From: a virus
Lineage: Duplodnaviria; Caudoviricetes
Length of the DNA stretch: 64,000 nucleotides
Strand: one strand, 5' to 3'
Virus record (IMG/VR): IMGVR_UViG_3300021387_000796
Span: 1-64,000 of that record
Shown here: positions 1 to 64,000 of the stretch, piece by piece
Position numbering within the stretch: the first letter of the stretch is position 1
How the letters are laid out: every line of letters begins with the position of its first letter
Notes under the pieces: generated by a model
Told to the model about the DNA's origin: nothing
Database searches by the model: none
The model's input: the letters and a program-made list of their open reading frames with translations, nothing else
Translations under genes and position numbers: made by a program

Positions 1-17
1 AGGAGTGGTAGATTATA

Positions 18-3000
18 ATGGAAGAAAATACATTTTATATTTATGTTATAAAAAATAACAAAGGTAGATTTGTGTCTAATCTTACAAATCCTAGACATAA
101 ATATTTTGATAAATTACAAGAAAGTACGAAATTGAAGGCAAAATCCACTAATTGTAAAATATATAAAGTAAAGTGTGAAATAGTGGAAGAAATTAAGGAG
201 TGAATTATAATGGAAGAATGGCATAATTTGAATGAGAATTATAAAGATTTACCAAACGAAGGTGAATGGGTAGAAGGTTTGTATATTTGGTATTACAAGG
301 GTGAACCTTGTTGGGATGTTTTTAAAGTCAGATGGTACTATGAGATTGGTGAATTAGATGAAAAATTAGTTCGTTGGTACGGTAATGATGAATACAATAC
401 ATATGACCGTGATTACTGGAATAAGATAGATGAACCAGATTATTGGAGAAAAATAAATTTTCCTATGAGGAATGATTATGACAGAAAATACTAGAGAAAA
501 ATTATGTAATGTTATGAGATATTTAATTTTATTGTTTACTTTTATACCGTATTTTCTATATAGGCTTTATTCAAAAATAAAAGTTTATTTTCGTAGGGTA
601 TTCTTTTATGATGATAAATTTTTAAAGATGTTTGAGTTAAATAAAAGAATACGATATAAAAGAATTTTCAGACCACAAATTATTTATGTTATTTTTTCTT
701 TTAATAAAGGAAAGGATAATTTTGGATTCATGCGTTATGAATGGGAGAATACTTGTTATGAATATGAAGAATATGATGCCTTTATGGAAAAAGGTTTAAG
801 AGAATATACAAAAGACGATTTAGAATGTACATACGATTACGATAAGTATCACACTTATGGAAGGGTTGATAAAGATTTTATGAAGAAAGTTTTTGCAATT
901 CCTGTTAGTTTTAGACTTTTTGAAAAGATAAGATAATGAGACAATAATTATGGAAATTACCGAAAAAGAAGAAAAGATAATGTTTCATACACTTGGTTAT
1001 GACTATCAGCCAAGATGGAATGATGATAAAGGTGGCTATAGAAATTGGTTCGGCATATATCCTAATGAAGATAATGGAGATTATATAGCAATCAAATCTC
1101 TTGTCGAAAAAGGCTACATGCAGAAAGACGGAATTACCGATTGGAAAGAAGAAGTTTATTCTGTCACAGACATTGGTAAAGATTATGTTGTTGATTTATG
1201 GTTCAAGAAAAAGAAAGAAAACAAACCAAGCCGAAGTAAAAGACGATATCAAGCGTATTTGCATTGGTGTGATTGGAATGAAGGCTCCTTCAAGGAATTT
1301 CTTGATTGGTTGAAGATTACAGAAAAGAAAGAATTATTCTGCGAAGATGAATGTGAAGTAATTAGAGAATATAAAAAGAGGTGGCAAATATGAGTGATAT
1401 TGTTATCAGACCAATTGAAAGAATTAAAAAGAAATGTCTTTGTTGCGATAAAGAAATGGAAATATTTCCATATGAGGAACGAGATTTCTGTGACAGATGT
1501 TTTCCTATTGTTTGCCGAGAAGTTTTCAATAAAGCAAATAACGGAATGACAGTTGAAGAAGTTAAAGAAAGAATTAGAAGAAATATTGAATAATGAAATT
1601 ATCAAAAGAAAATATTTTATCTGTTTGTAATAAGTATCTCTTCATTTTTTACAAGAATGAAAAATATGGATATTGGGAAAATGATTCTCCTAGACAAATA
1701 TATGCGATAAATAAAAATGGATTTATATGTGATAATCGTGAAACTTATTATTTCAATCATTATTTGGAGGATAATTGTAAAGTTTTCATAAGTAATGATT
1801 GGCATAATAATTATGCTAGTTTGGAAGATATGGATACAGATGAAGAAGTAGATAAAGAAAGTTTGAAACATTTTATTGATTGTATTGACAATGATTATTG
1901 TGTTGTTTATAATCAAGAGTATGTGAATAAATTAAATAAACGTATATATGAATTACAGAAAGAAAATGATGAATTAAAAAATAATATTCAAGAACTTAAT
2001 CAAGAAAATGGTAAATTAGAAGGATTTCTTGAAGATGAAAAGATGGAATATTATGAACTTGAAAACTTTAAAAATAATGAAATTAAAGAATTGAAAAATA
2101 AATGTAAGAAAATCATAAAAGAACTTATTGACTTTATAAAATCAATAGAAAATGGTGATGATAGACATCCTACACCTTTATTTTATAAGAGTTATGAAGA
2201 TTTTTTGAAGGAGTTAGAAAATGACCAAAGAAGAATTTGCTAAAAGATATAAAATAATTGATGTTGAAAAACAAGGAAATATTCTTGTTGTTAGATTATA
2301 CATAAGTGAAAATAGAGATGATAAAACATATTTTGTCCGACTTGTATTTGTGGATAATAAATTGTTTTATAGTGGTGATATGGGAACTTATGCTTTCGGC
2401 AGAGATATTTGTCATATTTTTACATTCTTCAAAGGCGATTATATAAATACTGATTATTGGAGTGGAAAGTGTGAAGCAAGTTCTTATCCGATTTATCCAA
2501 GTGATGTAGATGAAGAAAAAGTTGAAGAATTGGTAAAAGAATATGTGTGTGATTTGTATGGAGTTGAAAACTACGATGAACTTGATGAAGAAATTAAAGA
2601 TGTAATTGAAGATAAATTCCGATTTGGAATAGAATCTAATGAATATCGAGCGTATGATGAAATCTATGAGTTTTTGGAAGAAGAGTTTAATTGTTCAAAT
2701 TTATGTGAAACGGTTAATAATATTATTGAAGGTGCAAAATCAATTTCCCCAAATTATGTATACGCTTGCGAGTTAATTCAATGGGTGGAAAATAATCTTG
2801 AAGATTGGTGCAAGGAAAGAAACATTAATTATGATGAATTGCTTAATTAAGGATTTTTATGGAAAATAAAAACATATAAAAGAGGTATAAAATGAATAAA
2901 TTAGAAATTGCTTGTGTTGTTATCGGATTTATATGTATCGTTTTGAACATTGATTTTAAGGTAGAAGGAAAGACTGCTATAATTTGTGTCTTGATTTCAA

Positions 3001-3424
3001 AAGTAATATCTAATTTAATTTTTGGTACTATGATTCTTTTGCCTTTGTATTTCAATTATTGGAAATAAATATGAATAAAGAATATGAAATTTGGCTAAAA
3101 ACTGTAAAAATCGACAATAAACCGATAACGATTTATACGGCAACTTATGAAAATAAGAAAGTTTGTGTTTATTCTATAGATAGCGAAATTTGTATAAATT
3201 GGTATATTAATGGGAAATTAATTGAAATGCCAAAATTTCCTAAAGAAATTATTACAGAAATGGAATTATTTTGTCAGACAATTATTTATAAATGCATAGA
3301 CAAACATTTAATGTACGAAATATTAAATACAATGGAGAAATATTTGCCTTATTTGGAAGATGAAGAAAATCCAATAAGTTCATTAAAATATATAAACATT
3401 GTGGGAGAAATTAAATTTGAATAG
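18..3424 (+). CDS. Cluster of small co-oriented hypothetical phage proteins (18-203, 210-494, 472-936, 950-1393, 1381-1593, 1593-2243, 2221-2850, 3059-3424)
   Basis: Abutting or overlapping ORFs, several with AGGAG/GGAG-type SD sites. No family motif recognised. Confidence 0.7.
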
Positions 3425-4226
3425 TCCGATTAAATATTATGGTGGTAAATCCTACATGACGGATATTATCATTTCTCATTTTCCAAAAGATTATTCTGTT
3501 TATATAGAAGGATTTGGTGGTGGTGCTTCTGTTCTATTTGCAAAAGAACGAGATAAATTGGAAATCTACAATGATTTAGGTGAAAATGTGTATTCTTTGT
3601 TCAAGGTTCTTTCAGACAAGGAACTTTTTGAACAGATGAAAGAAAAGTTGGATTTAACATATTATTCTTCTAATATAAGAAAAGAGTTTATCGAAGATTT
3701 GAAAAGAGATGATTTATCTTTGTTGGATAGAGCATATAAATATTTTTACGTAAATCGTTCAAGTTTTAATGGGATTGGAGGATTTTCGACAACATTACTT
3801 GTTAGAAGAAATATGAGTAAATCAGTTTCAGATTATCTTTCTGCTATAGATGGATTAGCAGAAGTACATAACAGATTAAGTTCTGTAATCATAGAAAACA
3901 GAAATATTTTTGATTTGATTGAAAAATATGACGATAAAAATGTTTTCTTTTATCTTGACCCACCATATGTTCATGATACTAGAAGTAGCGGAACGGAATA
4001 TGAATGTGAAATGTCAGATGAAGAGCATAAAAAATTAATAGATATTATGCTAAATTCAAAAGGAAAGTTTTTGGTTAGTGGTTATGAGCATCCAATTTAT
4101 CAAAAGTTGGTTGATAATGGTTGGAATTTATATAAATATGATTCAGTAAATGCTTGTAATGACAGAACTGAATGCTTATGGTACAATTACAATATTGAAG
4201 AAGGAAATTTGTTTGATGAAATATGA
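3399..4226 (+). CDS. DNA adenine methyltransferase, Dam/D12 class
   Basis: Motifs YYGGKS, EGFGGGASV and YLDPPY. The true start may be the TTG near 3417. Confidence 0.9.
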   Translation: MWEKLNLNSPIKYYGGKSYMTDIIISHFPKDYSVYIEGFGGGASVLFAKERDKLEIYNDLGENVYSLFKVLSDKELFEQMKEKLDLTYYSSNIRKEFIEDLKRDDLSLLDRAYKYFYVNRSSFNGIGGFSTTLLVRRNMSKSVSDYLSAIDGLAEVHNRLSSVIIENRNIFDLIEKYDDKNVFFYLDPPYVHDTRSSGTEYECEMSDEEHKKLIDIMLNSKGKFLVSGYEHPIYQKLVDNGWNLYKYDSVNACNDRTECLWYNYNIEEGNLFDEI

Positions 4227-4385
4227 AGATAAAACTACAAAAGAAGATGAAGAAAATAGAATCATCAGAATTGAAATGACTGCTGAAAATTGGGAAGAAA
4301 ACAAAATGCTTGCCAAGGGAATTGAAATAGATGAACCGCAATATGTAGAATGTGTGATTGATTTGAAAAAAGGAGGAATAAAAAT

Positions 4386-4817
4386 ATGAATGAAGTAAAT
4401 GATGTAAGAAGTTATAACTGCGGAGCATCAGATTACAGTAAACATAAATTTCAATCATGGGATTTTTGGATTTTATTTAGGTTAAATCCTTGGGATGCCG
4501 ATTTGGTAAAAAGAGAATTACGTATTAAAAAAACTGATGGAAGACTTTTAGACTATAAAAAAATGAAACACATTGCACTTGAGCGTATTAGACAGTTTCA
4601 GAATAACGAGAATGTATTTCCTATCGAAAATCTTGAACCAAAAGATATTACTTTAGGTGAAATGCTTGAAGATTATGATTTGACTTCTGATGATGTTGTT
4701 ATTCTGACAAGAATTCTTTATCCGAATGTAAAAGACCGTGTTTCTGATTATGAAGAAATTATTGAAATTTGCAACAAGAGGATTGGAGAGTTGGAAAAGG
4801 AAGAAAAAATAAATTAA
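4386..4817 (+). CDS. DUF3310-like phage protein
   Basis: SYNCGASDYSKH...W..F.LNPWDADLVKR..R.K...DY.K pattern recalled from DUF3310-like phage proteins. Confidence 0.5.
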   Translation: MNEVNDVRSYNCGASDYSKHKFQSWDFWILFRLNPWDADLVKRELRIKKTDGRLLDYKKMKHIALERIRQFQNNENVFPIENLEPKDITLGEMLEDYDLTSDDVVILTRILYPNVKDRVSDYEEIIEICNKRIGELEKEEKIN

Positions 4818-4879
4818 GTCTTGAAAAATAATTTGTTACATAATATCCTTATCTAAAATAAAATAGATAAGGATTTTTT

Positions 4880-5887
4880 ATGATAAAATTAAATGACCTT
4901 GATTTAGATAAAACACTAATGTGTTCACACATTGACGCTGATGGCACGATTCCAATTATTCTTAATAAATTTTTTCAAATAAATTATGCAAAAGAAGTAA
5001 TGAGCAATTATGGAGAAGATGCTGAAAATTCCGATTTATCTAGCGGATTGTATAATACGGTAATTTATACAGATTTTACACCTAATGACAGAGCAAGAGA
5101 AATCATTAAAGAAAAGAATATGAAGTGCCTTATTATAGACCATCATGAAAGTGTAAAAGAATCTATGGAAGAATTTTGTAAAGATTATCCTAATGCAGAA
5201 TACATTTTTGATGTTACTAAATGTGGAACAAAATTATATTATGAATGGTTGCTTTCTCAAGGATATAAAGGAAATAAAGTTTCTGATTATATTGTTGAAT
5301 TGACGGATACTTATGATTTGTTTAAGAAAGAATCTTCTTTATTTAGTGAAGCCGATAAATTAAACAGATTACTTTACTCGTCTGCAAAGTGGTATATATT
5401 GAGGTCTAATCCTACAGACAGAATTTCTGCATATGAAACATTCATTAATTCTATGGTGTGGAAAATGCAGAATATGAATGAGTTCAAGTTTGTTGCATGG
5501 GAAATGGAAAAGATACAAGGTGATATAAATAAGGAAAATGAAATATTTGAAAGTTTGATAAAGAATGCACCTAAAGAAATATCGACTAGAAAAGATGAAC
5601 GAGGAAAATATTTCTGTGTCTTTTCTTGTAAAAGTAAAATTTCTGCAATCGCTTCTAGAGTTTTGGAAAAGTACAAGAAAGTTGATTATTTGTTGATAAT
5701 CAATGATTATAATCAAGATGAACCAAAAGTAAGTTTGCGTAGCCGAGAAATAAATTTATTAGATTTAAATTTTACAAGTGGTCACGAATTGGCTTGCGGA
5801 ATTGATTCTGAAAAAGTTGGTAATATGAAGGAATTTGTTAGAAAGTTGAAAAATAAGGAAATCTTTGAATTAGGATATAAGGAGTAA
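4880..5887 (+). CDS. DHH-family phosphoesterase
   Basis: Motifs SHIDADG, YTDF, IIDHH and C-terminal SLRS...SGH.LACG. Confidence 0.85.
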   Translation: MIKLNDLDLDKTLMCSHIDADGTIPIILNKFFQINYAKEVMSNYGEDAENSDLSSGLYNTVIYTDFTPNDRAREIIKEKNMKCLIIDHHESVKESMEEFCKDYPNAEYIFDVTKCGTKLYYEWLLSQGYKGNKVSDYIVELTDTYDLFKKESSLFSEADKLNRLLYSSAKWYILRSNPTDRISAYETFINSMVWKMQNMNEFKFVAWEMEKIQGDINKENEIFESLIKNAPKEISTRKDERGKYFCVFSCKSKISAIASRVLEKYKKVDYLLIINDYNQDEPKVSLRSREINLLDLNFTSGHELACGIDSEKVGNMKEFVRKLKNKEIFELGYKE

Positions 5888-5892
5888 ATAAA

Positions 5893-6624
5893 ATGTCAGA
5901 TATTAAATTATATAATGAAGATTGCTTAAAGATAATGGGGAGGGTCGCTGATAATTCTATAGACCTTATTTGTAGTGATGTGCCGTATCTTGTAACGAGT
6001 AGAGGAAATAGCGGTAGTATGGGTGGATATGTTACAAGTAAATTGGCAATGAGTGGAAAAATATTTGAAAATAATTCGATTAAACCATCGGATTATCTTC
6101 CGCATTTTTATCGTATTCTGAAAGACAAAACCCATTGTTATATCATGATAAATAATCTTAATTTACAAGAAATGTTAAATGAAGCAACTAAAGTTGGTTT
6201 TCATTTTGTAAAGTGTCTAATTTGGGATAAACAGAATAAAATTTGTGGTCGTTATTATATGAATCAATTTGAATATATTTGTTTGTTCCGTAAAGGTGGT
6301 GACAGACCAATTAATAATTGTGGTACATCAGACATTCTTTCTATTCCAATCAAGAAACTCAAAGATGAAAACGGAAACAATCTACATGATACAGAAAAAC
6401 CGATTGAATTGATGAAAATACTTATAGAAAACTCAACCAATGAAGGTGAAACAGTTTTAGACCCATTTATGGGGATTGGAAGTTGCGGAATAGCAAGTAA
6501 AATGTTGAATAGGAATTTCGTAGGTTGTGAAATAGACCCTAAATATTTTGAGATTGCGAAAAACAGAATTGAAAATAACGGAAATTATGTAGATGACTCT
6601 AAAGAAGATATTTTTGATTTTTAA
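5893..6624 (+). CDS. N4-C/N6-A DNA methyltransferase, beta class
   Basis: SDVPY catalytic motif first, then HDTEKP, LDPFMGIGS and GCEID. Confidence 0.9.
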   Translation: MSDIKLYNEDCLKIMGRVADNSIDLICSDVPYLVTSRGNSGSMGGYVTSKLAMSGKIFENNSIKPSDYLPHFYRILKDKTHCYIMINNLNLQEMLNEATKVGFHFVKCLIWDKQNKICGRYYMNQFEYICLFRKGGDRPINNCGTSDILSIPIKKLKDENGNNLHDTEKPIELMKILIENSTNEGETVLDPFMGIGSCGIASKMLNRNFVGCEIDPKYFEIAKNRIENNGNYVDDSKEDIFDF

Positions 6625-6843
6625 TTCAGAACAACTATAGCATCGTTGTAATTAAATAATTGTACATTTATAGAAGGTTTTAGTGTATTTACTCTACCCA
6701 CTCGTACATCATCTCCCATAACAGTTCTTATGTCTTCAAGAACTTCAATAAGTTGCTCTATTGTTTTGCAATTAAATTCTAATTGTGCTTTTTCTTCAAA
6801 TCTTTCCATAAAATAAATAGTTATAAAATATTGATAATTTTCC

Positions 6844-6872
6844 TTGACAAATAAATTATTCTCATTTATAAT
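6844..6872 (+). promoter_or_regulatory. Sigma70-type early promoter TTGACA-17-TATAAT with upstream GATAATTTT element
   Basis: Perfect consensus. Similar ATAATTTTnCTTGACA promoters occur near 8803, 20288, 23505, 45213, 58407 and 60253. Confidence 0.85.
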
Positions 6873-7986
6873 ATAACTATCTAATGAGGAGAAAATTTTA
6901 TGAAAGAATTAATGTTTGATATATTTGCTGATGACATAGAGATGGAAGGTGAAGAAATTAATGGAATTTTTAGTAATTATTGTTATGTAAATACTAATCG
7001 CTTTATTACAAATTCTAATTTTATTTTTGAATTGAATAAAGAATCGGAAAAAATAATTGAAAATTTAAGCAAACGTAAAAACATAAATGATGTAATTAAA
7101 AACATAAAAGAAAATGATTATTTTGTATATATTGAAAATGGATATATAATTTTAGAATGGAATTGTCATTTTATTTCTGCATATGGTAAATATAAATGGA
7201 AAATAAATAAAATTAATTTTGGTGCTGAACATATTTAAGAAGTATTTTATGAAATATGTTAGAAATAAGCAGTTAAGAAATAAATTGGATAAACTTGGAA
7301 TTAAAGATGTAGTTTTGAATTTTGATAGCGGTTTTGTTTCTATTTGGTCGGAAGATGATTTGACAGATACAATTCTTCATTATGCTGACAATACAATTGA
7401 AACTAGAATATTTGCTGATTATTCTGTTGATGAATGGGTAGAAATGATTAAAGATATTTTTGATGATGGATTGGAAAGTTATGAATGTAGACATGATTTT
7501 GACGATAAAGTAATTAAAATCGGAAAACAAATAACTATATAATAAAAAGAAATCGAAAACGGATTTTTAATTTAATTATAGGAGATAAAAGTTATGGGAA
7601 TGTATAATACAATTCTTGAAGGAAAACTTACAAATACTCTTGGTGTAAGAATTAAGAAAGAAGGTAAAGATGTGTATATTATTGACGCTCTTGTTCTTGA
7701 AAATAATGGTAAAAATGATTTTTGGCATACATGGGGTGGTTGGGAATTAATTGATATTGCTAATTTAAGTGGAAACAAACTCGCTTTAGATGTTGGATTA
7801 GATTATTATTTGGAAGGGAATGATTTCAAATCATTTGTTGAATTTGCTAGAAATTGTGCAAATGCATTTTATGATGTAGTTCCATTCAAATCAAATGAAG
7901 AAATTTGGTAATAGGAGGATGATGCTAGTTTAGCAGTTAATGAAGTTGCAAAACATTTTTAGTTATTATAGAGGAGATATACTATT

Positions 7987-8781
7987 ATGAATTTGAAAGA
8001 AAATAAAAAATCATTTAAAGAGGAAATAAATAGACCTACTTGGAGTAAATGGGTAGTAAATGACATTCATCATATTGAATATTTTTTCAATGGAAAAATT
8101 GTAGATAAGAAAATGTTGAATTCTTTATTTGAATCAGAGGGGTTCGACACCGATGTTGATACTGTTGAAGATGAAATTAAAAAAGCAGTTCGTTCAGTAA
8201 GATTAGGAAATCTTGACGGCAATGCACTTCATATCGCTCACAATTCTGTAGGAAATAGAATTGACCTTGTTTTTGATATTGGTGGATTATTGGGTGATGT
8301 TGAAAGTTTGTCTAACGATGAGTGTATGATTAGAATTAATGGTGATATTTATGAACAAGATGAAATGTGGAATTTTGGATTTGCCATTTATTTGACTTGT
8401 GATGTTTATCCATTAGATTTTTCATTGGCAGAATCTAAAAAGAAATCATTAAGAAAAAGTCTGAAAGAATCAGCAAAACCAATCAATGAAAAGAATGTAG
8501 CCAAGTTTGTAGATGAACTTAATAAATTCTGTGATGAGAAAATTCATTATGTTGATGCCGATGCTGAAAGATTTACTAAAAAGTATGGTAAAATGTATAA
8601 TTTCAAATATCGTTTTGATGATACAGATGAAATGTTTGTAGTTTATGATTCTGAGGGAACTCTTGATATGTTTGATGATGTAGGTTTTGTAAGAGAAGAA
8701 ATAGACCGTCTTGCTAAGAAGAATGATTGGTATGCTGACCCTTATACATCGAGTGCGAATTTCACATTTGGTGAACTTTAG
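7987..8781 (+). CDS. Putative head-packaged protein with ESKKKSLRKSLKE linker
   Basis: Linker at 8431 is shared with the proteins at 24391 and 25943. Confidence 0.5.
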   Translation: MNLKENKKSFKEEINRPTWSKWVVNDIHHIEYFFNGKIVDKKMLNSLFESEGFDTDVDTVEDEIKKAVRSVRLGNLDGNALHIAHNSVGNRIDLVFDIGGLLGDVESLSNDECMIRINGDIYEQDEMWNFGFAIYLTCDVYPLDFSLAESKKKSLRKSLKESAKPINEKNVAKFVDELNKFCDEKIHYVDADAERFTKKYGKMYNFKYRFDDTDEMFVVYDSEGTLDMFDDVGFVREEIDRLAKKNDWYADPYTSSANFTFGEL

Positions 8782-9691
8782 TTAAATAATTGATAATTTT
8801 ACTTGACAGATAAATCTCCTTATGATATTATAATAATCGTAAGGAGATTTATTTTATGGATTTGAAAGATACTTTATGGGAACTTTTCGGAAAGAACAGA
8901 GATGAAATTGGAATAGTGGAATTATCATCTATAGATAAAGTTCGAGCGATGGGTGACCATGTGGACTTTATTTATAATGGAAAAGCAATCTTTCGTGGAT
9001 TTAATGAAAATAAATTTATTTTTACAAGTGTAGGTTTATCTGACAGAAAACAGAGAGATAGACTTAACGCTTGTCTTTATGCTCAAGGTACACAATATTC
9101 TGTTTATATGAAAGATGGAAAAGTTTACGCTTGTTATGGTGGAAGAAGTATGAGAAATTCTATTGAATTAGATGGAGTTTCTATGTATAAAACGGATTTT
9201 GTAAATAATTGTCATATATTTGAAAAGTTTTAACTATTTAACTATCTTTGATATATAGGAGAAATAGAATTATGGTTGTACATTTAACTGATGAAGATTT
9301 TAAAGATGTTGAATTTATGGATGCTCTTAAAGAAGAACTTACTGAAGCAGAAAAACTCTGTAAAAAGTATGGTTATTATGGAGAGTTTTATATTGATGAA
9401 AATCTCGTAATTGGTGATGTTTATGCACAAAAGGATGAATATCAACCGAAGATTTATATTGAGTCTAGAAAGAAATTTGAAATAAGAATTCAGACAACTT
9501 CTTATGGTTCTTTATCTATTGATAAATATAATAAGTTTTTGAGTGATAATATTGATGCTATGCATTTGGCAGAAGATTTAACTAACACTTTGTTTATTTG
9601 TTCGCAGTTGGTTAAATAATATTGGATTTAATCTTGTTTCAAAATAATTAAATATGGTATAAAAGAGTGAACAAAATGTTCACTCTTTTTA

Positions 9692-10339
9692 TTGGAGAAA
9701 ATTAAAATGTATACAGATGAACAGATAAATGAAATGTTTAAAGATAAATATAATTCATTTGACCCACAATGTAAACAATATTTGGATGCTTACATAAACA
9801 TATATAAACAGAGTTTCATAAATCCTTGCAAATCAGATAAATTTCATCATCATCATTTATTCCCAAGTTTTATTTATAAACAGATAATTGGAGAAAAGAA
9901 TCGTTATCATACGATTGAAAAATTGGACGAAACTTTTAAACCGAATGATAACATATGTAAGTTGAGAATTCTGTATCATGTTTTAGCACATTATTATCTT
10001 GCTATGGCATTGAGAGGAACAATTTATGAATATGATTCTCTTAATGCTTTCTGTACTTTAATTAATGATTATTCAAGACCTTTATCTTCTTATACTCTTG
10101 ATGAAATAAAAGAAATCGGCAGACTGATTGAAGAAAATACTGAACCTAATAAAATCGACCATTATGTAACACAAAGTGAACGAAAAGAGATGTATAAGGA
10201 GCAACAGAAAGCATATAAAGAAAAATGGAATGAAGAACACAAAGACGAAATTGAAGAACATAAGCGTCAGCAGAGAGAATATGTTAAAAAGATGAGGGAA
10301 GAATTTAAGAAAAAATTCAAGGAGAAACAAAATGGTTAA
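9692..10339 (+). CDS. Putative HNH (Mob-like) endonuclease
   Basis: HHHHLFPS...L.ILYHVLAHYYL resembles the HHI.P...L...EH..AH..L motif of phage HNH nucleases. Charged coiled-coil C-terminus. Confidence 0.45.
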   Translation: MEKIKMYTDEQINEMFKDKYNSFDPQCKQYLDAYINIYKQSFINPCKSDKFHHHHLFPSFIYKQIIGEKNRYHTIEKLDETFKPNDNICKLRILYHVLAHYYLAMALRGTIYEYDSLNAFCTLINDYSRPLSSYTLDEIKEIGRLIEENTEPNKIDHYVTQSERKEMYKEQQKAYKEKWNEEHKDEIEEHKRQQREYVKKMREEFKKKFKEKQNG

Positions 10340-11835
10340 AGTTCCGTATTTATATATGAAAACACCAATTCAATTAGAATATATTAAAGATGATGAAGAT
10401 TGTGAGTATGAAGTACAGACTTATATAGAGACATGTGCTTATGAAAATAATAAATTATTTGATGTTGTTATCAGTAAGAATATTTTATTTGATGATGGTT
10501 ATGAAGAAGCGTTTCTGTTAAAATATGCTAAAGGTTTGAAAGATTTAGATGAGGTCGAAGACTTATGTGATGAAATAATTTTGGCGGATAGAGGAGAATA
10601 ACTATTTGAATTATGATAGAGTTTACAAATAAAACCCCAACTATCGCCGATGTGTATACATATACTTATTTGAATCCTCATACATATAATCGATTTGAAT
10701 ATGCGAAACGAGACGTTGTAAAAACTAGAATCCATATCGAAAGACGTATTGTTTATAGGAAAAATAAGGAAGGACGTTATACAGTACCTTATGAGAGATT
10801 ATTGGTAAAATCATATTCATACCCACAATACAGACCTTATCTTTCAATTAAAACTAAAAATGCTAAAAAACAAAGAACTATAAGACACGAATATGATGTT
10901 ATTATATGTATTCAACCATATGGTGATAAAAACGAGTATTCTTACCAATATAGTAAGATAATATGGAGAGTAGGGTCGTTTAAAAAATGGCAAAAGCCTC
11001 CACAATCAAAAATCAAAAGTGTCTATAAAGAAACAAGAGAAAAATTAGAAAAGAAATATAATAAATTACCACCAAAAGAAAAGGAAAAAGCAATAAAAGA
11101 ACAAATTGATAAAATAAAACGTAGAGGGGAATACCTTGATGTTGGAGATTTTTGCAGTAGGTCTCTAGGGATTTGTGGAGATGATTATTGGAGGTCTTTT
11201 CCAAATCAAGTTAAATATGACGCTCTTTATGGAAAAGCCTATAATTTAGAATCTCCTAAAAATATAGGATATTGTTATTTTTCAAAACATGCATTATCAG
11301 TAATAAATTTCCTTCTTCGTAAAGGTATAATTAAATATAAATAATTTTATAAGCCTTTAACTATTTAATTTGAGAAAAAGAGAGTTGATAATTATCTTTA
11401 TCTTTAATAAACTAAATACTAAGAGATAAACGAAATGTCTGAACGAAATTCTATCGGTAAAATCAATCTATTATAAAACAAAAAAATTCGGAGGAAATAT
11501 GACAGAATCATCAAAAGAAATGAAGTTTATTGAAGGTGTAGATTTGGATGAAAAGAATGTGTCGGTCGAGTATGACAATACGATAGAATATGAAATAGAT
11601 GATTATGTCAGTTTGATGTATTCTAAGAATGAGAAAAAGTTTTATATTGAATTTATAGATTATGAAGATACTTATGATGAGATTAGATATGAACTAGATG
11701 ATAATTTTGACGGAATGACTTTTAATGGAGTTTTTGTCAGCAAAGAAGATTATTGTGATTTTAAGGAATTAATTTTAAAGTCGGTATAAATTTTTAACTA
11801 TTTTATTTATATTTCAATTTATTGGAGAAATTTTT

Positions 11836-12636
11836 ATGGCTGACGAAGATACAAGACGATTAATCCCAATCTCAATTAAAAAATTAGAGAATAATTTGTG
11901 GAATATCAAAATCGATGATGGTGAATCTTATAATGTAGAAGGTGATTTTGATTCCATTAAGAAAGCACTTAGACGTATTAAGGCAAAAGATGGTGCTGAA
12001 TACGGAAAATGTCGAAGTTCCAAAAAAGGAACATATGCGTCCATGATTGGCGATATTGATAACAATGACTTACATAAAATAAATGTGTGGAAATCTAAAG
12101 TCCCGCATTCGCCTGAGGATTTTAAGAAATTAATGGAGAATAATAAAATGAAAAGTATAACACTTACAAAAAATTACCTTATTGAAGGAAACATTGTTTC
12201 AAAAGGAACATTGATTACACTGAAAGAGAAGTTGGACTTTTTGCCTTCTGATATTTGGGAAAAAGCAAAAACAATCGAAGATAAGCATGAAAGATTTGAG
12301 TTTGTAAAAGCCGAATTGAATAAACTCGGAGATGATTACACAGATGATGAAATTGAAAATTTCTTGTCAAAATACGAAACAGAACTGACAGAATCCCTTA
12401 CAGAAAAAGAAGTAGATGGACTTGGTGATATGTTGGACATGCTTGAAGAAACATTGGAATCAGAAGATTATGTTGCAAAAGAAAACTTCAAAAAAGTTCT
12501 TGATATCGCAAAGAAAGATGAAGAACTTCTTGATGCATGGGAAGCAATGGCAACTGCTGACGACAAAACATTTGTTAAAAAGGAAAATGACTTTTGGAAC
12601 AGATTTGATAAAATTTGTAAACCATTCAAAAAATAA
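11836..12636 (+). CDS. Putative late/virion protein with a likely internal start at 12148 (MKSITLTKNYLIEG)
   Basis: TAACTAT motif upstream. Internal GGAG SD with an in-frame ATG. The N-terminal motif is shared with 19000 and 51853. Confidence 0.5.
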   Translation: MADEDTRRLIPISIKKLENNLWNIKIDDGESYNVEGDFDSIKKALRRIKAKDGAEYGKCRSSKKGTYASMIGDIDNNDLHKINVWKSKVPHSPEDFKKLMENNKMKSITLTKNYLIEGNIVSKGTLITLKEKLDFLPSDIWEKAKTIEDKHERFEFVKAELNKLGDDYTDDEIENFLSKYETELTESLTEKEVDGLGDMLDMLEETLESEDYVAKENFKKVLDIAKKDEELLDAWEAMATADDKTFVKKENDFWNRFDKICKPFKK

Positions 12637-12993
12637 GGAGATAAATTATGGCAAAGAAAAATTATAAAACAACAAATAACGATAAAAGAGTTTATCCTAT
12701 TAAAGTAAGATTGATTAAGCCAAATCCTGCAAATCAAGATAAGGTGGTTTATAATAATGTTGAACTTTATACATATAAAGATACTGTTATCGAAACTGTA
12801 GATGAATTCGCTAAGATTATTCCTATGCAGAAATACCTTGTAATCAAATCGGATGTTGTAGAATCGAAAACAGAAGTTGTAGAAGATAAAATTGAAAATG
12901 ATGAATAATTTTAATTAAAAAATTTATAAAATTATTGAAAGTTTAATACAAAATGTGTTAAAATCCTTGCAGAATATAAAGCAAGGATTTTTT

Positions 12994-13983
12994 ATGATTC
13001 AAGATGTTGAACAGTTATTATTGACTCATGGTATAAAATATCAAAAGAAAGGAAATAAAATTTTATGTTTATGCCCTAACCCTAATCATAATGATAAACA
13101 CGTAGGTTCGTTTTCTTTTGATACGATTAAAGGTGTAGGACATTGTTTTGCGTGTGGTTGTGCAGTAAATATATTTTCATTTAATAAATTACTCGGTGAA
13201 AAGTTGGAATATAAAGGTGATGTAAATTATGAATTTGCTAAATCTTTGAAACCAAAGAAAGAAGAAGTCGTGTATACTAAACCAATTGTTTATGGAAAAC
13301 TTTACGACCCTTTTTATGATAATAGAGTTATGGATTTCTTGCATGGAATCGGTTGGTCGGATGAGTTTATTGAAGAAAAGAGTGTAAAGTATTGTCGATA
13401 TTGTGAGATGATTGGTGAAAATATTGTAAATGATATTGATGAAAAGCCTACCGTTATGGAGAACAGAATTTGCATACCGATTTATAAAGACGGAAAACTT
13501 GTAAATTATGAGTGTCGAACTTTTGATAATAATCCTATAAAAGTAAAATATGTAAAAGGTTGTTCGAGTAATTTGATATATGGAATCGATGATATTGACT
13601 TGAATAAAGAAGTAATTTTATCTGAAGGAATAAAGAATATCGGAAAATGCTGGACTGTAAACAAAAACGTCATATCTACTTTTGGAAATCAAATCACAGA
13701 TATAAAAATGAGGATGTTAAATAAAATACCTAATCTTCTTGTTTTTTTAGATAATGATGATGGCGGATTACTCATGGCTCAAAAATTAAAAGAAGGTTAT
13801 GTGGGAAATTTAAGAGCAACATTCTGTCCAAAATTTTATAAAAAGGGTTCAGAAATTAAAGGTTTTGATATGAACGATTGCACATTACAAGAAATTCAAG
13901 AATATATAAATCATACAATGTCTATTGATAAGGCGATTCGAAAATTATCAAACAATAAATCTGATGAAATTTTTTGGCTTTGA
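12994..13983 (+). CDS. DNA primase (CHC2 zinc finger plus TOPRIM)
   Basis: CPNPNHND...CFAC zinc finger, SEG and FLDNDDGG. ATG 12994 follows an AAGGA SD. Confidence 0.88.
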   Translation: MIQDVEQLLLTHGIKYQKKGNKILCLCPNPNHNDKHVGSFSFDTIKGVGHCFACGCAVNIFSFNKLLGEKLEYKGDVNYEFAKSLKPKKEEVVYTKPIVYGKLYDPFYDNRVMDFLHGIGWSDEFIEEKSVKYCRYCEMIGENIVNDIDEKPTVMENRICIPIYKDGKLVNYECRTFDNNPIKVKYVKGCSSNLIYGIDDIDLNKEVILSEGIKNIGKCWTVNKNVISTFGNQITDIKMRMLNKIPNLLVFLDNDDGGLLMAQKLKEGYVGNLRATFCPKFYKKGSEIKGFDMNDCTLQEIQEYINHTMSIDKAIRKLSNNKSDEIFWL

Positions 13984-14029
13984 TTTTTGAACTTGAAATG
14001 TTAAAGAAATAAGTATACTATCTTATATT

Positions 14030-14100
14030 AAGAGGTGAGTTTAGGTTTTCGCCCTAAACGTTGATTGAATTTTAATCTCGTTCAATCACGCCTCTTTTTT
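14030..14100 (+). ncRNA. Putative three-way-junction regulatory RNA, copy 1
   Basis: Promoter TTGAAA-17-TACTAT (13993-14021). Closing stem 14030-37/14089-96, loops TTTTCGC and TTTTAATCTCG, then a T-run. Confidence 0.75.
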
Positions 14101-14178
14101 TTATAACTATTTATATGTGTAAACATTAACTATTTAAGTTAATACAAAGTCAGCGAAAATGACTTAAAAATTAAAATT

Positions 14179-15507
14179 ATGAATCTGATGAATCGAATGA
14201 TGTCTTATGATAAGACAAAGAATGTAAATCGAAAGTGTGATTGTGAAAAATGTGCAAATGTTAAATTTGAAAATCAAACTGTAGAACATCTACCTTTATC
14301 CGAAGAAGAAATTAATCAAATTATTAAAGAAAGATATTCTAATAAAGATGAAAAGACAAAGAAATTTATTAGAAAAGCATTACGAAAATATGGTGATAGA
14401 TATGATTATTCAAATGTGGTTTATGTAAAAGCAATAGAAAAAGTAGAAATAATTTGTAGAGTTGAAGGTCATAAACCATTTCCTCAAACACCTAATAATC
14501 ATTTGAATGGTAAAGGTTGTAAAAAATGTGCATTTGAAAAAATATCAAAATTGAAGAAATTAACCACCAAAGAATTTATAGAAAAAGCAAATGAAGTTCA
14601 TGGTGATATGTATGATTATTCTAAAGTGGAATATGTGGGTATGAAAACAGAAGTGATTATAATTTGTCCGAAACATGGACCTTTTTCACAAATACCTAGT
14701 AGTCATTTACAAGGTTGTGGATGTAAACAATGTGGTATTGAAAAACAAATTGAAAGTCAAAAATTAAATACGGAAAAATTTATAAAAAAAGCAAATGAAA
14801 AATACGGAGAAGGAACTTATGATTATTCGAAAGTAGAATATATTGATGCTAAAACTGATGTGATTATAATATGCCCAAAACATGGTGAATTTACACAAAC
14901 TCCATCGAATCATTTAAAAGGGGAAAAATGCCGAAGTTGTTCTAATGAAAAATTAGCAAACGAAAGAAGAAAACCGTTAGAAAATTTTATAAATGAGTCA
15001 AATGAAATTCATGGAGAAGGAACTTATGATTATTCTCAAGTAAATTATGTGAATAGTCATACAGAAGTAATTATAATTTGTTCAAAACATGGTAATTTTT
15101 TTCAAAAACCTAGCAAACATTTAATCGGTCAAGGTTGTCCTAAATGTAAGAATAATTATAAAGGAGAAATCGCAGTTAGAAATTTTTTAATAAAAAATAA
15201 AATAGAATTTGAAGAACAGAAAAAATTTAAAAATTGTAAAGATGTATATTCGTTACCTTTTGATTTTTATTTGCCAAAATATAATTTGTGTATAGAATTT
15301 GACGGAATACAACATTTTAAACCAATAAAACGAAGTTATAAAATGACTGATGATGAAATTGAAAAAAATTTCAAATATATTCAAAAACATGACCAAATTA
15401 AAAACGATTACTGTAAAAACAATGGGATTATTCTCATAAGACTTAATAATCTTAAAATGGTCGAAAAGGAATTAACAAAATACTTTCAAGAATACGGAAT
15501 TTTATAG
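14179..15507 (+). CDS. Free-standing endonuclease: four YDYS/CxxHG/GCxxC (DUF723-like) repeats plus C-terminal PD-(D/E)xK/Vsr-like domain
   Basis: Repeats YDYSKVEY..IICPKHG.F.Q.P..HL.G.GC..C and LPFDFYLP.YNLCIEFDG.QHF. Paralog of 54161. Confidence 0.8.
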   Translation: MNLMNRMMSYDKTKNVNRKCDCEKCANVKFENQTVEHLPLSEEEINQIIKERYSNKDEKTKKFIRKALRKYGDRYDYSNVVYVKAIEKVEIICRVEGHKPFPQTPNNHLNGKGCKKCAFEKISKLKKLTTKEFIEKANEVHGDMYDYSKVEYVGMKTEVIIICPKHGPFSQIPSSHLQGCGCKQCGIEKQIESQKLNTEKFIKKANEKYGEGTYDYSKVEYIDAKTDVIIICPKHGEFTQTPSNHLKGEKCRSCSNEKLANERRKPLENFINESNEIHGEGTYDYSQVNYVNSHTEVIIICSKHGNFFQKPSKHLIGQGCPKCKNNYKGEIAVRNFLIKNKIEFEEQKKFKNCKDVYSLPFDFYLPKYNLCIEFDGIQHFKPIKRSYKMTDDEIEKNFKYIQKHDQIKNDYCKNNGIILIRLNNLKMVEKELTKYFQEYGIL

Positions 15508-15751
15508 AATTCTATTGATTTTTCAATAAATATTAAATTATAATGATAATACAATTTTGAGGTGTAATATGAGCAGTATGACGGATATTTATTGGAATGT
15601 AATTCAAGAACTTTTGAAAAAATTAAATTATTATGAAGAAAACTATGCTTGTCATATAACTCATGTTTTACCGAGCGGTAATATTGAATATGAATTTAAT
15701 CCAAGTTGCACAAATTATTCCCTAACGGTAAAAAATGAAGAGGGTGAATAA

Positions 15752-15808
15752 ATGTCAGATGTTATTTTATATAAAGGTGATTGTCTTGTAGAAAGGAGAA
15801 ATGTATGA
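15752..15808 (+). pseudogene. N-terminal remnant of a deleted DNA methyltransferase
   Basis: MSDVILYKGDCLVE matches the MTase starts MSDIKLYNEDCL (5893) and MTETLYKGDCLIE (31755). Confidence 0.65.
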
Positions 15809-16029
15809 TATATGAATATAACACAGATTCTATCATAGGAAACGATATCTATAGAGATGTGGTAATTGATGATGGTAGTAGAAAAAGAAACTCAAGAACA
15901 TCAAACACTTGGATTCAAAATCCCATGATATGTCCTAGTTGTCATAATTCAAATTGTCTGACAAAACATAATTATTATAAATGGTATTGTGTTTTGTGCG
16001 GATGGGAAGATTGTTGATTTTAATAATTT

Positions 16030-18126
16030 TTATCTTTTCTTAAACTTTAAGCCGAATTTTTCATAAAGTTCGTCTTGAAGTTTCTTTTCATTTTTTTGTG
16101 AACAATCTTCTTTTTCATCAGTATCATCGTATAAGAATGTAGCGTAATTTACATTACTTTTATCAGCATTGGTACAAGCACCTACGAATGAATCTGACAA
16201 ATCTTTTCCAAAATATCCACATTTTGATTTTTCCCAATCAGAGTTTTCCAAATCTATCCAATCACCTTGAACATGGTCTACAATAAGTTTTCCACTCTTA
16301 CTTTCTTTACCATTATGACCTTCGTTTGTCGTGATTAAAGATTTCATGTTATTTTTCATTACCAAGTTTTTACCAATTTTTACTCTACCTTGCATGACCC
16401 AAGAAGCAAACGACAAATAATAATCAGGTGTGTTATCCAACGATAATCTTTCGCATTCAACACCATTTCTTTCCAAAAATTGAATAGAACTTTTTGATTC
16501 AAATCCATCATATGTTGCTTTTTTGATATTGGTATTTCCGTAAATCTTCATACAATAAACTAAATATTTGAAACTATCCAAGTTTATCTTATCATCTTTT
16601 TTACTCATGATGGGTAAAGTAAAATCGGCAACATACATCTTTCTTCCAATTTTATCTGTTTCGAGATGTACCATAGAGATACCAGCCATATCTTTCTTTT
16701 CAGCCATATCAATATGAACAAAACGTTCAGCGGAAGGATAACGTTTTAATCTGAAAGAATTTTGTTTTCCTGTATAGACATAACATAAAGGTCTGACTTT
16801 ATCCCATAATAGTGTTTCAGGTGGCAACAAATAACTTGCATATTCAAACATATAAAAATTCTTCAAATTCGGTACAAAACACTTATTTATTAATTCGTGA
16901 TTAGTAAAAAGTTTTGTATCTGAACCTGCAGTTGGAGTTGCACCGAAGTCACGCATGATTTTAGCAACATTATCTTTTGCTAGTTCATATAAGTCGTTAG
17001 GAGTCCAAATAATATCTTCTTCGTTAAAGTTTTTTACTTCTTCTTTTGTAATAATTTTTGTAGGTTGTGTAGAAGTTCCTTTAAAGATAGGAAATACATT
17101 ATTTTTTTTATCTTTTTCATATATAGGAAACATCCATGAAAATGTAGGAAGTTCCCATTTTTTATCATTAATGAATAATTTATCTTTATCGTTTTTATGT
17201 TTTTCAATCCATTGGTCGGCTAATCCTTCCATAGAGTTAGGAGATGAATCTACAATTAATGAAACATTGGGATTGTTATATCCAAAACGGTTATGAACAC
17301 GAGAAAACATTTCATCAACGAGTTTCATAACTTTTTCTTCAGGCATAACTTCTTTCAAAAACGAAAGTTCGGTGGCGGACACAGAAATTAGGTTTCTACC
17401 TACAAGTTGAATCGGCTCAGAAATACAATCATAAAAAATATCACCAACCCTCAAAATAGAGTTACCTTTAGAAGTATTACAAAAAAGTATTTTTCCACTT
17501 TCTGTATATTCGGGGTTGGTCATATCCCTCTCATAATGCAATTTTTGACATTTAGGGGATGTTTGTAACAAACTGTCAAGTCCTTTAATCACAAGGTCAT
17601 ATGCACTTGATTTTGTAAAAGAAATTGTAGCATCTGTTAAACGTGTACTTTCACCTAGTTTAAGATATTGTTTTGGATTTCTATAAGATATTGTAAGAAC
17701 CGCTCTATAAAATTTAATCATAGCCAAGAGCGTAGATTTACCCCAACCAATCTAAGTACAACAATAAGTAATTAAAGTGTTCTTATTTACAGATGGGTCG
17801 AAATATTTAATAAAAGTTTCTTTGCAATGAGGAAAAACTTCTTTTGCTTGTGGTCCAATCCATTCTTCCGTTAAAAATTCTTCTACTGTTGGTGGTTTGA
17901 ATTTATGATTTATTTTCCAACTGTTTTCAAGAAGATTTCCTTTTTCTCTTTCAGATAATTTTTCATTATGTAAAATTATACTCAATGCTGAATTAATATC
18001 TTCAACTTCTGATTCTGTAAATAAATCAGAATTTAATATATTATCTAAGTAATGCAAATCATCTGCTGGGTGCGAAATTATATCTTTTTCCATGTCGATA
18101 AGATTATTTAATTCTTGTTGTTGCAT
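16030..18126 (-). CDS. terL: Terminase large subunit interrupted by one in-frame TAG (17752-17754)
   Basis: The two track ORFs are in frame and read YCCT*IGWGKST (Walker A). RNase H-like nuclease motifs HIDMAEKKD, TYDGFES and KDLSDS. SD GGAGGT precedes ATG 18126. Confidence 0.8.
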
Positions 18127-18341
18127 ATTGTTCACCTCCCTTACGCTTGGATTTTTCAGTATATACCGCATCCGTATATACCTTTGTTCATATCAATACA
18201 GATAGTTAAAATTTATAAAAAAAAGATTGAATAATTTACACACCAAAAACTATTTTTCCTCAAATCATAACTATTTTAACTATCTTATAAATAAATGAAC
18301 GTTGTTTATTTTAACTATTTTATTTAGATAGGAGAAGATAT

Positions 18342-18905
18342 ATGGCACACATATTGGATACGCTTGCTACAATGGGTCAAGATGCAATTGCGAATCATTA
18401 TTCCATAATTTTACCAACAACTGTATCACAGTTGGCAGGTGTTAATGACCAACTTACATTCCGTATCACGAATGTATCAATTCCTGAAAAAACAATCGGC
18501 ACTTATACAATCACAAAACGTGGTCGTCAGTTTGACAGACCAAATGGTTTAAGTGAGCAGTCTCGTGAAATCTCATTCACATTCAGACCAGACAAGAAAC
18601 TTGTTACTTACAAGGCACTTTCTAATTGGATGAATTATATTCAAAACAATGAAACTATGTTTATGGCTTCTGATAGTGGTGCTAATGGTGAAGGTGGTGC
18701 AAGTTTATTCCGTGCCCCAATTGAAATTTGGGCAATTGATAATCTTGATGATAACAACATTGCTGGTACTCCAAACTCTATTTGGACATGTGAAGGATGT
18801 TTCCCTACTTCATTAGGTGGACTTGAATTTGATGAAGAAAGTGGAGAACCGTTGACTGTGGATGTAACTTTAAACTGTTTCAATATCATTTATCCGTCAG
18901 TTTAA
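18342..18905 (+). CDS. Tail tube protein (T4 gp19-like)
   Basis: Size, LSNWMNYI and W.CEGCFPTSLGGLEFD...LTVDVTL. TAACTAT motifs upstream. Confidence 0.75.
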   Translation: MAHILDTLATMGQDAIANHYSIILPTTVSQLAGVNDQLTFRITNVSIPEKTIGTYTITKRGRQFDRPNGLSEQSREISFTFRPDKKLVTYKALSNWMNYIQNNETMFMASDSGANGEGGASLFRAPIEIWAIDNLDDNNIAGTPNSIWTCEGCFPTSLGGLEFDEESGEPLTVDVTLNCFNIIYPSV

Positions 18906-18999
18906 AATTTGTTACTATTTAATGTGTATTAAAGAGGTAGTTTATCTCTAAAATAATATATTATTTTTTTAACACAAAACCTATATAGGAGAAATTAAA

Positions 19000-19797
19000 A
19001 TGAAATCAATTCGTTTGAGAAAATCAATTATGGTAGAAGGAAAGATTATTTCCAAGGGTGCAAGAATCCTCGTTGAAAACGAAGATGTTGAAGATGTAGG
19101 AACAACTCTCGATACATCTGCTAATATGGAAGATGACGTTGATGTAGCAAAGGCTAGACGTGCAAGATTGGCTAGAATCCGCAAAATCAAGGCTTTGAAA
19201 GCAAAGAAGGCTGAAGGTGAAGTTATAACTGCGGATGAAAATGACGAACCTGTTAAAGAATTCCCTGCTGATGAAATTCAAGCACTCCGTAGAGCAAGAA
19301 AACTTCGCATGATGAAATTGGCTAGAAAGGCTCGTAAAGCAGAAGACGAAACAGAAGATAAGGTAGACGAAGATGAAGATAAAATTGCTGAACGCAAGGC
19401 TCGTTTGGCAAGAATTAAGAGAATTAAGGCTTTGAAGAAGGCTGAAAGTGGCGAAACTGTAACTGCTGATGAAAATGACGAACCTGTTAAAGAATTCCCA
19501 GCAGATGAAATTCAGGCTATAAGACGTGCAAAATTGGCTAAACTTCGTAAAGCAAAAAAGGCTGAAGATGAAGTTGAAGAAAGCGATGAAACTCTTGATG
19601 AAGAAGACGAAGTTACAGAAGAAGAAACTGTAGACGAAAAGAAAAAGGCTCGTTTGGCAAGAATTAAGAGAATTAAGGCTTTGAAACTTGCTAAAAAAGC
19701 AGAGGATGAAGACGAAGTTGAAGAGAGCGATGAAACTCTTGACGAAGAAGATGAAGGTGATGATGACGGAGTTTGTGCTGAAAAGTGCAAGAACTAA
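19000..19797 (+). CDS. Prohead scaffold/core-like protein with alternating acidic and basic repeats
   Basis: ARLARIxxIKALK x3, TADENDEPVKEFPADEIQA x2 and VEESDETLDEEDE x2. Strong SD, terminator follows. Confidence 0.5.
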   Translation: MKSIRLRKSIMVEGKIISKGARILVENEDVEDVGTTLDTSANMEDDVDVAKARRARLARIRKIKALKAKKAEGEVITADENDEPVKEFPADEIQALRRARKLRMMKLARKARKAEDETEDKVDEDEDKIAERKARLARIKRIKALKKAESGETVTADENDEPVKEFPADEIQAIRRAKLAKLRKAKKAEDEVEESDETLDEEDEVTEEETVDEKKKARLARIKRIKALKLAKKAEDEDEVEESDETLDEEDEGDDDGVCAEKCKN

Positions 19798-19821
19798 GTC
19801 AATCTAATCTTTAGTTGATTG

Positions 19822-19853
19822 AAAGACCTAGATGAATTTCTAGGTCTTTTTCT
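19822..19853 (+). terminator. Rho-independent terminator
   Basis: AAAGACCTAGA-tgaatt-TCTAGGTCTTT followed by T-rich sequence. Confidence 0.8.
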
Positions 19854-20337
19854 TTTTATAACTATTCATTCATATGCTTAGAAATATAAACACAAAACTT
19901 TATCATAAAGACATTTACCTACCACAAGATTTAATCAATCAAGCAATTTATCAACAACAAAATACTACAAATTTTGTATTCACCAAACATCTTATAGAAA
20001 GAATTGAATGTAAAGACCGTTCTCATAATTCGGTAACTGCTGAAAAAGTATGGAATGTTTTAAGCAAATTAAAAGAAAAACCTATAATTCCTTTTGAAAT
20101 AGAAACAGAAAATTTTAATGGAAAAGAAAAAGTAACAAAATATGTTGTGCGTGACAGATGTAATATGTTTGAGGATATTTCTGTAGTTATTCGTGGAAAT
20201 AGAGTAATTACTGCTTACATAAATGATTCAACCGATGAACATTTTACATTAGATTCCTCAAAATATTCAAAATTTTAATAATTTTTCTTGACATTCTCAA
20301 TTAAGTGTGATATTGTACTTTACAAGGAGTAAGTATC

Positions 20338-23300
20338 ATGAAAAGAACATATCAGATTGAAATGAACAAAGTTGATTACGAATTTCATCATTATTGGTAT
20401 CTGAAGGCTGACGAAACAATTACAGATGTTCCTTCTGACGCTTTGGAATTTAATTCATATGATGAATGTGAAAATTATCGAAAAGAACATGATTATGCTA
20501 ATAATTTTCATACACAGTCTATGATTAGTGGTGTCAAGGAGTAAATAATGAACATTACAGATTTGGTAAATAAAGAACTTGAAAAATCAGAAGATAAATT
20601 TGGAAAAGAGGATAAACTTGTTTCTTTACTTAGACAATCTTTAACTTTGTTTGGATATAAAGTTCTTAAAGAAATTAGTAGATTAAATATTCCTGCTTTT
20701 ACATATTTAAAGGATGATGATTTAACCAAACAAGGATTTTGTAATATGGTTTTGAATTATCTTGTAGATAAAGATGATTCTACTTTTGGTGATATTCGTT
20801 TTACAGAATATAAAAATTGGTTTGACGGTGTACCATCAGAAACCGATAAATTAATGATTGTTAAACGAGCAAACGGTAAATATGATTTCGCTAGATTCGA
20901 TGAAGTAGAAAATCATTGGTTTAATCAAGATAACGAAATAATTTGTGATGTTTGTAAATGGCGAACATTTCTTCCAAGTTGTATGAATTAAAGGAGAATG
21001 ATATGAAAATTTATTTTGCTATTAATGAATGTGACGAATTAGAATCCCATTTTGATTTAGAAGGTGTATATCTTTCAAAAGAAGATTTGCTTGAAGATTT
21101 AAGTGCAATTAAAGAAGATGGTAGTTCTGTTTATTCTTGTGAAGATTCTATGTTTATTAATCCTAAAATAAATAGAGGTTCATTACATCAAGAAAATATG
21201 TCCGAACTTTTGGACGAATTCGCTGAACAGAATGAATATAAAGAATATTTAAGATTAAAAGAAAAATATGAAAACAAGGAGTAGTTTATGACAATATCAC
21301 TTGAAATTCCAAAAGAGTTTGAAGAACATTTTAGTATGGATAGATTCAAAGACAGTCTTGAAAGAATTCGTGTTGATATTGAATGTGCTAAGGTTTCATA
21401 TCATACAATATCAGGTCTTTATGAACTAGAACTCATACGAATGTTACGAAACACAATGGAAAAAGCAGAAGTTGTAAAGGAGTAGTTTATGAAAAAAAAA
21501 GAAAATGAAGGATATTTTGTAATAAAACATAAAATTAAAGATAAATATATCACTGATAATTATCCTTGTTTAGGATTTATTTTAACACAATATGTCAGTA
21601 GTGCTATGCCTTTTGAAACAAGAACCAAGGCTTACGAATATATGAAAAGATATCGTCTTGATAAAGAATGTATTATCGTGGAAGTAAAATAAAAAGGAGA
21701 ATTTTAATGATTTATTATAATAGAAATCGAATTTGTCCAAAATGCGGATTGAAAATGAAATATCTTGATAGAATAGGCATTTGGGTTTGCATGGATTGTG
21801 GATATGAAGAGGATTAAGAAATGGCTTATTATTTTGATAAAAATTTGAAAAAATATTTCTCTAAAAAGAAACGATTTTATCTCCCAAGAATCTGTTATCG
21901 TGCTTGGATTAAATATCCAAATAGAAAAGATAAAGTTTATATAGATATTGTAGGTTATGAAGATGATATTTGGACAAAAGATGTTGAAAAGAAACATGCT
22001 TGTTTATGGCAAGATTTTTCAGAATTTGCAGAAACACTAGAATGTTTATTTTGGAAAGAAATTGAAGATGGCGATGTAGAATATGTAAAAATCGAACCTT
22101 GTATCAAATGCGTAAAACCTTGGTGGAAAGAGTATGATAAAACTTGGTTTGGATGTATTAAAAGTTGCGTAAATTTTTTATTTAATTTCAGAATGAATGA
22201 ATATAAAAGTATGCGACATCTTTTAATCGGTGAATATGGTAAATGGAAAACTTTTTGGATGAATCCTTTGTGGGATTTGATTTTACCACATAGATGGATT
22301 AAAAATTGGATTAATGGAATTTTATATATAAAGGAAAATAGTATTATTGATGAGGATAATATATGACAAAATCTTTACGACAGATTATTAATGATTATGA
22401 ATTAGGAAAAACTACAATTTATAAGAATGAACATGTTTATATTGAATTATCAAAACAATCGAGAGTTAGCGATAATATAGAACTTTATTTTTCAATTGAT
22501 GATGATGTTCTTACTGCTACTTTTAAGAATAAACGAGAATTATTGGATAAAACAATTCTGAATAAAAAATCAATGATTTATCCTTTTCAAGATGAATTGT
22601 TAAGTAATGATGATGTTGTTAGTTTGGAAGATTATTTTTGTGTTGTAGATGATAATTATACACAAGAAATAAAAGTAATTCATGGTAAATATTTATTATC
22701 AGCACACGAAGTTTTATTTTATGGAACAGAAGAAAAATGTAGAAAATACATAGATAAAATGTAAAGGAGAATATAATATGCTATATACTGTAAGTTATTT
22801 TAATCCATTAGGAAATTGTGATAATATAGTTCATGTTGAAGCCGATTATGAATTAGAAGCATGTTTGATTGCACATGCGGATTTTCATAGACCAATTACA
22901 AAGTTTGATTTATCAGATTATAATTGTTGTAAATATTCTGATGAATATATAATTAGAAAAGAAGATATTAAAGGATGGTCAGAAGAACAATTGGAAAATG
23001 CCAAGAATGATGCAATTAAAGAATTTATAAAAGATAATTATAAATATTATAAAAATAAAATGGATGATTTTTTAATGGAGTGTAAAGAAACACTTGGAAT
23101 TGAACCTAAAGAAGTTTATAATATAATTGAATCGTTGGAGAGAAATAGATGAGTTATAAAATACAAAAGGAGTAATTTATGAATATTTTTGAAAAACTTA
23201 GGGTAATCGGTTTAATAGGAACGGTATTATCATCGATTGTTGTATATATAGTATTTACGAAACGTAGTTCTTTTAGAATAGCAATAATTGCTTTTTGTAG

Positions 23301-23457
23301 TTTTATTATATTTTCATGTATTGCGGTAATGTGTGTAATTAGAGATGCTTTTTTCAAATCTCTTGATGAACAATATTATGAAAAACTAGAAAATATTGAA
23401 AATGCTGAAAAAGACTTGCAAAAATTTTTAATAGAACATCCTCAATTTAAAGAGTAA
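20338..23457 (+). CDS. Early cluster of small hypothetical ORFs, including an unlisted 36-aa Zn-ribbon ORF at 21707-21817
   Basis: TTGACA promoter near 20288 and AAGGAG SDs. 21707 reads MIYYNRNRICPKCG...WVCMDCGYEED. Confidence 0.65.
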
Positions 23458-23559
23458 ATAAATTGACTAGTGAATTAAAGAAATAGATTTTTTGATAATT
23501 TTCCTTGACAAAACAATCTCCTTTATGTTATTATATTAATATAAAGGAGATTTATTTTT

Positions 23560-23904
23560 ATGGCATTTACTTCAAAAGATTCGTTGATTAAGGCTCTCAA
23601 AGAACAACTCGCAACTAGAGAAAATCAAGCAATTAAAGGTTTACTTACAATTTATAGTTTTCAGACTAATGAAGAAAAATGTGAAGGATATACCAAAGAA
23701 TTCAATGGAATGGGATTTTCTTCAATTGATTCAGACATCCTTTCTAGTTTTGCTGAACAATACACTACAAAAGGTTGGCTTTCTCCTAAACAGATGAATG
23801 TAGTGAAGAAACACATGCCAAAATATGCCAAACAGTTAATTGAATTGTCTATTGGAAGTGGAAAGATTGTGAAAGAAAACGGCGAATATGTTTTTGTAAA
23901 GTAA
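23560..23904 (+). CDS. Hypothetical phage protein with its own early promoter
   Basis: TTGACA at 23505 and an AAGGAG SD. Confidence 0.6.
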   Translation: MAFTSKDSLIKALKEQLATRENQAIKGLLTIYSFQTNEEKCEGYTKEFNGMGFSSIDSDILSSFAEQYTTKGWLSPKQMNVVKKHMPKYAKQLIELSIGSGKIVKENGEYVFVK

Positions 23905-24390
23905 CTATATAATATAAATAATAAATATATTTTTAGGAGAAAATTGAATTATGGCTGAAACTAAATATAAATTGGATGGTATGTATGTAATTACTGATAT
24001 TTCAAGTTGTCTTAGAGAACTTGGTGCAAATGGAATTATGTACGAAAGTTCTTCTGTTTACTTTCCAAATATGACTGATGTTGATGGTGTTGATATTGAA
24101 CAAGACAGTAAAAGTTTAACATTTAGAATTTACATTAAAAATTCATGGTTTTGTATTTTTGCTCCATTGAAAGGTAGTGAAGTTTCCATGCACGACCAAT
24201 GGATAGATATTCAATTTCCTAACGGTGATTTCTTGGTACTTCGTCTTGGTGGAAAAATTGAAGATATTGAATGGTTGAAAATCAATAATGTTGGTAATGG
24301 TCATGTTCAAGGATATGGAAAATAATGAGTACATTTGAAATGCAATTTGCGTTTGTATAATATAAATAATAAATTATTTGAGGTGATATT

Positions 24391-25926
24391 ATGTCAGAAC
24401 ATAACTTGATTTTAGAATTTTATAAACCAACGTATAATCTTGATTTTGATTATGATGGTGACGGTGGATTGGATTTACATTTCACAAACATTAAAGGCGA
24501 GTTCTTCATGACGATGAATGACAGTTATAATGATATTTACATTGAAGATGAAGATTGTGAATTCTCAAAAGGTGAAATGTTTGCTACTGTAGATTTGGGT
24601 GACTTGGTTGAAAGAATTATCAGTGGTGAATTCAGACAGACCAATGGAAAGGCAATTAGTGATTGGGGTAAACGATTCATCGGTGATGGCGAAAAAAGAA
24701 TAGAATTTAATGGTAAGAATTATGCAGATGGTTCGTTATTTTGGGATGATTTCTTTAAGGAAATGCCAAAAGATGAAATTAAAGATTTTATGACATTCTG
24801 TGAAGATTATTTGTATTTGCCGAATATTGAAGTTGATACTGTTTCTAATAAATGGGATTTTGAAAACGGTAAAGTTGAATTGAAATCTAATGATAAATGG
24901 GGAATTGGAATTTCTGACGATTATAATATCATTTCAGTCGATGAATTCACTTGTGACTCTACAGATGCATTTGTTGCTTATGATGTTGCAAGTTCTGAAT
25001 TAGATGAAGATGATTTTTATGAATCAAAGAAATCTGCTAAAAGAAGTTTGAAAGAATCTACAAATGATGACATAGAAAATTATATTGATGATTTAAGAAC
25101 CTATTCAAAGAAAGATGTTCCTTCGTATTCGAAATCTTATTATTTTTGGAGTTATTATGAATTTAACATTTCAGATAACGAATGGACTAAAGTTTCTTTA
25201 AGCGGAAGAGATTATGCTAAATCATTGAAGGATGCTAATAATCTTGCAAAATCTGATGATGTTGTGAAAGCATATCTCGTGTTTAAAAATCCAAACAATT
25301 CAAATGAAAATTTTAAGGTTATCGTTAAGGAAAATGACTTGATGGAATCAAAGAAATCTGCTAAAAAGAGTTTAAAAGAAGAAGCAATGACTACAAAATT
25401 ATTTAGATTTATTCAAGATTTATATGATGTACATTATATAACAGAAGAACAGTTAAATAAATTTCAGAAACATGATTTTTCTAAAAAAGAAATTAAAGTT
25501 TTAGAACAGAATTATGAAATCTATAAAAACTCTAACGAATTTGATGAAATCAATAACGCTATCAAATCAACAGTAAATATGATTAATTCTTTTAAGGAGA
25601 GTTTGAAAGAATCAACAGATGAAGATTTTTCACTTTACGACCTTAATAAACACGACTCTTTTGTAAAAGAATGGGTTAAAAATATCAATAAAGAACTTAA
25701 AGATGTTTCTATTGAATCAATTGGTGATGATGAAATTGTATTTAGAGTTTGGTTTGATGAAACTATGGATTTGGATATTTTTGATGATATCGTAACTGAT
25801 TGTATGCCTAAAACATTAATTGAGTTTATGTCTGATATGAATATTGATTTTGGTTATCAGTTTGTGTATGAAGATGATAAATTTACAGAAAATGATTTTG
25901 TATTTATCAGATTTGTAGCATGGTAA
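24391..25926 (+). CDS. Acidic multi-module protein with ESKKSAKxSLKE linkers
   Basis: Linkers at 25021 and 25345, partial copy near 25590. Confidence 0.55.
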   Translation: MSEHNLILEFYKPTYNLDFDYDGDGGLDLHFTNIKGEFFMTMNDSYNDIYIEDEDCEFSKGEMFATVDLGDLVERIISGEFRQTNGKAISDWGKRFIGDGEKRIEFNGKNYADGSLFWDDFFKEMPKDEIKDFMTFCEDYLYLPNIEVDTVSNKWDFENGKVELKSNDKWGIGISDDYNIISVDEFTCDSTDAFVAYDVASSELDEDDFYESKKSAKRSLKESTNDDIENYIDDLRTYSKKDVPSYSKSYYFWSYYEFNISDNEWTKVSLSGRDYAKSLKDANNLAKSDDVVKAYLVFKNPNNSNENFKVIVKENDLMESKKSAKKSLKEEAMTTKLFRFIQDLYDVHYITEEQLNKFQKHDFSKKEIKVLEQNYEIYKNSNEFDEINNAIKSTVNMINSFKESLKESTDEDFSLYDLNKHDSFVKEWVKNINKELKDVSIESIGDDEIVFRVWFDETMDLDIFDDIVTDCMPKTLIEFMSDMNIDFGYQFVYEDDKFTENDFVFIRFVAW

Positions 25927-25942
25927 TATAGGAGAAAATAGT

Positions 25943-26746
25943 ATGATTATTGATTTAATTTTGGATAGAAAAGATGGTGAAGAATATAACGCAAGAGATT
26001 TTTATTACGCTTGCTTGCATTATGGTGAAGTTGGTGATGATATCACTCGTGCTTTAGATAGTGGTACAGAAAAAGATGTGAAGAAAGCATTGTGTGATTA
26101 TGTAATCGATAATGATTATAATAAAAATATTTGCAAATATATCAATTCTGTAAATTGGTTGGAAGGGTTTGAAGAATCAAAGAAGTCTGCAAGAAAATCT
26201 CTTACAGAAGGACTAAGATATGACCCTATAACTTTAGAATTAATTCAAGATGATATAGAATTATATTTTGAAAATAAAGGTTATGATGTAAAAATAATTG
26301 ATAGTGGAAAGGCTAAAGCGTTAAATGTGTCATATATTTATATCTGTAAAGGTAAAGATTTTAATAAAATTAAATCAGATGATTTGTATGATTTTTTATA
26401 TTCTGATGCAATCAACGGTTTACTTTATTATAACCATGATTTTAATGTAGTTGTTAAAAATAAGCAGATTATGATTATTTTGCCTAAAACACGTGATTAT
26501 ACGGAATCAAAGAAATTTATCAGAAAATCTTTGAAAGAAAAAATTACTGTTGCTAAATCATTGAAAATTATAGAAAAAGCATTGTTGGATTTGATTCATG
26601 ATGACACAATTCAAGAAGAGTTTAATATGGCTTTTGATGATGTTGATGGCATTTATGATTCTGTAGATGATATGTTTGAAGTTAGCGTACATAATGTACT
26701 GAATAAACTTCTTAAAGAACATACAATTACTGTGTTGCCGTTTTAA
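25943..26746 (+). CDS. Multi-module protein with ESKKxxRKSLxE linkers
   Basis: Linkers at 26174 and 26504. Confidence 0.55.
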   Translation: MIIDLILDRKDGEEYNARDFYYACLHYGEVGDDITRALDSGTEKDVKKALCDYVIDNDYNKNICKYINSVNWLEGFEESKKSARKSLTEGLRYDPITLELIQDDIELYFENKGYDVKIIDSGKAKALNVSYIYICKGKDFNKIKSDDLYDFLYSDAINGLLYYNHDFNVVVKNKQIMIILPKTRDYTESKKFIRKSLKEKITVAKSLKIIEKALLDLIHDDTIQEEFNMAFDDVDGIYDSVDDMFEVSVHNVLNKLLKEHTITVLPF

Positions 26747-27619
26747 TTAAAAATTTGTAAAAAATCATTGAAATGATGAAACTTTTGTGATATATCTATT
26801 ACAGAAGTTTTTTAATTAAAGGATAAAATATGTATTCAATGTGTGTTTATTATGCAATAAAATTATTTTCCATAAAGAATAACAAATACAGTTATTTGTA
26901 CGAAAGTAATCCTTATAAAACTGTTTATGAAGCAAATAAATTTTCTTCATACGAAGAAGGTCTTACTAGGATGAAAGAATTTTTTCGATTAGATTCAGAG
27001 AGAAAAGATTTCGATGTGAGCAAAAGTAAAGTTTGTAAAATCACTCTCATTGAAGAAGATATGTAGGAGATATAAATGCGGAATATAAAACTAACGGAAG
27101 AATATTTGGATAATCCTATTTGGACTGATGAACCTTTTTGTCAATGTGAAAAGAAAATAATTTGTAAATCAAGTGATTTTACGCATAACATCATTTATTG
27201 TGAATTGTGTGATTGTCCTATATTGGCAAAAGATATGAATAAGGTTATAAGATAATTGGAGGACATATGGAAGAAGATTTAGCGGAAGTCAATGAGATTT
27301 TAAGAAATAAAGGCAAAGATAAAAACATGCAGATTTTGAACAACATTTTGAAAGTAGCAGAAATGTTGAAATTTGACTTGTATGGAATCCGTAATAGAGT
27401 TAGTAACAAAATTATTGTTGTTGGATTGCTTGATGATAGAGTTATATTTGCGGACGCTACAAATTGGTTTCAAGCAAAAGTGTGGAGTGAAAAGGATGTT
27501 GTAGACGAAGTATATAGAATTATGTGCAACTTGGATAATGGATTTCAGATTAATTATTTTGTGGATAAATTATCTGATTTGGAATTGAAAGAATATTGTA
27601 AAATGAATAGGATATAAAT

Positions 27620-28456
27620 ATGATTGATTTTGAAAATATAGATTGTTTTGAGAAAATGAAATCTATGGAAAATAATTCTATAGATTTGATAATGACAGAC
27701 CCTCCTTATGGAATTTCATTTAAAGGTCAAACTTCAAATACAGAATGGGATAATATGACTGATGAAGAATATTCAGATTTTTTATTCCATTTATTTTTTG
27801 AATTTGAAAGGATATTAAAAGATAACGGAACGATTTGGTTATGTTGCGGTAGAACAAAAATTCCAATTGTGTTTGATGTATTAAAAAAGTTTGATAATTT
27901 GAATCTTAATCTTGACAATTGGCTTACTTATGTTAGAGCAAAAGGAAGGGGTTCAAAGAATAAATTGAAAAGTCAATGCGAAGAAGTTTTGCATATTTCA
28001 AAAGGTAAGAATTATAAATGGAATTCTGTTGAATATTTAAGGGAAGTTGTAGTGCCTTATATCAAAGACGGAAAACCTAGAGGGTGGATGATAGACCAAA
28101 ACACAGGTATGCGTGTTCGTTGGAGTGGTGTTGGAAATGCTTTGTTTTTCACCTCACCGTTTTTTAAAAATAAGTTTGAACCGCAAATTCATTCTACACA
28201 AAAACCTTTTCTGTTATGGGTAGAATTGTTGATGATTAGTTCAGATAAAAATGATGTTGTATTTGACCCCTTCAGTGGAAGTTGCTCTAGTGGAATCGCT
28301 TGTTCTGTTTGTGGTAGAAATTATATTGGATGTGAAATTGATAAAGATATGTATGATAAAGCAAATAATTGGTTGAATAATTATGACAAGGAACTTGTTA
28401 AAGAATATGTTGGAAGCAGAATAAGAAGAAATGAAGAAAGTATATTTGATATGTAA
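27620..28456 (+). CDS. N4-C/N6-A DNA methyltransferase, beta class
   Basis: Motifs TDPPY, HSTQKP and FDPFSGSCS. Confidence 0.9.
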   Translation: MIDFENIDCFEKMKSMENNSIDLIMTDPPYGISFKGQTSNTEWDNMTDEEYSDFLFHLFFEFERILKDNGTIWLCCGRTKIPIVFDVLKKFDNLNLNLDNWLTYVRAKGRGSKNKLKSQCEEVLHISKGKNYKWNSVEYLREVVVPYIKDGKPRGWMIDQNTGMRVRWSGVGNALFFTSPFFKNKFEPQIHSTQKPFLLWVELLMISSDKNDVVFDPFSGSCSSGIACSVCGRNYIGCEIDKDMYDKANNWLNNYDKELVKEYVGSRIRRNEESIFDM

Positions 28457-28470
28457 TAGGAAAATAAATT

Positions 28471-29334
28471 ATGAATTTTCAACCAGCGATTAAATGGAGT
28501 GGAAGTAAACGAAGTCAATGTGATGAAATTATTTCATACTTCCCTAGAAAAATAGAAAGTTATTATGAATCTTTTCTTGGTGGTGGTTCTGTGGCATATA
28601 GGCTTATGAATTCCGATATAAAAGTGAATAAGTTTATTTTGTCCGATTTGAATTCGGATTTGATAAATTTATATAAACTCATACAGAATGATTATAAGTC
28701 AATTATTTCTCACTATGAACTTTTATGGAATGAATTAAACAAAGATTCAGATTTTGAAAGAAAGAAATTGTATTTTGCAGAAATAAGAAAAAGATTGAAT
28801 GAAAAACATGACCCTAAAGATTTTATGTTTATAATGCGTACAACCACAAACGGTATGCCAAGATATAATTCTGATGGAGAATTCAACAATTCTTTTCATG
28901 TAACAAGAAATGGAATCGAGCCGTTTAGATTGGAAAAGATATTAAAAGAATGGAATAATACATTGAATAATCATAATGTGGAATTTATAAATGCAAGTTA
29001 TGATACATTCAGTCCGAATGAAAATGATTTTTGTTATTACGACCCACCTTATGCTAACACTAAAGGAATGTATTTTGGTGCAATAAATAATAATAAATTT
29101 TTTAACTTTCTTCAAAATTTAAAATGCTCATATTGTTTTTCATTTGATGGGTATTGTGAAGATGAAGACTCGACTTATGATGTGCCGAAGTCTGTTTATG
29201 ACAAACATGTTTATTTGAAAAACGGAAATTCATCATTTAGAAGGGTTATAGGAAATAAGACTGATGAAATAGTATATGAAAGTTTATATGTAAAAGGTTG
29301 TGAAAAACAAAATGAAAGTTTGTTTGATATGTAA
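28471..29334 (+). CDS. DNA adenine methyltransferase, Dam/D12 class
   Basis: Motifs KWSGSK, ESFLGGGSV and YDPPY. Confidence 0.88.
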   Translation: MNFQPAIKWSGSKRSQCDEIISYFPRKIESYYESFLGGGSVAYRLMNSDIKVNKFILSDLNSDLINLYKLIQNDYKSIISHYELLWNELNKDSDFERKKLYFAEIRKRLNEKHDPKDFMFIMRTTTNGMPRYNSDGEFNNSFHVTRNGIEPFRLEKILKEWNNTLNNHNVEFINASYDTFSPNENDFCYYDPPYANTKGMYFGAINNNKFFNFLQNLKCSYCFSFDGYCEDEDSTYDVPKSVYDKHVYLKNGNSSFRRVIGNKTDEIVYESLYVKGCEKQNESLFDM

Positions 29335-29407
29335 AAATTTTCAGTTTAGAATTGAAATTATTTCAGAAAGAGCATAAAATCATATAAAACAACATAAGGA
29401 TTAAGAT

Positions 29408-31654
29408 ATGAGCGAAACAAATGTAAAGACTGTAAAGAAAATCAAGAAAGTTGTGAGTGAACCGAATTTTATTGGTGTTGATTTCAGTAAATGTAATGAT
29501 GTAGGAACTTGTAATGGGGAAGTTGTAAATATATGTAAAGCCGAATTTGTAGGTATGAGTACAGTAAAAGAAAATTATACCACAAGTCCTAATGCAGTAA
29601 AAAAAGTAAAGAAGATTGTGAAAGATGAATCTACTGTGAAGTCTAATGCTATGAACAATTCTCCTTGCGATTTCAGTGATTTTGAAAGTGGTAAGATTGA
29701 AATACCTAGTTCTGCTAATGTGCCGACTGTGAAAAAGGTGAAGAAGTGCGTGGTAGAAAAAGTAATAGATGATTCGGAAGTTGATTGTAGTAAGCAGATT
29801 GTGTTCACTAGAGTTACGGATTTGAATGCGGATGATTATAAGGATTTTTTTACAAAAGAAAGATTTCCTAGAAATGCCATTTTTTTTGATTTTGAGGTAT
29901 ATAAGTATGATTGGTGTGTTACATTCTACGATGTGATGAATTACAAAAAGACTGTAATTGTAAATCAAAGAAAATCTTTACTTGAATTTTATTATAAAAA
30001 TAAGTCCAATTTGTTTTTTGCATTTAACAATAGAAATTATGATAATTTTATTTTCAAGGGTATTATTTTAGGAATGAATCCTAAAGAAATAAATGATAAA
30101 ATTGTTTATGATGGTCTTAAAGGATTTCAGATTTCAGATAAATTTAAAGATATAGAATTGTATGCTTTCGATTGTTATATTTTGGGGCATAGTCTTAAAC
30201 AATATGAATCATTTTTACAAATGGAAATAAATGAGGACCACACCCCGTTTGATATAAACAGATTGCTTACTAATGATGAATGGACTGAAATTTTAAAATA
30301 TAATGACCATGATGTAAAAAGTTGTATAGAAGTATTTAAGAGAAGTCCATATACTTATGACGCTCATATGGGTTTAATTGAGATGTTTGATTATCTTTCA
30401 TTCAATGAAATTAATAAAACATCAGCGCAAATTGTAGCGGATATTTTGAAATGTAAGAAAGGTACACATGATGATTCTGACCAATGGAATATCGTATGTC
30501 CACCAAATTTGCAAGTAAAAAAATATAAATATGTTATAGATTGGTTTTTGAATCCTCAAAATCATGATTTGAGTAAAAAGGCTGATTTTGAAATTATGGG
30601 ATTAAAACATACAATTGGATGGGGTGGAATTCATGCTTCGGTTGCAAAGGAATATATTGATAATAAAGACGGTGGAATTATAATGCATCTTGATGTCAAT
30701 AGTTACTACCCAAGTCTTGGAATTTTTGCAAAAGTATATCCAGAAGATAAGACTATTTTTGAACTTGCTTTTGGTAAAGAAGGTCATAAAATTTATAAAG
30801 AAATTTATGAAAAACGATTACAATTAAAACGAGAAGGTAAAAAGAAAGAACAAGCACCGTTAAAAATTGTTTTAAACGGAACATATGGTATCCTCCGTGA
30901 TAAAAATTCCAATGCTTATTATCCTAGAGGTGCAACATTAATTTCTGTTTATGGACAGATGTATCTTGTAGACTTAATTGAACATCTCGAAGAAGCAAAG
31001 TGTTGTAGAATTTTGAACTCAAATACAGATGGCTTGCTAGTAAAATGTTTTTCTGAAAAAGATATTGAAACTGTAGAAAGGATTAGACAAGACTGGGAAC
31101 ATAGGAGTTTGATGGGTTTGGCTCGTGACGATATTAACTATGCTTATTTTAAAGATGTCAATAATTATTTGTTTGAATTCGCTAATGGTAAAATCGAAGT
31201 AAAAGGTTCTTATGTAAAAGAGACAAATGATTTGGATAATGATTTACCTATTGTGAATGAATGTATCAGAGAATATATCATGCACAAAATCAATGTTGAA
31301 GAATTTATAAATAATTGTGATGAACTTTGGCGATTTATGAAAACATTCAAGTTGAGTGGTAATTATAAAGAAGTTTATCATAACGGAATAAAATATACCA
31401 ATAAGTGTTATCGTGTATTTGCTAGTAAAGATTTGAAAGATACATATTTAGGTAAAAAGAAAGCGGATAGCGATACTATTGAAAAATTTGCAGGACAATC
31501 AGACCATGTATTTATCGAAAACGGTGATATTCATGATAAAAAATGTTCAGAATATCCAATGCTAGATAAACAATGGTATATAAATTTAATATACGACCGT
31601 CTTGAAGATTTCGGTATAGATGCAAGACCTAGTATGTTTGAGGAATTCTTTTAA
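29408..31654 (+). CDS. DNA polymerase family B with 3'-5' exonuclease
   Basis: Exonuclease motifs FDFE, FNNRNYD and YNDHD. Polymerase motifs DVNSYYPS, KIVLNGTYG and NTDG. Confidence 0.9.
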   Translation: MSETNVKTVKKIKKVVSEPNFIGVDFSKCNDVGTCNGEVVNICKAEFVGMSTVKENYTTSPNAVKKVKKIVKDESTVKSNAMNNSPCDFSDFESGKIEIPSSANVPTVKKVKKCVVEKVIDDSEVDCSKQIVFTRVTDLNADDYKDFFTKERFPRNAIFFDFEVYKYDWCVTFYDVMNYKKTVIVNQRKSLLEFYYKNKSNLFFAFNNRNYDNFIFKGIILGMNPKEINDKIVYDGLKGFQISDKFKDIELYAFDCYILGHSLKQYESFLQMEINEDHTPFDINRLLTNDEWTEILKYNDHDVKSCIEVFKRSPYTYDAHMGLIEMFDYLSFNEINKTSAQIVADILKCKKGTHDDSDQWNIVCPPNLQVKKYKYVIDWFLNPQNHDLSKKADFEIMGLKHTIGWGGIHASVAKEYIDNKDGGIIMHLDVNSYYPSLGIFAKVYPEDKTIFELAFGKEGHKIYKEIYEKRLQLKREGKKKEQAPLKIVLNGTYGILRDKNSNAYYPRGATLISVYGQMYLVDLIEHLEEAKCCRILNSNTDGLLVKCFSEKDIETVERIRQDWEHRSLMGLARDDINYAYFKDVNNYLFEFANGKIEVKGSYVKETNDLDNDLPIVNECIREYIMHKINVEEFINNCDELWRFMKTFKLSGNYKEVYHNGIKYTNKCYRVFASKDLKDTYLGKKKADSDTIEKFAGQSDHVFIENGDIHDKKCSEYPMLDKQWYINLIYDRLEDFGIDARPSMFEEFF

Positions 31655-31754
31655 TTAGAGATTTTATGCAGTTAAGGGGATAAATTTACCAAAAATCGAC
31701 AAATTTACCCCTTTAACTACGGATTTTATGAAATTAAGAATTTTTGAGGAATGT

Positions 31755-32492
31755 ATGACAGAAACATTATATAAAGGCGATTGTCTTATTGAGATGAATA
31801 AAATTGCTGATAAATCGGTGGATATGATTTTGTGTGATTTACCGTATGGAACGACTGCTTGTTCTTGGGATGTTATTATTCCATTTGATAAATTATGGGA
31901 ACAATATAATCGAATTATAAAACCAAATTGTGCGATTGTTTTGTTTGGTTCACAACCTTTTATTACAAAATTGATTAATAGCAACATTGATAATTATAAA
32001 TATTCTTGGTATTGGATAAAAAATCAAGGTACGAATTTTTTTCATGCAAAACATATGCCTATAAGAAAAGTGGAAGAAATAGCAGTATTTAATGATTATT
32101 TAACTTACAACGCCATCAAATCTAAAGGACACGAACCTACTAGGTCTGCTAAAAATTGTTCTAACGGAAAATGTTATTTTGGAAAAAATAAAAGAAATTA
32201 TATAGGTGGTAGCACAGAAAGATTCCCAACCGATGTGTTAGAATTTAAATGTGTGAATAATTATGAAAGAAATCATCCTAATCAAAAACCTACAGACCTT
32301 TTGGAATATTTGATAAAAACTTATACTTTTGAAAATGAAACAGTTTTGGACAATTGTATGGGAAGTGGTTCAACAGGAGTTGCTTGCATAAATACCAACC
32401 GTAATTTCATTGGAATAGAAAAAGATGATACATATTTTGAGATTGCCAAAAATAGAATAGAAAAGGCGAAAGAAAGTTTGTTCGACATGTAG
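31755..32492 (+). CDS. N4-C/N6-A DNA methyltransferase, beta class
   Basis: Motifs CDLPYG, HPNQKP and LDNCMGSGSTG. ATG 31755 follows GAGGA. Confidence 0.9.
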   Translation: MTETLYKGDCLIEMNKIADKSVDMILCDLPYGTTACSWDVIIPFDKLWEQYNRIIKPNCAIVLFGSQPFITKLINSNIDNYKYSWYWIKNQGTNFFHAKHMPIRKVEEIAVFNDYLTYNAIKSKGHEPTRSAKNCSNGKCYFGKNKRNYIGGSTERFPTDVLEFKCVNNYERNHPNQKPTDLLEYLIKTYTFENETVLDNCMGSGSTGVACINTNRNFIGIEKDDTYFEIAKNRIEKAKESLFDM

Positions 32493-32551
32493 GAGAATTT
32501 TTCTTGACATTTTCTATAAAATCTACTATATTATATGTAAGAAGTAATCCG

Positions 32552-32606
32552 TAAGTTCCGCTAAAACCTATGGTGCATTTCTTAGCGGAACTTAGTGCAT
32601 TGTAGG
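32552..32606 (+). promoter_or_regulatory. Putative pseudoknot or switch overlapping the SD of the downstream endonuclease
   Basis: Stem A 32552-64/32582-94 (13 bp, perfect). Stem B 32567-78/32595-606 covers part of AGGAGG. Confidence 0.55.
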
Positions 32607-32614
32607 AGGAATTT

Positions 32615-33823
32615 ATGGATTATATCTCTGTTAAAAAACTTTCAGAAAAATACAAAATTGATTTCTATCAGTTTATTTCTTATCTTGAATTTTTGAACAT
32701 TCCTATTGAAATCGAAAATAATGCTAAATGTGTTCTCATTGAGAATATTCCTATTATTGAAAAATTTGTTTCTACTTATACAACGAATCAGATAAAATAT
32801 ATTAAATCACATAATATTAAAAATTTTTACGAAGGTACTCTTCTTTTAGATTTGCTTAAAAAATATAATCTAAATGAAAAACAATTTAGAATAAAATGCG
32901 AACATGTTAATCTTGAATTCAAATATGTTTATTCTAATGAAGAATGTGAAAGATTTGATGAATTTATGAAAAGTATCTCAACGTTTAATCGTGCGGAATT
33001 AAGAGATTTGAAATATACTAAAGATGGTTGGATTCCATTAAGAAATATTATTGATAAACTTGGTAAAAAATATGATTTTTGTGAAAATACTGCGTTAGCG
33101 ATTCTTGAACATCTAGGAATTAAAGTTTATAAACCATCTCATCAATTTGCTTTCATTAATGAAGAGCAGAAAGAAAAATTTGAAGATTTTCTTAAAGGAT
33201 TTGGTTCGGCAAAAGAAAGAAAATTATTTTTTCAAGAACAAACTTGTATGAAAAAATATGGAGTTGATAATCCTTCTCGTTCTAATGAAGCGAGAAACAA
33301 GATTTCTGAAAAAGTAAAAGAATCTTGTACTGATGAAAGACAAAAGAAAATAGAAGAAACCAAATTAAAGAAATATGGTAAACGTTCAATTACTGATTCA
33401 GAAAAATCAATGAAAAGTAGAATTGAAAATCACGGAACTTTATCAGTAACGCATCAATATATGTTTGAGAAATTAGAATTTCATAGTTCATGGGAAGTTT
33501 ATTTTTATATTTATAATAAATATATTCTTAAAAATAATATAACTAAAGGCAAGATTTTTGAATATAAATATAATGGTAATATTCATCGTTATGAATGTGA
33601 TTTCTTAGTAAATGGTGAAAATATTGAAATTAAAGGTGGACAATTGTTAGATGAAGATGGAAATCTTAAACAAATGAAAAATCGTGAATGGGATATGTGT
33701 AAACAAAAATGTATGGAAGAAAATAATGTGAAACTCATTATAAAGAAAGATATAATTAAAATTATGAAAATTGTAGATGAAAAATATGGTAAAAATTATG
33801 TAGAACAGTTTAAAACAAGATGA
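32615..33823 (+). CDS. Putative homing-type endonuclease (TCMKKYGVDNP repeat plus PD-(D/E)xK-like C-terminus)
   Basis: FHSSWE...Y.CDF.V....IEIKG. The repeat is shared with 40254. Confidence 0.65.
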   Translation: MDYISVKKLSEKYKIDFYQFISYLEFLNIPIEIENNAKCVLIENIPIIEKFVSTYTTNQIKYIKSHNIKNFYEGTLLLDLLKKYNLNEKQFRIKCEHVNLEFKYVYSNEECERFDEFMKSISTFNRAELRDLKYTKDGWIPLRNIIDKLGKKYDFCENTALAILEHLGIKVYKPSHQFAFINEEQKEKFEDFLKGFGSAKERKLFFQEQTCMKKYGVDNPSRSNEARNKISEKVKESCTDERQKKIEETKLKKYGKRSITDSEKSMKSRIENHGTLSVTHQYMFEKLEFHSSWEVYFYIYNKYILKNNITKGKIFEYKYNGNIHRYECDFLVNGENIEIKGGQLLDEDGNLKQMKNREWDMCKQKCMEENNVKLIIKKDIIKIMKIVDEKYGKNYVEQFKTR

Positions 33824-33826
33824 TTT

Positions 33827-35158
33827 ATGGAGAAATACATGAAAATATACAACGAAACCAATGTGTTTGAAGAATCTCAGAAACGGATAGAATTTCTATT
33901 CGACCGTTATCAGAATATAATTGTACCATTCAGTGGTGGTAAGGATTCAACTGTTTGTCTAAATCTTGTTGTTGATTATGCTAGGAAACATAATCTGATT
34001 GACCGAGTTTGTATTGTACATGAAGATTTTGAAGCACAGTATGATATGACTACGGAATTTGTTGATGAAACCTTCAAATCATTGTCTGATATAAAGCATA
34101 AATATTGGTTGTGTCTACCGTTCAAGGCTCAGAATTGTTGCTCGTTGGAATCGAAGGGGTTTTGGAGACCTTGGAATAAAGAACAGAGAGAAATTTGGGT
34201 AAGAGAATTACCGAACTATGATTATGTAGTTACGGAAGAAAATTGTCCGTTTAATTTTGATTATGAATGGTGGGATAAGGATTTGTTATCTGCATTTTCA
34301 AATTGGTTTTCTAGTAAATATGGAAAATCTGTGAATGCTTGTGGCATTCGAGCAGAAGAATCTTATGACCGTTACATGTTGGTTACAAGTGGTTCACATT
34401 CTTTTGACAATCACCGCATTGAAAGTGGCAACAGATGGATTGTGGAAAATGAACTTTCATCGATGTCATATCCGATTTATGATTGGATTGTAGAAGATGT
34501 ATGGGTGTACTTTGCGAAGAGTGGGAAGACATATAACAAGTTGTATGATTTGTATTATAAAGCAAGTCTTTCAGTAGACCAAATGCGTGTAGCAAGTCCA
34601 TTCAATAATCAAGCCAATGCAACATTAAAATTTTATAAGTGTATTAATCCTTCGATGTGGGGAAGAATGATTTCTCGTGTACAAGGTGCAAACTTTGTTT
34701 CCCTTTATGGTGATACAAAACTTATGGGATGGAGAGATTGTAAACTTCCGAAAAACTACACATGGAGAACTTACTGTGAATTTTTGCTGAACACTTGTAG
34801 CGAAGATGTGAAAAATCATTTTATAGAAAAGTTTACTACTAGTATAAGTTATTGGTGTAAGGGAAAAGGTGCATTCATTGACCCACAGAGCATCGATGAG
34901 ATACACGAATTTTATAAAGATATTGAAATTGAAGATTTGGGAGAAAGTTCTAGATATAAAAATAAACATCTTGTGAGGTTTAAGAATTATCCTGACGATT
35001 TAAGTTTGTGTAAGAAATGGATGGATTTACCGTCTTACAAGAGAATGTGTGTAACAATTTTGAAGAATGATTACATTTGTAAAACAATGGGATTTTCACC
35101 TAGCAAGACGGAATCAGAAAAAAGAAAAATAGCATTGGAAAAATTTAAGGAGTTGTAA
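33827..35158 (+). CDS. PAPS-reductase-like protein (IbrA/YbdN, DUF3440)
   Basis: Motifs FSGGKDS, GIRAEES, YPIYDW..EDVW, QMRVASPF and PSYKRMC. Confidence 0.88.
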   Translation: MEKYMKIYNETNVFEESQKRIEFLFDRYQNIIVPFSGGKDSTVCLNLVVDYARKHNLIDRVCIVHEDFEAQYDMTTEFVDETFKSLSDIKHKYWLCLPFKAQNCCSLESKGFWRPWNKEQREIWVRELPNYDYVVTEENCPFNFDYEWWDKDLLSAFSNWFSSKYGKSVNACGIRAEESYDRYMLVTSGSHSFDNHRIESGNRWIVENELSSMSYPIYDWIVEDVWVYFAKSGKTYNKLYDLYYKASLSVDQMRVASPFNNQANATLKFYKCINPSMWGRMISRVQGANFVSLYGDTKLMGWRDCKLPKNYTWRTYCEFLLNTCSEDVKNHFIEKFTTSISYWCKGKGAFIDPQSIDEIHEFYKDIEIEDLGESSRYKNKHLVRFKNYPDDLSLCKKWMDLPSYKRMCVTILKNDYICKTMGFSPSKTESEKRKIALEKFKEL

Positions 35159-35160
35159 TT

Positions 35161-35787
35161 ATGGAAAAGAAAATTACGGTGAATTATGAAAATACTCATA
35201 CTTTTGAAAGATGTTGGGATTTGACAGACGAAGAAATAGAACAGATGAATAACTCTGATTATGTTTCACCGATTTATGAAGTGAAGAAAATTCCGATAGA
35301 ATTGATTAAAGCAAATAATTATAATCCAAATGCTATGGATAAAAATATCTTTGAACTTCTTCATACTTCTATGATTGAAAGTGGTTGGACGCTTCCTTGT
35401 GTTGTAGCACCAAATAACGATGAAGATAAAGACAAGCATCCCTATGTGTTGGTTGATGGTTTTCACAGAGTTTTGATTATGTCACTCTACAAGGATATTT
35501 ATATTCGTGAAAAAGGTGTAGTTCCTTGCGTAGTGTTGAATAAAGACCAAAATCGATATGACCGTATGTTTGCTACAATTTTGCATAATAGATGTAAGGG
35601 AACTCACGATATCGATATTATGTCGAATATTATTACGGAACTTGTTTCAAGTGGTCTGTCTGATTATGAGATTCAGCGAAGATTGGGAATGGATAAAGAA
35701 GAATTATTAAGATTGAAACAGTTGACAGGTCTTGCTAGTTTATTTGCTGATAAAGAATTTTCAAAAAGTTGGAAGTTTGAAGAATAG
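35161..35787 (+). CDS. ParB-like nuclease domain protein (IbrB/YbdM)
   Basis: Motifs ANNYNPN, VDGFHR, TILHNRCKGTH and LGMDKEELLRLKQ. Confidence 0.88.
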   Translation: MEKKITVNYENTHTFERCWDLTDEEIEQMNNSDYVSPIYEVKKIPIELIKANNYNPNAMDKNIFELLHTSMIESGWTLPCVVAPNNDEDKDKHPYVLVDGFHRVLIMSLYKDIYIREKGVVPCVVLNKDQNRYDRMFATILHNRCKGTHDIDIMSNIITELVSSGLSDYEIQRRLGMDKEELLRLKQLTGLASLFADKEFSKSWKFEE

Positions 35788-36346
35788 GAGAAAGTTATGA
35801 ATGAAATTAATTACATTACATTGAAAAGACACGGTTGGACAGATAAATTGATTGAAAAATTTAATCTTCATCCAACATCATATGATATAAAAAGTCATAA
35901 ACCTAAATTCGATAATTCTATTGTTATGAAAATTGAATCTTCGCAAGAATTTAGAAATGAATTGATTAAAATTCAGAAAGAGAAAAATTTGAAGAAAACT
36001 GTTCCACAATTAAAGAAAATATTTCGAGAAATGCTTTTCGATAAGATTGAAAATGATAAATTTTTTGGATTAAAATGTCTTTACCATGACCCAAAAAGTG
36101 AAAATGAAAAGTATGCTAAAAATTATATTAAAGAAATGAACAAACACTTTGAATTGTTCCGTGTCGAATGGTGTACTAAAATAAAACAATGTGGAACTGT
36201 CGAAGAATTATCGTTGTTGGCAAAAGAAATGGATAATTTGTATGGAGAACATTTTTCAGATTATTTGTGATTTGTTGACATTCCATTTAATTCTATCTTA
36301 CTTTGTTTATGATTTGTTTTGTCCTAATTTTGTTAATGATGAAAGT

Positions 36347-36378
36347 AAAAATACCCTAGAAAATCTAGGGTATTTTTT
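36347..36378. terminator. Bidirectional terminator at the end of the capsid gene
   Basis: AAAAATACCCTAGA-aaa-TCTAGGGTATTTTT. Confidence 0.8.
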
Positions 36379-36412
36379 ATCTATTTATATCTTGTTAGAT
36401 TTCAAGTTAGAC

Positions 36413-37966
36413 TTACGAATTTGCAGTGAGGTTTTCAAGAGTAACCACAGTAGCGAAGTGTTTGTTGTTAATTTTGCTATCAGCATAAACACCCAAGCCC
36501 ATCTGTGAATTAAAATTCTTAAGTTCAACTGGGTTTGTAGTGATACCTGTTCCGTAAGTTCCGATTGATACAGGTGCATCAACATTCTTGCTTTCTGTAC
36601 TCTTACCGAAGAGATAGAGTTTGCCTTCATTAGCACCGTTACCGATGATTGATTTAGGAGCCATATAAACTCCACGACCATCGATATCACCTACCTTGAA
36701 GATACCAACTTTGCTTGTAGGTTTAACACCAACAAACTTGTTGTGCTTTGTAAGGTAAGAATAAGATGTTGAATCACAAACGATGTTTGTTTCATCAGCA
36801 AGACGACCAATTGCATCATATGGGAGGTTTTCACCATTGATGATTGCAGAAATTACTGACTGTGCGTGAGCGTAAGAAGAGTCAGCACCAGCAGTTGCGA
36901 AGTCTGTATCAAATGTTACAGGAGCGTGCCATGTAGAAGCCTTGATACCCTTTGCAATACATCTTTCATCGAATGCTTTACGGAATTCGTCACCTGCACC
37001 TGCAATAAGCATATCTTTAGCAGAAAGTCCGAGTTTTGAATTCATCAAATCTTCAGAGAAACGTGTCCATTCTACTTCGAGTGGGTAAAGAATAGCAGAG
37101 AACTGATATTCAACCAAGTTCAAGAGAACAGAACCTGTTCTTGGGAAGAGGGCAGGGTCTTCGAAATCATAAGCGTACTGTACTGTAACTTCAGCACTAG
37201 CACCACCACTTACTGCACTTGCAAATACTACAGAAATAGCACCACTTGTGTAGTTTACAGTTGAAGGAGTTGATGTATCAAGAGTAGCACCAACAAGAAC
37301 ACCACTACCATTATCAGTTGCTACTTGTGTACCATCAAGGAATACAGATACCTTGAAAGGAATAAGTGGAGCATAAGAAAGTGTAGCAGTCCATGTTACA
37401 CCTGCATCAGCAGAAGTAAGTGTTTCTTGCTCGAATGTAGAAGGATAACGACCTTCGCCGTAGTTTTCATAAACTACATTGCCTTCTGTTGCACCACGAG
37501 CAGTTGAACCGTAAGTTGTTTCCAACTTGTAAAGGCTATCTTTCATTGATGACATACCCCAAACATCAAATACATCTTGTGCGATTGAGTTTGTGTAAGC
37601 AATACGAGAAATCTTTACGATATCGGTTGGCAACATGAGAGCCATTGTTCCACCAGTCTGCATTGCTTCTTTCATCTGACCTTCTGTCATTGATTTGATA
37701 GCCTGCTCTTGGAGAACATTCTGTGCGATTGTAGGATTTCTACGAGCCTGAATTTCAGAGTTCTCAAGGAACAAAATAAGATTTTCAGCCTTTTTAGCAT
37801 CCTTCTCGAACATCTCTTCAAGTTTACCCTTTCCGAGTGCGAGACCCTTTGATTTTGAATATTTTTCCTTCAGTTTAAGGATTTTATTCTCTCTTTCTGA
37901 GAGTTTTTCATTGTAAATTGAACGAGCCTTATCTTCGCTCATTCTCATAACTTTTCCGAAACCCAT
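36413..37966 (-). CDS. Major capsid protein (T4 gp23-like) with charged N-terminal propeptide
   Basis: IAQDVFDVWGM resembles the gp23 IA.DI.GVQPM motif. Biased codon usage. SD AAGGTG before ATG 37966 and a TAACTAT motif upstream. Confidence 0.8.
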   Translation of the reverse strand: MGFGKVMRMSEDKARSIYNEKLSERENKILKLKEKYSKSKGLALGKGKLEEMFEKDAKKAENLILFLENSEIQARRNPTIAQNVLQEQAIKSMTEGQMKEAMQTGGTMALMLPTDIVKISRIAYTNSIAQDVFDVWGMSSMKDSLYKLETTYGSTARGATEGNVVYENYGEGRYPSTFEQETLTSADAGVTWTATLSYAPLIPFKVSVFLDGTQVATDNGSGVLVGATLDTSTPSTVNYTSGAISVVFASAVSGGASAEVTVQYAYDFEDPALFPRTGSVLLNLVEYQFSAILYPLEVEWTRFSEDLMNSKLGLSAKDMLIAGAGDEFRKAFDERCIAKGIKASTWHAPVTFDTDFATAGADSSYAHAQSVISAIINGENLPYDAIGRLADETNIVCDSTSYSYLTKHNKFVGVKPTSKVGIFKVGDIDGRGVYMAPKSIIGNGANEGKLYLFGKSTESKNVDAPVSIGTYGTGITTNPVELKNFNSQMGLGVYADSKINNKHFATVVTLENLTANS

Positions 37967-38667
37967 AGTTTTCACCTTTTGTTTCATCGATTGAGGTTTT
38001 TAGTTTGCTTTACACGAAAGAATTACTAAAATACCTATAAGATATATAGTTATCGGCATGAACAAAAGATTTCTAACAAATTCTAAAAAATCTCACTGAT
38101 ACATTTTTAAAAATCAAAGCATATAATTTCGACTTCGTATCAACCGCACCTCATATAAAAATCTTGACGGTTTATTGCCAATTAAACTTTTCTTTATAAT
38201 AAATAGTTAATATTTTTTATTAACATCCAACATAATAAATAGTTAATATTTTTTAACTTTTACATTTAAATTAGAAGCATCTTTAATTAAATTTAAAATA
38301 TATTGATAATCTTCATCAGTTCCATTGTCTATTTTAAATTCTATATAATCTCCGTTTTTATTTGATACTATAATTTCGATATCATCTTCATAGCCATCAA
38401 TAAAACCTATTTTAGAAAATGATAAAAATTTATCAGCAATTTCTAATGTATCAAGAAGAGCATTTTCGCCAAAAATTTCATAATTTTTTAAACCTCGCAT
38501 AAAAGGTTCTAAATCTCCGCCAAAACCCACACTTGTTATTTTAAATCTCATAATGTACCTCTTTTAATAAAAATTAATTGTTTTATAAGATAGTTAAAAT
38601 AAAAAGACCTAGATGATTTTTATAGGTCTTTTTATTTTAATTTGGTTTGTATTTCACTTTAATTGTA

Positions 38668-38847
38668 CCACCTTATTTATATATTGAATAAAAAGAGATT
38701 TCATAAAAACGGATTTAGAAAAGACAAATTAAAAAAATACTTGATAAAGGAAAGATTAAAATATATTCTCATAATATGATTGAATTGGAAATATGCCGAC
38801 AGAACTGCGTTTACGATTGCGGTACTGTGAAAATGGAATATAAATAG
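38668..38847 (+). pseudogene. Frameshifted C-terminal remnant of a 40254-type endonuclease
   Basis: Fragments YILNKKRFHKNGFRKDKLKK and ELEICRQNCVYDCGTVKMEYK* match YIVNGKRIHKSNFRKDKIKK...IYDCGTMKVIYE* of 40254. Confidence 0.75.
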
Positions 38848-38856
38848 GAGAATAAT

Positions 38857-40068
38857 ATGATTGAAATTAAAGGAAAATATAACAATGCTAAAGTTTTCGT
38901 AGATGATTATGACAAGTTGGAAGAAGCATGTTATAAACAGATTTTGAATTTGTTGAATCAGAAATTTTCAGAAGGTTCACAAATCAGAATTATGGAAGAT
39001 TGTCATGCAGGAAGTGGATGTGTAATTGGTTTTACTCAAACAATTGTTAATAAAATTGTTCCAAATTTGGTTGGAGTAGATATTGGTTGTGGAATGCAAG
39101 TTCTTAAAATATCTAAAGATTTTCATTTTGATTTAAAAAACTTGGATAAAGTATGGCGAGCGAACATTCCTATGGGAATGGCACACAGAAGTACAAAACA
39201 TAAATTCTGCGAAAATATAAATCTCGATAATATTATTACACCAATTAACAAAGAAAAAGAATTACTTGCTCTTGGCTCATTAGGTGGAGGAAATCATTTT
39301 GGCGAATTAGATATCGATAAAGAAGGGAATTATTATCTTGTAATTCATAGCGGTTCTCGACATTTAGGAATTGAAGTTTGTAAATATTGGCAGAATAAAG
39401 CAATTGAATATCATAAAAATCACATCAAGGAAAAAACTGAAATCATTGAACGACTTAAGAGAGAAGGTCGTGAAAAAGAAATTCAGTCTGAACTTGATAA
39501 ACTAGAATTTGAAAAAGTTCCAAATGAACTTGCATATCTTGAAGGTGAAGATTTGAAAGGATATTTACATGATATGGAAATTGCACAAAATTTTGCTTAT
39601 TGGTCAAGAAAGGCTATGCAAGATGAAATTTGTAAAGCATTGAATATTAAGAAGAAACATATTCTTGATGAATTCTGTACAGTTCATAATTATGTAGATA
39701 TTAAAAATAAGATTATTCGTAAAGGTTCTATCTCAGCATACAAAGATGAAATTGCAATTATTCCTATGAACATGGCTGACGGTTCTTTAATTGTAAAAGG
39801 TAAAGGAAACGAAGATAGAAATTGTTCTGCTCCTCATGGTGCAGGTCGTCTTATGTCACGTTCTATGGCTAAAGAATCTCTTAAAATGGAAGATTTCAAG
39901 AAGTCAATGAAAGATGTTTACACAACTTCTGTTTGTGTAGGAACTATAGATGAATCACCTATGGCTTACAAACCTATGGAACAGATTCTTGAAACTATTG
40001 GAGATACTTGTGAAGTTTTGAAAATTATAAAGCCGATTTGGAATGTAAAGGCGAACGATGGAGAATAA
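38857..40068 (+). CDS. rtcB: RtcB RNA ligase
   Basis: Motifs DCHAG, VGVDIGCG, GSLGGGNHF, HSGSR, HN, HGAGR and DESP.AYK. Confidence 0.93.
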   Translation: MIEIKGKYNNAKVFVDDYDKLEEACYKQILNLLNQKFSEGSQIRIMEDCHAGSGCVIGFTQTIVNKIVPNLVGVDIGCGMQVLKISKDFHFDLKNLDKVWRANIPMGMAHRSTKHKFCENINLDNIITPINKEKELLALGSLGGGNHFGELDIDKEGNYYLVIHSGSRHLGIEVCKYWQNKAIEYHKNHIKEKTEIIERLKREGREKEIQSELDKLEFEKVPNELAYLEGEDLKGYLHDMEIAQNFAYWSRKAMQDEICKALNIKKKHILDEFCTVHNYVDIKNKIIRKGSISAYKDEIAIIPMNMADGSLIVKGKGNEDRNCSAPHGAGRLMSRSMAKESLKMEDFKKSMKDVYTTSVCVGTIDESPMAYKPMEQILETIGDTCEVLKIIKPIWNVKANDGE

Positions 40069-40141
40069 ATTTTTAATTATTTCTCTTTAAATTTATGATT
40101 TTTTACTTGATTAAATATTTAGAATTTATTATATTTAATTG

Positions 40142-40202
40142 TGAGAGGACAGTATGCTACCAACATATTGATTTCATATTCCTTTATGAAATCTAACTCT
40201 TA
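40142..40202 (+). ncRNA. Putative three-way-junction regulatory RNA, copy 3
   Basis: Promoter TTGATT-17-TATATT (40107-40135). Loops CTACCAA and TTCCTT are complementary to leader loop TTGGTAG and SD AAGGAA. Confidence 0.75.
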
Positions 40203-40253
40203 ACTATTTATGTTGTCATTGGTAGTGACATAAAAGTTAAAACATTTAAGGAA

Positions 40254-42335
40254 ATGAAACAAATGACTGAAATCAAAGATAATTTAAAATCGATATCGTG
40301 GATTCGTAAAAATATTAATGTAAAATTAAAAACGTTAAATAAAATAATAAAAATTCTAAATCTCAATCCCACAATTAGAACAAATAAATTTAACGAACAA
40401 ACGGAATATTATGATTTAGATAAAATAAAAGAATTTATAAATTCTCACGATGTTAATCGTATGTATAGTATTTCGCAAATTTCTAAAATAATAGGTGTTG
40501 GTCGTACATCAATAAATACAGTAATAAAATATTTAAATTTAGATAAATTTGAATTTTTATGCGATGAAGAATTGAATAAAATAAAACAATTTTATAAAGA
40601 GCATGAGAATGATTATAGATATTTTTTTCAAAACAAAACAAATCTTGAAAAATACGGTTCGTTGTGTCCGTTGGCAAATAAAGAAATTCAAAAGAAAGCA
40701 GAAGAAACTTGTTTGGAAAAATATGGTGTAAAAAATTATACCAAAACTGAAGAATTTAAAACAAAATTTAAACAAACTTCTTTAGAAAAATATGGTACAG
40801 AATTTCCTATGCAAAACGAAGATGTTAAAGAAAAAGGAAAGCAAACTTCATTAGAACGTTATGGTGTTGAATATGCATCTCAAAGTGAAGATTTTAGAAA
40901 AAGAGTTGAACGAACTAATTTAGAAAAATACAATACAAGATGTTCGCTTCATTCATATGAAGCAGAACAAAAAACTAAAGAAACTAACTTAAAATGTTAT
41001 GGTGTAGAAAATGTTTCACAATCAAATATCATTAAAGAAAAAGTTAAGAATACTAATTTAAAAAATTTCGGAGTTGAACATCCGATTCAAAATGAAAAAA
41101 TCAAAGAAAAGATTAAACAAACCAATCTCAAAAAGTTAGGAGTTGAATATCCTACACAAAATAAAGATATTATGAATAAAGTAAAACAAAGTAATCTTAA
41201 AAAATTTGGTGTAGAATGTTCTTTACAAAATAAAGAAATTAGAGATAAAGTGACACAAACTTATTTGAAAAAATTAGAACTTGCAAAATCTCAAAATTTA
41301 TATTGTGTTAAAGATTTAGCAATTATTTTTAATAAAAGCGAAAGTGCCATTACTATGGATTTGAAGCGTCTAAACATTGATGTTGTCAAATTTGAAAAAG
41401 ATTTTAGGTTGTATGTAAAACAATCTGATTTGAAAATTCTTGAAAATTATTTTATTGATACAGAATGTAGCGGAATATCTTATTCTGAAAAAGAAATAGT
41501 AGAATTTATAAAATCTATTTATTCAGACGAAATTATTGAAAATAGTAGAACTATTATTTCACCAAAAGAATTGGATATTTATATACCTCAAAAGAATTTA
41601 GCAATTGAATATGATGGATTGTATTGGCATGATGAAAATCATGTGGAAAATAAATATCATTTAAATAAAACAAAAGCATGTAATGAAAAAGGGATAGATT
41701 TGATTCATGTTTTTGAAGATGATTGGTTGTACAAAAAAGAAATTGTGAAATCTATGATTTCTAGCCGACTTGGTGTTTATAAAGAAAAGATTTTTGCTCG
41801 TAAATGTCAGATAAAGGAAATTGAAAAAGACCAAGCGAAAATATTTTTTGATGAGAATCATTTACAAGGGTTTGCGTACGGTGATTTGTATTTAGGACTT
41901 ATGTTTAACAATGAACTTGTTCAATGCATCTGTATGAATAAAAAAGGTTGGCATGATGGAAATGTAGAATTAACTCGCATGGCTACAAAATTGAATATTC
42001 AAGTAATTGGAGGATTCAGTAAATTGATGAAACATATTTCCGATTATATTGAATACAAATCAATCACAAGTTATGTGTATAAAGCATGGTTTAATGGAAA
42101 AGGATATATGGAAAGTGGATTCAAAGTAATCAAAGAAAATAATCCTTCTTATTTTTATATTGTAAATGGTAAACGAATTCATAAATCTAATTTTCGAAAA
42201 GACAAGATTAAGAAAATGTTCGAGAGAGGGGGATTAGAATTTTATGATTCAGATAAAACAGAACATGAAATTATGAAGAAAAACAAGATATATAGAATTT
42301 ATGATTGCGGAACTATGAAAGTAATTTACGAATAA
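40254..42335 (+). CDS. Free-standing (Hef-like) endonuclease with about 8 TNLEKYGVE repeats
   Basis: Repeats KQTNLKKYGVEYP.Q, ELDIYIP...LAIEYDGLYWH and C-terminal RIYDCG. The start may be ATG 40263. Confidence 0.8.
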   Translation: MKQMTEIKDNLKSISWIRKNINVKLKTLNKIIKILNLNPTIRTNKFNEQTEYYDLDKIKEFINSHDVNRMYSISQISKIIGVGRTSINTVIKYLNLDKFEFLCDEELNKIKQFYKEHENDYRYFFQNKTNLEKYGSLCPLANKEIQKKAEETCLEKYGVKNYTKTEEFKTKFKQTSLEKYGTEFPMQNEDVKEKGKQTSLERYGVEYASQSEDFRKRVERTNLEKYNTRCSLHSYEAEQKTKETNLKCYGVENVSQSNIIKEKVKNTNLKNFGVEHPIQNEKIKEKIKQTNLKKLGVEYPTQNKDIMNKVKQSNLKKFGVECSLQNKEIRDKVTQTYLKKLELAKSQNLYCVKDLAIIFNKSESAITMDLKRLNIDVVKFEKDFRLYVKQSDLKILENYFIDTECSGISYSEKEIVEFIKSIYSDEIIENSRTIISPKELDIYIPQKNLAIEYDGLYWHDENHVENKYHLNKTKACNEKGIDLIHVFEDDWLYKKEIVKSMISSRLGVYKEKIFARKCQIKEIEKDQAKIFFDENHLQGFAYGDLYLGLMFNNELVQCICMNKKGWHDGNVELTRMATKLNIQVIGGFSKLMKHISDYIEYKSITSYVYKAWFNGKGYMESGFKVIKENNPSYFYIVNGKRIHKSNFRKDKIKKMFERGGLEFYDSDKTEHEIMKKNKIYRIYDCGTMKVIYE

Positions 42336-42387
42336 TAAATAAAAAACACCAAGAATAAACTTGGTGTTTTTATTTTAATTTATTATT

Positions 42388-44241
42388 TTATTTTGTCATT
42401 TCAACTTTAACATCGACCCCGCTCTTATAAATATTAAAATTGAGTAAAATGGTTCTGGAGAATTTTTTTGGTACAATTCCTACTGCAACAATCAATCTTT
42501 CTTGATTTCTTGTTTCGGCGGTATTGTTATCGGAATCACACCATACATAATAATCTTCAAGACGATTAGAATATGTTCCGAGAATTGAATTACAACCACT
42601 TCTTACAACAGAATAAGATGCTTCATCAATCATTTTACCAATTCGACTAGGGAGTACATTCTTTTCAATCTGTTCGATGAGAGTATCAACCAAAGAAGAA
42701 ATTGGAATATTTGACAAATCTGTTTTCTTTACTTGACGAGTTCTCCATCCACCAATCATAGCACCATAGTTGTAATCGTTGATTACCGCATTGAAGTTAA
42801 TATTATCAAGTGTTTCGAGAACATCTTCAGAGGTTGTGTCTTGCGTGAGTTTTACGATACTTGAACCAAGAATACCACCTACGCCGTTCTCATCAATATA
42901 AGCAGGAGCAGAGGTTGTATTTGCTTCATTATCCAAGTAATCTACGATTCTACCAGCAATTAAACCCATGTTAGAACATTTGAAATCGTTACCTTGATAA
43001 ATGTCTTTGTGGATACCCCAATTCAAACAATACTGATACATACCTCTGTTTGCAGTAATACCAAAGTTATAATCATTTGGATTTTCAACAATTGTGTTTC
43101 CATCAACATCAGCAGTACAATAAATAAATCTACAACGTTTCTGATAACTGTTTCTAAGATTTTCAAACTTAGCAATAACTTCAGCATAATTTGTTCCGTC
43201 AACACAGAATTTCAATTGGAACTTATTTGTATCAATTAATTGTTCATAAAGATTTGCAACATCAGCACCATCAACTTCTGTACCACGAGAACCACCACTA
43301 AGATTTACCATAGAATCATCATTCATGAATCCATCTACAATTGAAGTTACAACATGAGCATCAAATAAAGTCTGATTGTCTCCAAAAATATTATTGATGT
43401 AAATATTGTCGCCGTAACTATCTTTTGATGTTTCGGAAAGACCCACAATGAAAGGACTATTGGTTACTTCTGTGTATTCAAGATTGATAGGGTCATAACG
43501 AGCAACTACAATTTCAAAAGCATTTTCGACATCTTCAGATAAAGTTACTTGAACTTGCAAATCATCTTCTTGCATGTTTTTATCGAAAAGAACGAAATAA
43601 GTGTCAGACATATCCATGTCATAACCAATAGAAATCGTAGTTCCTGTAGAAGGTGCTTGTAAGAATGTCAAGTTTAATACACCTGTCTCGGTGTTTAAAG
43701 TACAACCTTCGTCTAAAAGATTGCCATCGTCAGACAAAGTTTCTATATTATCGTTGACACTAATCGATATATCATGTGCCACACCACCTATACTAAGTGT
43801 CAGTGTTTCAGGTTTATATTTTTCAATGTATTTGATTGTATAAGAATATGATAATGTTGTTCCATTTCCAATTCCTACATTATCTATAAAAGCAACGGAA
43901 TTATAGTCCGAAATTTCTTTATTCGATACTCCTTGATTAAAAGGAATTGTACCCATAGACTTTGTTACAAATACTCCACCGTAAGTACCACCTTTGTATG
44001 GACTAGCGACATACATTGTACATTTCTGTACAACATCAAGAGCATCTTGAATTGTTGGATAATCTTTTGAAGGATAACCAAATGTATTCAAAATACCTTG
44101 TGTATCACCTTTGTTAAATTTAGTAAAAGTTTTTGGTCCTTTAGGTGAAACGATTGCTATAGCACCAACAGTAGGTGTACTCACATTTGCTTTTTCTGTA
44201 TTATCTTGTTCAACTGTTTGTAATCTCCAAGATTGAGCCAT
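42388..44241 (-). CDS. Contractile tail sheath protein
   Basis: N-terminal SPKGP..FGYP, LSGG..G, and C-terminal YYVWCDSDNNT.E.......V...P. Confidence 0.85.
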   Translation of the reverse strand: MAQSWRLQTVEQDNTEKANVSTPTVGAIAIVSPKGPKTFTKFNKGDTQGILNTFGYPSKDYPTIQDALDVVQKCTMYVASPYKGGTYGGVFVTKSMGTIPFNQGVSNKEISDYNSVAFIDNVGIGNGTTLSYSYTIKYIEKYKPETLTLSIGGVAHDISISVNDNIETLSDDGNLLDEGCTLNTETGVLNLTFLQAPSTGTTISIGYDMDMSDTYFVLFDKNMQEDDLQVQVTLSEDVENAFEIVVARYDPINLEYTEVTNSPFIVGLSETSKDSYGDNIYINNIFGDNQTLFDAHVVTSIVDGFMNDDSMVNLSGGSRGTEVDGADVANLYEQLIDTNKFQLKFCVDGTNYAEVIAKFENLRNSYQKRCRFIYCTADVDGNTIVENPNDYNFGITANRGMYQYCLNWGIHKDIYQGNDFKCSNMGLIAGRIVDYLDNEANTTSAPAYIDENGVGGILGSSIVKLTQDTTSEDVLETLDNINFNAVINDYNYGAMIGGWRTRQVKKTDLSNIPISSLVDTLIEQIEKNVLPSRIGKMIDEASYSVVRSGCNSILGTYSNRLEDYYVWCDSDNNTAETRNQERLIVAVGIVPKKFSRTILLNFNIYKSGVDVKVEMTK

Positions 44242-44304
44242 AATTTTATTCTCCTATAATTAAAATTTTATTTACAATTTTATGTTTTAGATAGTTATAA
44301 AAAT

Positions 44305-45096
44305 TTAATTTGTTTCTCCAAAATATTCAGTTAAAAACATTTTCATTTGTTCGCTATCTTTATAATTTTCATAATTAAGTTTTTTAGCGGTAAAAAATTC
44401 AAGAAGTACACTTTTAGCCACATGTAAATTATCAGGATTTGTATCAAAATTTCCAATCATATAAGTTGTAATCGTAAAATCTATTCCGATGGTCCAAATT
44501 CTATTTTGTTCAAGCCAATCTGATTCTTGATAGGTCGGATTGTATTCTATGTCAAAATTCATGAGACCAGCGTTTGTTATAATATCTCCATCATTGGTTT
44601 CGACTTGAGGTTTAACAATGGTTTCATTTGAATTATCAAATAAAAGTTTGTTCATTGCATATTCGCAATCTTTATTTTGTGCAAAGAAAGCAGTTCCTTC
44701 ATAACTTATGGTTATAGGATAAATTCTCATTTTTCCACCCAATATTGATGTAAATTTATTTTCACGGTCAATTAATCCAAAACGATTAGAATAATCATTT
44801 TTCCAAGGTCTTTCGGCATCTTCAAATCCAATTCTATAATAATTCAAGAATGGTAAATTTAATTCACCAGCGTTAGTTCTAGTTCTTTCTCTAAAGCAGT
44901 ATTCATTTGAAGCGTATATTATTCTATCAAGTGGAAATTCAAGAACATCCGAAAAATGATTTTCTATAGCAATATCCGTAGCGTATGACATGGGTGTATT
45001 TGCCCAAGATTTCATTTGCTCACCATAATAAAATGGTTGAGGTTTTGTCATAAAATGAGGATTTGGATTTGTAGTAGACGTTGTATTTATATCCAT
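44305..45096 (-). CDS. Tail completion / sheath-terminator-like protein
   Basis: Adjacent to the sheath gene. LNLPFLNYYR, YPITISY and RIWTIGIDFT patterns. Late motif upstream. Confidence 0.5.
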   Translation of the reverse strand: MDINTTSTTNPNPHFMTKPQPFYYGEQMKSWANTPMSYATDIAIENHFSDVLEFPLDRIIYASNEYCFRERTRTNAGELNLPFLNYYRIGFEDAERPWKNDYSNRFGLIDRENKFTSILGGKMRIYPITISYEGTAFFAQNKDCEYAMNKLLFDNSNETIVKPQVETNDGDIITNAGLMNFDIEYNPTYQESDWLEQNRIWTIGIDFTITTYMIGNFDTNPDNLHVAKSVLLEFFTAKKLNYENYKDSEQMKMFLTEYFGETN

Positions 45097-46422
45097 ATAT
45101 CAAATAGTTAAAATTAAATAACTATATTTACAAGCAACCTCTGTTTGTTTTGAAATTCAATTTAATTTCTTGCAAGAATCAATCAAGTTGCTTAATTTTT
45201 TAATAATTTTACTTGACAGATTACATTTAGTTGTGATATATTATGTGTAGGAGGAACGAATCATGATTACTTTAAATTCTTTAACAATTGATTTACTTCG
45301 TATAATTGGTGAAGCAAATAAAATTTGTTCGAATTTATTGACGGAATCATTTCTCAATGAAGATATGAAAGTCGATGTTAAAACTTTTGTATCTTTATTA
45401 AATTCATATAGCAACACTCTTGAAAAAATTTTGGATAATAGAGAATTTTTATCAAATAACGGAATATTGGATAGGTCTTTACATGATGTTTCTATAACCA
45501 AAGAAAAGGCTTTGAAAGCATTGAACGGATTAAACCACATTTGTAATAATTGTAAAGATACAGTAAAACGAAACATCTTAATAAACGCTACAACACATTT
45601 CAAAGAAGTCGTAAATACTTATCTGTTTGCAATTAAAATATATCTTGAAGAAGTATTTCCTAATACAGATGAAAATACTATCTTAAAGAGATATGATTTA
45701 TATGAAATTGAATAGGAGAAAATAAATTATGGCAAGATTTGGATTGGAAAATATTGATAGAGATTTCTTTTGGGAATTAGTCGATGAAGGATATGTTTCT
45801 TATAGTATTATTGACGCTTATCTTTATATGCTTTCACAGAAGTTGAGCAAAGATACGGATATTCACTTTAGAGTAGAGAATGGTTATTTGTATAATGATG
45901 AAATTGGATTCAAGATTCCAACCTCTACAATTACTACTTATGATAATCTGCTGAAAGATATCGAAAAGTTTTTGTCAGAAAATGCTCAAGAGAATGAGTT
46001 TGGTGTAGATACCAATAAACTTGCTAATCAATGGGCATATACATTTTCTCATACAGAAATGTCTCCATACTATGAAGGTGATGGTCATTGGAAAGCATAT
46101 GATGATTATTCACAAAAACGTGTTTGGGAAGCACTATACTTTATGGTTTTTGGAAAATATCATGATAATATGGATTGGGCATTCGATACGGCTAGTGAAT
46201 ATTTAATAAAAGACGGTAATAACTATAATGAAAAATTCCATTTCAAAGGAACGGTTTCTGAATTAGATAATATATCTGTTACATTTGCTAAAAACGGTAA
46301 TATTTCTGTAAAAAATCCAAGTAAAGAATATCTTGAAAAATTGCAATTTTTCTATGATGTTTGCGACCCAAAGAATAAGAATCATGCTAGATAAAATAAA
46401 TTAAATTTGATATTATTATTTT

Positions 46423-46495
46423 GATTGAAAGGAATGATAGGCGGTCAACCTATTGATAGAATATCCTAGTTCTGTCTAACCTTTCAATCTTTTTT
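46423..46495 (+). ncRNA. Orphan three-way-junction RNA, copy 4
   Basis: Closing stem GATTGAAAGG/CCTTTCAATC, loops CGGTCAA and ATCCTA, then a T-run and the same TAACTAT..AACATTAACTATTT spacer. Confidence 0.7.
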
Positions 46496-46957
46496 AACTA
46501 TCTTATATAAACATTAACTATTTATATCAGTATTGCAGATATGATAATTATGTAAAAATTTTAGGTGAATATATTGTAGACCTAAACTTTGATAAATTAT
46601 ATTAATAGGATGGTGAATTATGAATAATTTAGAAATAGCACAAAGTAAATTAAAATATTCAGACCATGAATTTTTTATTAAAGACAATAATGAAGATTTT
46701 AAATATTGGAATCAGTTATATCTTTCTTTGACTCAACTAGATAATTTGGAAGATATTATTTTTACAGTAAGACGTGCTGATTGTGGAGGAGTTATTCAAA
46801 TTGATAAAAACAAACTCTCTATTAGAGTAGATGCTGATAAAGGTAAGTTGCCTTTGTTTTGGATAGAATATGATATAATTAATGATATTATAATTTTCTT
46901 TTAATGAATGGAAATTTTTCAATTTAGTATTGTTTTATTCTTTCCTTTAATGATATA

Positions 46958-47776
46958 TTGAAGGAAAGAATTTTTTATAAATGTAGGAATAATATGGGAA
47001 TTTTAAAACCGTTTTCAGAAGTAAAATGTGATAAATGCGATTCAAATGGATTCATCGTTGGTGAGAGTTCAGCAGTGAAATGTTCATGTAGAATGAAATA
47101 TGAATATGAACTCAAAGCGAGTAATATTCTTTCCAAAAGCGGATTACTTGATGAAAACTCTACTTATGAAGATTTCAAGAAACTGATTGATTTTGATTGG
47201 TCTGATTATCGTGGAAAAGATGAAAACGGAAATCTGAAAAAGTTACAGAAATATGTAGAAGAATTTGATTCAGATAAAAAACCTTTTAAGCATTTACACT
47301 GTTATGTATGGGGTGGGCAAGGTACACAAAAGTCATACACTACAAAAGGTGTTTTGACAAAGTTGGCAATCAAGGGAAAATCAGTTTATTACATTTTCGC
47401 TAAAGATTTGATTTCTTTACTTCATGATTCTGAACGAGATGAAGAATTGAAAAAGAAGTTAGATTACATTAAAAATGTTGATGTTTTGGTAATTGATGAA
47501 TTCGAGGAACAAAGATGTTGTTTATGGCAGAGCGGATACAAGGAACGTTTGCTTATTGTTTGGTTGAAAGAACGTCTTGAAGTTGTCAGAAAGTCAACAT
47601 GGTTTATTTCAAACGATTCTATGGAGGAACAGAAAGAAAGTAAATTTGGAGAATTATTTGGTGACATGCTTGACAGGGAGACGAAATTCGGAAGATTTGA
47701 ATTTAAAGACAAGTATTCAGATTATATCACCAAGGAAGAAATAGAAGAAACCATGAAAAATATTTGGGATGATTAA
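46958..47776 (+). CDS. DnaC/IstB-like ATPase (helicase loader)
   Basis: CxxC..CxC zinc site, WGGQGTQKS Walker A and LVIDE Walker B. Start is likely ATG 46994. Confidence 0.75.
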   Translation: MKERIFYKCRNNMGILKPFSEVKCDKCDSNGFIVGESSAVKCSCRMKYEYELKASNILSKSGLLDENSTYEDFKKLIDFDWSDYRGKDENGNLKKLQKYVEEFDSDKKPFKHLHCYVWGGQGTQKSYTTKGVLTKLAIKGKSVYYIFAKDLISLLHDSERDEELKKKLDYIKNVDVLVIDEFEEQRCCLWQSGYKERLLIVWLKERLEVVRKSTWFISNDSMEEQKESKFGELFGDMLDRETKFGRFEFKDKYSDYITKEEIEETMKNIWDD

Positions 47777-47788
47777 GAGGTTATAAAA

Positions 47789-48458
47789 ATGTCAGATATT
47801 AAATTATATAACGATGATTGTATTAAATTTATGGGGGGGGGTGAAGGATAAATCTATTGATTTTATTTGCACAGACATTCCTTATGATGAAGTTAATCGA
47901 AAATCGCAAGGGTTGAGAAAATTAGATAAAACAAATGCTGATGTTTGTACATTTGATTTAGATGAGTTTTTGATTCAATGTTATAGAGTGTGTAAAGGTA
48001 GCATTTGTATATTTTGTGGAATGAAACAATTTTCAAAAATATATGATTTCTTTTCACAAAAAGAAGGAACTGTTAGATGTATTGTTTGGAAAAAAACGAA
48101 TCCTTCTCCTATGAACGGTCAACATATTTATTTAAGCGGTGCAGAACTTTGTGTTTGGTTTAAGCCTAAAGGTTGGAAAACATTTAATGCATTTTGTAAA
48201 TCAAATGTTTTTGAATATCCTTGTGGTGGAAGTAAAGTACATCCTACACAAAAAAATTTAAAATTGATAACTGAATTAATTGAAAATAATACAAATAAAG
48301 GAGATTTAATTTTGGATACTTGTATGGGAAGTGGAACTTGTGGAATTGCTTGTGCGAATACAAATAGAAACTTTATTGGAGTTGAATTAGACGAAAATTA
48401 TTACAATATTGCTAAGAAACGAATAGAAGAAAGCAATACTAATTTGTTTGATTTGTAA
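47789..48458 (+). CDS. Beta-class DNA methyltransferase frameshifted at a G9 tract (47833-47841)
   Basis: MSDIKLYNDDCIKFM then G9 and a stop. With G8 the frame joins VKDKSIDFICTDIPY...HPTQK...LDTCMGSG. Confidence 0.85.
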
Positions 48459-48469
48459 AAGGAGAAAAT

Positions 48470-49249
48470 ATGGTATATCAAGGTAGTAAAGCGAAACTAA
48501 GAAAATACATTTTACCGATTTTGCAAAATTGTATAAATGAAAATCATATTGAAAATTATTATGAACCATTCTGCGGAGGTGCAAATATGATAGACCATAT
48601 CCAATGCAAAAATAGAATTGGTTCAGATATAAATTCAGAATTGATTGAACTCTTAAAATATATGAGAGATAATCCTAATCTCGATATCTTTCCTCAAGAT
48701 TGTTCTTTTGAACATTATTCTGATGTAAGAGAAAACAGAAAGAATAAAACAAATAAATATTCTATTCCTTATACAAGCGGAATTGGATATTTTGCTAGTT
48801 TTGGCGGAAGATATTTCGATGGTGGTTATGGAAAAGACCCTAGCGGTAAAAGAAATATTTATCATGAGAGATTAGAATACGCAAAAGAACAAGCATCCTT
48901 ATTGAAAGGAATAGAATTTGGTATACATTCTTTTGAAGATTATGACCCTAATTATTTTAATCAATGTTTGTTTTATTTAGACCCACCGTACAGAGATACA
49001 AAAATTTATAATGGTAAAGATGGATTTCCTTATGATTTATTTTATGATTGGTGTAAAAAATTAGGAAAGAACAACTATGTTTTTATTTCTGAATATTATA
49101 TGCCTTCCGACTTTAAATGTATTTGGAGTAAAGAAAGAAAAATAATGCAAAAATCAGATAGAGAAAAAGGTGAAGTTGCAGTTGAAAAATTATTCACAGT
49201 TGGAAAATCAAGTAACAATAATTTGGAAAAAGGTTTGTTTGACTTGTAA
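48470..49249 (+). CDS. DNA adenine methyltransferase, Dam/D12-like
   Basis: Motifs YQGSK, EPFCGGAN and YLDPPY. Confidence 0.85.
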   Translation: MVYQGSKAKLRKYILPILQNCINENHIENYYEPFCGGANMIDHIQCKNRIGSDINSELIELLKYMRDNPNLDIFPQDCSFEHYSDVRENRKNKTNKYSIPYTSGIGYFASFGGRYFDGGYGKDPSGKRNIYHERLEYAKEQASLLKGIEFGIHSFEDYDPNYFNQCLFYLDPPYRDTKIYNGKDGFPYDLFYDWCKKLGKNNYVFISEYYMPSDFKCIWSKERKIMQKSDREKGEVAVEKLFTVGKSSNNNLEKGLFDL

Positions 49250-49369
49250 GGAAATTGTATGAATCACGATGTTTTGATTATTTTAATTTTATTATTGACT
49301 TCTTTCGGATTGGGTTATATTTTTGGTAAATCTAAAAAGAAATAGATTATATTTATATGGAGGAAATAT

Positions 49370-49813
49370 ATGATTAAATTTCATGAAGTAATTGAACCTA
49401 TGCAGAAAGTTGAAGGAGAAACTTCTCTACCTAGACGTGCTACAAAAGGTAGCGGTGCGTATGACTTTTATGCAAAGACAAATTACACAGTAAAGCCAAA
49501 TGAAATTGTAAAGATTTGGACTGATGTTTGTGCTGAAATGGATGAAGATAAAGTGTTACTTATAAACATTCGTTCTTCCATGGGTTCGACTTGGAATCTT
49601 ATCAATGAGCAAGGTTGGGTGGATAGTGACTATATCAATGCCACAAACGGGGGCAATATAGGCATTTTCTTACAGAATAAAACTAATGAAGTTCAGACGA
49701 TTAATAAGGGTGATAGAATTGGACAAGGTATGTTTGTTTCTTATTTTACTACTGTTGATGATGAACCTATCAGCGAAGAACGTACTGGCGGATATGGAAG
49801 TACAGGAAAATAA
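49370..49813 (+). CDS. dut: Trimeric dUTPase
   Basis: Motifs GSGAYD, RSS, GWVDSDY, GDRIGQ and RTGGYGSTG. Confidence 0.93.
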   Translation: MIKFHEVIEPMQKVEGETSLPRRATKGSGAYDFYAKTNYTVKPNEIVKIWTDVCAEMDEDKVLLINIRSSMGSTWNLINEQGWVDSDYINATNGGNIGIFLQNKTNEVQTINKGDRIGQGMFVSYFTTVDDEPISEERTGGYGSTGK

Positions 49814-49940
49814 TTAAAAATATTTTTAGATTTATGTTGACAAATTACATAAATCTATCTATATTAAGATTATAGGTCGTTGACCAAAGAATAAATTTAC
49901 CGTGAAGTGCTACATATGATTGTAGTCGAGGAGAAAAATT

Positions 49941-51323
49941 ATGGCAGAAATGACTGCGGAAGAAAAAGCAAAGGCTCGCTTGGCAAAGTTCCAAGAAGCA
50001 AAAAAGAAGGCTGAGGAAGCCAAACAACATGGGGATTTTCCAAAGGAAGATGTTCCTGATTTCAAAACATGTGTACTCAAAAAGGACCAAGCCAAAATCA
50101 TTAGATTGTTAGGCAATTCACCACTCATGCGTGAATCGGTTTATGACCCTCTTATTGTAAAACGTGCGTTCGTTAAAACTGATGATGATAAATGGACTAC
50201 AATTATCATGTCTGAGGACCGTGACCATCCTGTAAATAAGTTATGGCGAACAATTATTGGTAAGTATAAGTATGACAAAGAAAATAAGACAAAAAATTTC
50301 GAAAACAAAGGTAAACCTTCTTTTGAAAGATTTATCAGAAATGGTAAGAAAGTAGAAGATTGTTTGGCTTCAGAAAAAGGTATGATGACAGATACATTCT
50401 ATCTGTTTAATTGTTTGGACCGCACAGATTCATGGTGCGAGGAAAATAAGCATACCAAACTTCTCTGTTGGGATTCTACAACTAAAGAAGTTGATGGAAA
50501 GACTGTTGAATATCCAACATATGGAATCAAACCAAGTCTTTATAACAATATTTTCGATGAACAGTGTACTGCTCTTAATCGCATGTATGATGAATTTGAT
50601 GTAGTCGTAAAGCGTTTGAGCAAGAAACTTGGTGAATCTTGGATTCAGATTTTCTCACCTGAAGAAAAGTCAAAGATTTCACAGATTGGATTAGACCCAA
50701 ATAAAGTAACTATGAATTATCTCACAGAAGATGAGGAAAATTATGAGAAATATAAGTTGGAAGATATACCTTTTATTTCTCGTCCAACATCAGCATCTTA
50801 TGTAAACAAGGTGCTTGGTAAACTCATCAAGCAAGCAGATATTGATTTTGGTACTAATCTTCAGAGTGATTTTGCTGAATGGATTGAAAAAGAGAAGAAA
50901 GAATGGGAAGCCAAGAAAGCCGAAACAAAGGAAAGTGAACCAACAGAAGATGCTTCTACAGAAGTAGAATCAGAAGATGAAGAAGTTACAGAAGAAACAC
51001 CAAGTTTTGATTCTATGAAAACTGTTGAAACAGAATCTTCAGAAGACGATGAACTTCCGAGTGAGGTTGAAGAACCTACACCGACAGTAACAAAGAAAGT
51101 TGTAAAAACTGCAAAAACTGTTTTTGACCCACTTTCTCTCAAATCAGAATTTCCTTACATTGATAAATTGAGAGCCGAAGATTTAGCACTCATTACAGGT
51201 TATAATTCTGAAACTAGCGAACTGACATTTAAGGAAGGAACTGACCTCGCCGAATGTCCTTGCGGATGCACGATTGCTGACCCATTCCAGTCTTGCCCTA
51301 AATGTGGTGCGGTTTTTGGTTAA
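49941..51323 (+). CDS. Putative single-stranded DNA-binding protein with acidic linker and C-terminal Zn ribbon
   Basis: Replication context, IIRLLG start reminiscent of gp32-like SSBs, a long acidic tract and CPC..CPKC. Confidence 0.5.
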   Translation: MAEMTAEEKAKARLAKFQEAKKKAEEAKQHGDFPKEDVPDFKTCVLKKDQAKIIRLLGNSPLMRESVYDPLIVKRAFVKTDDDKWTTIIMSEDRDHPVNKLWRTIIGKYKYDKENKTKNFENKGKPSFERFIRNGKKVEDCLASEKGMMTDTFYLFNCLDRTDSWCEENKHTKLLCWDSTTKEVDGKTVEYPTYGIKPSLYNNIFDEQCTALNRMYDEFDVVVKRLSKKLGESWIQIFSPEEKSKISQIGLDPNKVTMNYLTEDEENYEKYKLEDIPFISRPTSASYVNKVLGKLIKQADIDFGTNLQSDFAEWIEKEKKEWEAKKAETKESEPTEDASTEVESEDEEVTEETPSFDSMKTVETESSEDDELPSEVEEPTPTVTKKVVKTAKTVFDPLSLKSEFPYIDKLRAEDLALITGYNSETSELTFKEGTDLAECPCGCTIADPFQSCPKCGAVFG

Positions 51324-51438
51324 TAATAACTAATTATGAATAATTAAAGGAACGAGATTATTTCTCGTTCCTTTTTTATTTCAATATTGATAAACAGAAC
51401 TATTTATTTTATATTTGTGTTGTATGGAGGAATTTTCT

Positions 51439-51780
51439 ATGGAATATCTTTTGCAGAACACTAAGGTGTTTGTGATTTTGTACATTGTTTCAATTGTATG
51501 TACAATTATGTTTTCAGAAATTGTGAAAAAGTTCGACAAAAATGATAAACTTAAAGGCTACAAAGTTTGGTTGCCTTTTATCTTTTCTTGCGGATTCTCA
51601 GTAGCACTTAAATTTGTTTTTAAAGTTGATTGGATGCTTATGATTTTCATCGAAGGAAGTATGTTTGGATTTTCTGTATTTGGATATGAAGTTATTTTGA
51701 AGTCTATTAATAAACTTATTTGTAAAGCATCAGAAAAGATTGAAAATATATTTGAAAACATATTTAAAAAATCTGAATAA
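51439..51780 (+). CDS. Holin-like membrane protein
   Basis: Three hydrophobic segments and a basic C-terminus. Confidence 0.5.
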   Translation: MEYLLQNTKVFVILYIVSIVCTIMFSEIVKKFDKNDKLKGYKVWLPFIFSCGFSVALKFVFKVDWMLMIFIEGSMFGFSVFGYEVILKSINKLICKASEKIENIFENIFKKSE

Positions 51781-51852
51781 AATAGGCGGTTTAAAATAAC
51801 TATTTACATCGTCTGCATAAGTAGACGATTTTAAATTTATGGAGATGGAATT

Positions 51853-52017
51853 ATGACAATAAAACTTACAAAACCTTATATACTAGAGGGTAGGAAATTC
51901 TGCGAGGGAACTGAATTGGTAATTGCTTCTGACGGTGAAACAGAAGAAGTAAATACAACTGCGGATGAACCTGAAAAAGAAACAGATTTCGGAATCGTGC
52001 CAAACGAAGAAAAATAA
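51853..52017 (+). CDS. Unlisted 54-aa putative late protein MTIKLTKPYILEGRKFCEG...
   Basis: GGAG SD and TAACTAT upstream. Motif shared with 19000 and 12148. Confidence 0.6.
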   Translation: MTIKLTKPYILEGRKFCEGTELVIASDGETEEVNTTADEPEKETDFGIVPNEEK

Positions 52018-52522
52018 ATACAATTTGGATTTATATGGAGGAATTATATGAAAGAATTACCAAAGACATTTTATAATGCTAAAAGAGAATTTGAGAAGTC
52101 CTTTAATTTTGCAATATCCAAAGCAAAAGATGAAAATAAAGATAAAGAACTTGAAAACTATGCCGTTTTATTTGCATTGATTCAAGAGTTTAATAATTTC
52201 TTATTCAAATACGAAGAAGAAGTTTCAGTTGCATTGAAAGACCGAATGGATGATTTGAAGAAATATAAAGTTTTTCTTTCAGATTTTGAGAAAAAGGTAC
52301 ATTATGATGATGAAGCGTCTTGGTTGTTTGTATCAGATATGAATTCAAAAGACTATGCAGAACTTACTAAAATACAAAATGATGAATTTTTGAGAAAAAG
52401 AGCAGAAAATAAAGTTTTGAACGGAGATTTTTAATAAAATCACTAGACAATTTTTATTTATTATGATAATGTAAAACTACAGATTTTCAAGGTCTGTAGT
52501 TTTTATTTATAAGGATAAATAT

Positions 52523-53944
52523 ATGAAAACAATCGAAGAACTAAAAGAACATTTTGAAGGTATTGAATTTTCAGACAAGTATATGGAAATTCTGAAATAT
52601 ATAAGGGAAGATGAGAATGCTAAACTCTCAATTCAAGGGAATGCTGGGTCAGGCAAGTCAACACTGCTTAAAATCATCAATTATATGTTTTCTGACGATG
52701 TTGAAAACAAGAGAATGAATGTTGCAATTGCTTCTTCCACAGGTGTCGCAAGTGCTTTGTTGAATAATGGAACAAATCTTGGTGCTACAACTATTCACTC
52801 GTTATTTCGCCTAAAACCAATTGACATTTTTGGTGCATTTACAAACTCTTCTTATTCACAGAAAGATTTGATTGGAAATATTGATTGCTTTATTTTTGAT
52901 GAAGTTTCTATGGTCAGTTGTGATATGTTCGATTATATAATGTCCATTATTCGTGTATGTCGAAGAGGAAAACCAACAAGAGTTATTTTGTTCGGGGACT
53001 GCTTGCAACTTCAATGTGTTGTTAAAATGGACGACCCTCAAGTAAAAGATTATTATATGACAAATTATAATGGAAATGTAGAATTCTTCTCATCGTTTGC
53101 ATTTAAGGATATGGGATTTGCTACGTTCTTGCTTACAAAAATATATCGTCAAAACGATACTGATGAAAAATTTAAAGATGTCTTGAATAGAATTCGTGTA
53201 TGTGAACAAACACAAGCCGACCTTGATTATTTGAATCAAAGGGTTATGAGTGAAGAAGATTATATTATGCAAAATGAATCTTTTTTGAGAATTGTGTCTA
53301 CAAACAAAGATGTGCAAAAATATAATCAGATTGCTTTGGACGCTATTGATGGAAAATTTATTTGTCTTACTGCTAAAATCAGCGGTAATTTCCGTGAAAC
53401 TTCAGAGTTTAAAAATGGTTTCTTTGCTGAAAAGATTTGGGTAAAAATCGGTTGTCCTGTTATGATTTTACGCAACGCATCTCCAAATGAAAATGGAATT
53501 CGTGATTATTATAACGGTAGTATGGGAACATTGATTTCTTGTAACGATGATTATGCTATTGTAGATTTGGGTGATAGAGAAGTAAAAGTTGAACGTTCAG
53601 TAACAAATAATTATGAATATGAACTTGTAGAAGAAAACGGACACACTGCCGTAAAAAGTAAAATAACAGGTTCTTATGATAATATCATGATTAAAGTTTG
53701 CAGTGCTTCAACTATTCATAAGACACAAGGACTTACACTTTCGAGAGCATATATAGACTATGGTAATTGGCTCCCAGATAATGGTTTGTATGTTGCTTTA
53801 AGTAGATTCCGTTCTATCAAGGATTTCGGGTTAGCAAAGCCTATAAAAATGCGAGATATTCACGCTACACAAGAAAGTCTAAATTATGTGAAAAATAATG
53901 AATTTTTTGAAAATGTGTATAATGAGATGTTTGGAAAAGATTAA
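52523..53944 (+). CDS. PIF1/RecD-like SF1B helicase
   Basis: Motifs GNAGSGKS, TIHSLF, DEVSM, GDCLQL, YRQ, TIHKTQG and YVALSR. Confidence 0.92.
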   Translation: MKTIEELKEHFEGIEFSDKYMEILKYIREDENAKLSIQGNAGSGKSTLLKIINYMFSDDVENKRMNVAIASSTGVASALLNNGTNLGATTIHSLFRLKPIDIFGAFTNSSYSQKDLIGNIDCFIFDEVSMVSCDMFDYIMSIIRVCRRGKPTRVILFGDCLQLQCVVKMDDPQVKDYYMTNYNGNVEFFSSFAFKDMGFATFLLTKIYRQNDTDEKFKDVLNRIRVCEQTQADLDYLNQRVMSEEDYIMQNESFLRIVSTNKDVQKYNQIALDAIDGKFICLTAKISGNFRETSEFKNGFFAEKIWVKIGCPVMILRNASPNENGIRDYYNGSMGTLISCNDDYAIVDLGDREVKVERSVTNNYEYELVEENGHTAVKSKITGSYDNIMIKVCSASTIHKTQGLTLSRAYIDYGNWLPDNGLYVALSRFRSIKDFGLAKPIKMRDIHATQESLNYVKNNEFFENVYNEMFGKD

Positions 53945-53992
53945 AATAAAACAATATTGATTTTAACAAAACATAACTATATTATTTAATTG

Positions 53993-54072
53993 ATAAGCGA
54001 GATGTATTTCAAGTTGGTGCTTGAATTGACAGAATTCCTAATCTCATTTTGTCACATCTCGTTTATTTTTTT
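53993..54072 (+). ncRNA. Putative three-way-junction regulatory RNA, copy 2
   Basis: Promoter TTGATT-17-TATTAT (53957-85). 13-bp closing stem, loops TTGGTG and TCCTAATCTC, then a T-run. Confidence 0.8.
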
Positions 54073-54160
54073 AACTATCTATTCTGAACATTAACTATTT
54101 TAATGTGAAAGTCGCACCAACGACTTTAAAGGTAAAATTATTTTATAGGAGATTAGGATT

Positions 54161-55495
54161 ATGAATTCATTAACTCGAATGATGTCTTACGACAAGGCAA
54201 AAAGTAAAAATCAAGAACAGTGTAATTGTGTAGAATGTGTTTCTGTTGAAAATGCAGAATTAAAAAATCAAACGATTGAATACCCAAAATTATCGGAAGA
54301 AGAAATCGAACAAATTATTAATGAAATATATTCTTATAAAGATGAAAAGACAAAAACTTTTATTAGAAAAGCATTAAGAATTCATGGTAATAGATATGAT
54401 TATTCAAATGCTGTTTATGTGAATACTAAAATAAAAATTGAAATAATTTGTAAAATAAATAATCATAAAAATTTTTTGCAACGACCGAATGACCATTTGA
54501 AAGGTTGTGGATGTAAAGAATGTGCTAAAAAATATTTTGGTGCAAGTAAAAGATTAACATTGGAAGAATTTATAAAAAAATCAAACGAAATACAAGGTGA
54601 AGGGAGATATGATTATTCGAAAGTTGAATATAAAAATACGAATACTAAAGTATGTATAATTTGCAATAATCACGATGAACCTTATGAATTTTGGCAAACT
54701 CCTAGCAATCATTTAAACGGACACGGTTGCCCAAAATGTGCAAGAATTGAAAAATTAACCTTGAAAGAATTTATTGAAAAAGCGAACAGAGTTCATGGTG
54801 TAGGAACTTATGATTATTCTGAATCAAAATATATTAACACAATAACTCCTATTAAAATAATTTGTTTAATTCATGGTGGTTTTTGGCAGACACCCAATGT
54901 TCATTTAGGTGGAAGTGGATGTCCTAAATGTGCAAATGAACTTGTACATGAACGACAAAAATTAACCTTGAAAGAATTTATCGAAAAAGCAAATGAGGTA
55001 CAAGGGATTGGAAGATATGATTATTCAAAAGTAAAATATATAAATGCACATACTAAAGTAATTATAATTTGTCCGAAGCATGGTGAATTTTCTCAATTAC
55101 CTTATGCTCATTTAAAAGGACGAGGATGTATGTTATGTTGTGAAAAATCAAAAGGTGAAACAAAAATTAGAATATTTTTAATTAATAACAACATATCATT
55201 TGAACAAGAAAAACGATTTAAAGAATGTAGAGATAAAAATCCACTACCTTTCGATTTTTATTTACCGCAATATAATTTATGTATTGAATTTGACGGTGAA
55301 CAACATTTCAAACCATTCGCTTTTAATTCTAGGAAAGTAAGTGATGATATAAAATTAGAAAATCTCAAAAAGGTTCAAAAACATGACCAAATGAAAAATG
55401 ATTATTGTAAAAAGAACGGAATTACTCTTTTGAGAATTAACGATATTAGAAAAATTAATAAAATATTGAATGATTATTTTAAGATAAAAAATTAG
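54161..55495 (+). CDS. Free-standing endonuclease, paralog of 14179 (DUF723-like repeats plus PD-(D/E)xK/Vsr-like domain)
   Basis: Same N-terminal RMMSYDK, four YDYS repeats and LPFDFYLP..NLCIEFDGEQHF. Confidence 0.8.
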   Translation: MNSLTRMMSYDKAKSKNQEQCNCVECVSVENAELKNQTIEYPKLSEEEIEQIINEIYSYKDEKTKTFIRKALRIHGNRYDYSNAVYVNTKIKIEIICKINNHKNFLQRPNDHLKGCGCKECAKKYFGASKRLTLEEFIKKSNEIQGEGRYDYSKVEYKNTNTKVCIICNNHDEPYEFWQTPSNHLNGHGCPKCARIEKLTLKEFIEKANRVHGVGTYDYSESKYINTITPIKIICLIHGGFWQTPNVHLGGSGCPKCANELVHERQKLTLKEFIEKANEVQGIGRYDYSKVKYINAHTKVIIICPKHGEFSQLPYAHLKGRGCMLCCEKSKGETKIRIFLINNNISFEQEKRFKECRDKNPLPFDFYLPQYNLCIEFDGEQHFKPFAFNSRKVSDDIKLENLKKVQKHDQMKNDYCKKNGITLLRINDIRKINKILNDYFKIKN

Positions 55496-55511
55496 AGAAA
55501 TTAAAAAAAAC

Positions 55512-55540
55512 AAACCCTAGACTCAACATCTAGGGTTTTT
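55512..55540. terminator. Bidirectional terminator
   Basis: AAACCCTAGA-ctcaaca-TCTAGGGTTT between convergent genes. Confidence 0.75.
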
Positions 55541-55544
55541 CTAA

Positions 55545-56448
55545 TTATTCTACACTTCTTGTATAAATTGCTTTTATACTAACTGAACTTATTTCTTCAT
55601 TCAATGGAATTGTAAAAATCTGCGGATTATTAGTGTATTCAATTTCACCATAAACCCACTTCTCAAAAGTATAATTTACGGTAACTTCCTCATCCTCAAT
55701 TTCTTCTTTGAGTGAATAATTAGGTGTCTGCATATAAAGTGTGCTTCCTCTTGTACAACTCGGAACAGAAGTAGGATATGCTATGCAGTTTGGAACTTCG
55801 ATTTCTTCACCACTTTCTTCATCAATATGATATGATTTTATTTCAAACGCTACGGTTGTTTCTTCCGTAGGTTCTGTAAGAACATTATCGTGAATTTTTG
55901 AAATCATCATGGGTTCACTACCTTTTTCAGTAGTAATCATATTTACCGCTTTTTCCATAGAAGTAGCGTTTATATAAACATCTTCATTTTCAAATCTTGA
56001 ATTTGTGATTGGATAAATTGCTTTGTATTGATTGATTATTGCCATAATTTAACATCTCCTCATTAAAATTTTGCTGATATAATTTACTGTCTTTTCCAAA
56101 AAATCTTTCATAATTTGATTTTTGTTGTGGAATTGCGTTTATTGTTAATTCTTCGTGTATCATTTTTTTAATTGTAGCAGAATCTAATTCCCCAATATCT
56201 TCAAATTCTTCAATTCTCTTTTCTTTAGCATTAAAAAATATAGGTAAGTTTCTGTCTAATAGATAATTGGTTCGTATAAAATCATAACATTTCAATTGAA
56301 CCAATAATTGTCTTAAAGAATCTTTATCAATTACTGACATAGACTCCAAATTATCCAAAGCATACATATAATGACCTTGATAACAAGGTTTTGCAAAGAG
56401 AAATTCTACAGAATTAAAAAGTTCATTTGGTTGTTTTTCTGTTTCCAT
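55545..56448 (-). CDS. Two putative late hypothetical proteins (55990-56448, 55545-56045), possibly virion components
   Basis: Preceded by minus-strand TAACTAT at 56460-56466. Confidence 0.5.
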
Positions 56449-56983
56449 AACTATTTAGAATAGTTATGATTGATATGGAGGAAATATATGTCAGATGAAT
56501 TTGAAGAAAACGAAGTTGAATCTATGAACTTATCTATCGCTGATACAAACACTTTAGTCGAAGAGAGTAAGGAACTTTTAAAAAGTCTTTACAATTTAGA
56601 TGAAAATAAAGTAACAAGAATTACAAGTCAAGATGATTTAAGAAATGATGTTTCATCTTTTATTTCTTCACAATTGAAAAACCTTGAAAATCAAAATACA
56701 CTAAAGAGTATTATTGAAGCAGAAATGGTGAAACGTGTTTTAACACATGATTTAAGTAATGATGAATTGAGAAGTTGGTATGCTACAATTTCTTCTGAAA
56801 AGTCAAAGAATGTTGATTCGTTGTTTAAGGTCTTTGTCCCGACCCAGACCACACCGAATACTATTCTTACTCCTGCGACAAAAGATGAAGAAAAAGAAAC
56901 AATTGATTTAAGTCCTTCACAAAGACAAGCAATTGAAAAACTTTCTCGTATTATTTCTGCAAGTAATCAAGGTGTAAATAATA

Positions 56984-57886
56984 ATGAAGAAAAATAAATC
57001 TATGTATTGGTGGCAAAGACTTGATGTTGAGCCATCTGAAAAAGATAATGTACATGATTTTATGGAAGAGAAAAACTTTTTGTGGAAAGTTTTAACCCTT
57101 CCGTGCTTTACTTGTGTAAATGGTGAATACATTGAAATTGACCGTAATAGAGTTGTCGCTAGAAGTGACGACATGAAGCCTATGTATGTTGTAAAGAAAC
57201 AATACAAATTGATGAACAATGAAGAATGTTTTCAAGTGATGAATTTGTTTAAACAAAAATATGAAAATAGTAAATTTGTATCGTGTGGTGATATATTAAA
57301 TCAAAAGAAATCTTATCTTACAATGCTTTTGAAAAAAGTAAAAATTTGTAATGATGATTTCTTGGTTTACATGACCACCGCTAACGGTTTTGATGGAAGA
57401 AATGCTATAAACTGTGCATTAAGTTTATTAAGAGAATCTGACCATGCGGTTTTTCAAATGGCTGATGAAACCCACAAACGTATTTGGACTATGGGAAGAT
57501 TGGATACAACTTCAAACTTTGACCAACTTTATAAAGAAATTGAAGAATATATAAAGTTTGCTCAAGATTTGGGTGAACAGTTAAATAAAAAAGAAATTGT
57601 GTTGAATGATATTTTAAAACCTTTATTTGAACTTGATTGGAAAAAGTCAAAATGTATAAATCTTCATATGGCTGAACAGAAAGAATATATTAGAGAAATA
57701 TATATAAAAAATGGCGGAAAATCTTTATACAATTTGTATATGGCTATAAGTTCTTATTACTGCAATTATCGTAATATTAGAAATGGAAAATTAGGAGATG
57801 ATTTAAGATTTGATTTTGCGATGATTGGATATTTTTACGAACTGTGTAATTACACTAACTATATAATTAAAAATCTTACTATATAA
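56984..57886 (+). CDS. DUF932-like phage protein
   Basis: VVARSDD...VV..QY....NEECF and NGFDG pattern. Confidence 0.45.
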   Translation: MKKNKSMYWWQRLDVEPSEKDNVHDFMEEKNFLWKVLTLPCFTCVNGEYIEIDRNRVVARSDDMKPMYVVKKQYKLMNNEECFQVMNLFKQKYENSKFVSCGDILNQKKSYLTMLLKKVKICNDDFLVYMTTANGFDGRNAINCALSLLRESDHAVFQMADETHKRIWTMGRLDTTSNFDQLYKEIEEYIKFAQDLGEQLNKKEIVLNDILKPLFELDWKKSKCINLHMAEQKEYIREIYIKNGGKSLYNLYMAISSYYCNYRNIRNGKLGDDLRFDFAMIGYFYELCNYTNYIIKNLTI

Positions 57887-57915
57887 TATTATATTTGACA
57901 ATTAGAGGTGATTTT

Positions 57916-58332
57916 ATGAATACATTGTCTGAACTTTCAAGTTATGTTTATCTTTTAGGAAATGATGCTCGCATTTTGCATTTATATACAGAAGGTGAGA
58001 ACTTTATGAGTATTCATGAACTTTTGCAAGATTTGTATGAAGTTTGTTTTGAATATTATGACACTTTTGCTGAAATGGCTATTGCTCATAATGAATCTAT
58101 TCCTAATCCTAGTGATATTGTTTTAAGCGAAGGAATTGATTGGAATCCTACACTTGGTGATGCTTTTGATACAAACTTCATTGTAAGTGAAGTAAAAGAA
58201 AAAGGAAATAAAGTTATTACTATAGGTGATACTCTTGAAGGATACGAAGGATTCGTAAAAAGTGAAATTGACGCTTTCAATGCTGAATTAGATTCAATTG
58301 TGAATTATAAATTTGGTCGGATTGGAAAATAA
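57916..58332 (+). CDS. Ferritin/Dps-like protein
   Basis: ILHLYTEGENFMSIHELLQDLYE...YDTFAE resembles the Dps H..W...G..F...H...YE...D..AE pattern. Confidence 0.65.
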   Translation: MNTLSELSSYVYLLGNDARILHLYTEGENFMSIHELLQDLYEVCFEYYDTFAEMAIAHNESIPNPSDIVLSEGIDWNPTLGDAFDTNFIVSEVKEKGNKVITIGDTLEGYEGFVKSEIDAFNAELDSIVNYKFGRIGK

Positions 58333-59604
58333 GTTTGTTGTTTTTCAAATCCGAAAATATAGATTAGACCTACCAAAAGTAGGTCTTTTTTTTTGTATAA
58401 ATTACTTGACAAGCGCACTTGCTTATGTTATTATTCATGTGTACGGAGATAATATATATATGAATAAATTTATTATTAAAACAAGATTTTATAATTTTCT
58501 TTTTGCTAAAAGAATAATTAAATCTCCAAATTGGATTTTTGGAGGTGACTAATTTGTATAAGAATGATGTGTATTATTTAGGAATAAAAGATAAAAACGG
58601 AAAAGAACTATCTTCACAATCTTTAATAAATTTTGAGGAGCATATAGGTTCTATATTTTATTCCACAGACGATTGTCGTTTTAAAATAAAATGGGAAGAT
58701 GGATTCATACGAGATATCGATAAATCTTTTATAAAACAAGTAGAGGTTGTTTAATTATGGAACAGAAATATGATGTTAATTATTCACTCACAATAGAAGA
58801 AACTGATAAAATGTATGAGTGGCAGAAGAAGCATAATAAGAAGTTTCATAAGAAAGGATTTGGATATCAAGGAGTTAGTCCCGTTTCAAATTTTGAAGTA
58901 AGATTCGGTTCATGTTCTATTGGAACTTGGGCAGAATGTGTTTGTTTGAACTGTTTGAATAAAACAAATGTTAGTAATAAAAGCGTTGAAAAACTAAGAA
59001 AGTTAGCAACCTTTGAAATTCGAGAACTTAGATAAGGAGATATTTGCATGGTAAAGAATTATGTAAAAAGACCAATCCCAATTGAAGCAATTCAGTGGAA
59101 TGGTAAAAACTTTGATGAAATTAAAGCATTTTGTAAAGATGCTATGATTGCTTATGGCGGAGAATTGATTATTCCTACTTTGGAAGATGGAAAATTTATC
59201 AAGGCTAAACATGTCGCTACGGAAGGTGATTATGTAATTAAAGGTGTTCGTGGAGAATTTTATTTTTGTAAAGAAGATATTTTCAACGAAACTTATGAGG
59301 AGGTAGAATTTTGCAATTAGGTGGAATTAAATGTTTGAAATGTGGAGATATAATTTATTCTCGTTCAAGACATGATTTTCGTTGGTGTAGTTGTGAATCT
59401 TGTGCGGTTGATGGTGGATTTGATTATCTTAAAATCGTGGGAAATAAAGAGAATTGGGAATTTAAGAGAATTAATGTACTTGAAAACAAGACAGATGACG
59501 AAGTAAAGAAAATATTATTTGAAGATTGGAATAAAGGAAAAAATAAATACGGTGTATTAAAAGAAGGAAATAAATAAGATATAATTTGAATATGGAGGAA
59601 TAAT

Positions 59605-59862
59605 ATGGATGTAAATGTGTTTATTGAAGAAAACAAGAATAATATTAATGTTAAGGAAATTGCAGAAAAGTTTAATCTGTCTGTTCCCACAGTTTATCGG
59701 CATTTAAGAATGGTTGGTGTAAAGCCAAAGAAGAATCATTCTGATAAAAGACTTAATGATATTAATAAGTTGAGAAGTGAAGGAAAGACTTATCAAGAGA
59801 TTGGTAATATTTATGGAATTTCACGTCAGCGAGTGGAGCAGATTATTAATCAGCATAACTAA
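59605..59862 (+). CDS. Double-HTH DNA-binding protein
   Basis: EIAEKFNLSVPTVYRHL and TYQEIGNIYGISRQRVEQI (sigma region 4-like). Confidence 0.75.
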   Translation: MDVNVFIEENKNNINVKEIAEKFNLSVPTVYRHLRMVGVKPKKNHSDKRLNDINKLRSEGKTYQEIGNIYGISRQRVEQIINQHN

Positions 59863-61344
59863 TTTTAATTTTGTATTTTCAGACCATACAGATAAGAAAA
59901 CGATGGTCTAGGAGGATATATGAACAAATTTATTTATGATGGGTTTGCTTGTACAGAAGCAAATGAAGATGAGATTGTCTTCTCAAATGGTAGAGGAGAA
60001 GTTCGATTGGAATTAATGGAATTGGATTGTGTTCCTATGAAGAAGTACAAATTCACATTTGAAGAATGTGAAAACGGTGAATGGAAAGTTACTGCTTTTG
60101 AAAAAGACAAGTTTGACAAATTTTCGGTTTTCATGGTGAAAAGTCCAAAAGGTAAAGTTTGTGTTACAATGCATTTGGATTCTTATAAAAAAGAAGACAT
60201 GGAATATTTCAAACGTGGAACAAGATTCAATCTGAAAATTGAATAATTTCACTTGACAAAATTAAAAGAGTGTTGTAAAGTGTGAGTATGAATGAAATTA
60301 ATTTATCTACATTTTATCGACACTCTTCTTTTATGAAAGAAGTTCATGATGGTGAAAAGAAAATTATTGAATCTGAAAAAGAATTGGCTAGATTTCCAAA
60401 AGAAGAATCTTCTATTCAGATTGGTGATTTAATTTTCTCTAGTGGAAAAGGAACAAAGATTGAGAATATTCAAGGTAAAGTCTTGGATAAGTGGTACAAT
60501 GGAAAGTTTCTTGCTTTTAAGATTGATTGGGATTTTGCTACAAAAAAGAAAAATCATGAAATTACAATCGAAAGATTAAAAGATATAAAGGGGATGTAAA
60601 CAATGGCTGAGAATTGTAAAGTTTATAATCTCGAATCATTTACTGATGAAGAACGAGAGCGTGTTGAAGCGTTGATTAATCAGATTGAAGAAGAAAAGAA
60701 AAATAAAAAGAAATGGTGGATTATGCCCAATTTTGATATATTTGAGGAATATAATCCGTCTGTTGGATTAAATTATTTCATTGAAGAACAGAAAGATTCT
60801 TATTCAAGAAGTAGACCACCGTTGAAATCTGATTTTAATTCTAAGGAAGAAGCAGAAGAATGGTTGAAGAATTATTTGGAAGAAGAAAGTCTTTTTAAGT
60901 CGGCGAAGGATGAGATTGATAATCTTAATTGTAATCTCAGTTTGATTTATGATAAACTTCAAAAACATGAATTTGTTACGAGAGATGATTGGTGTAATTG
61001 TTTCAGATTATTTGATAACTCTCTAGGGAACGGTGCTTTATCTAAAGTGACGAAGGATAAATAATTTATGAATATGAATGTTGATAATTGGGAATTAAAA
61101 GATTCTTGTGATGATACACAATTTTATTATGAATCGAAATTAAATAACGATGAGGTTGCTTGTATAGTGATTCCACATAAAGGAAATCACTATCGATGGT
61201 TGTTGCGAATAGGGTTCAAATCTACATTTAATAAATGGGGTGATGTGGAATATGAAAACACTTTTGATACTTTTCAGTTACTTGCCGAATTTATGAGTGA
61301 TGAAAAACATTTAAAAGAAATTGAATTGATAAAAGGAGAATGAT

Positions 61345-61803
61345 ATGAATTATGACAGTTTAAAAGATACACGAAAACATATAGCAAAAGTAAACGATTA
61401 TATTGGAAAATGTATAATCGAATTGGACGAGCGTGGCATAAATCACGATTCTGATAAAATCAATGATGAAGTTGAGAAAACTCTTTTTGATGAATATACT
61501 CCGAAATTGGCAAAATGTACATATGGAAGTGAAGAATACAAGTCATATCTGAATGGTTTGAAACCTGCGTTGGATAGACATTATTTAAATAACAGACACC
61601 ATCCAGAACATTTTGATAATGGAATTCAAGGAATGAACTTGATTGATGTATTGGAAATGATTTGTGATTGGAAAGCAAGTTCTGAACGTCACGAAAATGG
61701 TGATATTTATAAATCAATTGAAATTAATCAAAAACGATTTGGATATTCTGATGATTTAAAATCTATTCTTAAAAATACAGTTGATTTTTTAATGGAGGAT
61801 TAA
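61345..61803 (+). CDS. HD-like phage protein (DUF5662-like)
   Basis: Motifs HDSDK, HY.NNRHHPEH and EMICDW.A. Confidence 0.65.
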   Translation: MNYDSLKDTRKHIAKVNDYIGKCIIELDERGINHDSDKINDEVEKTLFDEYTPKLAKCTYGSEEYKSYLNGLKPALDRHYLNNRHHPEHFDNGIQGMNLIDVLEMICDWKASSERHENGDIYKSIEINQKRFGYSDDLKSILKNTVDFLMED

Positions 61804-61805
61804 AT

Positions 61806-62828
61806 ATGAGTGAAAATGTGAATCATGATTTAATTGTTGTAGGTGATATGCATCTTCAAAATAAAGAGCCGAAGAAAAGTCAGTGCTTGGATGTGTTAGA
61901 TTGGATATTTAATTCCGATTTTAATAATCCTAATAATACACTTTTGATGTTGGGGGATTTGTGTGAAATTAATTCACCATATGAGTTGTATGAGATATTC
62001 ATTGATTGTTTTGAAAACAGAAGTCGTTTTGCGAAAATTCTCATAATTGAAGGAAATCATGAATGTGCTAATCAGTCTACTGTTCTTTCATTGTTTAGAC
62101 CTTTGAAAAATGTAGAAGTAATTACAGAATGGAAAGCGTGGAAATATTATAATTGTACTCTCCTTTTCTTGCCGTTCTATAATCATGAAGGTACTGATAA
62201 AAAACCGATGGTAGAAGAATATAGCAATCTTGGTGGTAAAATTGCAACTTTTAATGGAGAAGGATTTTCTGATGAATTTGATTATGGCTTTGGACATATC
62301 GAAGATGATACAGAACATTTTTCTAAAAAGTTTTGTGATACATCAAAGTTAAAAGTAAAAACTTGGATGAACGGACATATTCATACTGCAAATATTCAGA
62401 ATGGTGGACATTACCTTGGTGCTTGTACACTTAACTCATCAACTGAAAGTGGTAGAACACCATATATTGCAAAAATTAATGGTGAAACAAAAGAATATGA
62501 ATTGATTGAAGTTCCAAAGTATCTCGAATATTACATAGTGGAATATCCGAACAAACTTGAAAAACCTAAAACAAAATATGCAATATTCACAGTAAAAAAC
62601 GCTCTTGATAAAAATGTGGCTCTTGAGGAATATTCCAAGCAAGCAAAAGAAATGGGATTTGAATTCTACACCAACAAGGTTCTCAAGCAGAGAGTTACAG
62701 AAGTTGAAATGAATGATGTAGAAAAATCGGAAAAACCGACTTTTGAAAAATTTTCAAAATCAGTAGGATTGTCAAATGAAGTGTTTGATATTTGCAATGA
62801 AGTTATTCGACTGAAAAGTGAGGAATAA
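61806..62828 (+). CDS. Mre11/SbcD-like metallophosphoesterase (T4 gp47-like)
   Basis: Motifs GDMH, LGDL, GNHE, GH and GHIH. Confidence 0.85.
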   Translation: MSENVNHDLIVVGDMHLQNKEPKKSQCLDVLDWIFNSDFNNPNNTLLMLGDLCEINSPYELYEIFIDCFENRSRFAKILIIEGNHECANQSTVLSLFRPLKNVEVITEWKAWKYYNCTLLFLPFYNHEGTDKKPMVEEYSNLGGKIATFNGEGFSDEFDYGFGHIEDDTEHFSKKFCDTSKLKVKTWMNGHIHTANIQNGGHYLGACTLNSSTESGRTPYIAKINGETKEYELIEVPKYLEYYIVEYPNKLEKPKTKYAIFTVKNALDKNVALEEYSKQAKEMGFEFYTNKVLKQRVTEVEMNDVEKSEKPTFEKFSKSVGLSNEVFDICNEVIRLKSEE

Positions 62829-63167
62829 ATGATATTATATGTTGGTGTTCAATCTTATATAGACAAACGAGAATTTTCAGCATCTTGGCGTCCAGTCATT
62901 GTGTTCAAAGATGAAAAATCGGCAATCTCATGGATGTATGCTGACGAAAATAATAGAAATTATTATCCATGTAATTATAAGGAGTAATTTATGAGTGAAA
63001 AATTTGATTATCTTCAGTTTATGCTTTCTGCCGAAAAGAATAAAAGAGAAAGTGATAAAATGAATAAACTAATTAAAGATTTATCTGATGAACAATTGGA
63101 AACATTGATTCAAATGACGGAATCTAAATCAGAGTCGAATATTATCTACGGAAGATAGGAGTAATTT

Positions 63168-63536
63168 ATGTCTTTATCAGAAGAACAAATAGAACAGATT
63201 TGCAAAATTGCAAACATTGATGATATTGGAGAATTATCGGACGGATTTCACACATTTAATTCTCTTTATTACCAACGAGCAATTTTATTTGCAACAATTG
63301 TAAACACATATAAAGAACTTGCTTGGAAATCAAAGAAACATGAAGACGGACAATTTTGTTTTGGTGGTGGTTGGTTTATAGTTGGAATCGATACACCAAA
63401 TGGTTCTTATACTTATCACTATGAAATGGAATATTGGGATTTGTTTGATTGCAAAGAACTTCCTAGAGCAAAACATTGGGATGGTCATACTGATGAAGAT
63501 GTTACAAGATTATTGAGTTTATGTTTTGAGGAATAA
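63168..63536 (+). CDS. Conserved phage hypothetical protein (SDGFHTFNSLY...WDGH)
   Basis: Motif recalled from phage proteins of unknown function. Confidence 0.55.
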   Translation: MSLSEEQIEQICKIANIDDIGELSDGFHTFNSLYYQRAILFATIVNTYKELAWKSKKHEDGQFCFGGGWFIVGIDTPNGSYTYHYEMEYWDLFDCKELPRAKHWDGHTDEDVTRLLSLCFEE

Positions 63537-63539
63537 TAT

Positions 63540-64000
63540 ATGAACAGAAAAGCCAAACGAAATAAATACAGAAATATACTTGCTTATAAAAATGTAGAAA
63601 TCAACACTCTTAAAAATGAAGTTCGTGGTTATACAAATGCATATTATGAAACATTATCTGATTTTCGAAAATGTTCTAGGAAACTAGAAGAACAAGAAGA
63701 AAAGACAGAAGAATATAAAAAGAAGTATTTCGACCAACTCAAAAAGGAATTTCTTGAAGGTAATAAAGAGTTAGTTACTTTATCTTTGGCAGTTCCAAAA
63801 GACCTTACATTATTAAATTCTCCTATTCCAACAGAAGAATTAGAAAAAGAACGAAAGAACGTTATTTGCTATGAACTTGCTAAAAGTTTGTATGATAATT
63901 TTGATGCTCTAAGACGAACGGAATATAAAACTAGCACAAGATTTGATTTGGTGTTGGTGAAATGGAATCAAAGTAACAGAAATATTGATGATTGGGATGA
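63540..64000 (+). CDS. Hypothetical protein truncated by the window end
   Basis: GAGGA SD, then an open frame from MNRKAKRNK to the window edge. Confidence 0.6.
   Translation, partial: MNRKAKRNKYRNILAYKNVEINTLKNEVRGYTNAYYETLSDFRKCSRKLEEQEEKTEEYKKKYFDQLKKEFLEGNKELVTLSLAVPKDLTLLNSPIPTEELEKERKNVICYELAKSLYDNFDALRRTEYKTSTRFDLVLVKWNQSNRNIDDWD

What the first reader, a model, noticed from the sequence alone, without database searches (positions are those of the whole stretch)
53957..55495. Candidate new system: barcoded double-loop RNA paired with each phage endonuclease gene
Seen: three endonuclease genes (14179, 40254, 54161) are each preceded by the same architecture. In order it is a sigma70-like promoter, a 60-75 nt three-way junction (closing stem plus two hairpins, T-run in two copies), TAACTAT motif(s), a leader hairpin, then the RBS and ATG. 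In this clearest copy, loop 1 TTGGTG (54014-19) is the exact complement of leader hairpin loop CACCAA (54115-20). Loop 2 TCCTAATCTC (54036-45) is the exact 10-nt complement of the RBS GAGATTAGGA (54149-58). The other copies use different but still complementary pairs: TTTTCGC/GCGAAAA and CTACCAA/TTGGTAG. The partners lie on the same strand and do not overlap, so complementarity must be maintained by compensatory change. Established: plasmid antisense RNAs (CopA/CopT, RNAI) use kissing loops but are encoded on opposite strands, and T4 I-TevI is silenced on early mRNA by a simple SD hairpin. Inference: an early small RNA (or a cis double pseudoknot on read-through RNA) docks via a 6-7 nt loop barcode and occludes the SD of the late nuclease mRNA. 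This would be a type I toxin-antitoxin-like self-immunity or timing device for selfish nucleases, with orthogonal specificity per copy. I know of no described family with this design.
Basis: partly seen in the sequence, partly recalled or inferred. Interest (0 to 1): 0.95.

Follow-up and report, generated by a model that had tools for sequence, protein, structure and literature searches.

The report
Two-loop repressor RNA before homing endonucleases
In front of selfish DNA-cutting-enzyme genes of an uncultured 218-kb gut phage sits a real, strongly covarying folded RNA, with one loop matching a private 7-letter "barcode" in the gene's leader and the other matching its ribosome-binding site; it most likely holds down production of the enzyme, and the same design is already known from the C4 RNA of phages P1 and P7.

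Summary
All stated coordinates and complementarities are exact. The genome holds four complete copies: three in the window and one at about 199,470-199,298 on the minus strand. It also holds one orphan junction at 46,423-46,490. Related viral and metagenome contigs bring the total to about 20 instances with 15 different loop-1/leader-loop barcodes. Every one is a perfect 6-7 nt Watson-Crick complement, against a non-cognate mean of 2.6 nt. Loop 2 pairs with 5-10 nt of the Shine-Dalgarno/spacer and covaries with it. Stems show compensatory changes in 14 of 16 pairs. TAACTAT is not part of the device: it is this phage's general promoter-like element.

The RNA matches no Rfam family, C4 and int-alpA included. 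The P1/P7 C4 antisense RNA has three stems, sits on the same strand upstream of its target, and uses one loop on the RBS and one as specificity loop. T-even homing-endonuclease leaders with an internal late promoter are a second close precedent.

Whether the RNA acts in trans or only in cis is open, and the timing and toxin-antitoxin claims are untested. Other first readers of this scan noted this cassette family in this genome, and similar designs were noted on other phage DNA.

Verdict: a new variant of a known kind; interest 0.6.

The parts
53957..53985 (+). Promoter-like stretch before the junction of copy 3: TTGATT-17-TATTAT overlapping a TAACTAT at 53974-53980
   Evidence: The hexamer match is not above chance. 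An ACTAT-type or TATAAT-type element lies 8-20 nt before the closing stem in nearly all instances.
53992..54071 (+). Three-way-junction RNA of copy 3. Closing stem 53992-54004 / 54055-54067; hairpin 1 at 54008-54025 (loop 1 at 54014-54019); hairpin 2 at 54027-54054 (loop 2, anti-SD, at 54036-54045); T-run to 54071
   Evidence: Minimum-energy fold; covariance model R1 hit at 49 bits; stem covariation.
54072..54098 (+). Two TAACTAT promoter-like elements (54072-54078 and 54092-54098) between the junction and the leader
   Evidence: general gene-upstream element of this phage. The leader hairpin starts 6-13 nt after it in every instance.
54108..54127 (+). Leader hairpin of the nuclease mRNA; its loop CACCAA (54115-54120) is the exact complement of loop 1
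54147..54163 (+). Shine-Dalgarno sequence, spacer and ATG; 54149-54158 is the exact 10-nt complement of loop 2
   Evidence: duplex energy -15.6 kcal/mol.
54161..55495 (+). Free-standing homing-endonuclease-like gene (444 aa): zinc treble-clef repeats plus a C-terminal Vsr/PD-(D/E)xK-like core
   Evidence: Pfam DUF4379 and weak DUF2726; PHROGs endonuclease families. The whole cassette 53945-55540 is absent from a relative whose helicase is 92% identical.
13993..14181 (+). Copy 1 cassette leader. Junction 14030-14096 (loop 1 at 14046-14052, loop 2 at 14070-14080); TAACTAT at 14104 and 14127; leader hairpin 14147-14165 (loop at 14153-14159); ATG at 14179; SD deleted
40107..40256 (+). Copy 2 cassette leader. 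Junction 40142-40203 (loop 1 at 40157-40163, loop 2 TTCCTT at 40180-40185); TAACTAT at 40201; leader hairpin 40214-40230 (loop at 40219-40225); SD AAGGAA at 40248-40253; ATG at 40254 of a 693-aa DUF7487-type homing endonuclease
   Evidence: Weak closing stem and no T-run; the minimum-energy fold does not recover it.
46423..46490 (+). Orphan junction RNA (loop 1 CGGTCAA) with no matching leader loop and no nuclease. The syntenic site of a relative carries the full cassette with a 434-aa nuclease

Best explanation
Each cassette encodes a roughly 80-nt three-way-junction RNA just upstream of, and on the same strand as, a free-standing homing-endonuclease gene. The RNA begins right after a promoter-like element and ends in its closing stem plus a T-run.

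The nuclease mRNA starts at the TAACTAT element(s) downstream of the junction, so its 5' end is the leader hairpin. Loop 1 of the junction RNA forms a 6-7 bp loop-loop (kissing) helix with the leader hairpin loop. This contact is private to each cassette and gives speed and specificity. Loop 2 then pairs with 5-10 nt of the Shine-Dalgarno sequence and spacer and blocks ribosome binding.

The junction RNA acts in cis on any transcript that reads through its terminator. As a released small RNA it also acts in trans on promoter-proximal mRNAs. The result is that nuclease synthesis is kept low or delayed.

This is the logic of the P1/P7 C4 antisense RNA transplanted to selfish nuclease cassettes.

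Shown here: the structures, both complementarities, and their covariation and orthogonality.

Inferred: the promoters, the terminator, the existence of a discrete small RNA, repression itself, and action in trans.
For: 1. Loop 1 and the leader loop are exact complements in every instance examined (18 tabulated, two more), with 15 different sequences. Non-cognate pairs average 2.6 nt, with a maximum of 6.
2. A near-identical pair (L060/L087) differs by one loop-1 base and the matching leader base.
3. Loop 2 pairs with the RBS over 5-10 nt exactly, in at least 8 covarying variants. Cognate pairs average 7.7 nt and non-cognate 5.2 nt; 0 of 20,000 permutations reach the observed sum. Duplex energies are -6 to -16 kcal/mol.
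4. The hairpin stems are 96% paired, and 14 of 16 pairs show changes on both sides; 0 of 500 shuffles reach this.
5. Loops diverge about twice as fast as the stems (0.51 against 0.23-0.34 differences per site). That fits selection for private specificity, which matters only if the RNA can meet other mRNAs in trans.
6. A promoter-like element ends 8-20 nt before the closing stem in nearly all instances, and a T-run follows the closing stem in most. That is the anatomy of a stand-alone small-RNA gene.
7. TAACTAT precedes an SD plus ORF start within 120 nt in 60% of its 95 genomic copies, against 9.5% for permuted 7-mers. It always lies 6-13 nt before the leader hairpin.
8. The same design heads three nuclease architectures.
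9. Precedent: in C4, loop b' occludes the RBS and loop a' gives specificity, and 4 changed bases separate P1 from P7 (PMC5320573).
Against: There is no transcript evidence of any kind.

The sigma70-like hexamers are not above chance, and the ACTAT-type elements are only inferred to be promoters.

One instance (L014) leaves only 23 nt between the upstream stop codon and the junction, so there the junction is more simply the 3' end of the upstream mRNA.

Copy 2 has a weak closing stem and no T-run.

The two orphan junctions have no detectable trans target in their genomes. A cis-only fold explains the pairings equally well.

If the small RNA and the mRNA use the same promoter class, the timing logic is unclear.
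Confidence: 0.5

Rival explanations
1. Cis-only control of the T-even type. The junction is chiefly the terminator or insulator of the upstream operon (primase, RtcB, helicase). On transcripts that read through it, loop 2 sequesters the SD and the loop 1/leader kiss locks the fold. Transcripts that start at the internal TAACTAT promoter lack the junction and are translated. No free small RNA has a function, and the barcodes differ only through neutral compensatory drift.
For: The arrangement 'inhibitory sequence, then internal phage promoter, then RBS' is the one described for I-TevI, I-TevII, I-TevIII, segB and mobE (PMC2988022). Every cassette follows a co-oriented gene. In L014 the junction starts 23 nt after the upstream stop codon. 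The orphans have no trans targets. The sigma70-like promoter is not above chance.
Against: A promoter-like element sits just before the closing stem in nearly all instances. A T-run terminator between the anti-SD and the SD would make a cis lock largely redundant. The loops are the fastest-evolving part of the element while staying perfectly complementary, and copies in one genome are orthogonal. Cis folding does not require either property.
Confidence: 0.35
2. The pairings serve RNA processing, stability or activation rather than repression. For example, the loop-loop and loop-SD helices might create an RNase III site, or the junction might act only as terminator and the leader hairpin only as a 5' stabiliser of the mRNA.
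For: The leader hairpin is predicted to sit at the very 5' end of the mRNA, which is a known stabiliser position (my own knowledge). The junction plus T-run looks like a terminator. The orphan junctions persist without a nuclease.
Against: Loop 2 is complementary to the SD and spacer itself in all instances and covaries with them, which points directly to ribosome exclusion. A pure terminator or stabiliser role does not explain perfect loop-loop complementarity across 15 barcodes.
Confidence: 0.08
3. Type I toxin-antitoxin-like addiction or self-immunity. The small RNA would be an unstable antidote whose loss releases a lethal nuclease, stabilising the cassette.
For: The general resemblance of an adjacent RNA repressor with a potentially harmful protein. 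The loop-loop initiation resembles the fst/RNA II and hok/sok type systems (my own knowledge).
Against: The proteins are 434-693 aa site-specific homing-type nucleases, not small membrane peptides. In a lytic 218-kb phage there is no obvious segregational context. Cassettes are lost cleanly in relatives. Window copy 1 has lost its SD yet keeps the RNA.
Confidence: 0.05
4. Chance, or a by-product of duplication: the complementary loops are accidental in A/T-rich DNA or copied along with paralogous cassettes.
For: The genome is 29% G+C, and A/T-only loop pairs do occur by chance (3 in 218 kb).
Against: There are 15 different G/C-containing barcodes, all exact. Shuffles give a pair in 11 of 12,000 trials, and none occurs in 94 kb of control loci. 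Single compensatory substitutions separate near-identical copies.
Confidence: 0.01

Closest known systems
C4 antisense RNA of phages P1 and P7 (Rfam RF01695; Citron & Schuster 1990, as summarised in PMC5320573)
   Same: A roughly 77-80 nt RNA with three stems, encoded upstream of its target on the same strand. One loop (b') pairs with the target's ribosome-binding site. A second loop (a') pairs with an upstream site and sets specificity. Loops and targets covary between relatives, so that variants do not cross-react.
   Different: There is no sequence or covariance-model similarity. Here the specificity site is itself presented in a hairpin loop, giving a true kissing contact. The target is a homing endonuclease in a large lytic-type phage, not the icd-ant immunity operon of a temperate phage. 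RNase P processing is unknown. Here a promoter-like element and a T-run flank the RNA.
RBS-sequestering leaders of T-even homing endonuclease genes (I-TevI, I-TevII, I-TevIII, segB, mobE of Aeh1; PMC2988022)
   Same: Selfish nuclease genes are silenced at translation by pairing of the SD with upstream RNA. A phage-specific promoter lies between the inhibitory sequence and the RBS, so that promoter-proximal transcripts escape. A terminator-like structure lies upstream (mobE).
   Different: In the T-even phages a single local hairpin does the job. Here a separate junction about 100 nt away uses a loop-SD helix plus a barcoded loop-loop helix. The junction also has the anatomy of an independent small-RNA gene.
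OxyS-fhlA two-site kissing complex (Argaman & Altuvia 2000; my own knowledge, not checked here)
   Same: Two loops of a small RNA bind two sites of one mRNA, one of them overlapping the SD, and together they give stable repression.
   Different: OxyS is a trans-encoded host small RNA with many targets. It is not a private regulator encoded next to its target.
Plasmid copy-number antisense RNAs (CopA/CopT, RNA I/RNA II)
   Same: Recognition starts with 6-7 nt loop-loop contacts. The loops are the specificity (incompatibility) determinants and diversify.
   Different: Those RNAs are transcribed from the opposite strand of the target, so complementarity comes for free. Here both partners lie on one strand and must covary.
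int-alpA RNA motif (Rfam RF02996), named as closest relative for similar leaders in earlier reports of this scan
   Same: A phage-associated structured RNA upstream of mobile-element genes. Earlier reports describe an anti-RBS loop in relatives of that motif.
   Different: The RF02996 model finds nothing in this genome at E <= 10. Membership is not supported here.
CfrI antisense RNA of cyanophage S-PM2 (Millard et al. 2010, cited in PMC12197685)
   Same: A phage small RNA physically linked to a homing endonuclease gene.
   Different: CfrI is a true opposite-strand antisense RNA spanning the psbA/F-CphI region. It has no two-loop same-strand design.

Membership tests
C4 antisense RNA (Rfam RF01695) | Match to the family covariance model | tested here: not met
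   No hit at the gathering score in the window. None at E <= 10 in 53900-54200 or in the whole 218-kb genome.
C4 antisense RNA (Rfam RF01695) | About 77-nt RNA with three stems that presents two recognition loops | tested here: met
   A closing stem plus two hairpins, about 80 nt in all. The stems covary.
C4 antisense RNA (Rfam RF01695) | One loop complementary to the target's ribosome-binding site | tested here: met
   Loop 2 pairs with the SD and spacer over 5-10 nt exactly in all instances, and the two covary.
C4 antisense RNA (Rfam RF01695) | A second loop complementary to an upstream target site that sets specificity and differs between relatives | tested here: met
   15 loop-1/leader barcodes, all exact; non-cognate mean 2.6 nt.
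C4 antisense RNA (Rfam RF01695) | Encoded upstream of the target on the same strand | tested here: met
   The junction lies 60-110 nt upstream of the leader on the gene's strand in every instance.
C4 antisense RNA (Rfam RF01695) | Released from a precursor by RNase P; controls the icd-ant immunity operon | not testable with these tools
   No RNA data. The target here is a homing endonuclease, so the operon context differs.
T-even homing-endonuclease translational control (I-TevI type) | The SD of the nuclease gene is base-paired with upstream RNA | tested here: met
   The loop 2/SD complementarity covaries. It is a long-range loop-SD helix, not the local hairpin of the T-even cases.
T-even homing-endonuclease translational control (I-TevI type) | A phage middle or late promoter lies between the inhibitory sequence and the RBS | tested here: inconclusive
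   TAACTAT lies there in all instances and behaves as a general gene-upstream element. Promoter activity and timing class are not shown.
int-alpA RNA motif (Rfam RF02996) | Match to the family covariance model | tested here: not met
   No match in the genome at E <= 10, and none in the region scan.
Type I toxin-antitoxin system | The toxin is a small, usually hydrophobic peptide whose mRNA is silenced by an unstable antisense RNA | tested here: not met
   The targets are 434-693 aa nucleases. RNA stability is not testable.
Opposite-strand kissing antisense RNAs (CopA, RNA I) | Regulator and target are transcribed from opposite strands of the same DNA | tested here: not met
   Both partners lie on the same strand and do not overlap.

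The most novel reading that the evidence does not exclude
The junction RNAs are trans-acting private repressors, and their barcodes are under diversifying selection because paralogous selfish nuclease cassettes compete. A cassette that shares a barcode with a resident cassette would be silenced by the resident's RNA during co-infection, a form of incompatibility or heteroimmunity between homing endonucleases. That would make this a naturally evolved library of at least 15 orthogonal two-site RNA repressors. It would also be the first RNA-level conflict system described among homing endonucleases.
Probability: 0.3. Interest if true: 0.8.

Novelty: new variant of a known kind. Interest (0 to 1): 0.6.

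Why it matters
If it works as inferred, it shows that free-standing homing endonucleases can carry their own portable RNA brake. It would extend the C4 principle (a same-strand antisense RNA with one RBS loop and one specificity loop) from temperate enterobacterial phages to selfish genes of large uncultured gut phages.

The 15 natural barcode pairs, all in one scaffold, form a ready-made set of orthogonal kissing-loop regulators. They also give an unusually clean covariation data set for long-range RNA-RNA contacts. The element is absent from Rfam and could be filed as a new family.

It does not open a new category of mechanism.

Tried and rejected
- Rfam: nothing at the gathering score for the whole window, and only noise at E <= 10 for the region. 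The C4 and int-alpA models found nothing in the whole genome.
- tRNA-like reading: ARAGORN found no tRNA or tmRNA in the window.
- RNA evidence: no RNA holder is listed among public runs for 52523-55540; only animal-gut DNA runs hold it. I did not lay reads, because DNA contigs cannot show transcripts.
- Close relatives among deposited phages: none by megablast. The DNA polymerase is at most 39% identical to that of any deposited phage.
- Distant nuclease homologues in six cultured phages have 0-88 nt upstream gaps. Those loci, together with the loci around distant homologues in viral contigs (94 kb in all), hold no kissing pairs. The RNA therefore does not travel with the protein family at large.
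- RNAalifold on the raw MAFFT alignment of all 18 junctions gave no structure, because of register shifts. A 10-sequence seed gave model R1 with the two hairpins only. R1 misses copy 2 and the L048-type junctions at E <= 1.
- A weak R1 hit at 147,804-147,867 is an ordinary terminator hairpin.
- A junction-motif scan of viral contigs added only two chance matches inside coding sequence.
- Trans targets for the two orphan junctions: none convincing.
- PDB sequence search of the nuclease: no hit.
- My first hairpin scanner rejected stems flanked by extra G-U pairs and so missed some copies. I corrected it from then on.
- I did not pass a typed pseudoknot string to the count of structure pairs. 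The long-range pairs were counted in my own scripts instead.
Full report
**What is there**

The window is the first 64 kb of a 218,066-bp virus record with 29% G+C, estimated 92% complete. The public runs that hold it are animal-gut DNA metagenomes. It has no close relative among deposited phages.

- TTGATT-17-TATTAT.
- A closing stem (53992-54004 with 54055-67) around hairpin 1 (loop TTGGTG, 54014-19) and hairpin 2 (loop TCCTAATCTC, 54036-45).
- A T-run.
- TAACTAT twice (54072 and 54092).
- A leader hairpin with loop CACCAA (54115-20).
- GAGATTAGGA (54149-58) and the ATG at 54161.

RNAfold gives the junction plus leader hairpin as the minimum-energy fold for copies 3 and 1, with z-scores of -3.5 and -3.3. 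Copy 2 is weaker.

**More than chance**

I scanned the genome for two same-strand hairpins, 200 nt or less apart, with fully complementary loops. The scan returns the three window copies, a fourth copy on the minus strand (about 199,470 to 199,298, heading a 499-aa paralogous nuclease), and three A/T-only pairs. Shuffled upstream regions give such a pair in 11 of 12,000 trials. In 94 kb around distant nuclease homologues there are none.

**Relatives and covariation**

I gathered related sequences in four ways: protein-guided and pattern scans of viral contigs, one pattern scan of metagenome contigs, and a covariance-model search of five related virus records. These gave 18 tabulated instances and two more.

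The loop-1/leader-loop pair is a perfect Watson-Crick complement in every instance, 6 nt in the copy-3 type and 7 nt in all others. There are 15 different sequences. Non-cognate combinations share on average 2.6 nt and at most 6 nt. The four copies in this genome cross-match by at most 4 nt.

Two nearly identical cassettes (L060 and L087) differ in loop 1 by one base and in the leader loop by the matching base.

Loop 2 pairs with the Shine-Dalgarno sequence and spacer over 5-10 nt in all instances that have an SD, in at least eight covarying versions. Examples are TCCTAATCTC/GAGATTAGGA, TTTTAATCTC/GAGATTAAAA, TTCGACCTC/GAGGTCGAA, CACAATCC/GGATTGTG, GAGTTCTC/GAGAACTC and TCTCCTTTT/AAAAGGAGA. 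Cognate pairs average 7.7 nt against 5.2 nt for non-cognate pairs, and 0 of 20,000 permutations reach the observed sum.

On an Infernal alignment the two hairpin stems are 96% paired. Changes on both sides occur in 14 of 16 pairs; 0 of 500 shuffles reach this, and slid controls collapse.

Loops differ at 0.51 sites per site between family members. Stems differ at 0.23-0.34.

**What the flanks are**

TAACTAT occurs 95 times in the genome. In 60% of cases an SD-led ORF start follows within 120 nt on the same strand (median 45 nt), against 9.5% for permuted 7-mers. There is no -35 consensus. It is therefore the phage's general promoter-like element and not part of the nuclease device.

In every cassette TAACTAT ends 6-13 nt before the leader hairpin, so the hairpin would be the 5' end of the mRNA (this is an inference).

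A similar ACTAT-type or TATAAT-type element ends 8-20 nt before the closing stem in nearly all instances, and a T-run follows the closing stem in most. That is the anatomy of a separate small-RNA gene. One instance (L014) has only 23 nt between the upstream stop codon and the junction.

**The genes behind the RNA**

Copies 1, 3 and 4 encode paralogous proteins of 442-499 aa with zinc treble-clef repeats and a Vsr/PD-(D/E)xK-like C-terminus. Copy 2 encodes a 693-aa DUF7487 protein that matches PHROG 'homing endonuclease' families. The L014 instance heads a 668-aa protein with NUMOD1/HTH repeats and a weak TnsA-N-like nuclease match.

All are free-standing and follow conserved replication genes (primase, RtcB, helicase).

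A relative whose helicase is 92% identical lacks the entire cassette 53945-55540, so the RNA and the gene are gained or lost together at that site. At 46423-46490 the window keeps an orphan junction plus promoters, while a relative has the complete cassette with a 434-aa nuclease at the same site. A second orphan lies in that relative. Neither orphan has a credible trans target.

Four other DUF7487-bearing genes of the genome lack the two-loop RNA. Homologous nucleases in six cultured phages have no room for it.

Window copy 1 has lost 16 nt, including its SD, between two short repeats. Its orthologues have a perfect 10-nt loop-2 match.

**How it most likely works**

Loop 2 is an anti-Shine-Dalgarno sequence. 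The loop 1/leader kiss is the fast, specific first contact that holds loop 2 on the SD. Together they should block 30S binding and keep nuclease synthesis low or delayed.

On read-through transcripts this would happen in cis. If the junction is released as an RNA of about 80 nt, it can also act in trans on mRNAs started at TAACTAT.

I favour the combined cis-and-trans reading (0.5). The junction has its own promoter-like and terminator-like flanks. The barcodes are the fastest-evolving yet perfectly matched part of the element. Copies within a genome are orthogonal.

The cis-only, T-even-like reading is a serious rival (0.35). A processing or stability role (0.08), a toxin-antitoxin role (0.05) and chance (0.01) are less likely. 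No transcript data exist, so promoters, terminator, repression and action in trans are all inferred.

**Comparison with what is known**

The design is not unprecedented. The C4 RNA of P1 and P7 is an RNA of about 77 nt with three stems, encoded upstream of its target on the same strand. Its loop b' occludes the RBS and its loop a' sets specificity, and four changed bases make P1 and P7 non-cross-reactive (PMC5320573, citing Citron & Schuster 1990).

T-even homing endonuclease genes are silenced by an RBS-sequestering RNA structure with a late promoter placed so that late transcripts escape (PMC2988022).

The present element combines both ideas. It differs in using a true hairpin-loop-to-hairpin-loop contact about 100 nt away, in its target, and in its phage lineage. 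It matches no Rfam model, C4 and int-alpA included.

Full-text searches found no paper describing such an RNA for homing endonucleases. The nearest is the opposite-strand CfrI RNA of cyanophage S-PM2.

**Earlier notes of this scan**

Other first readers flagged the same cassette family in this genome, including the C4 likeness, the orphan junction and copy 2. Follow-up reports on other phage genomes describe junction leaders with an anti-RBS loop before nuclease genes, and one has a kissing loop and a T4-type late promoter in the same order. I treated these as leads. I tested the C4 and int-alpA memberships and the orphan myself, and I could not test the other genomes.

**Verdict**

This is a real, uncatalogued RNA family that works like C4 and like T-even nuclease leaders, so it is a new variant of a known kind.

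Noticed in passing
window 14160-14181: Copy 1 has lost 16 nt, including its Shine-Dalgarno sequence, between two 'attaaaatt' repeats relative to orthologues L001 and L002. Those orthologues have a perfect 10-nt loop-2/RBS match. The 442-aa nuclease frame is still open, so this copy may be translationally dead.
   Followed up: partly
window 46423-46490: An orphan junction RNA (loop 1 CGGTCAA) with promoters but no matching leader loop and no nuclease. The syntenic site of a related 135-kb record holds a full cassette with a 434-aa nuclease. A second orphan lies at G002:18682-18766.
   Followed up: yes
whole genome, e.g. window 9231, 11795, 18277, 38596(-), 46495: TAACTAT(Y)T is a general gene-upstream element of this phage. 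It has 95 copies, and 60% are followed by an SD-led ORF start within 120 nt, against 9.5% for permuted 7-mers. It has no -35 box. It is probably the promoter of a phage-specific transcription class.
   Followed up: partly
G000 about 193,520-193,429 (minus strand, outside the window): A 400-aa DUF7487 gene has a simpler leader. After TAACTAT comes a single 13-bp hairpin whose 5' arm (AATCTC) could pair either with its 3' arm or with the RBS GGAGATT. This is a decoy/anti-SD arrangement without the two-loop junction.
   Followed up: no
G000 about 74,076 (minus strand, outside the window): A DUF7487 domain lies in a frame that continues from upstream coding sequence with no leader.
   Followed up: no
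L069:1940-2110 (minus strand): One 5.3-kb metagenome contig carries two cassettes with different barcodes: TTGGACG/CGTCCAA and AGACCAA/TTGGTCT. The second has a 9-nt loop-2/RBS match.
   Followed up: yes
G002 (record behind L015), 135,409 bp: This relative has 37.6% G+C overall against 29% here, and a higher-G+C methyltransferase-like gene directly after its helicase. It may be a mosaic or a chimeric assembly.
   Followed up: no
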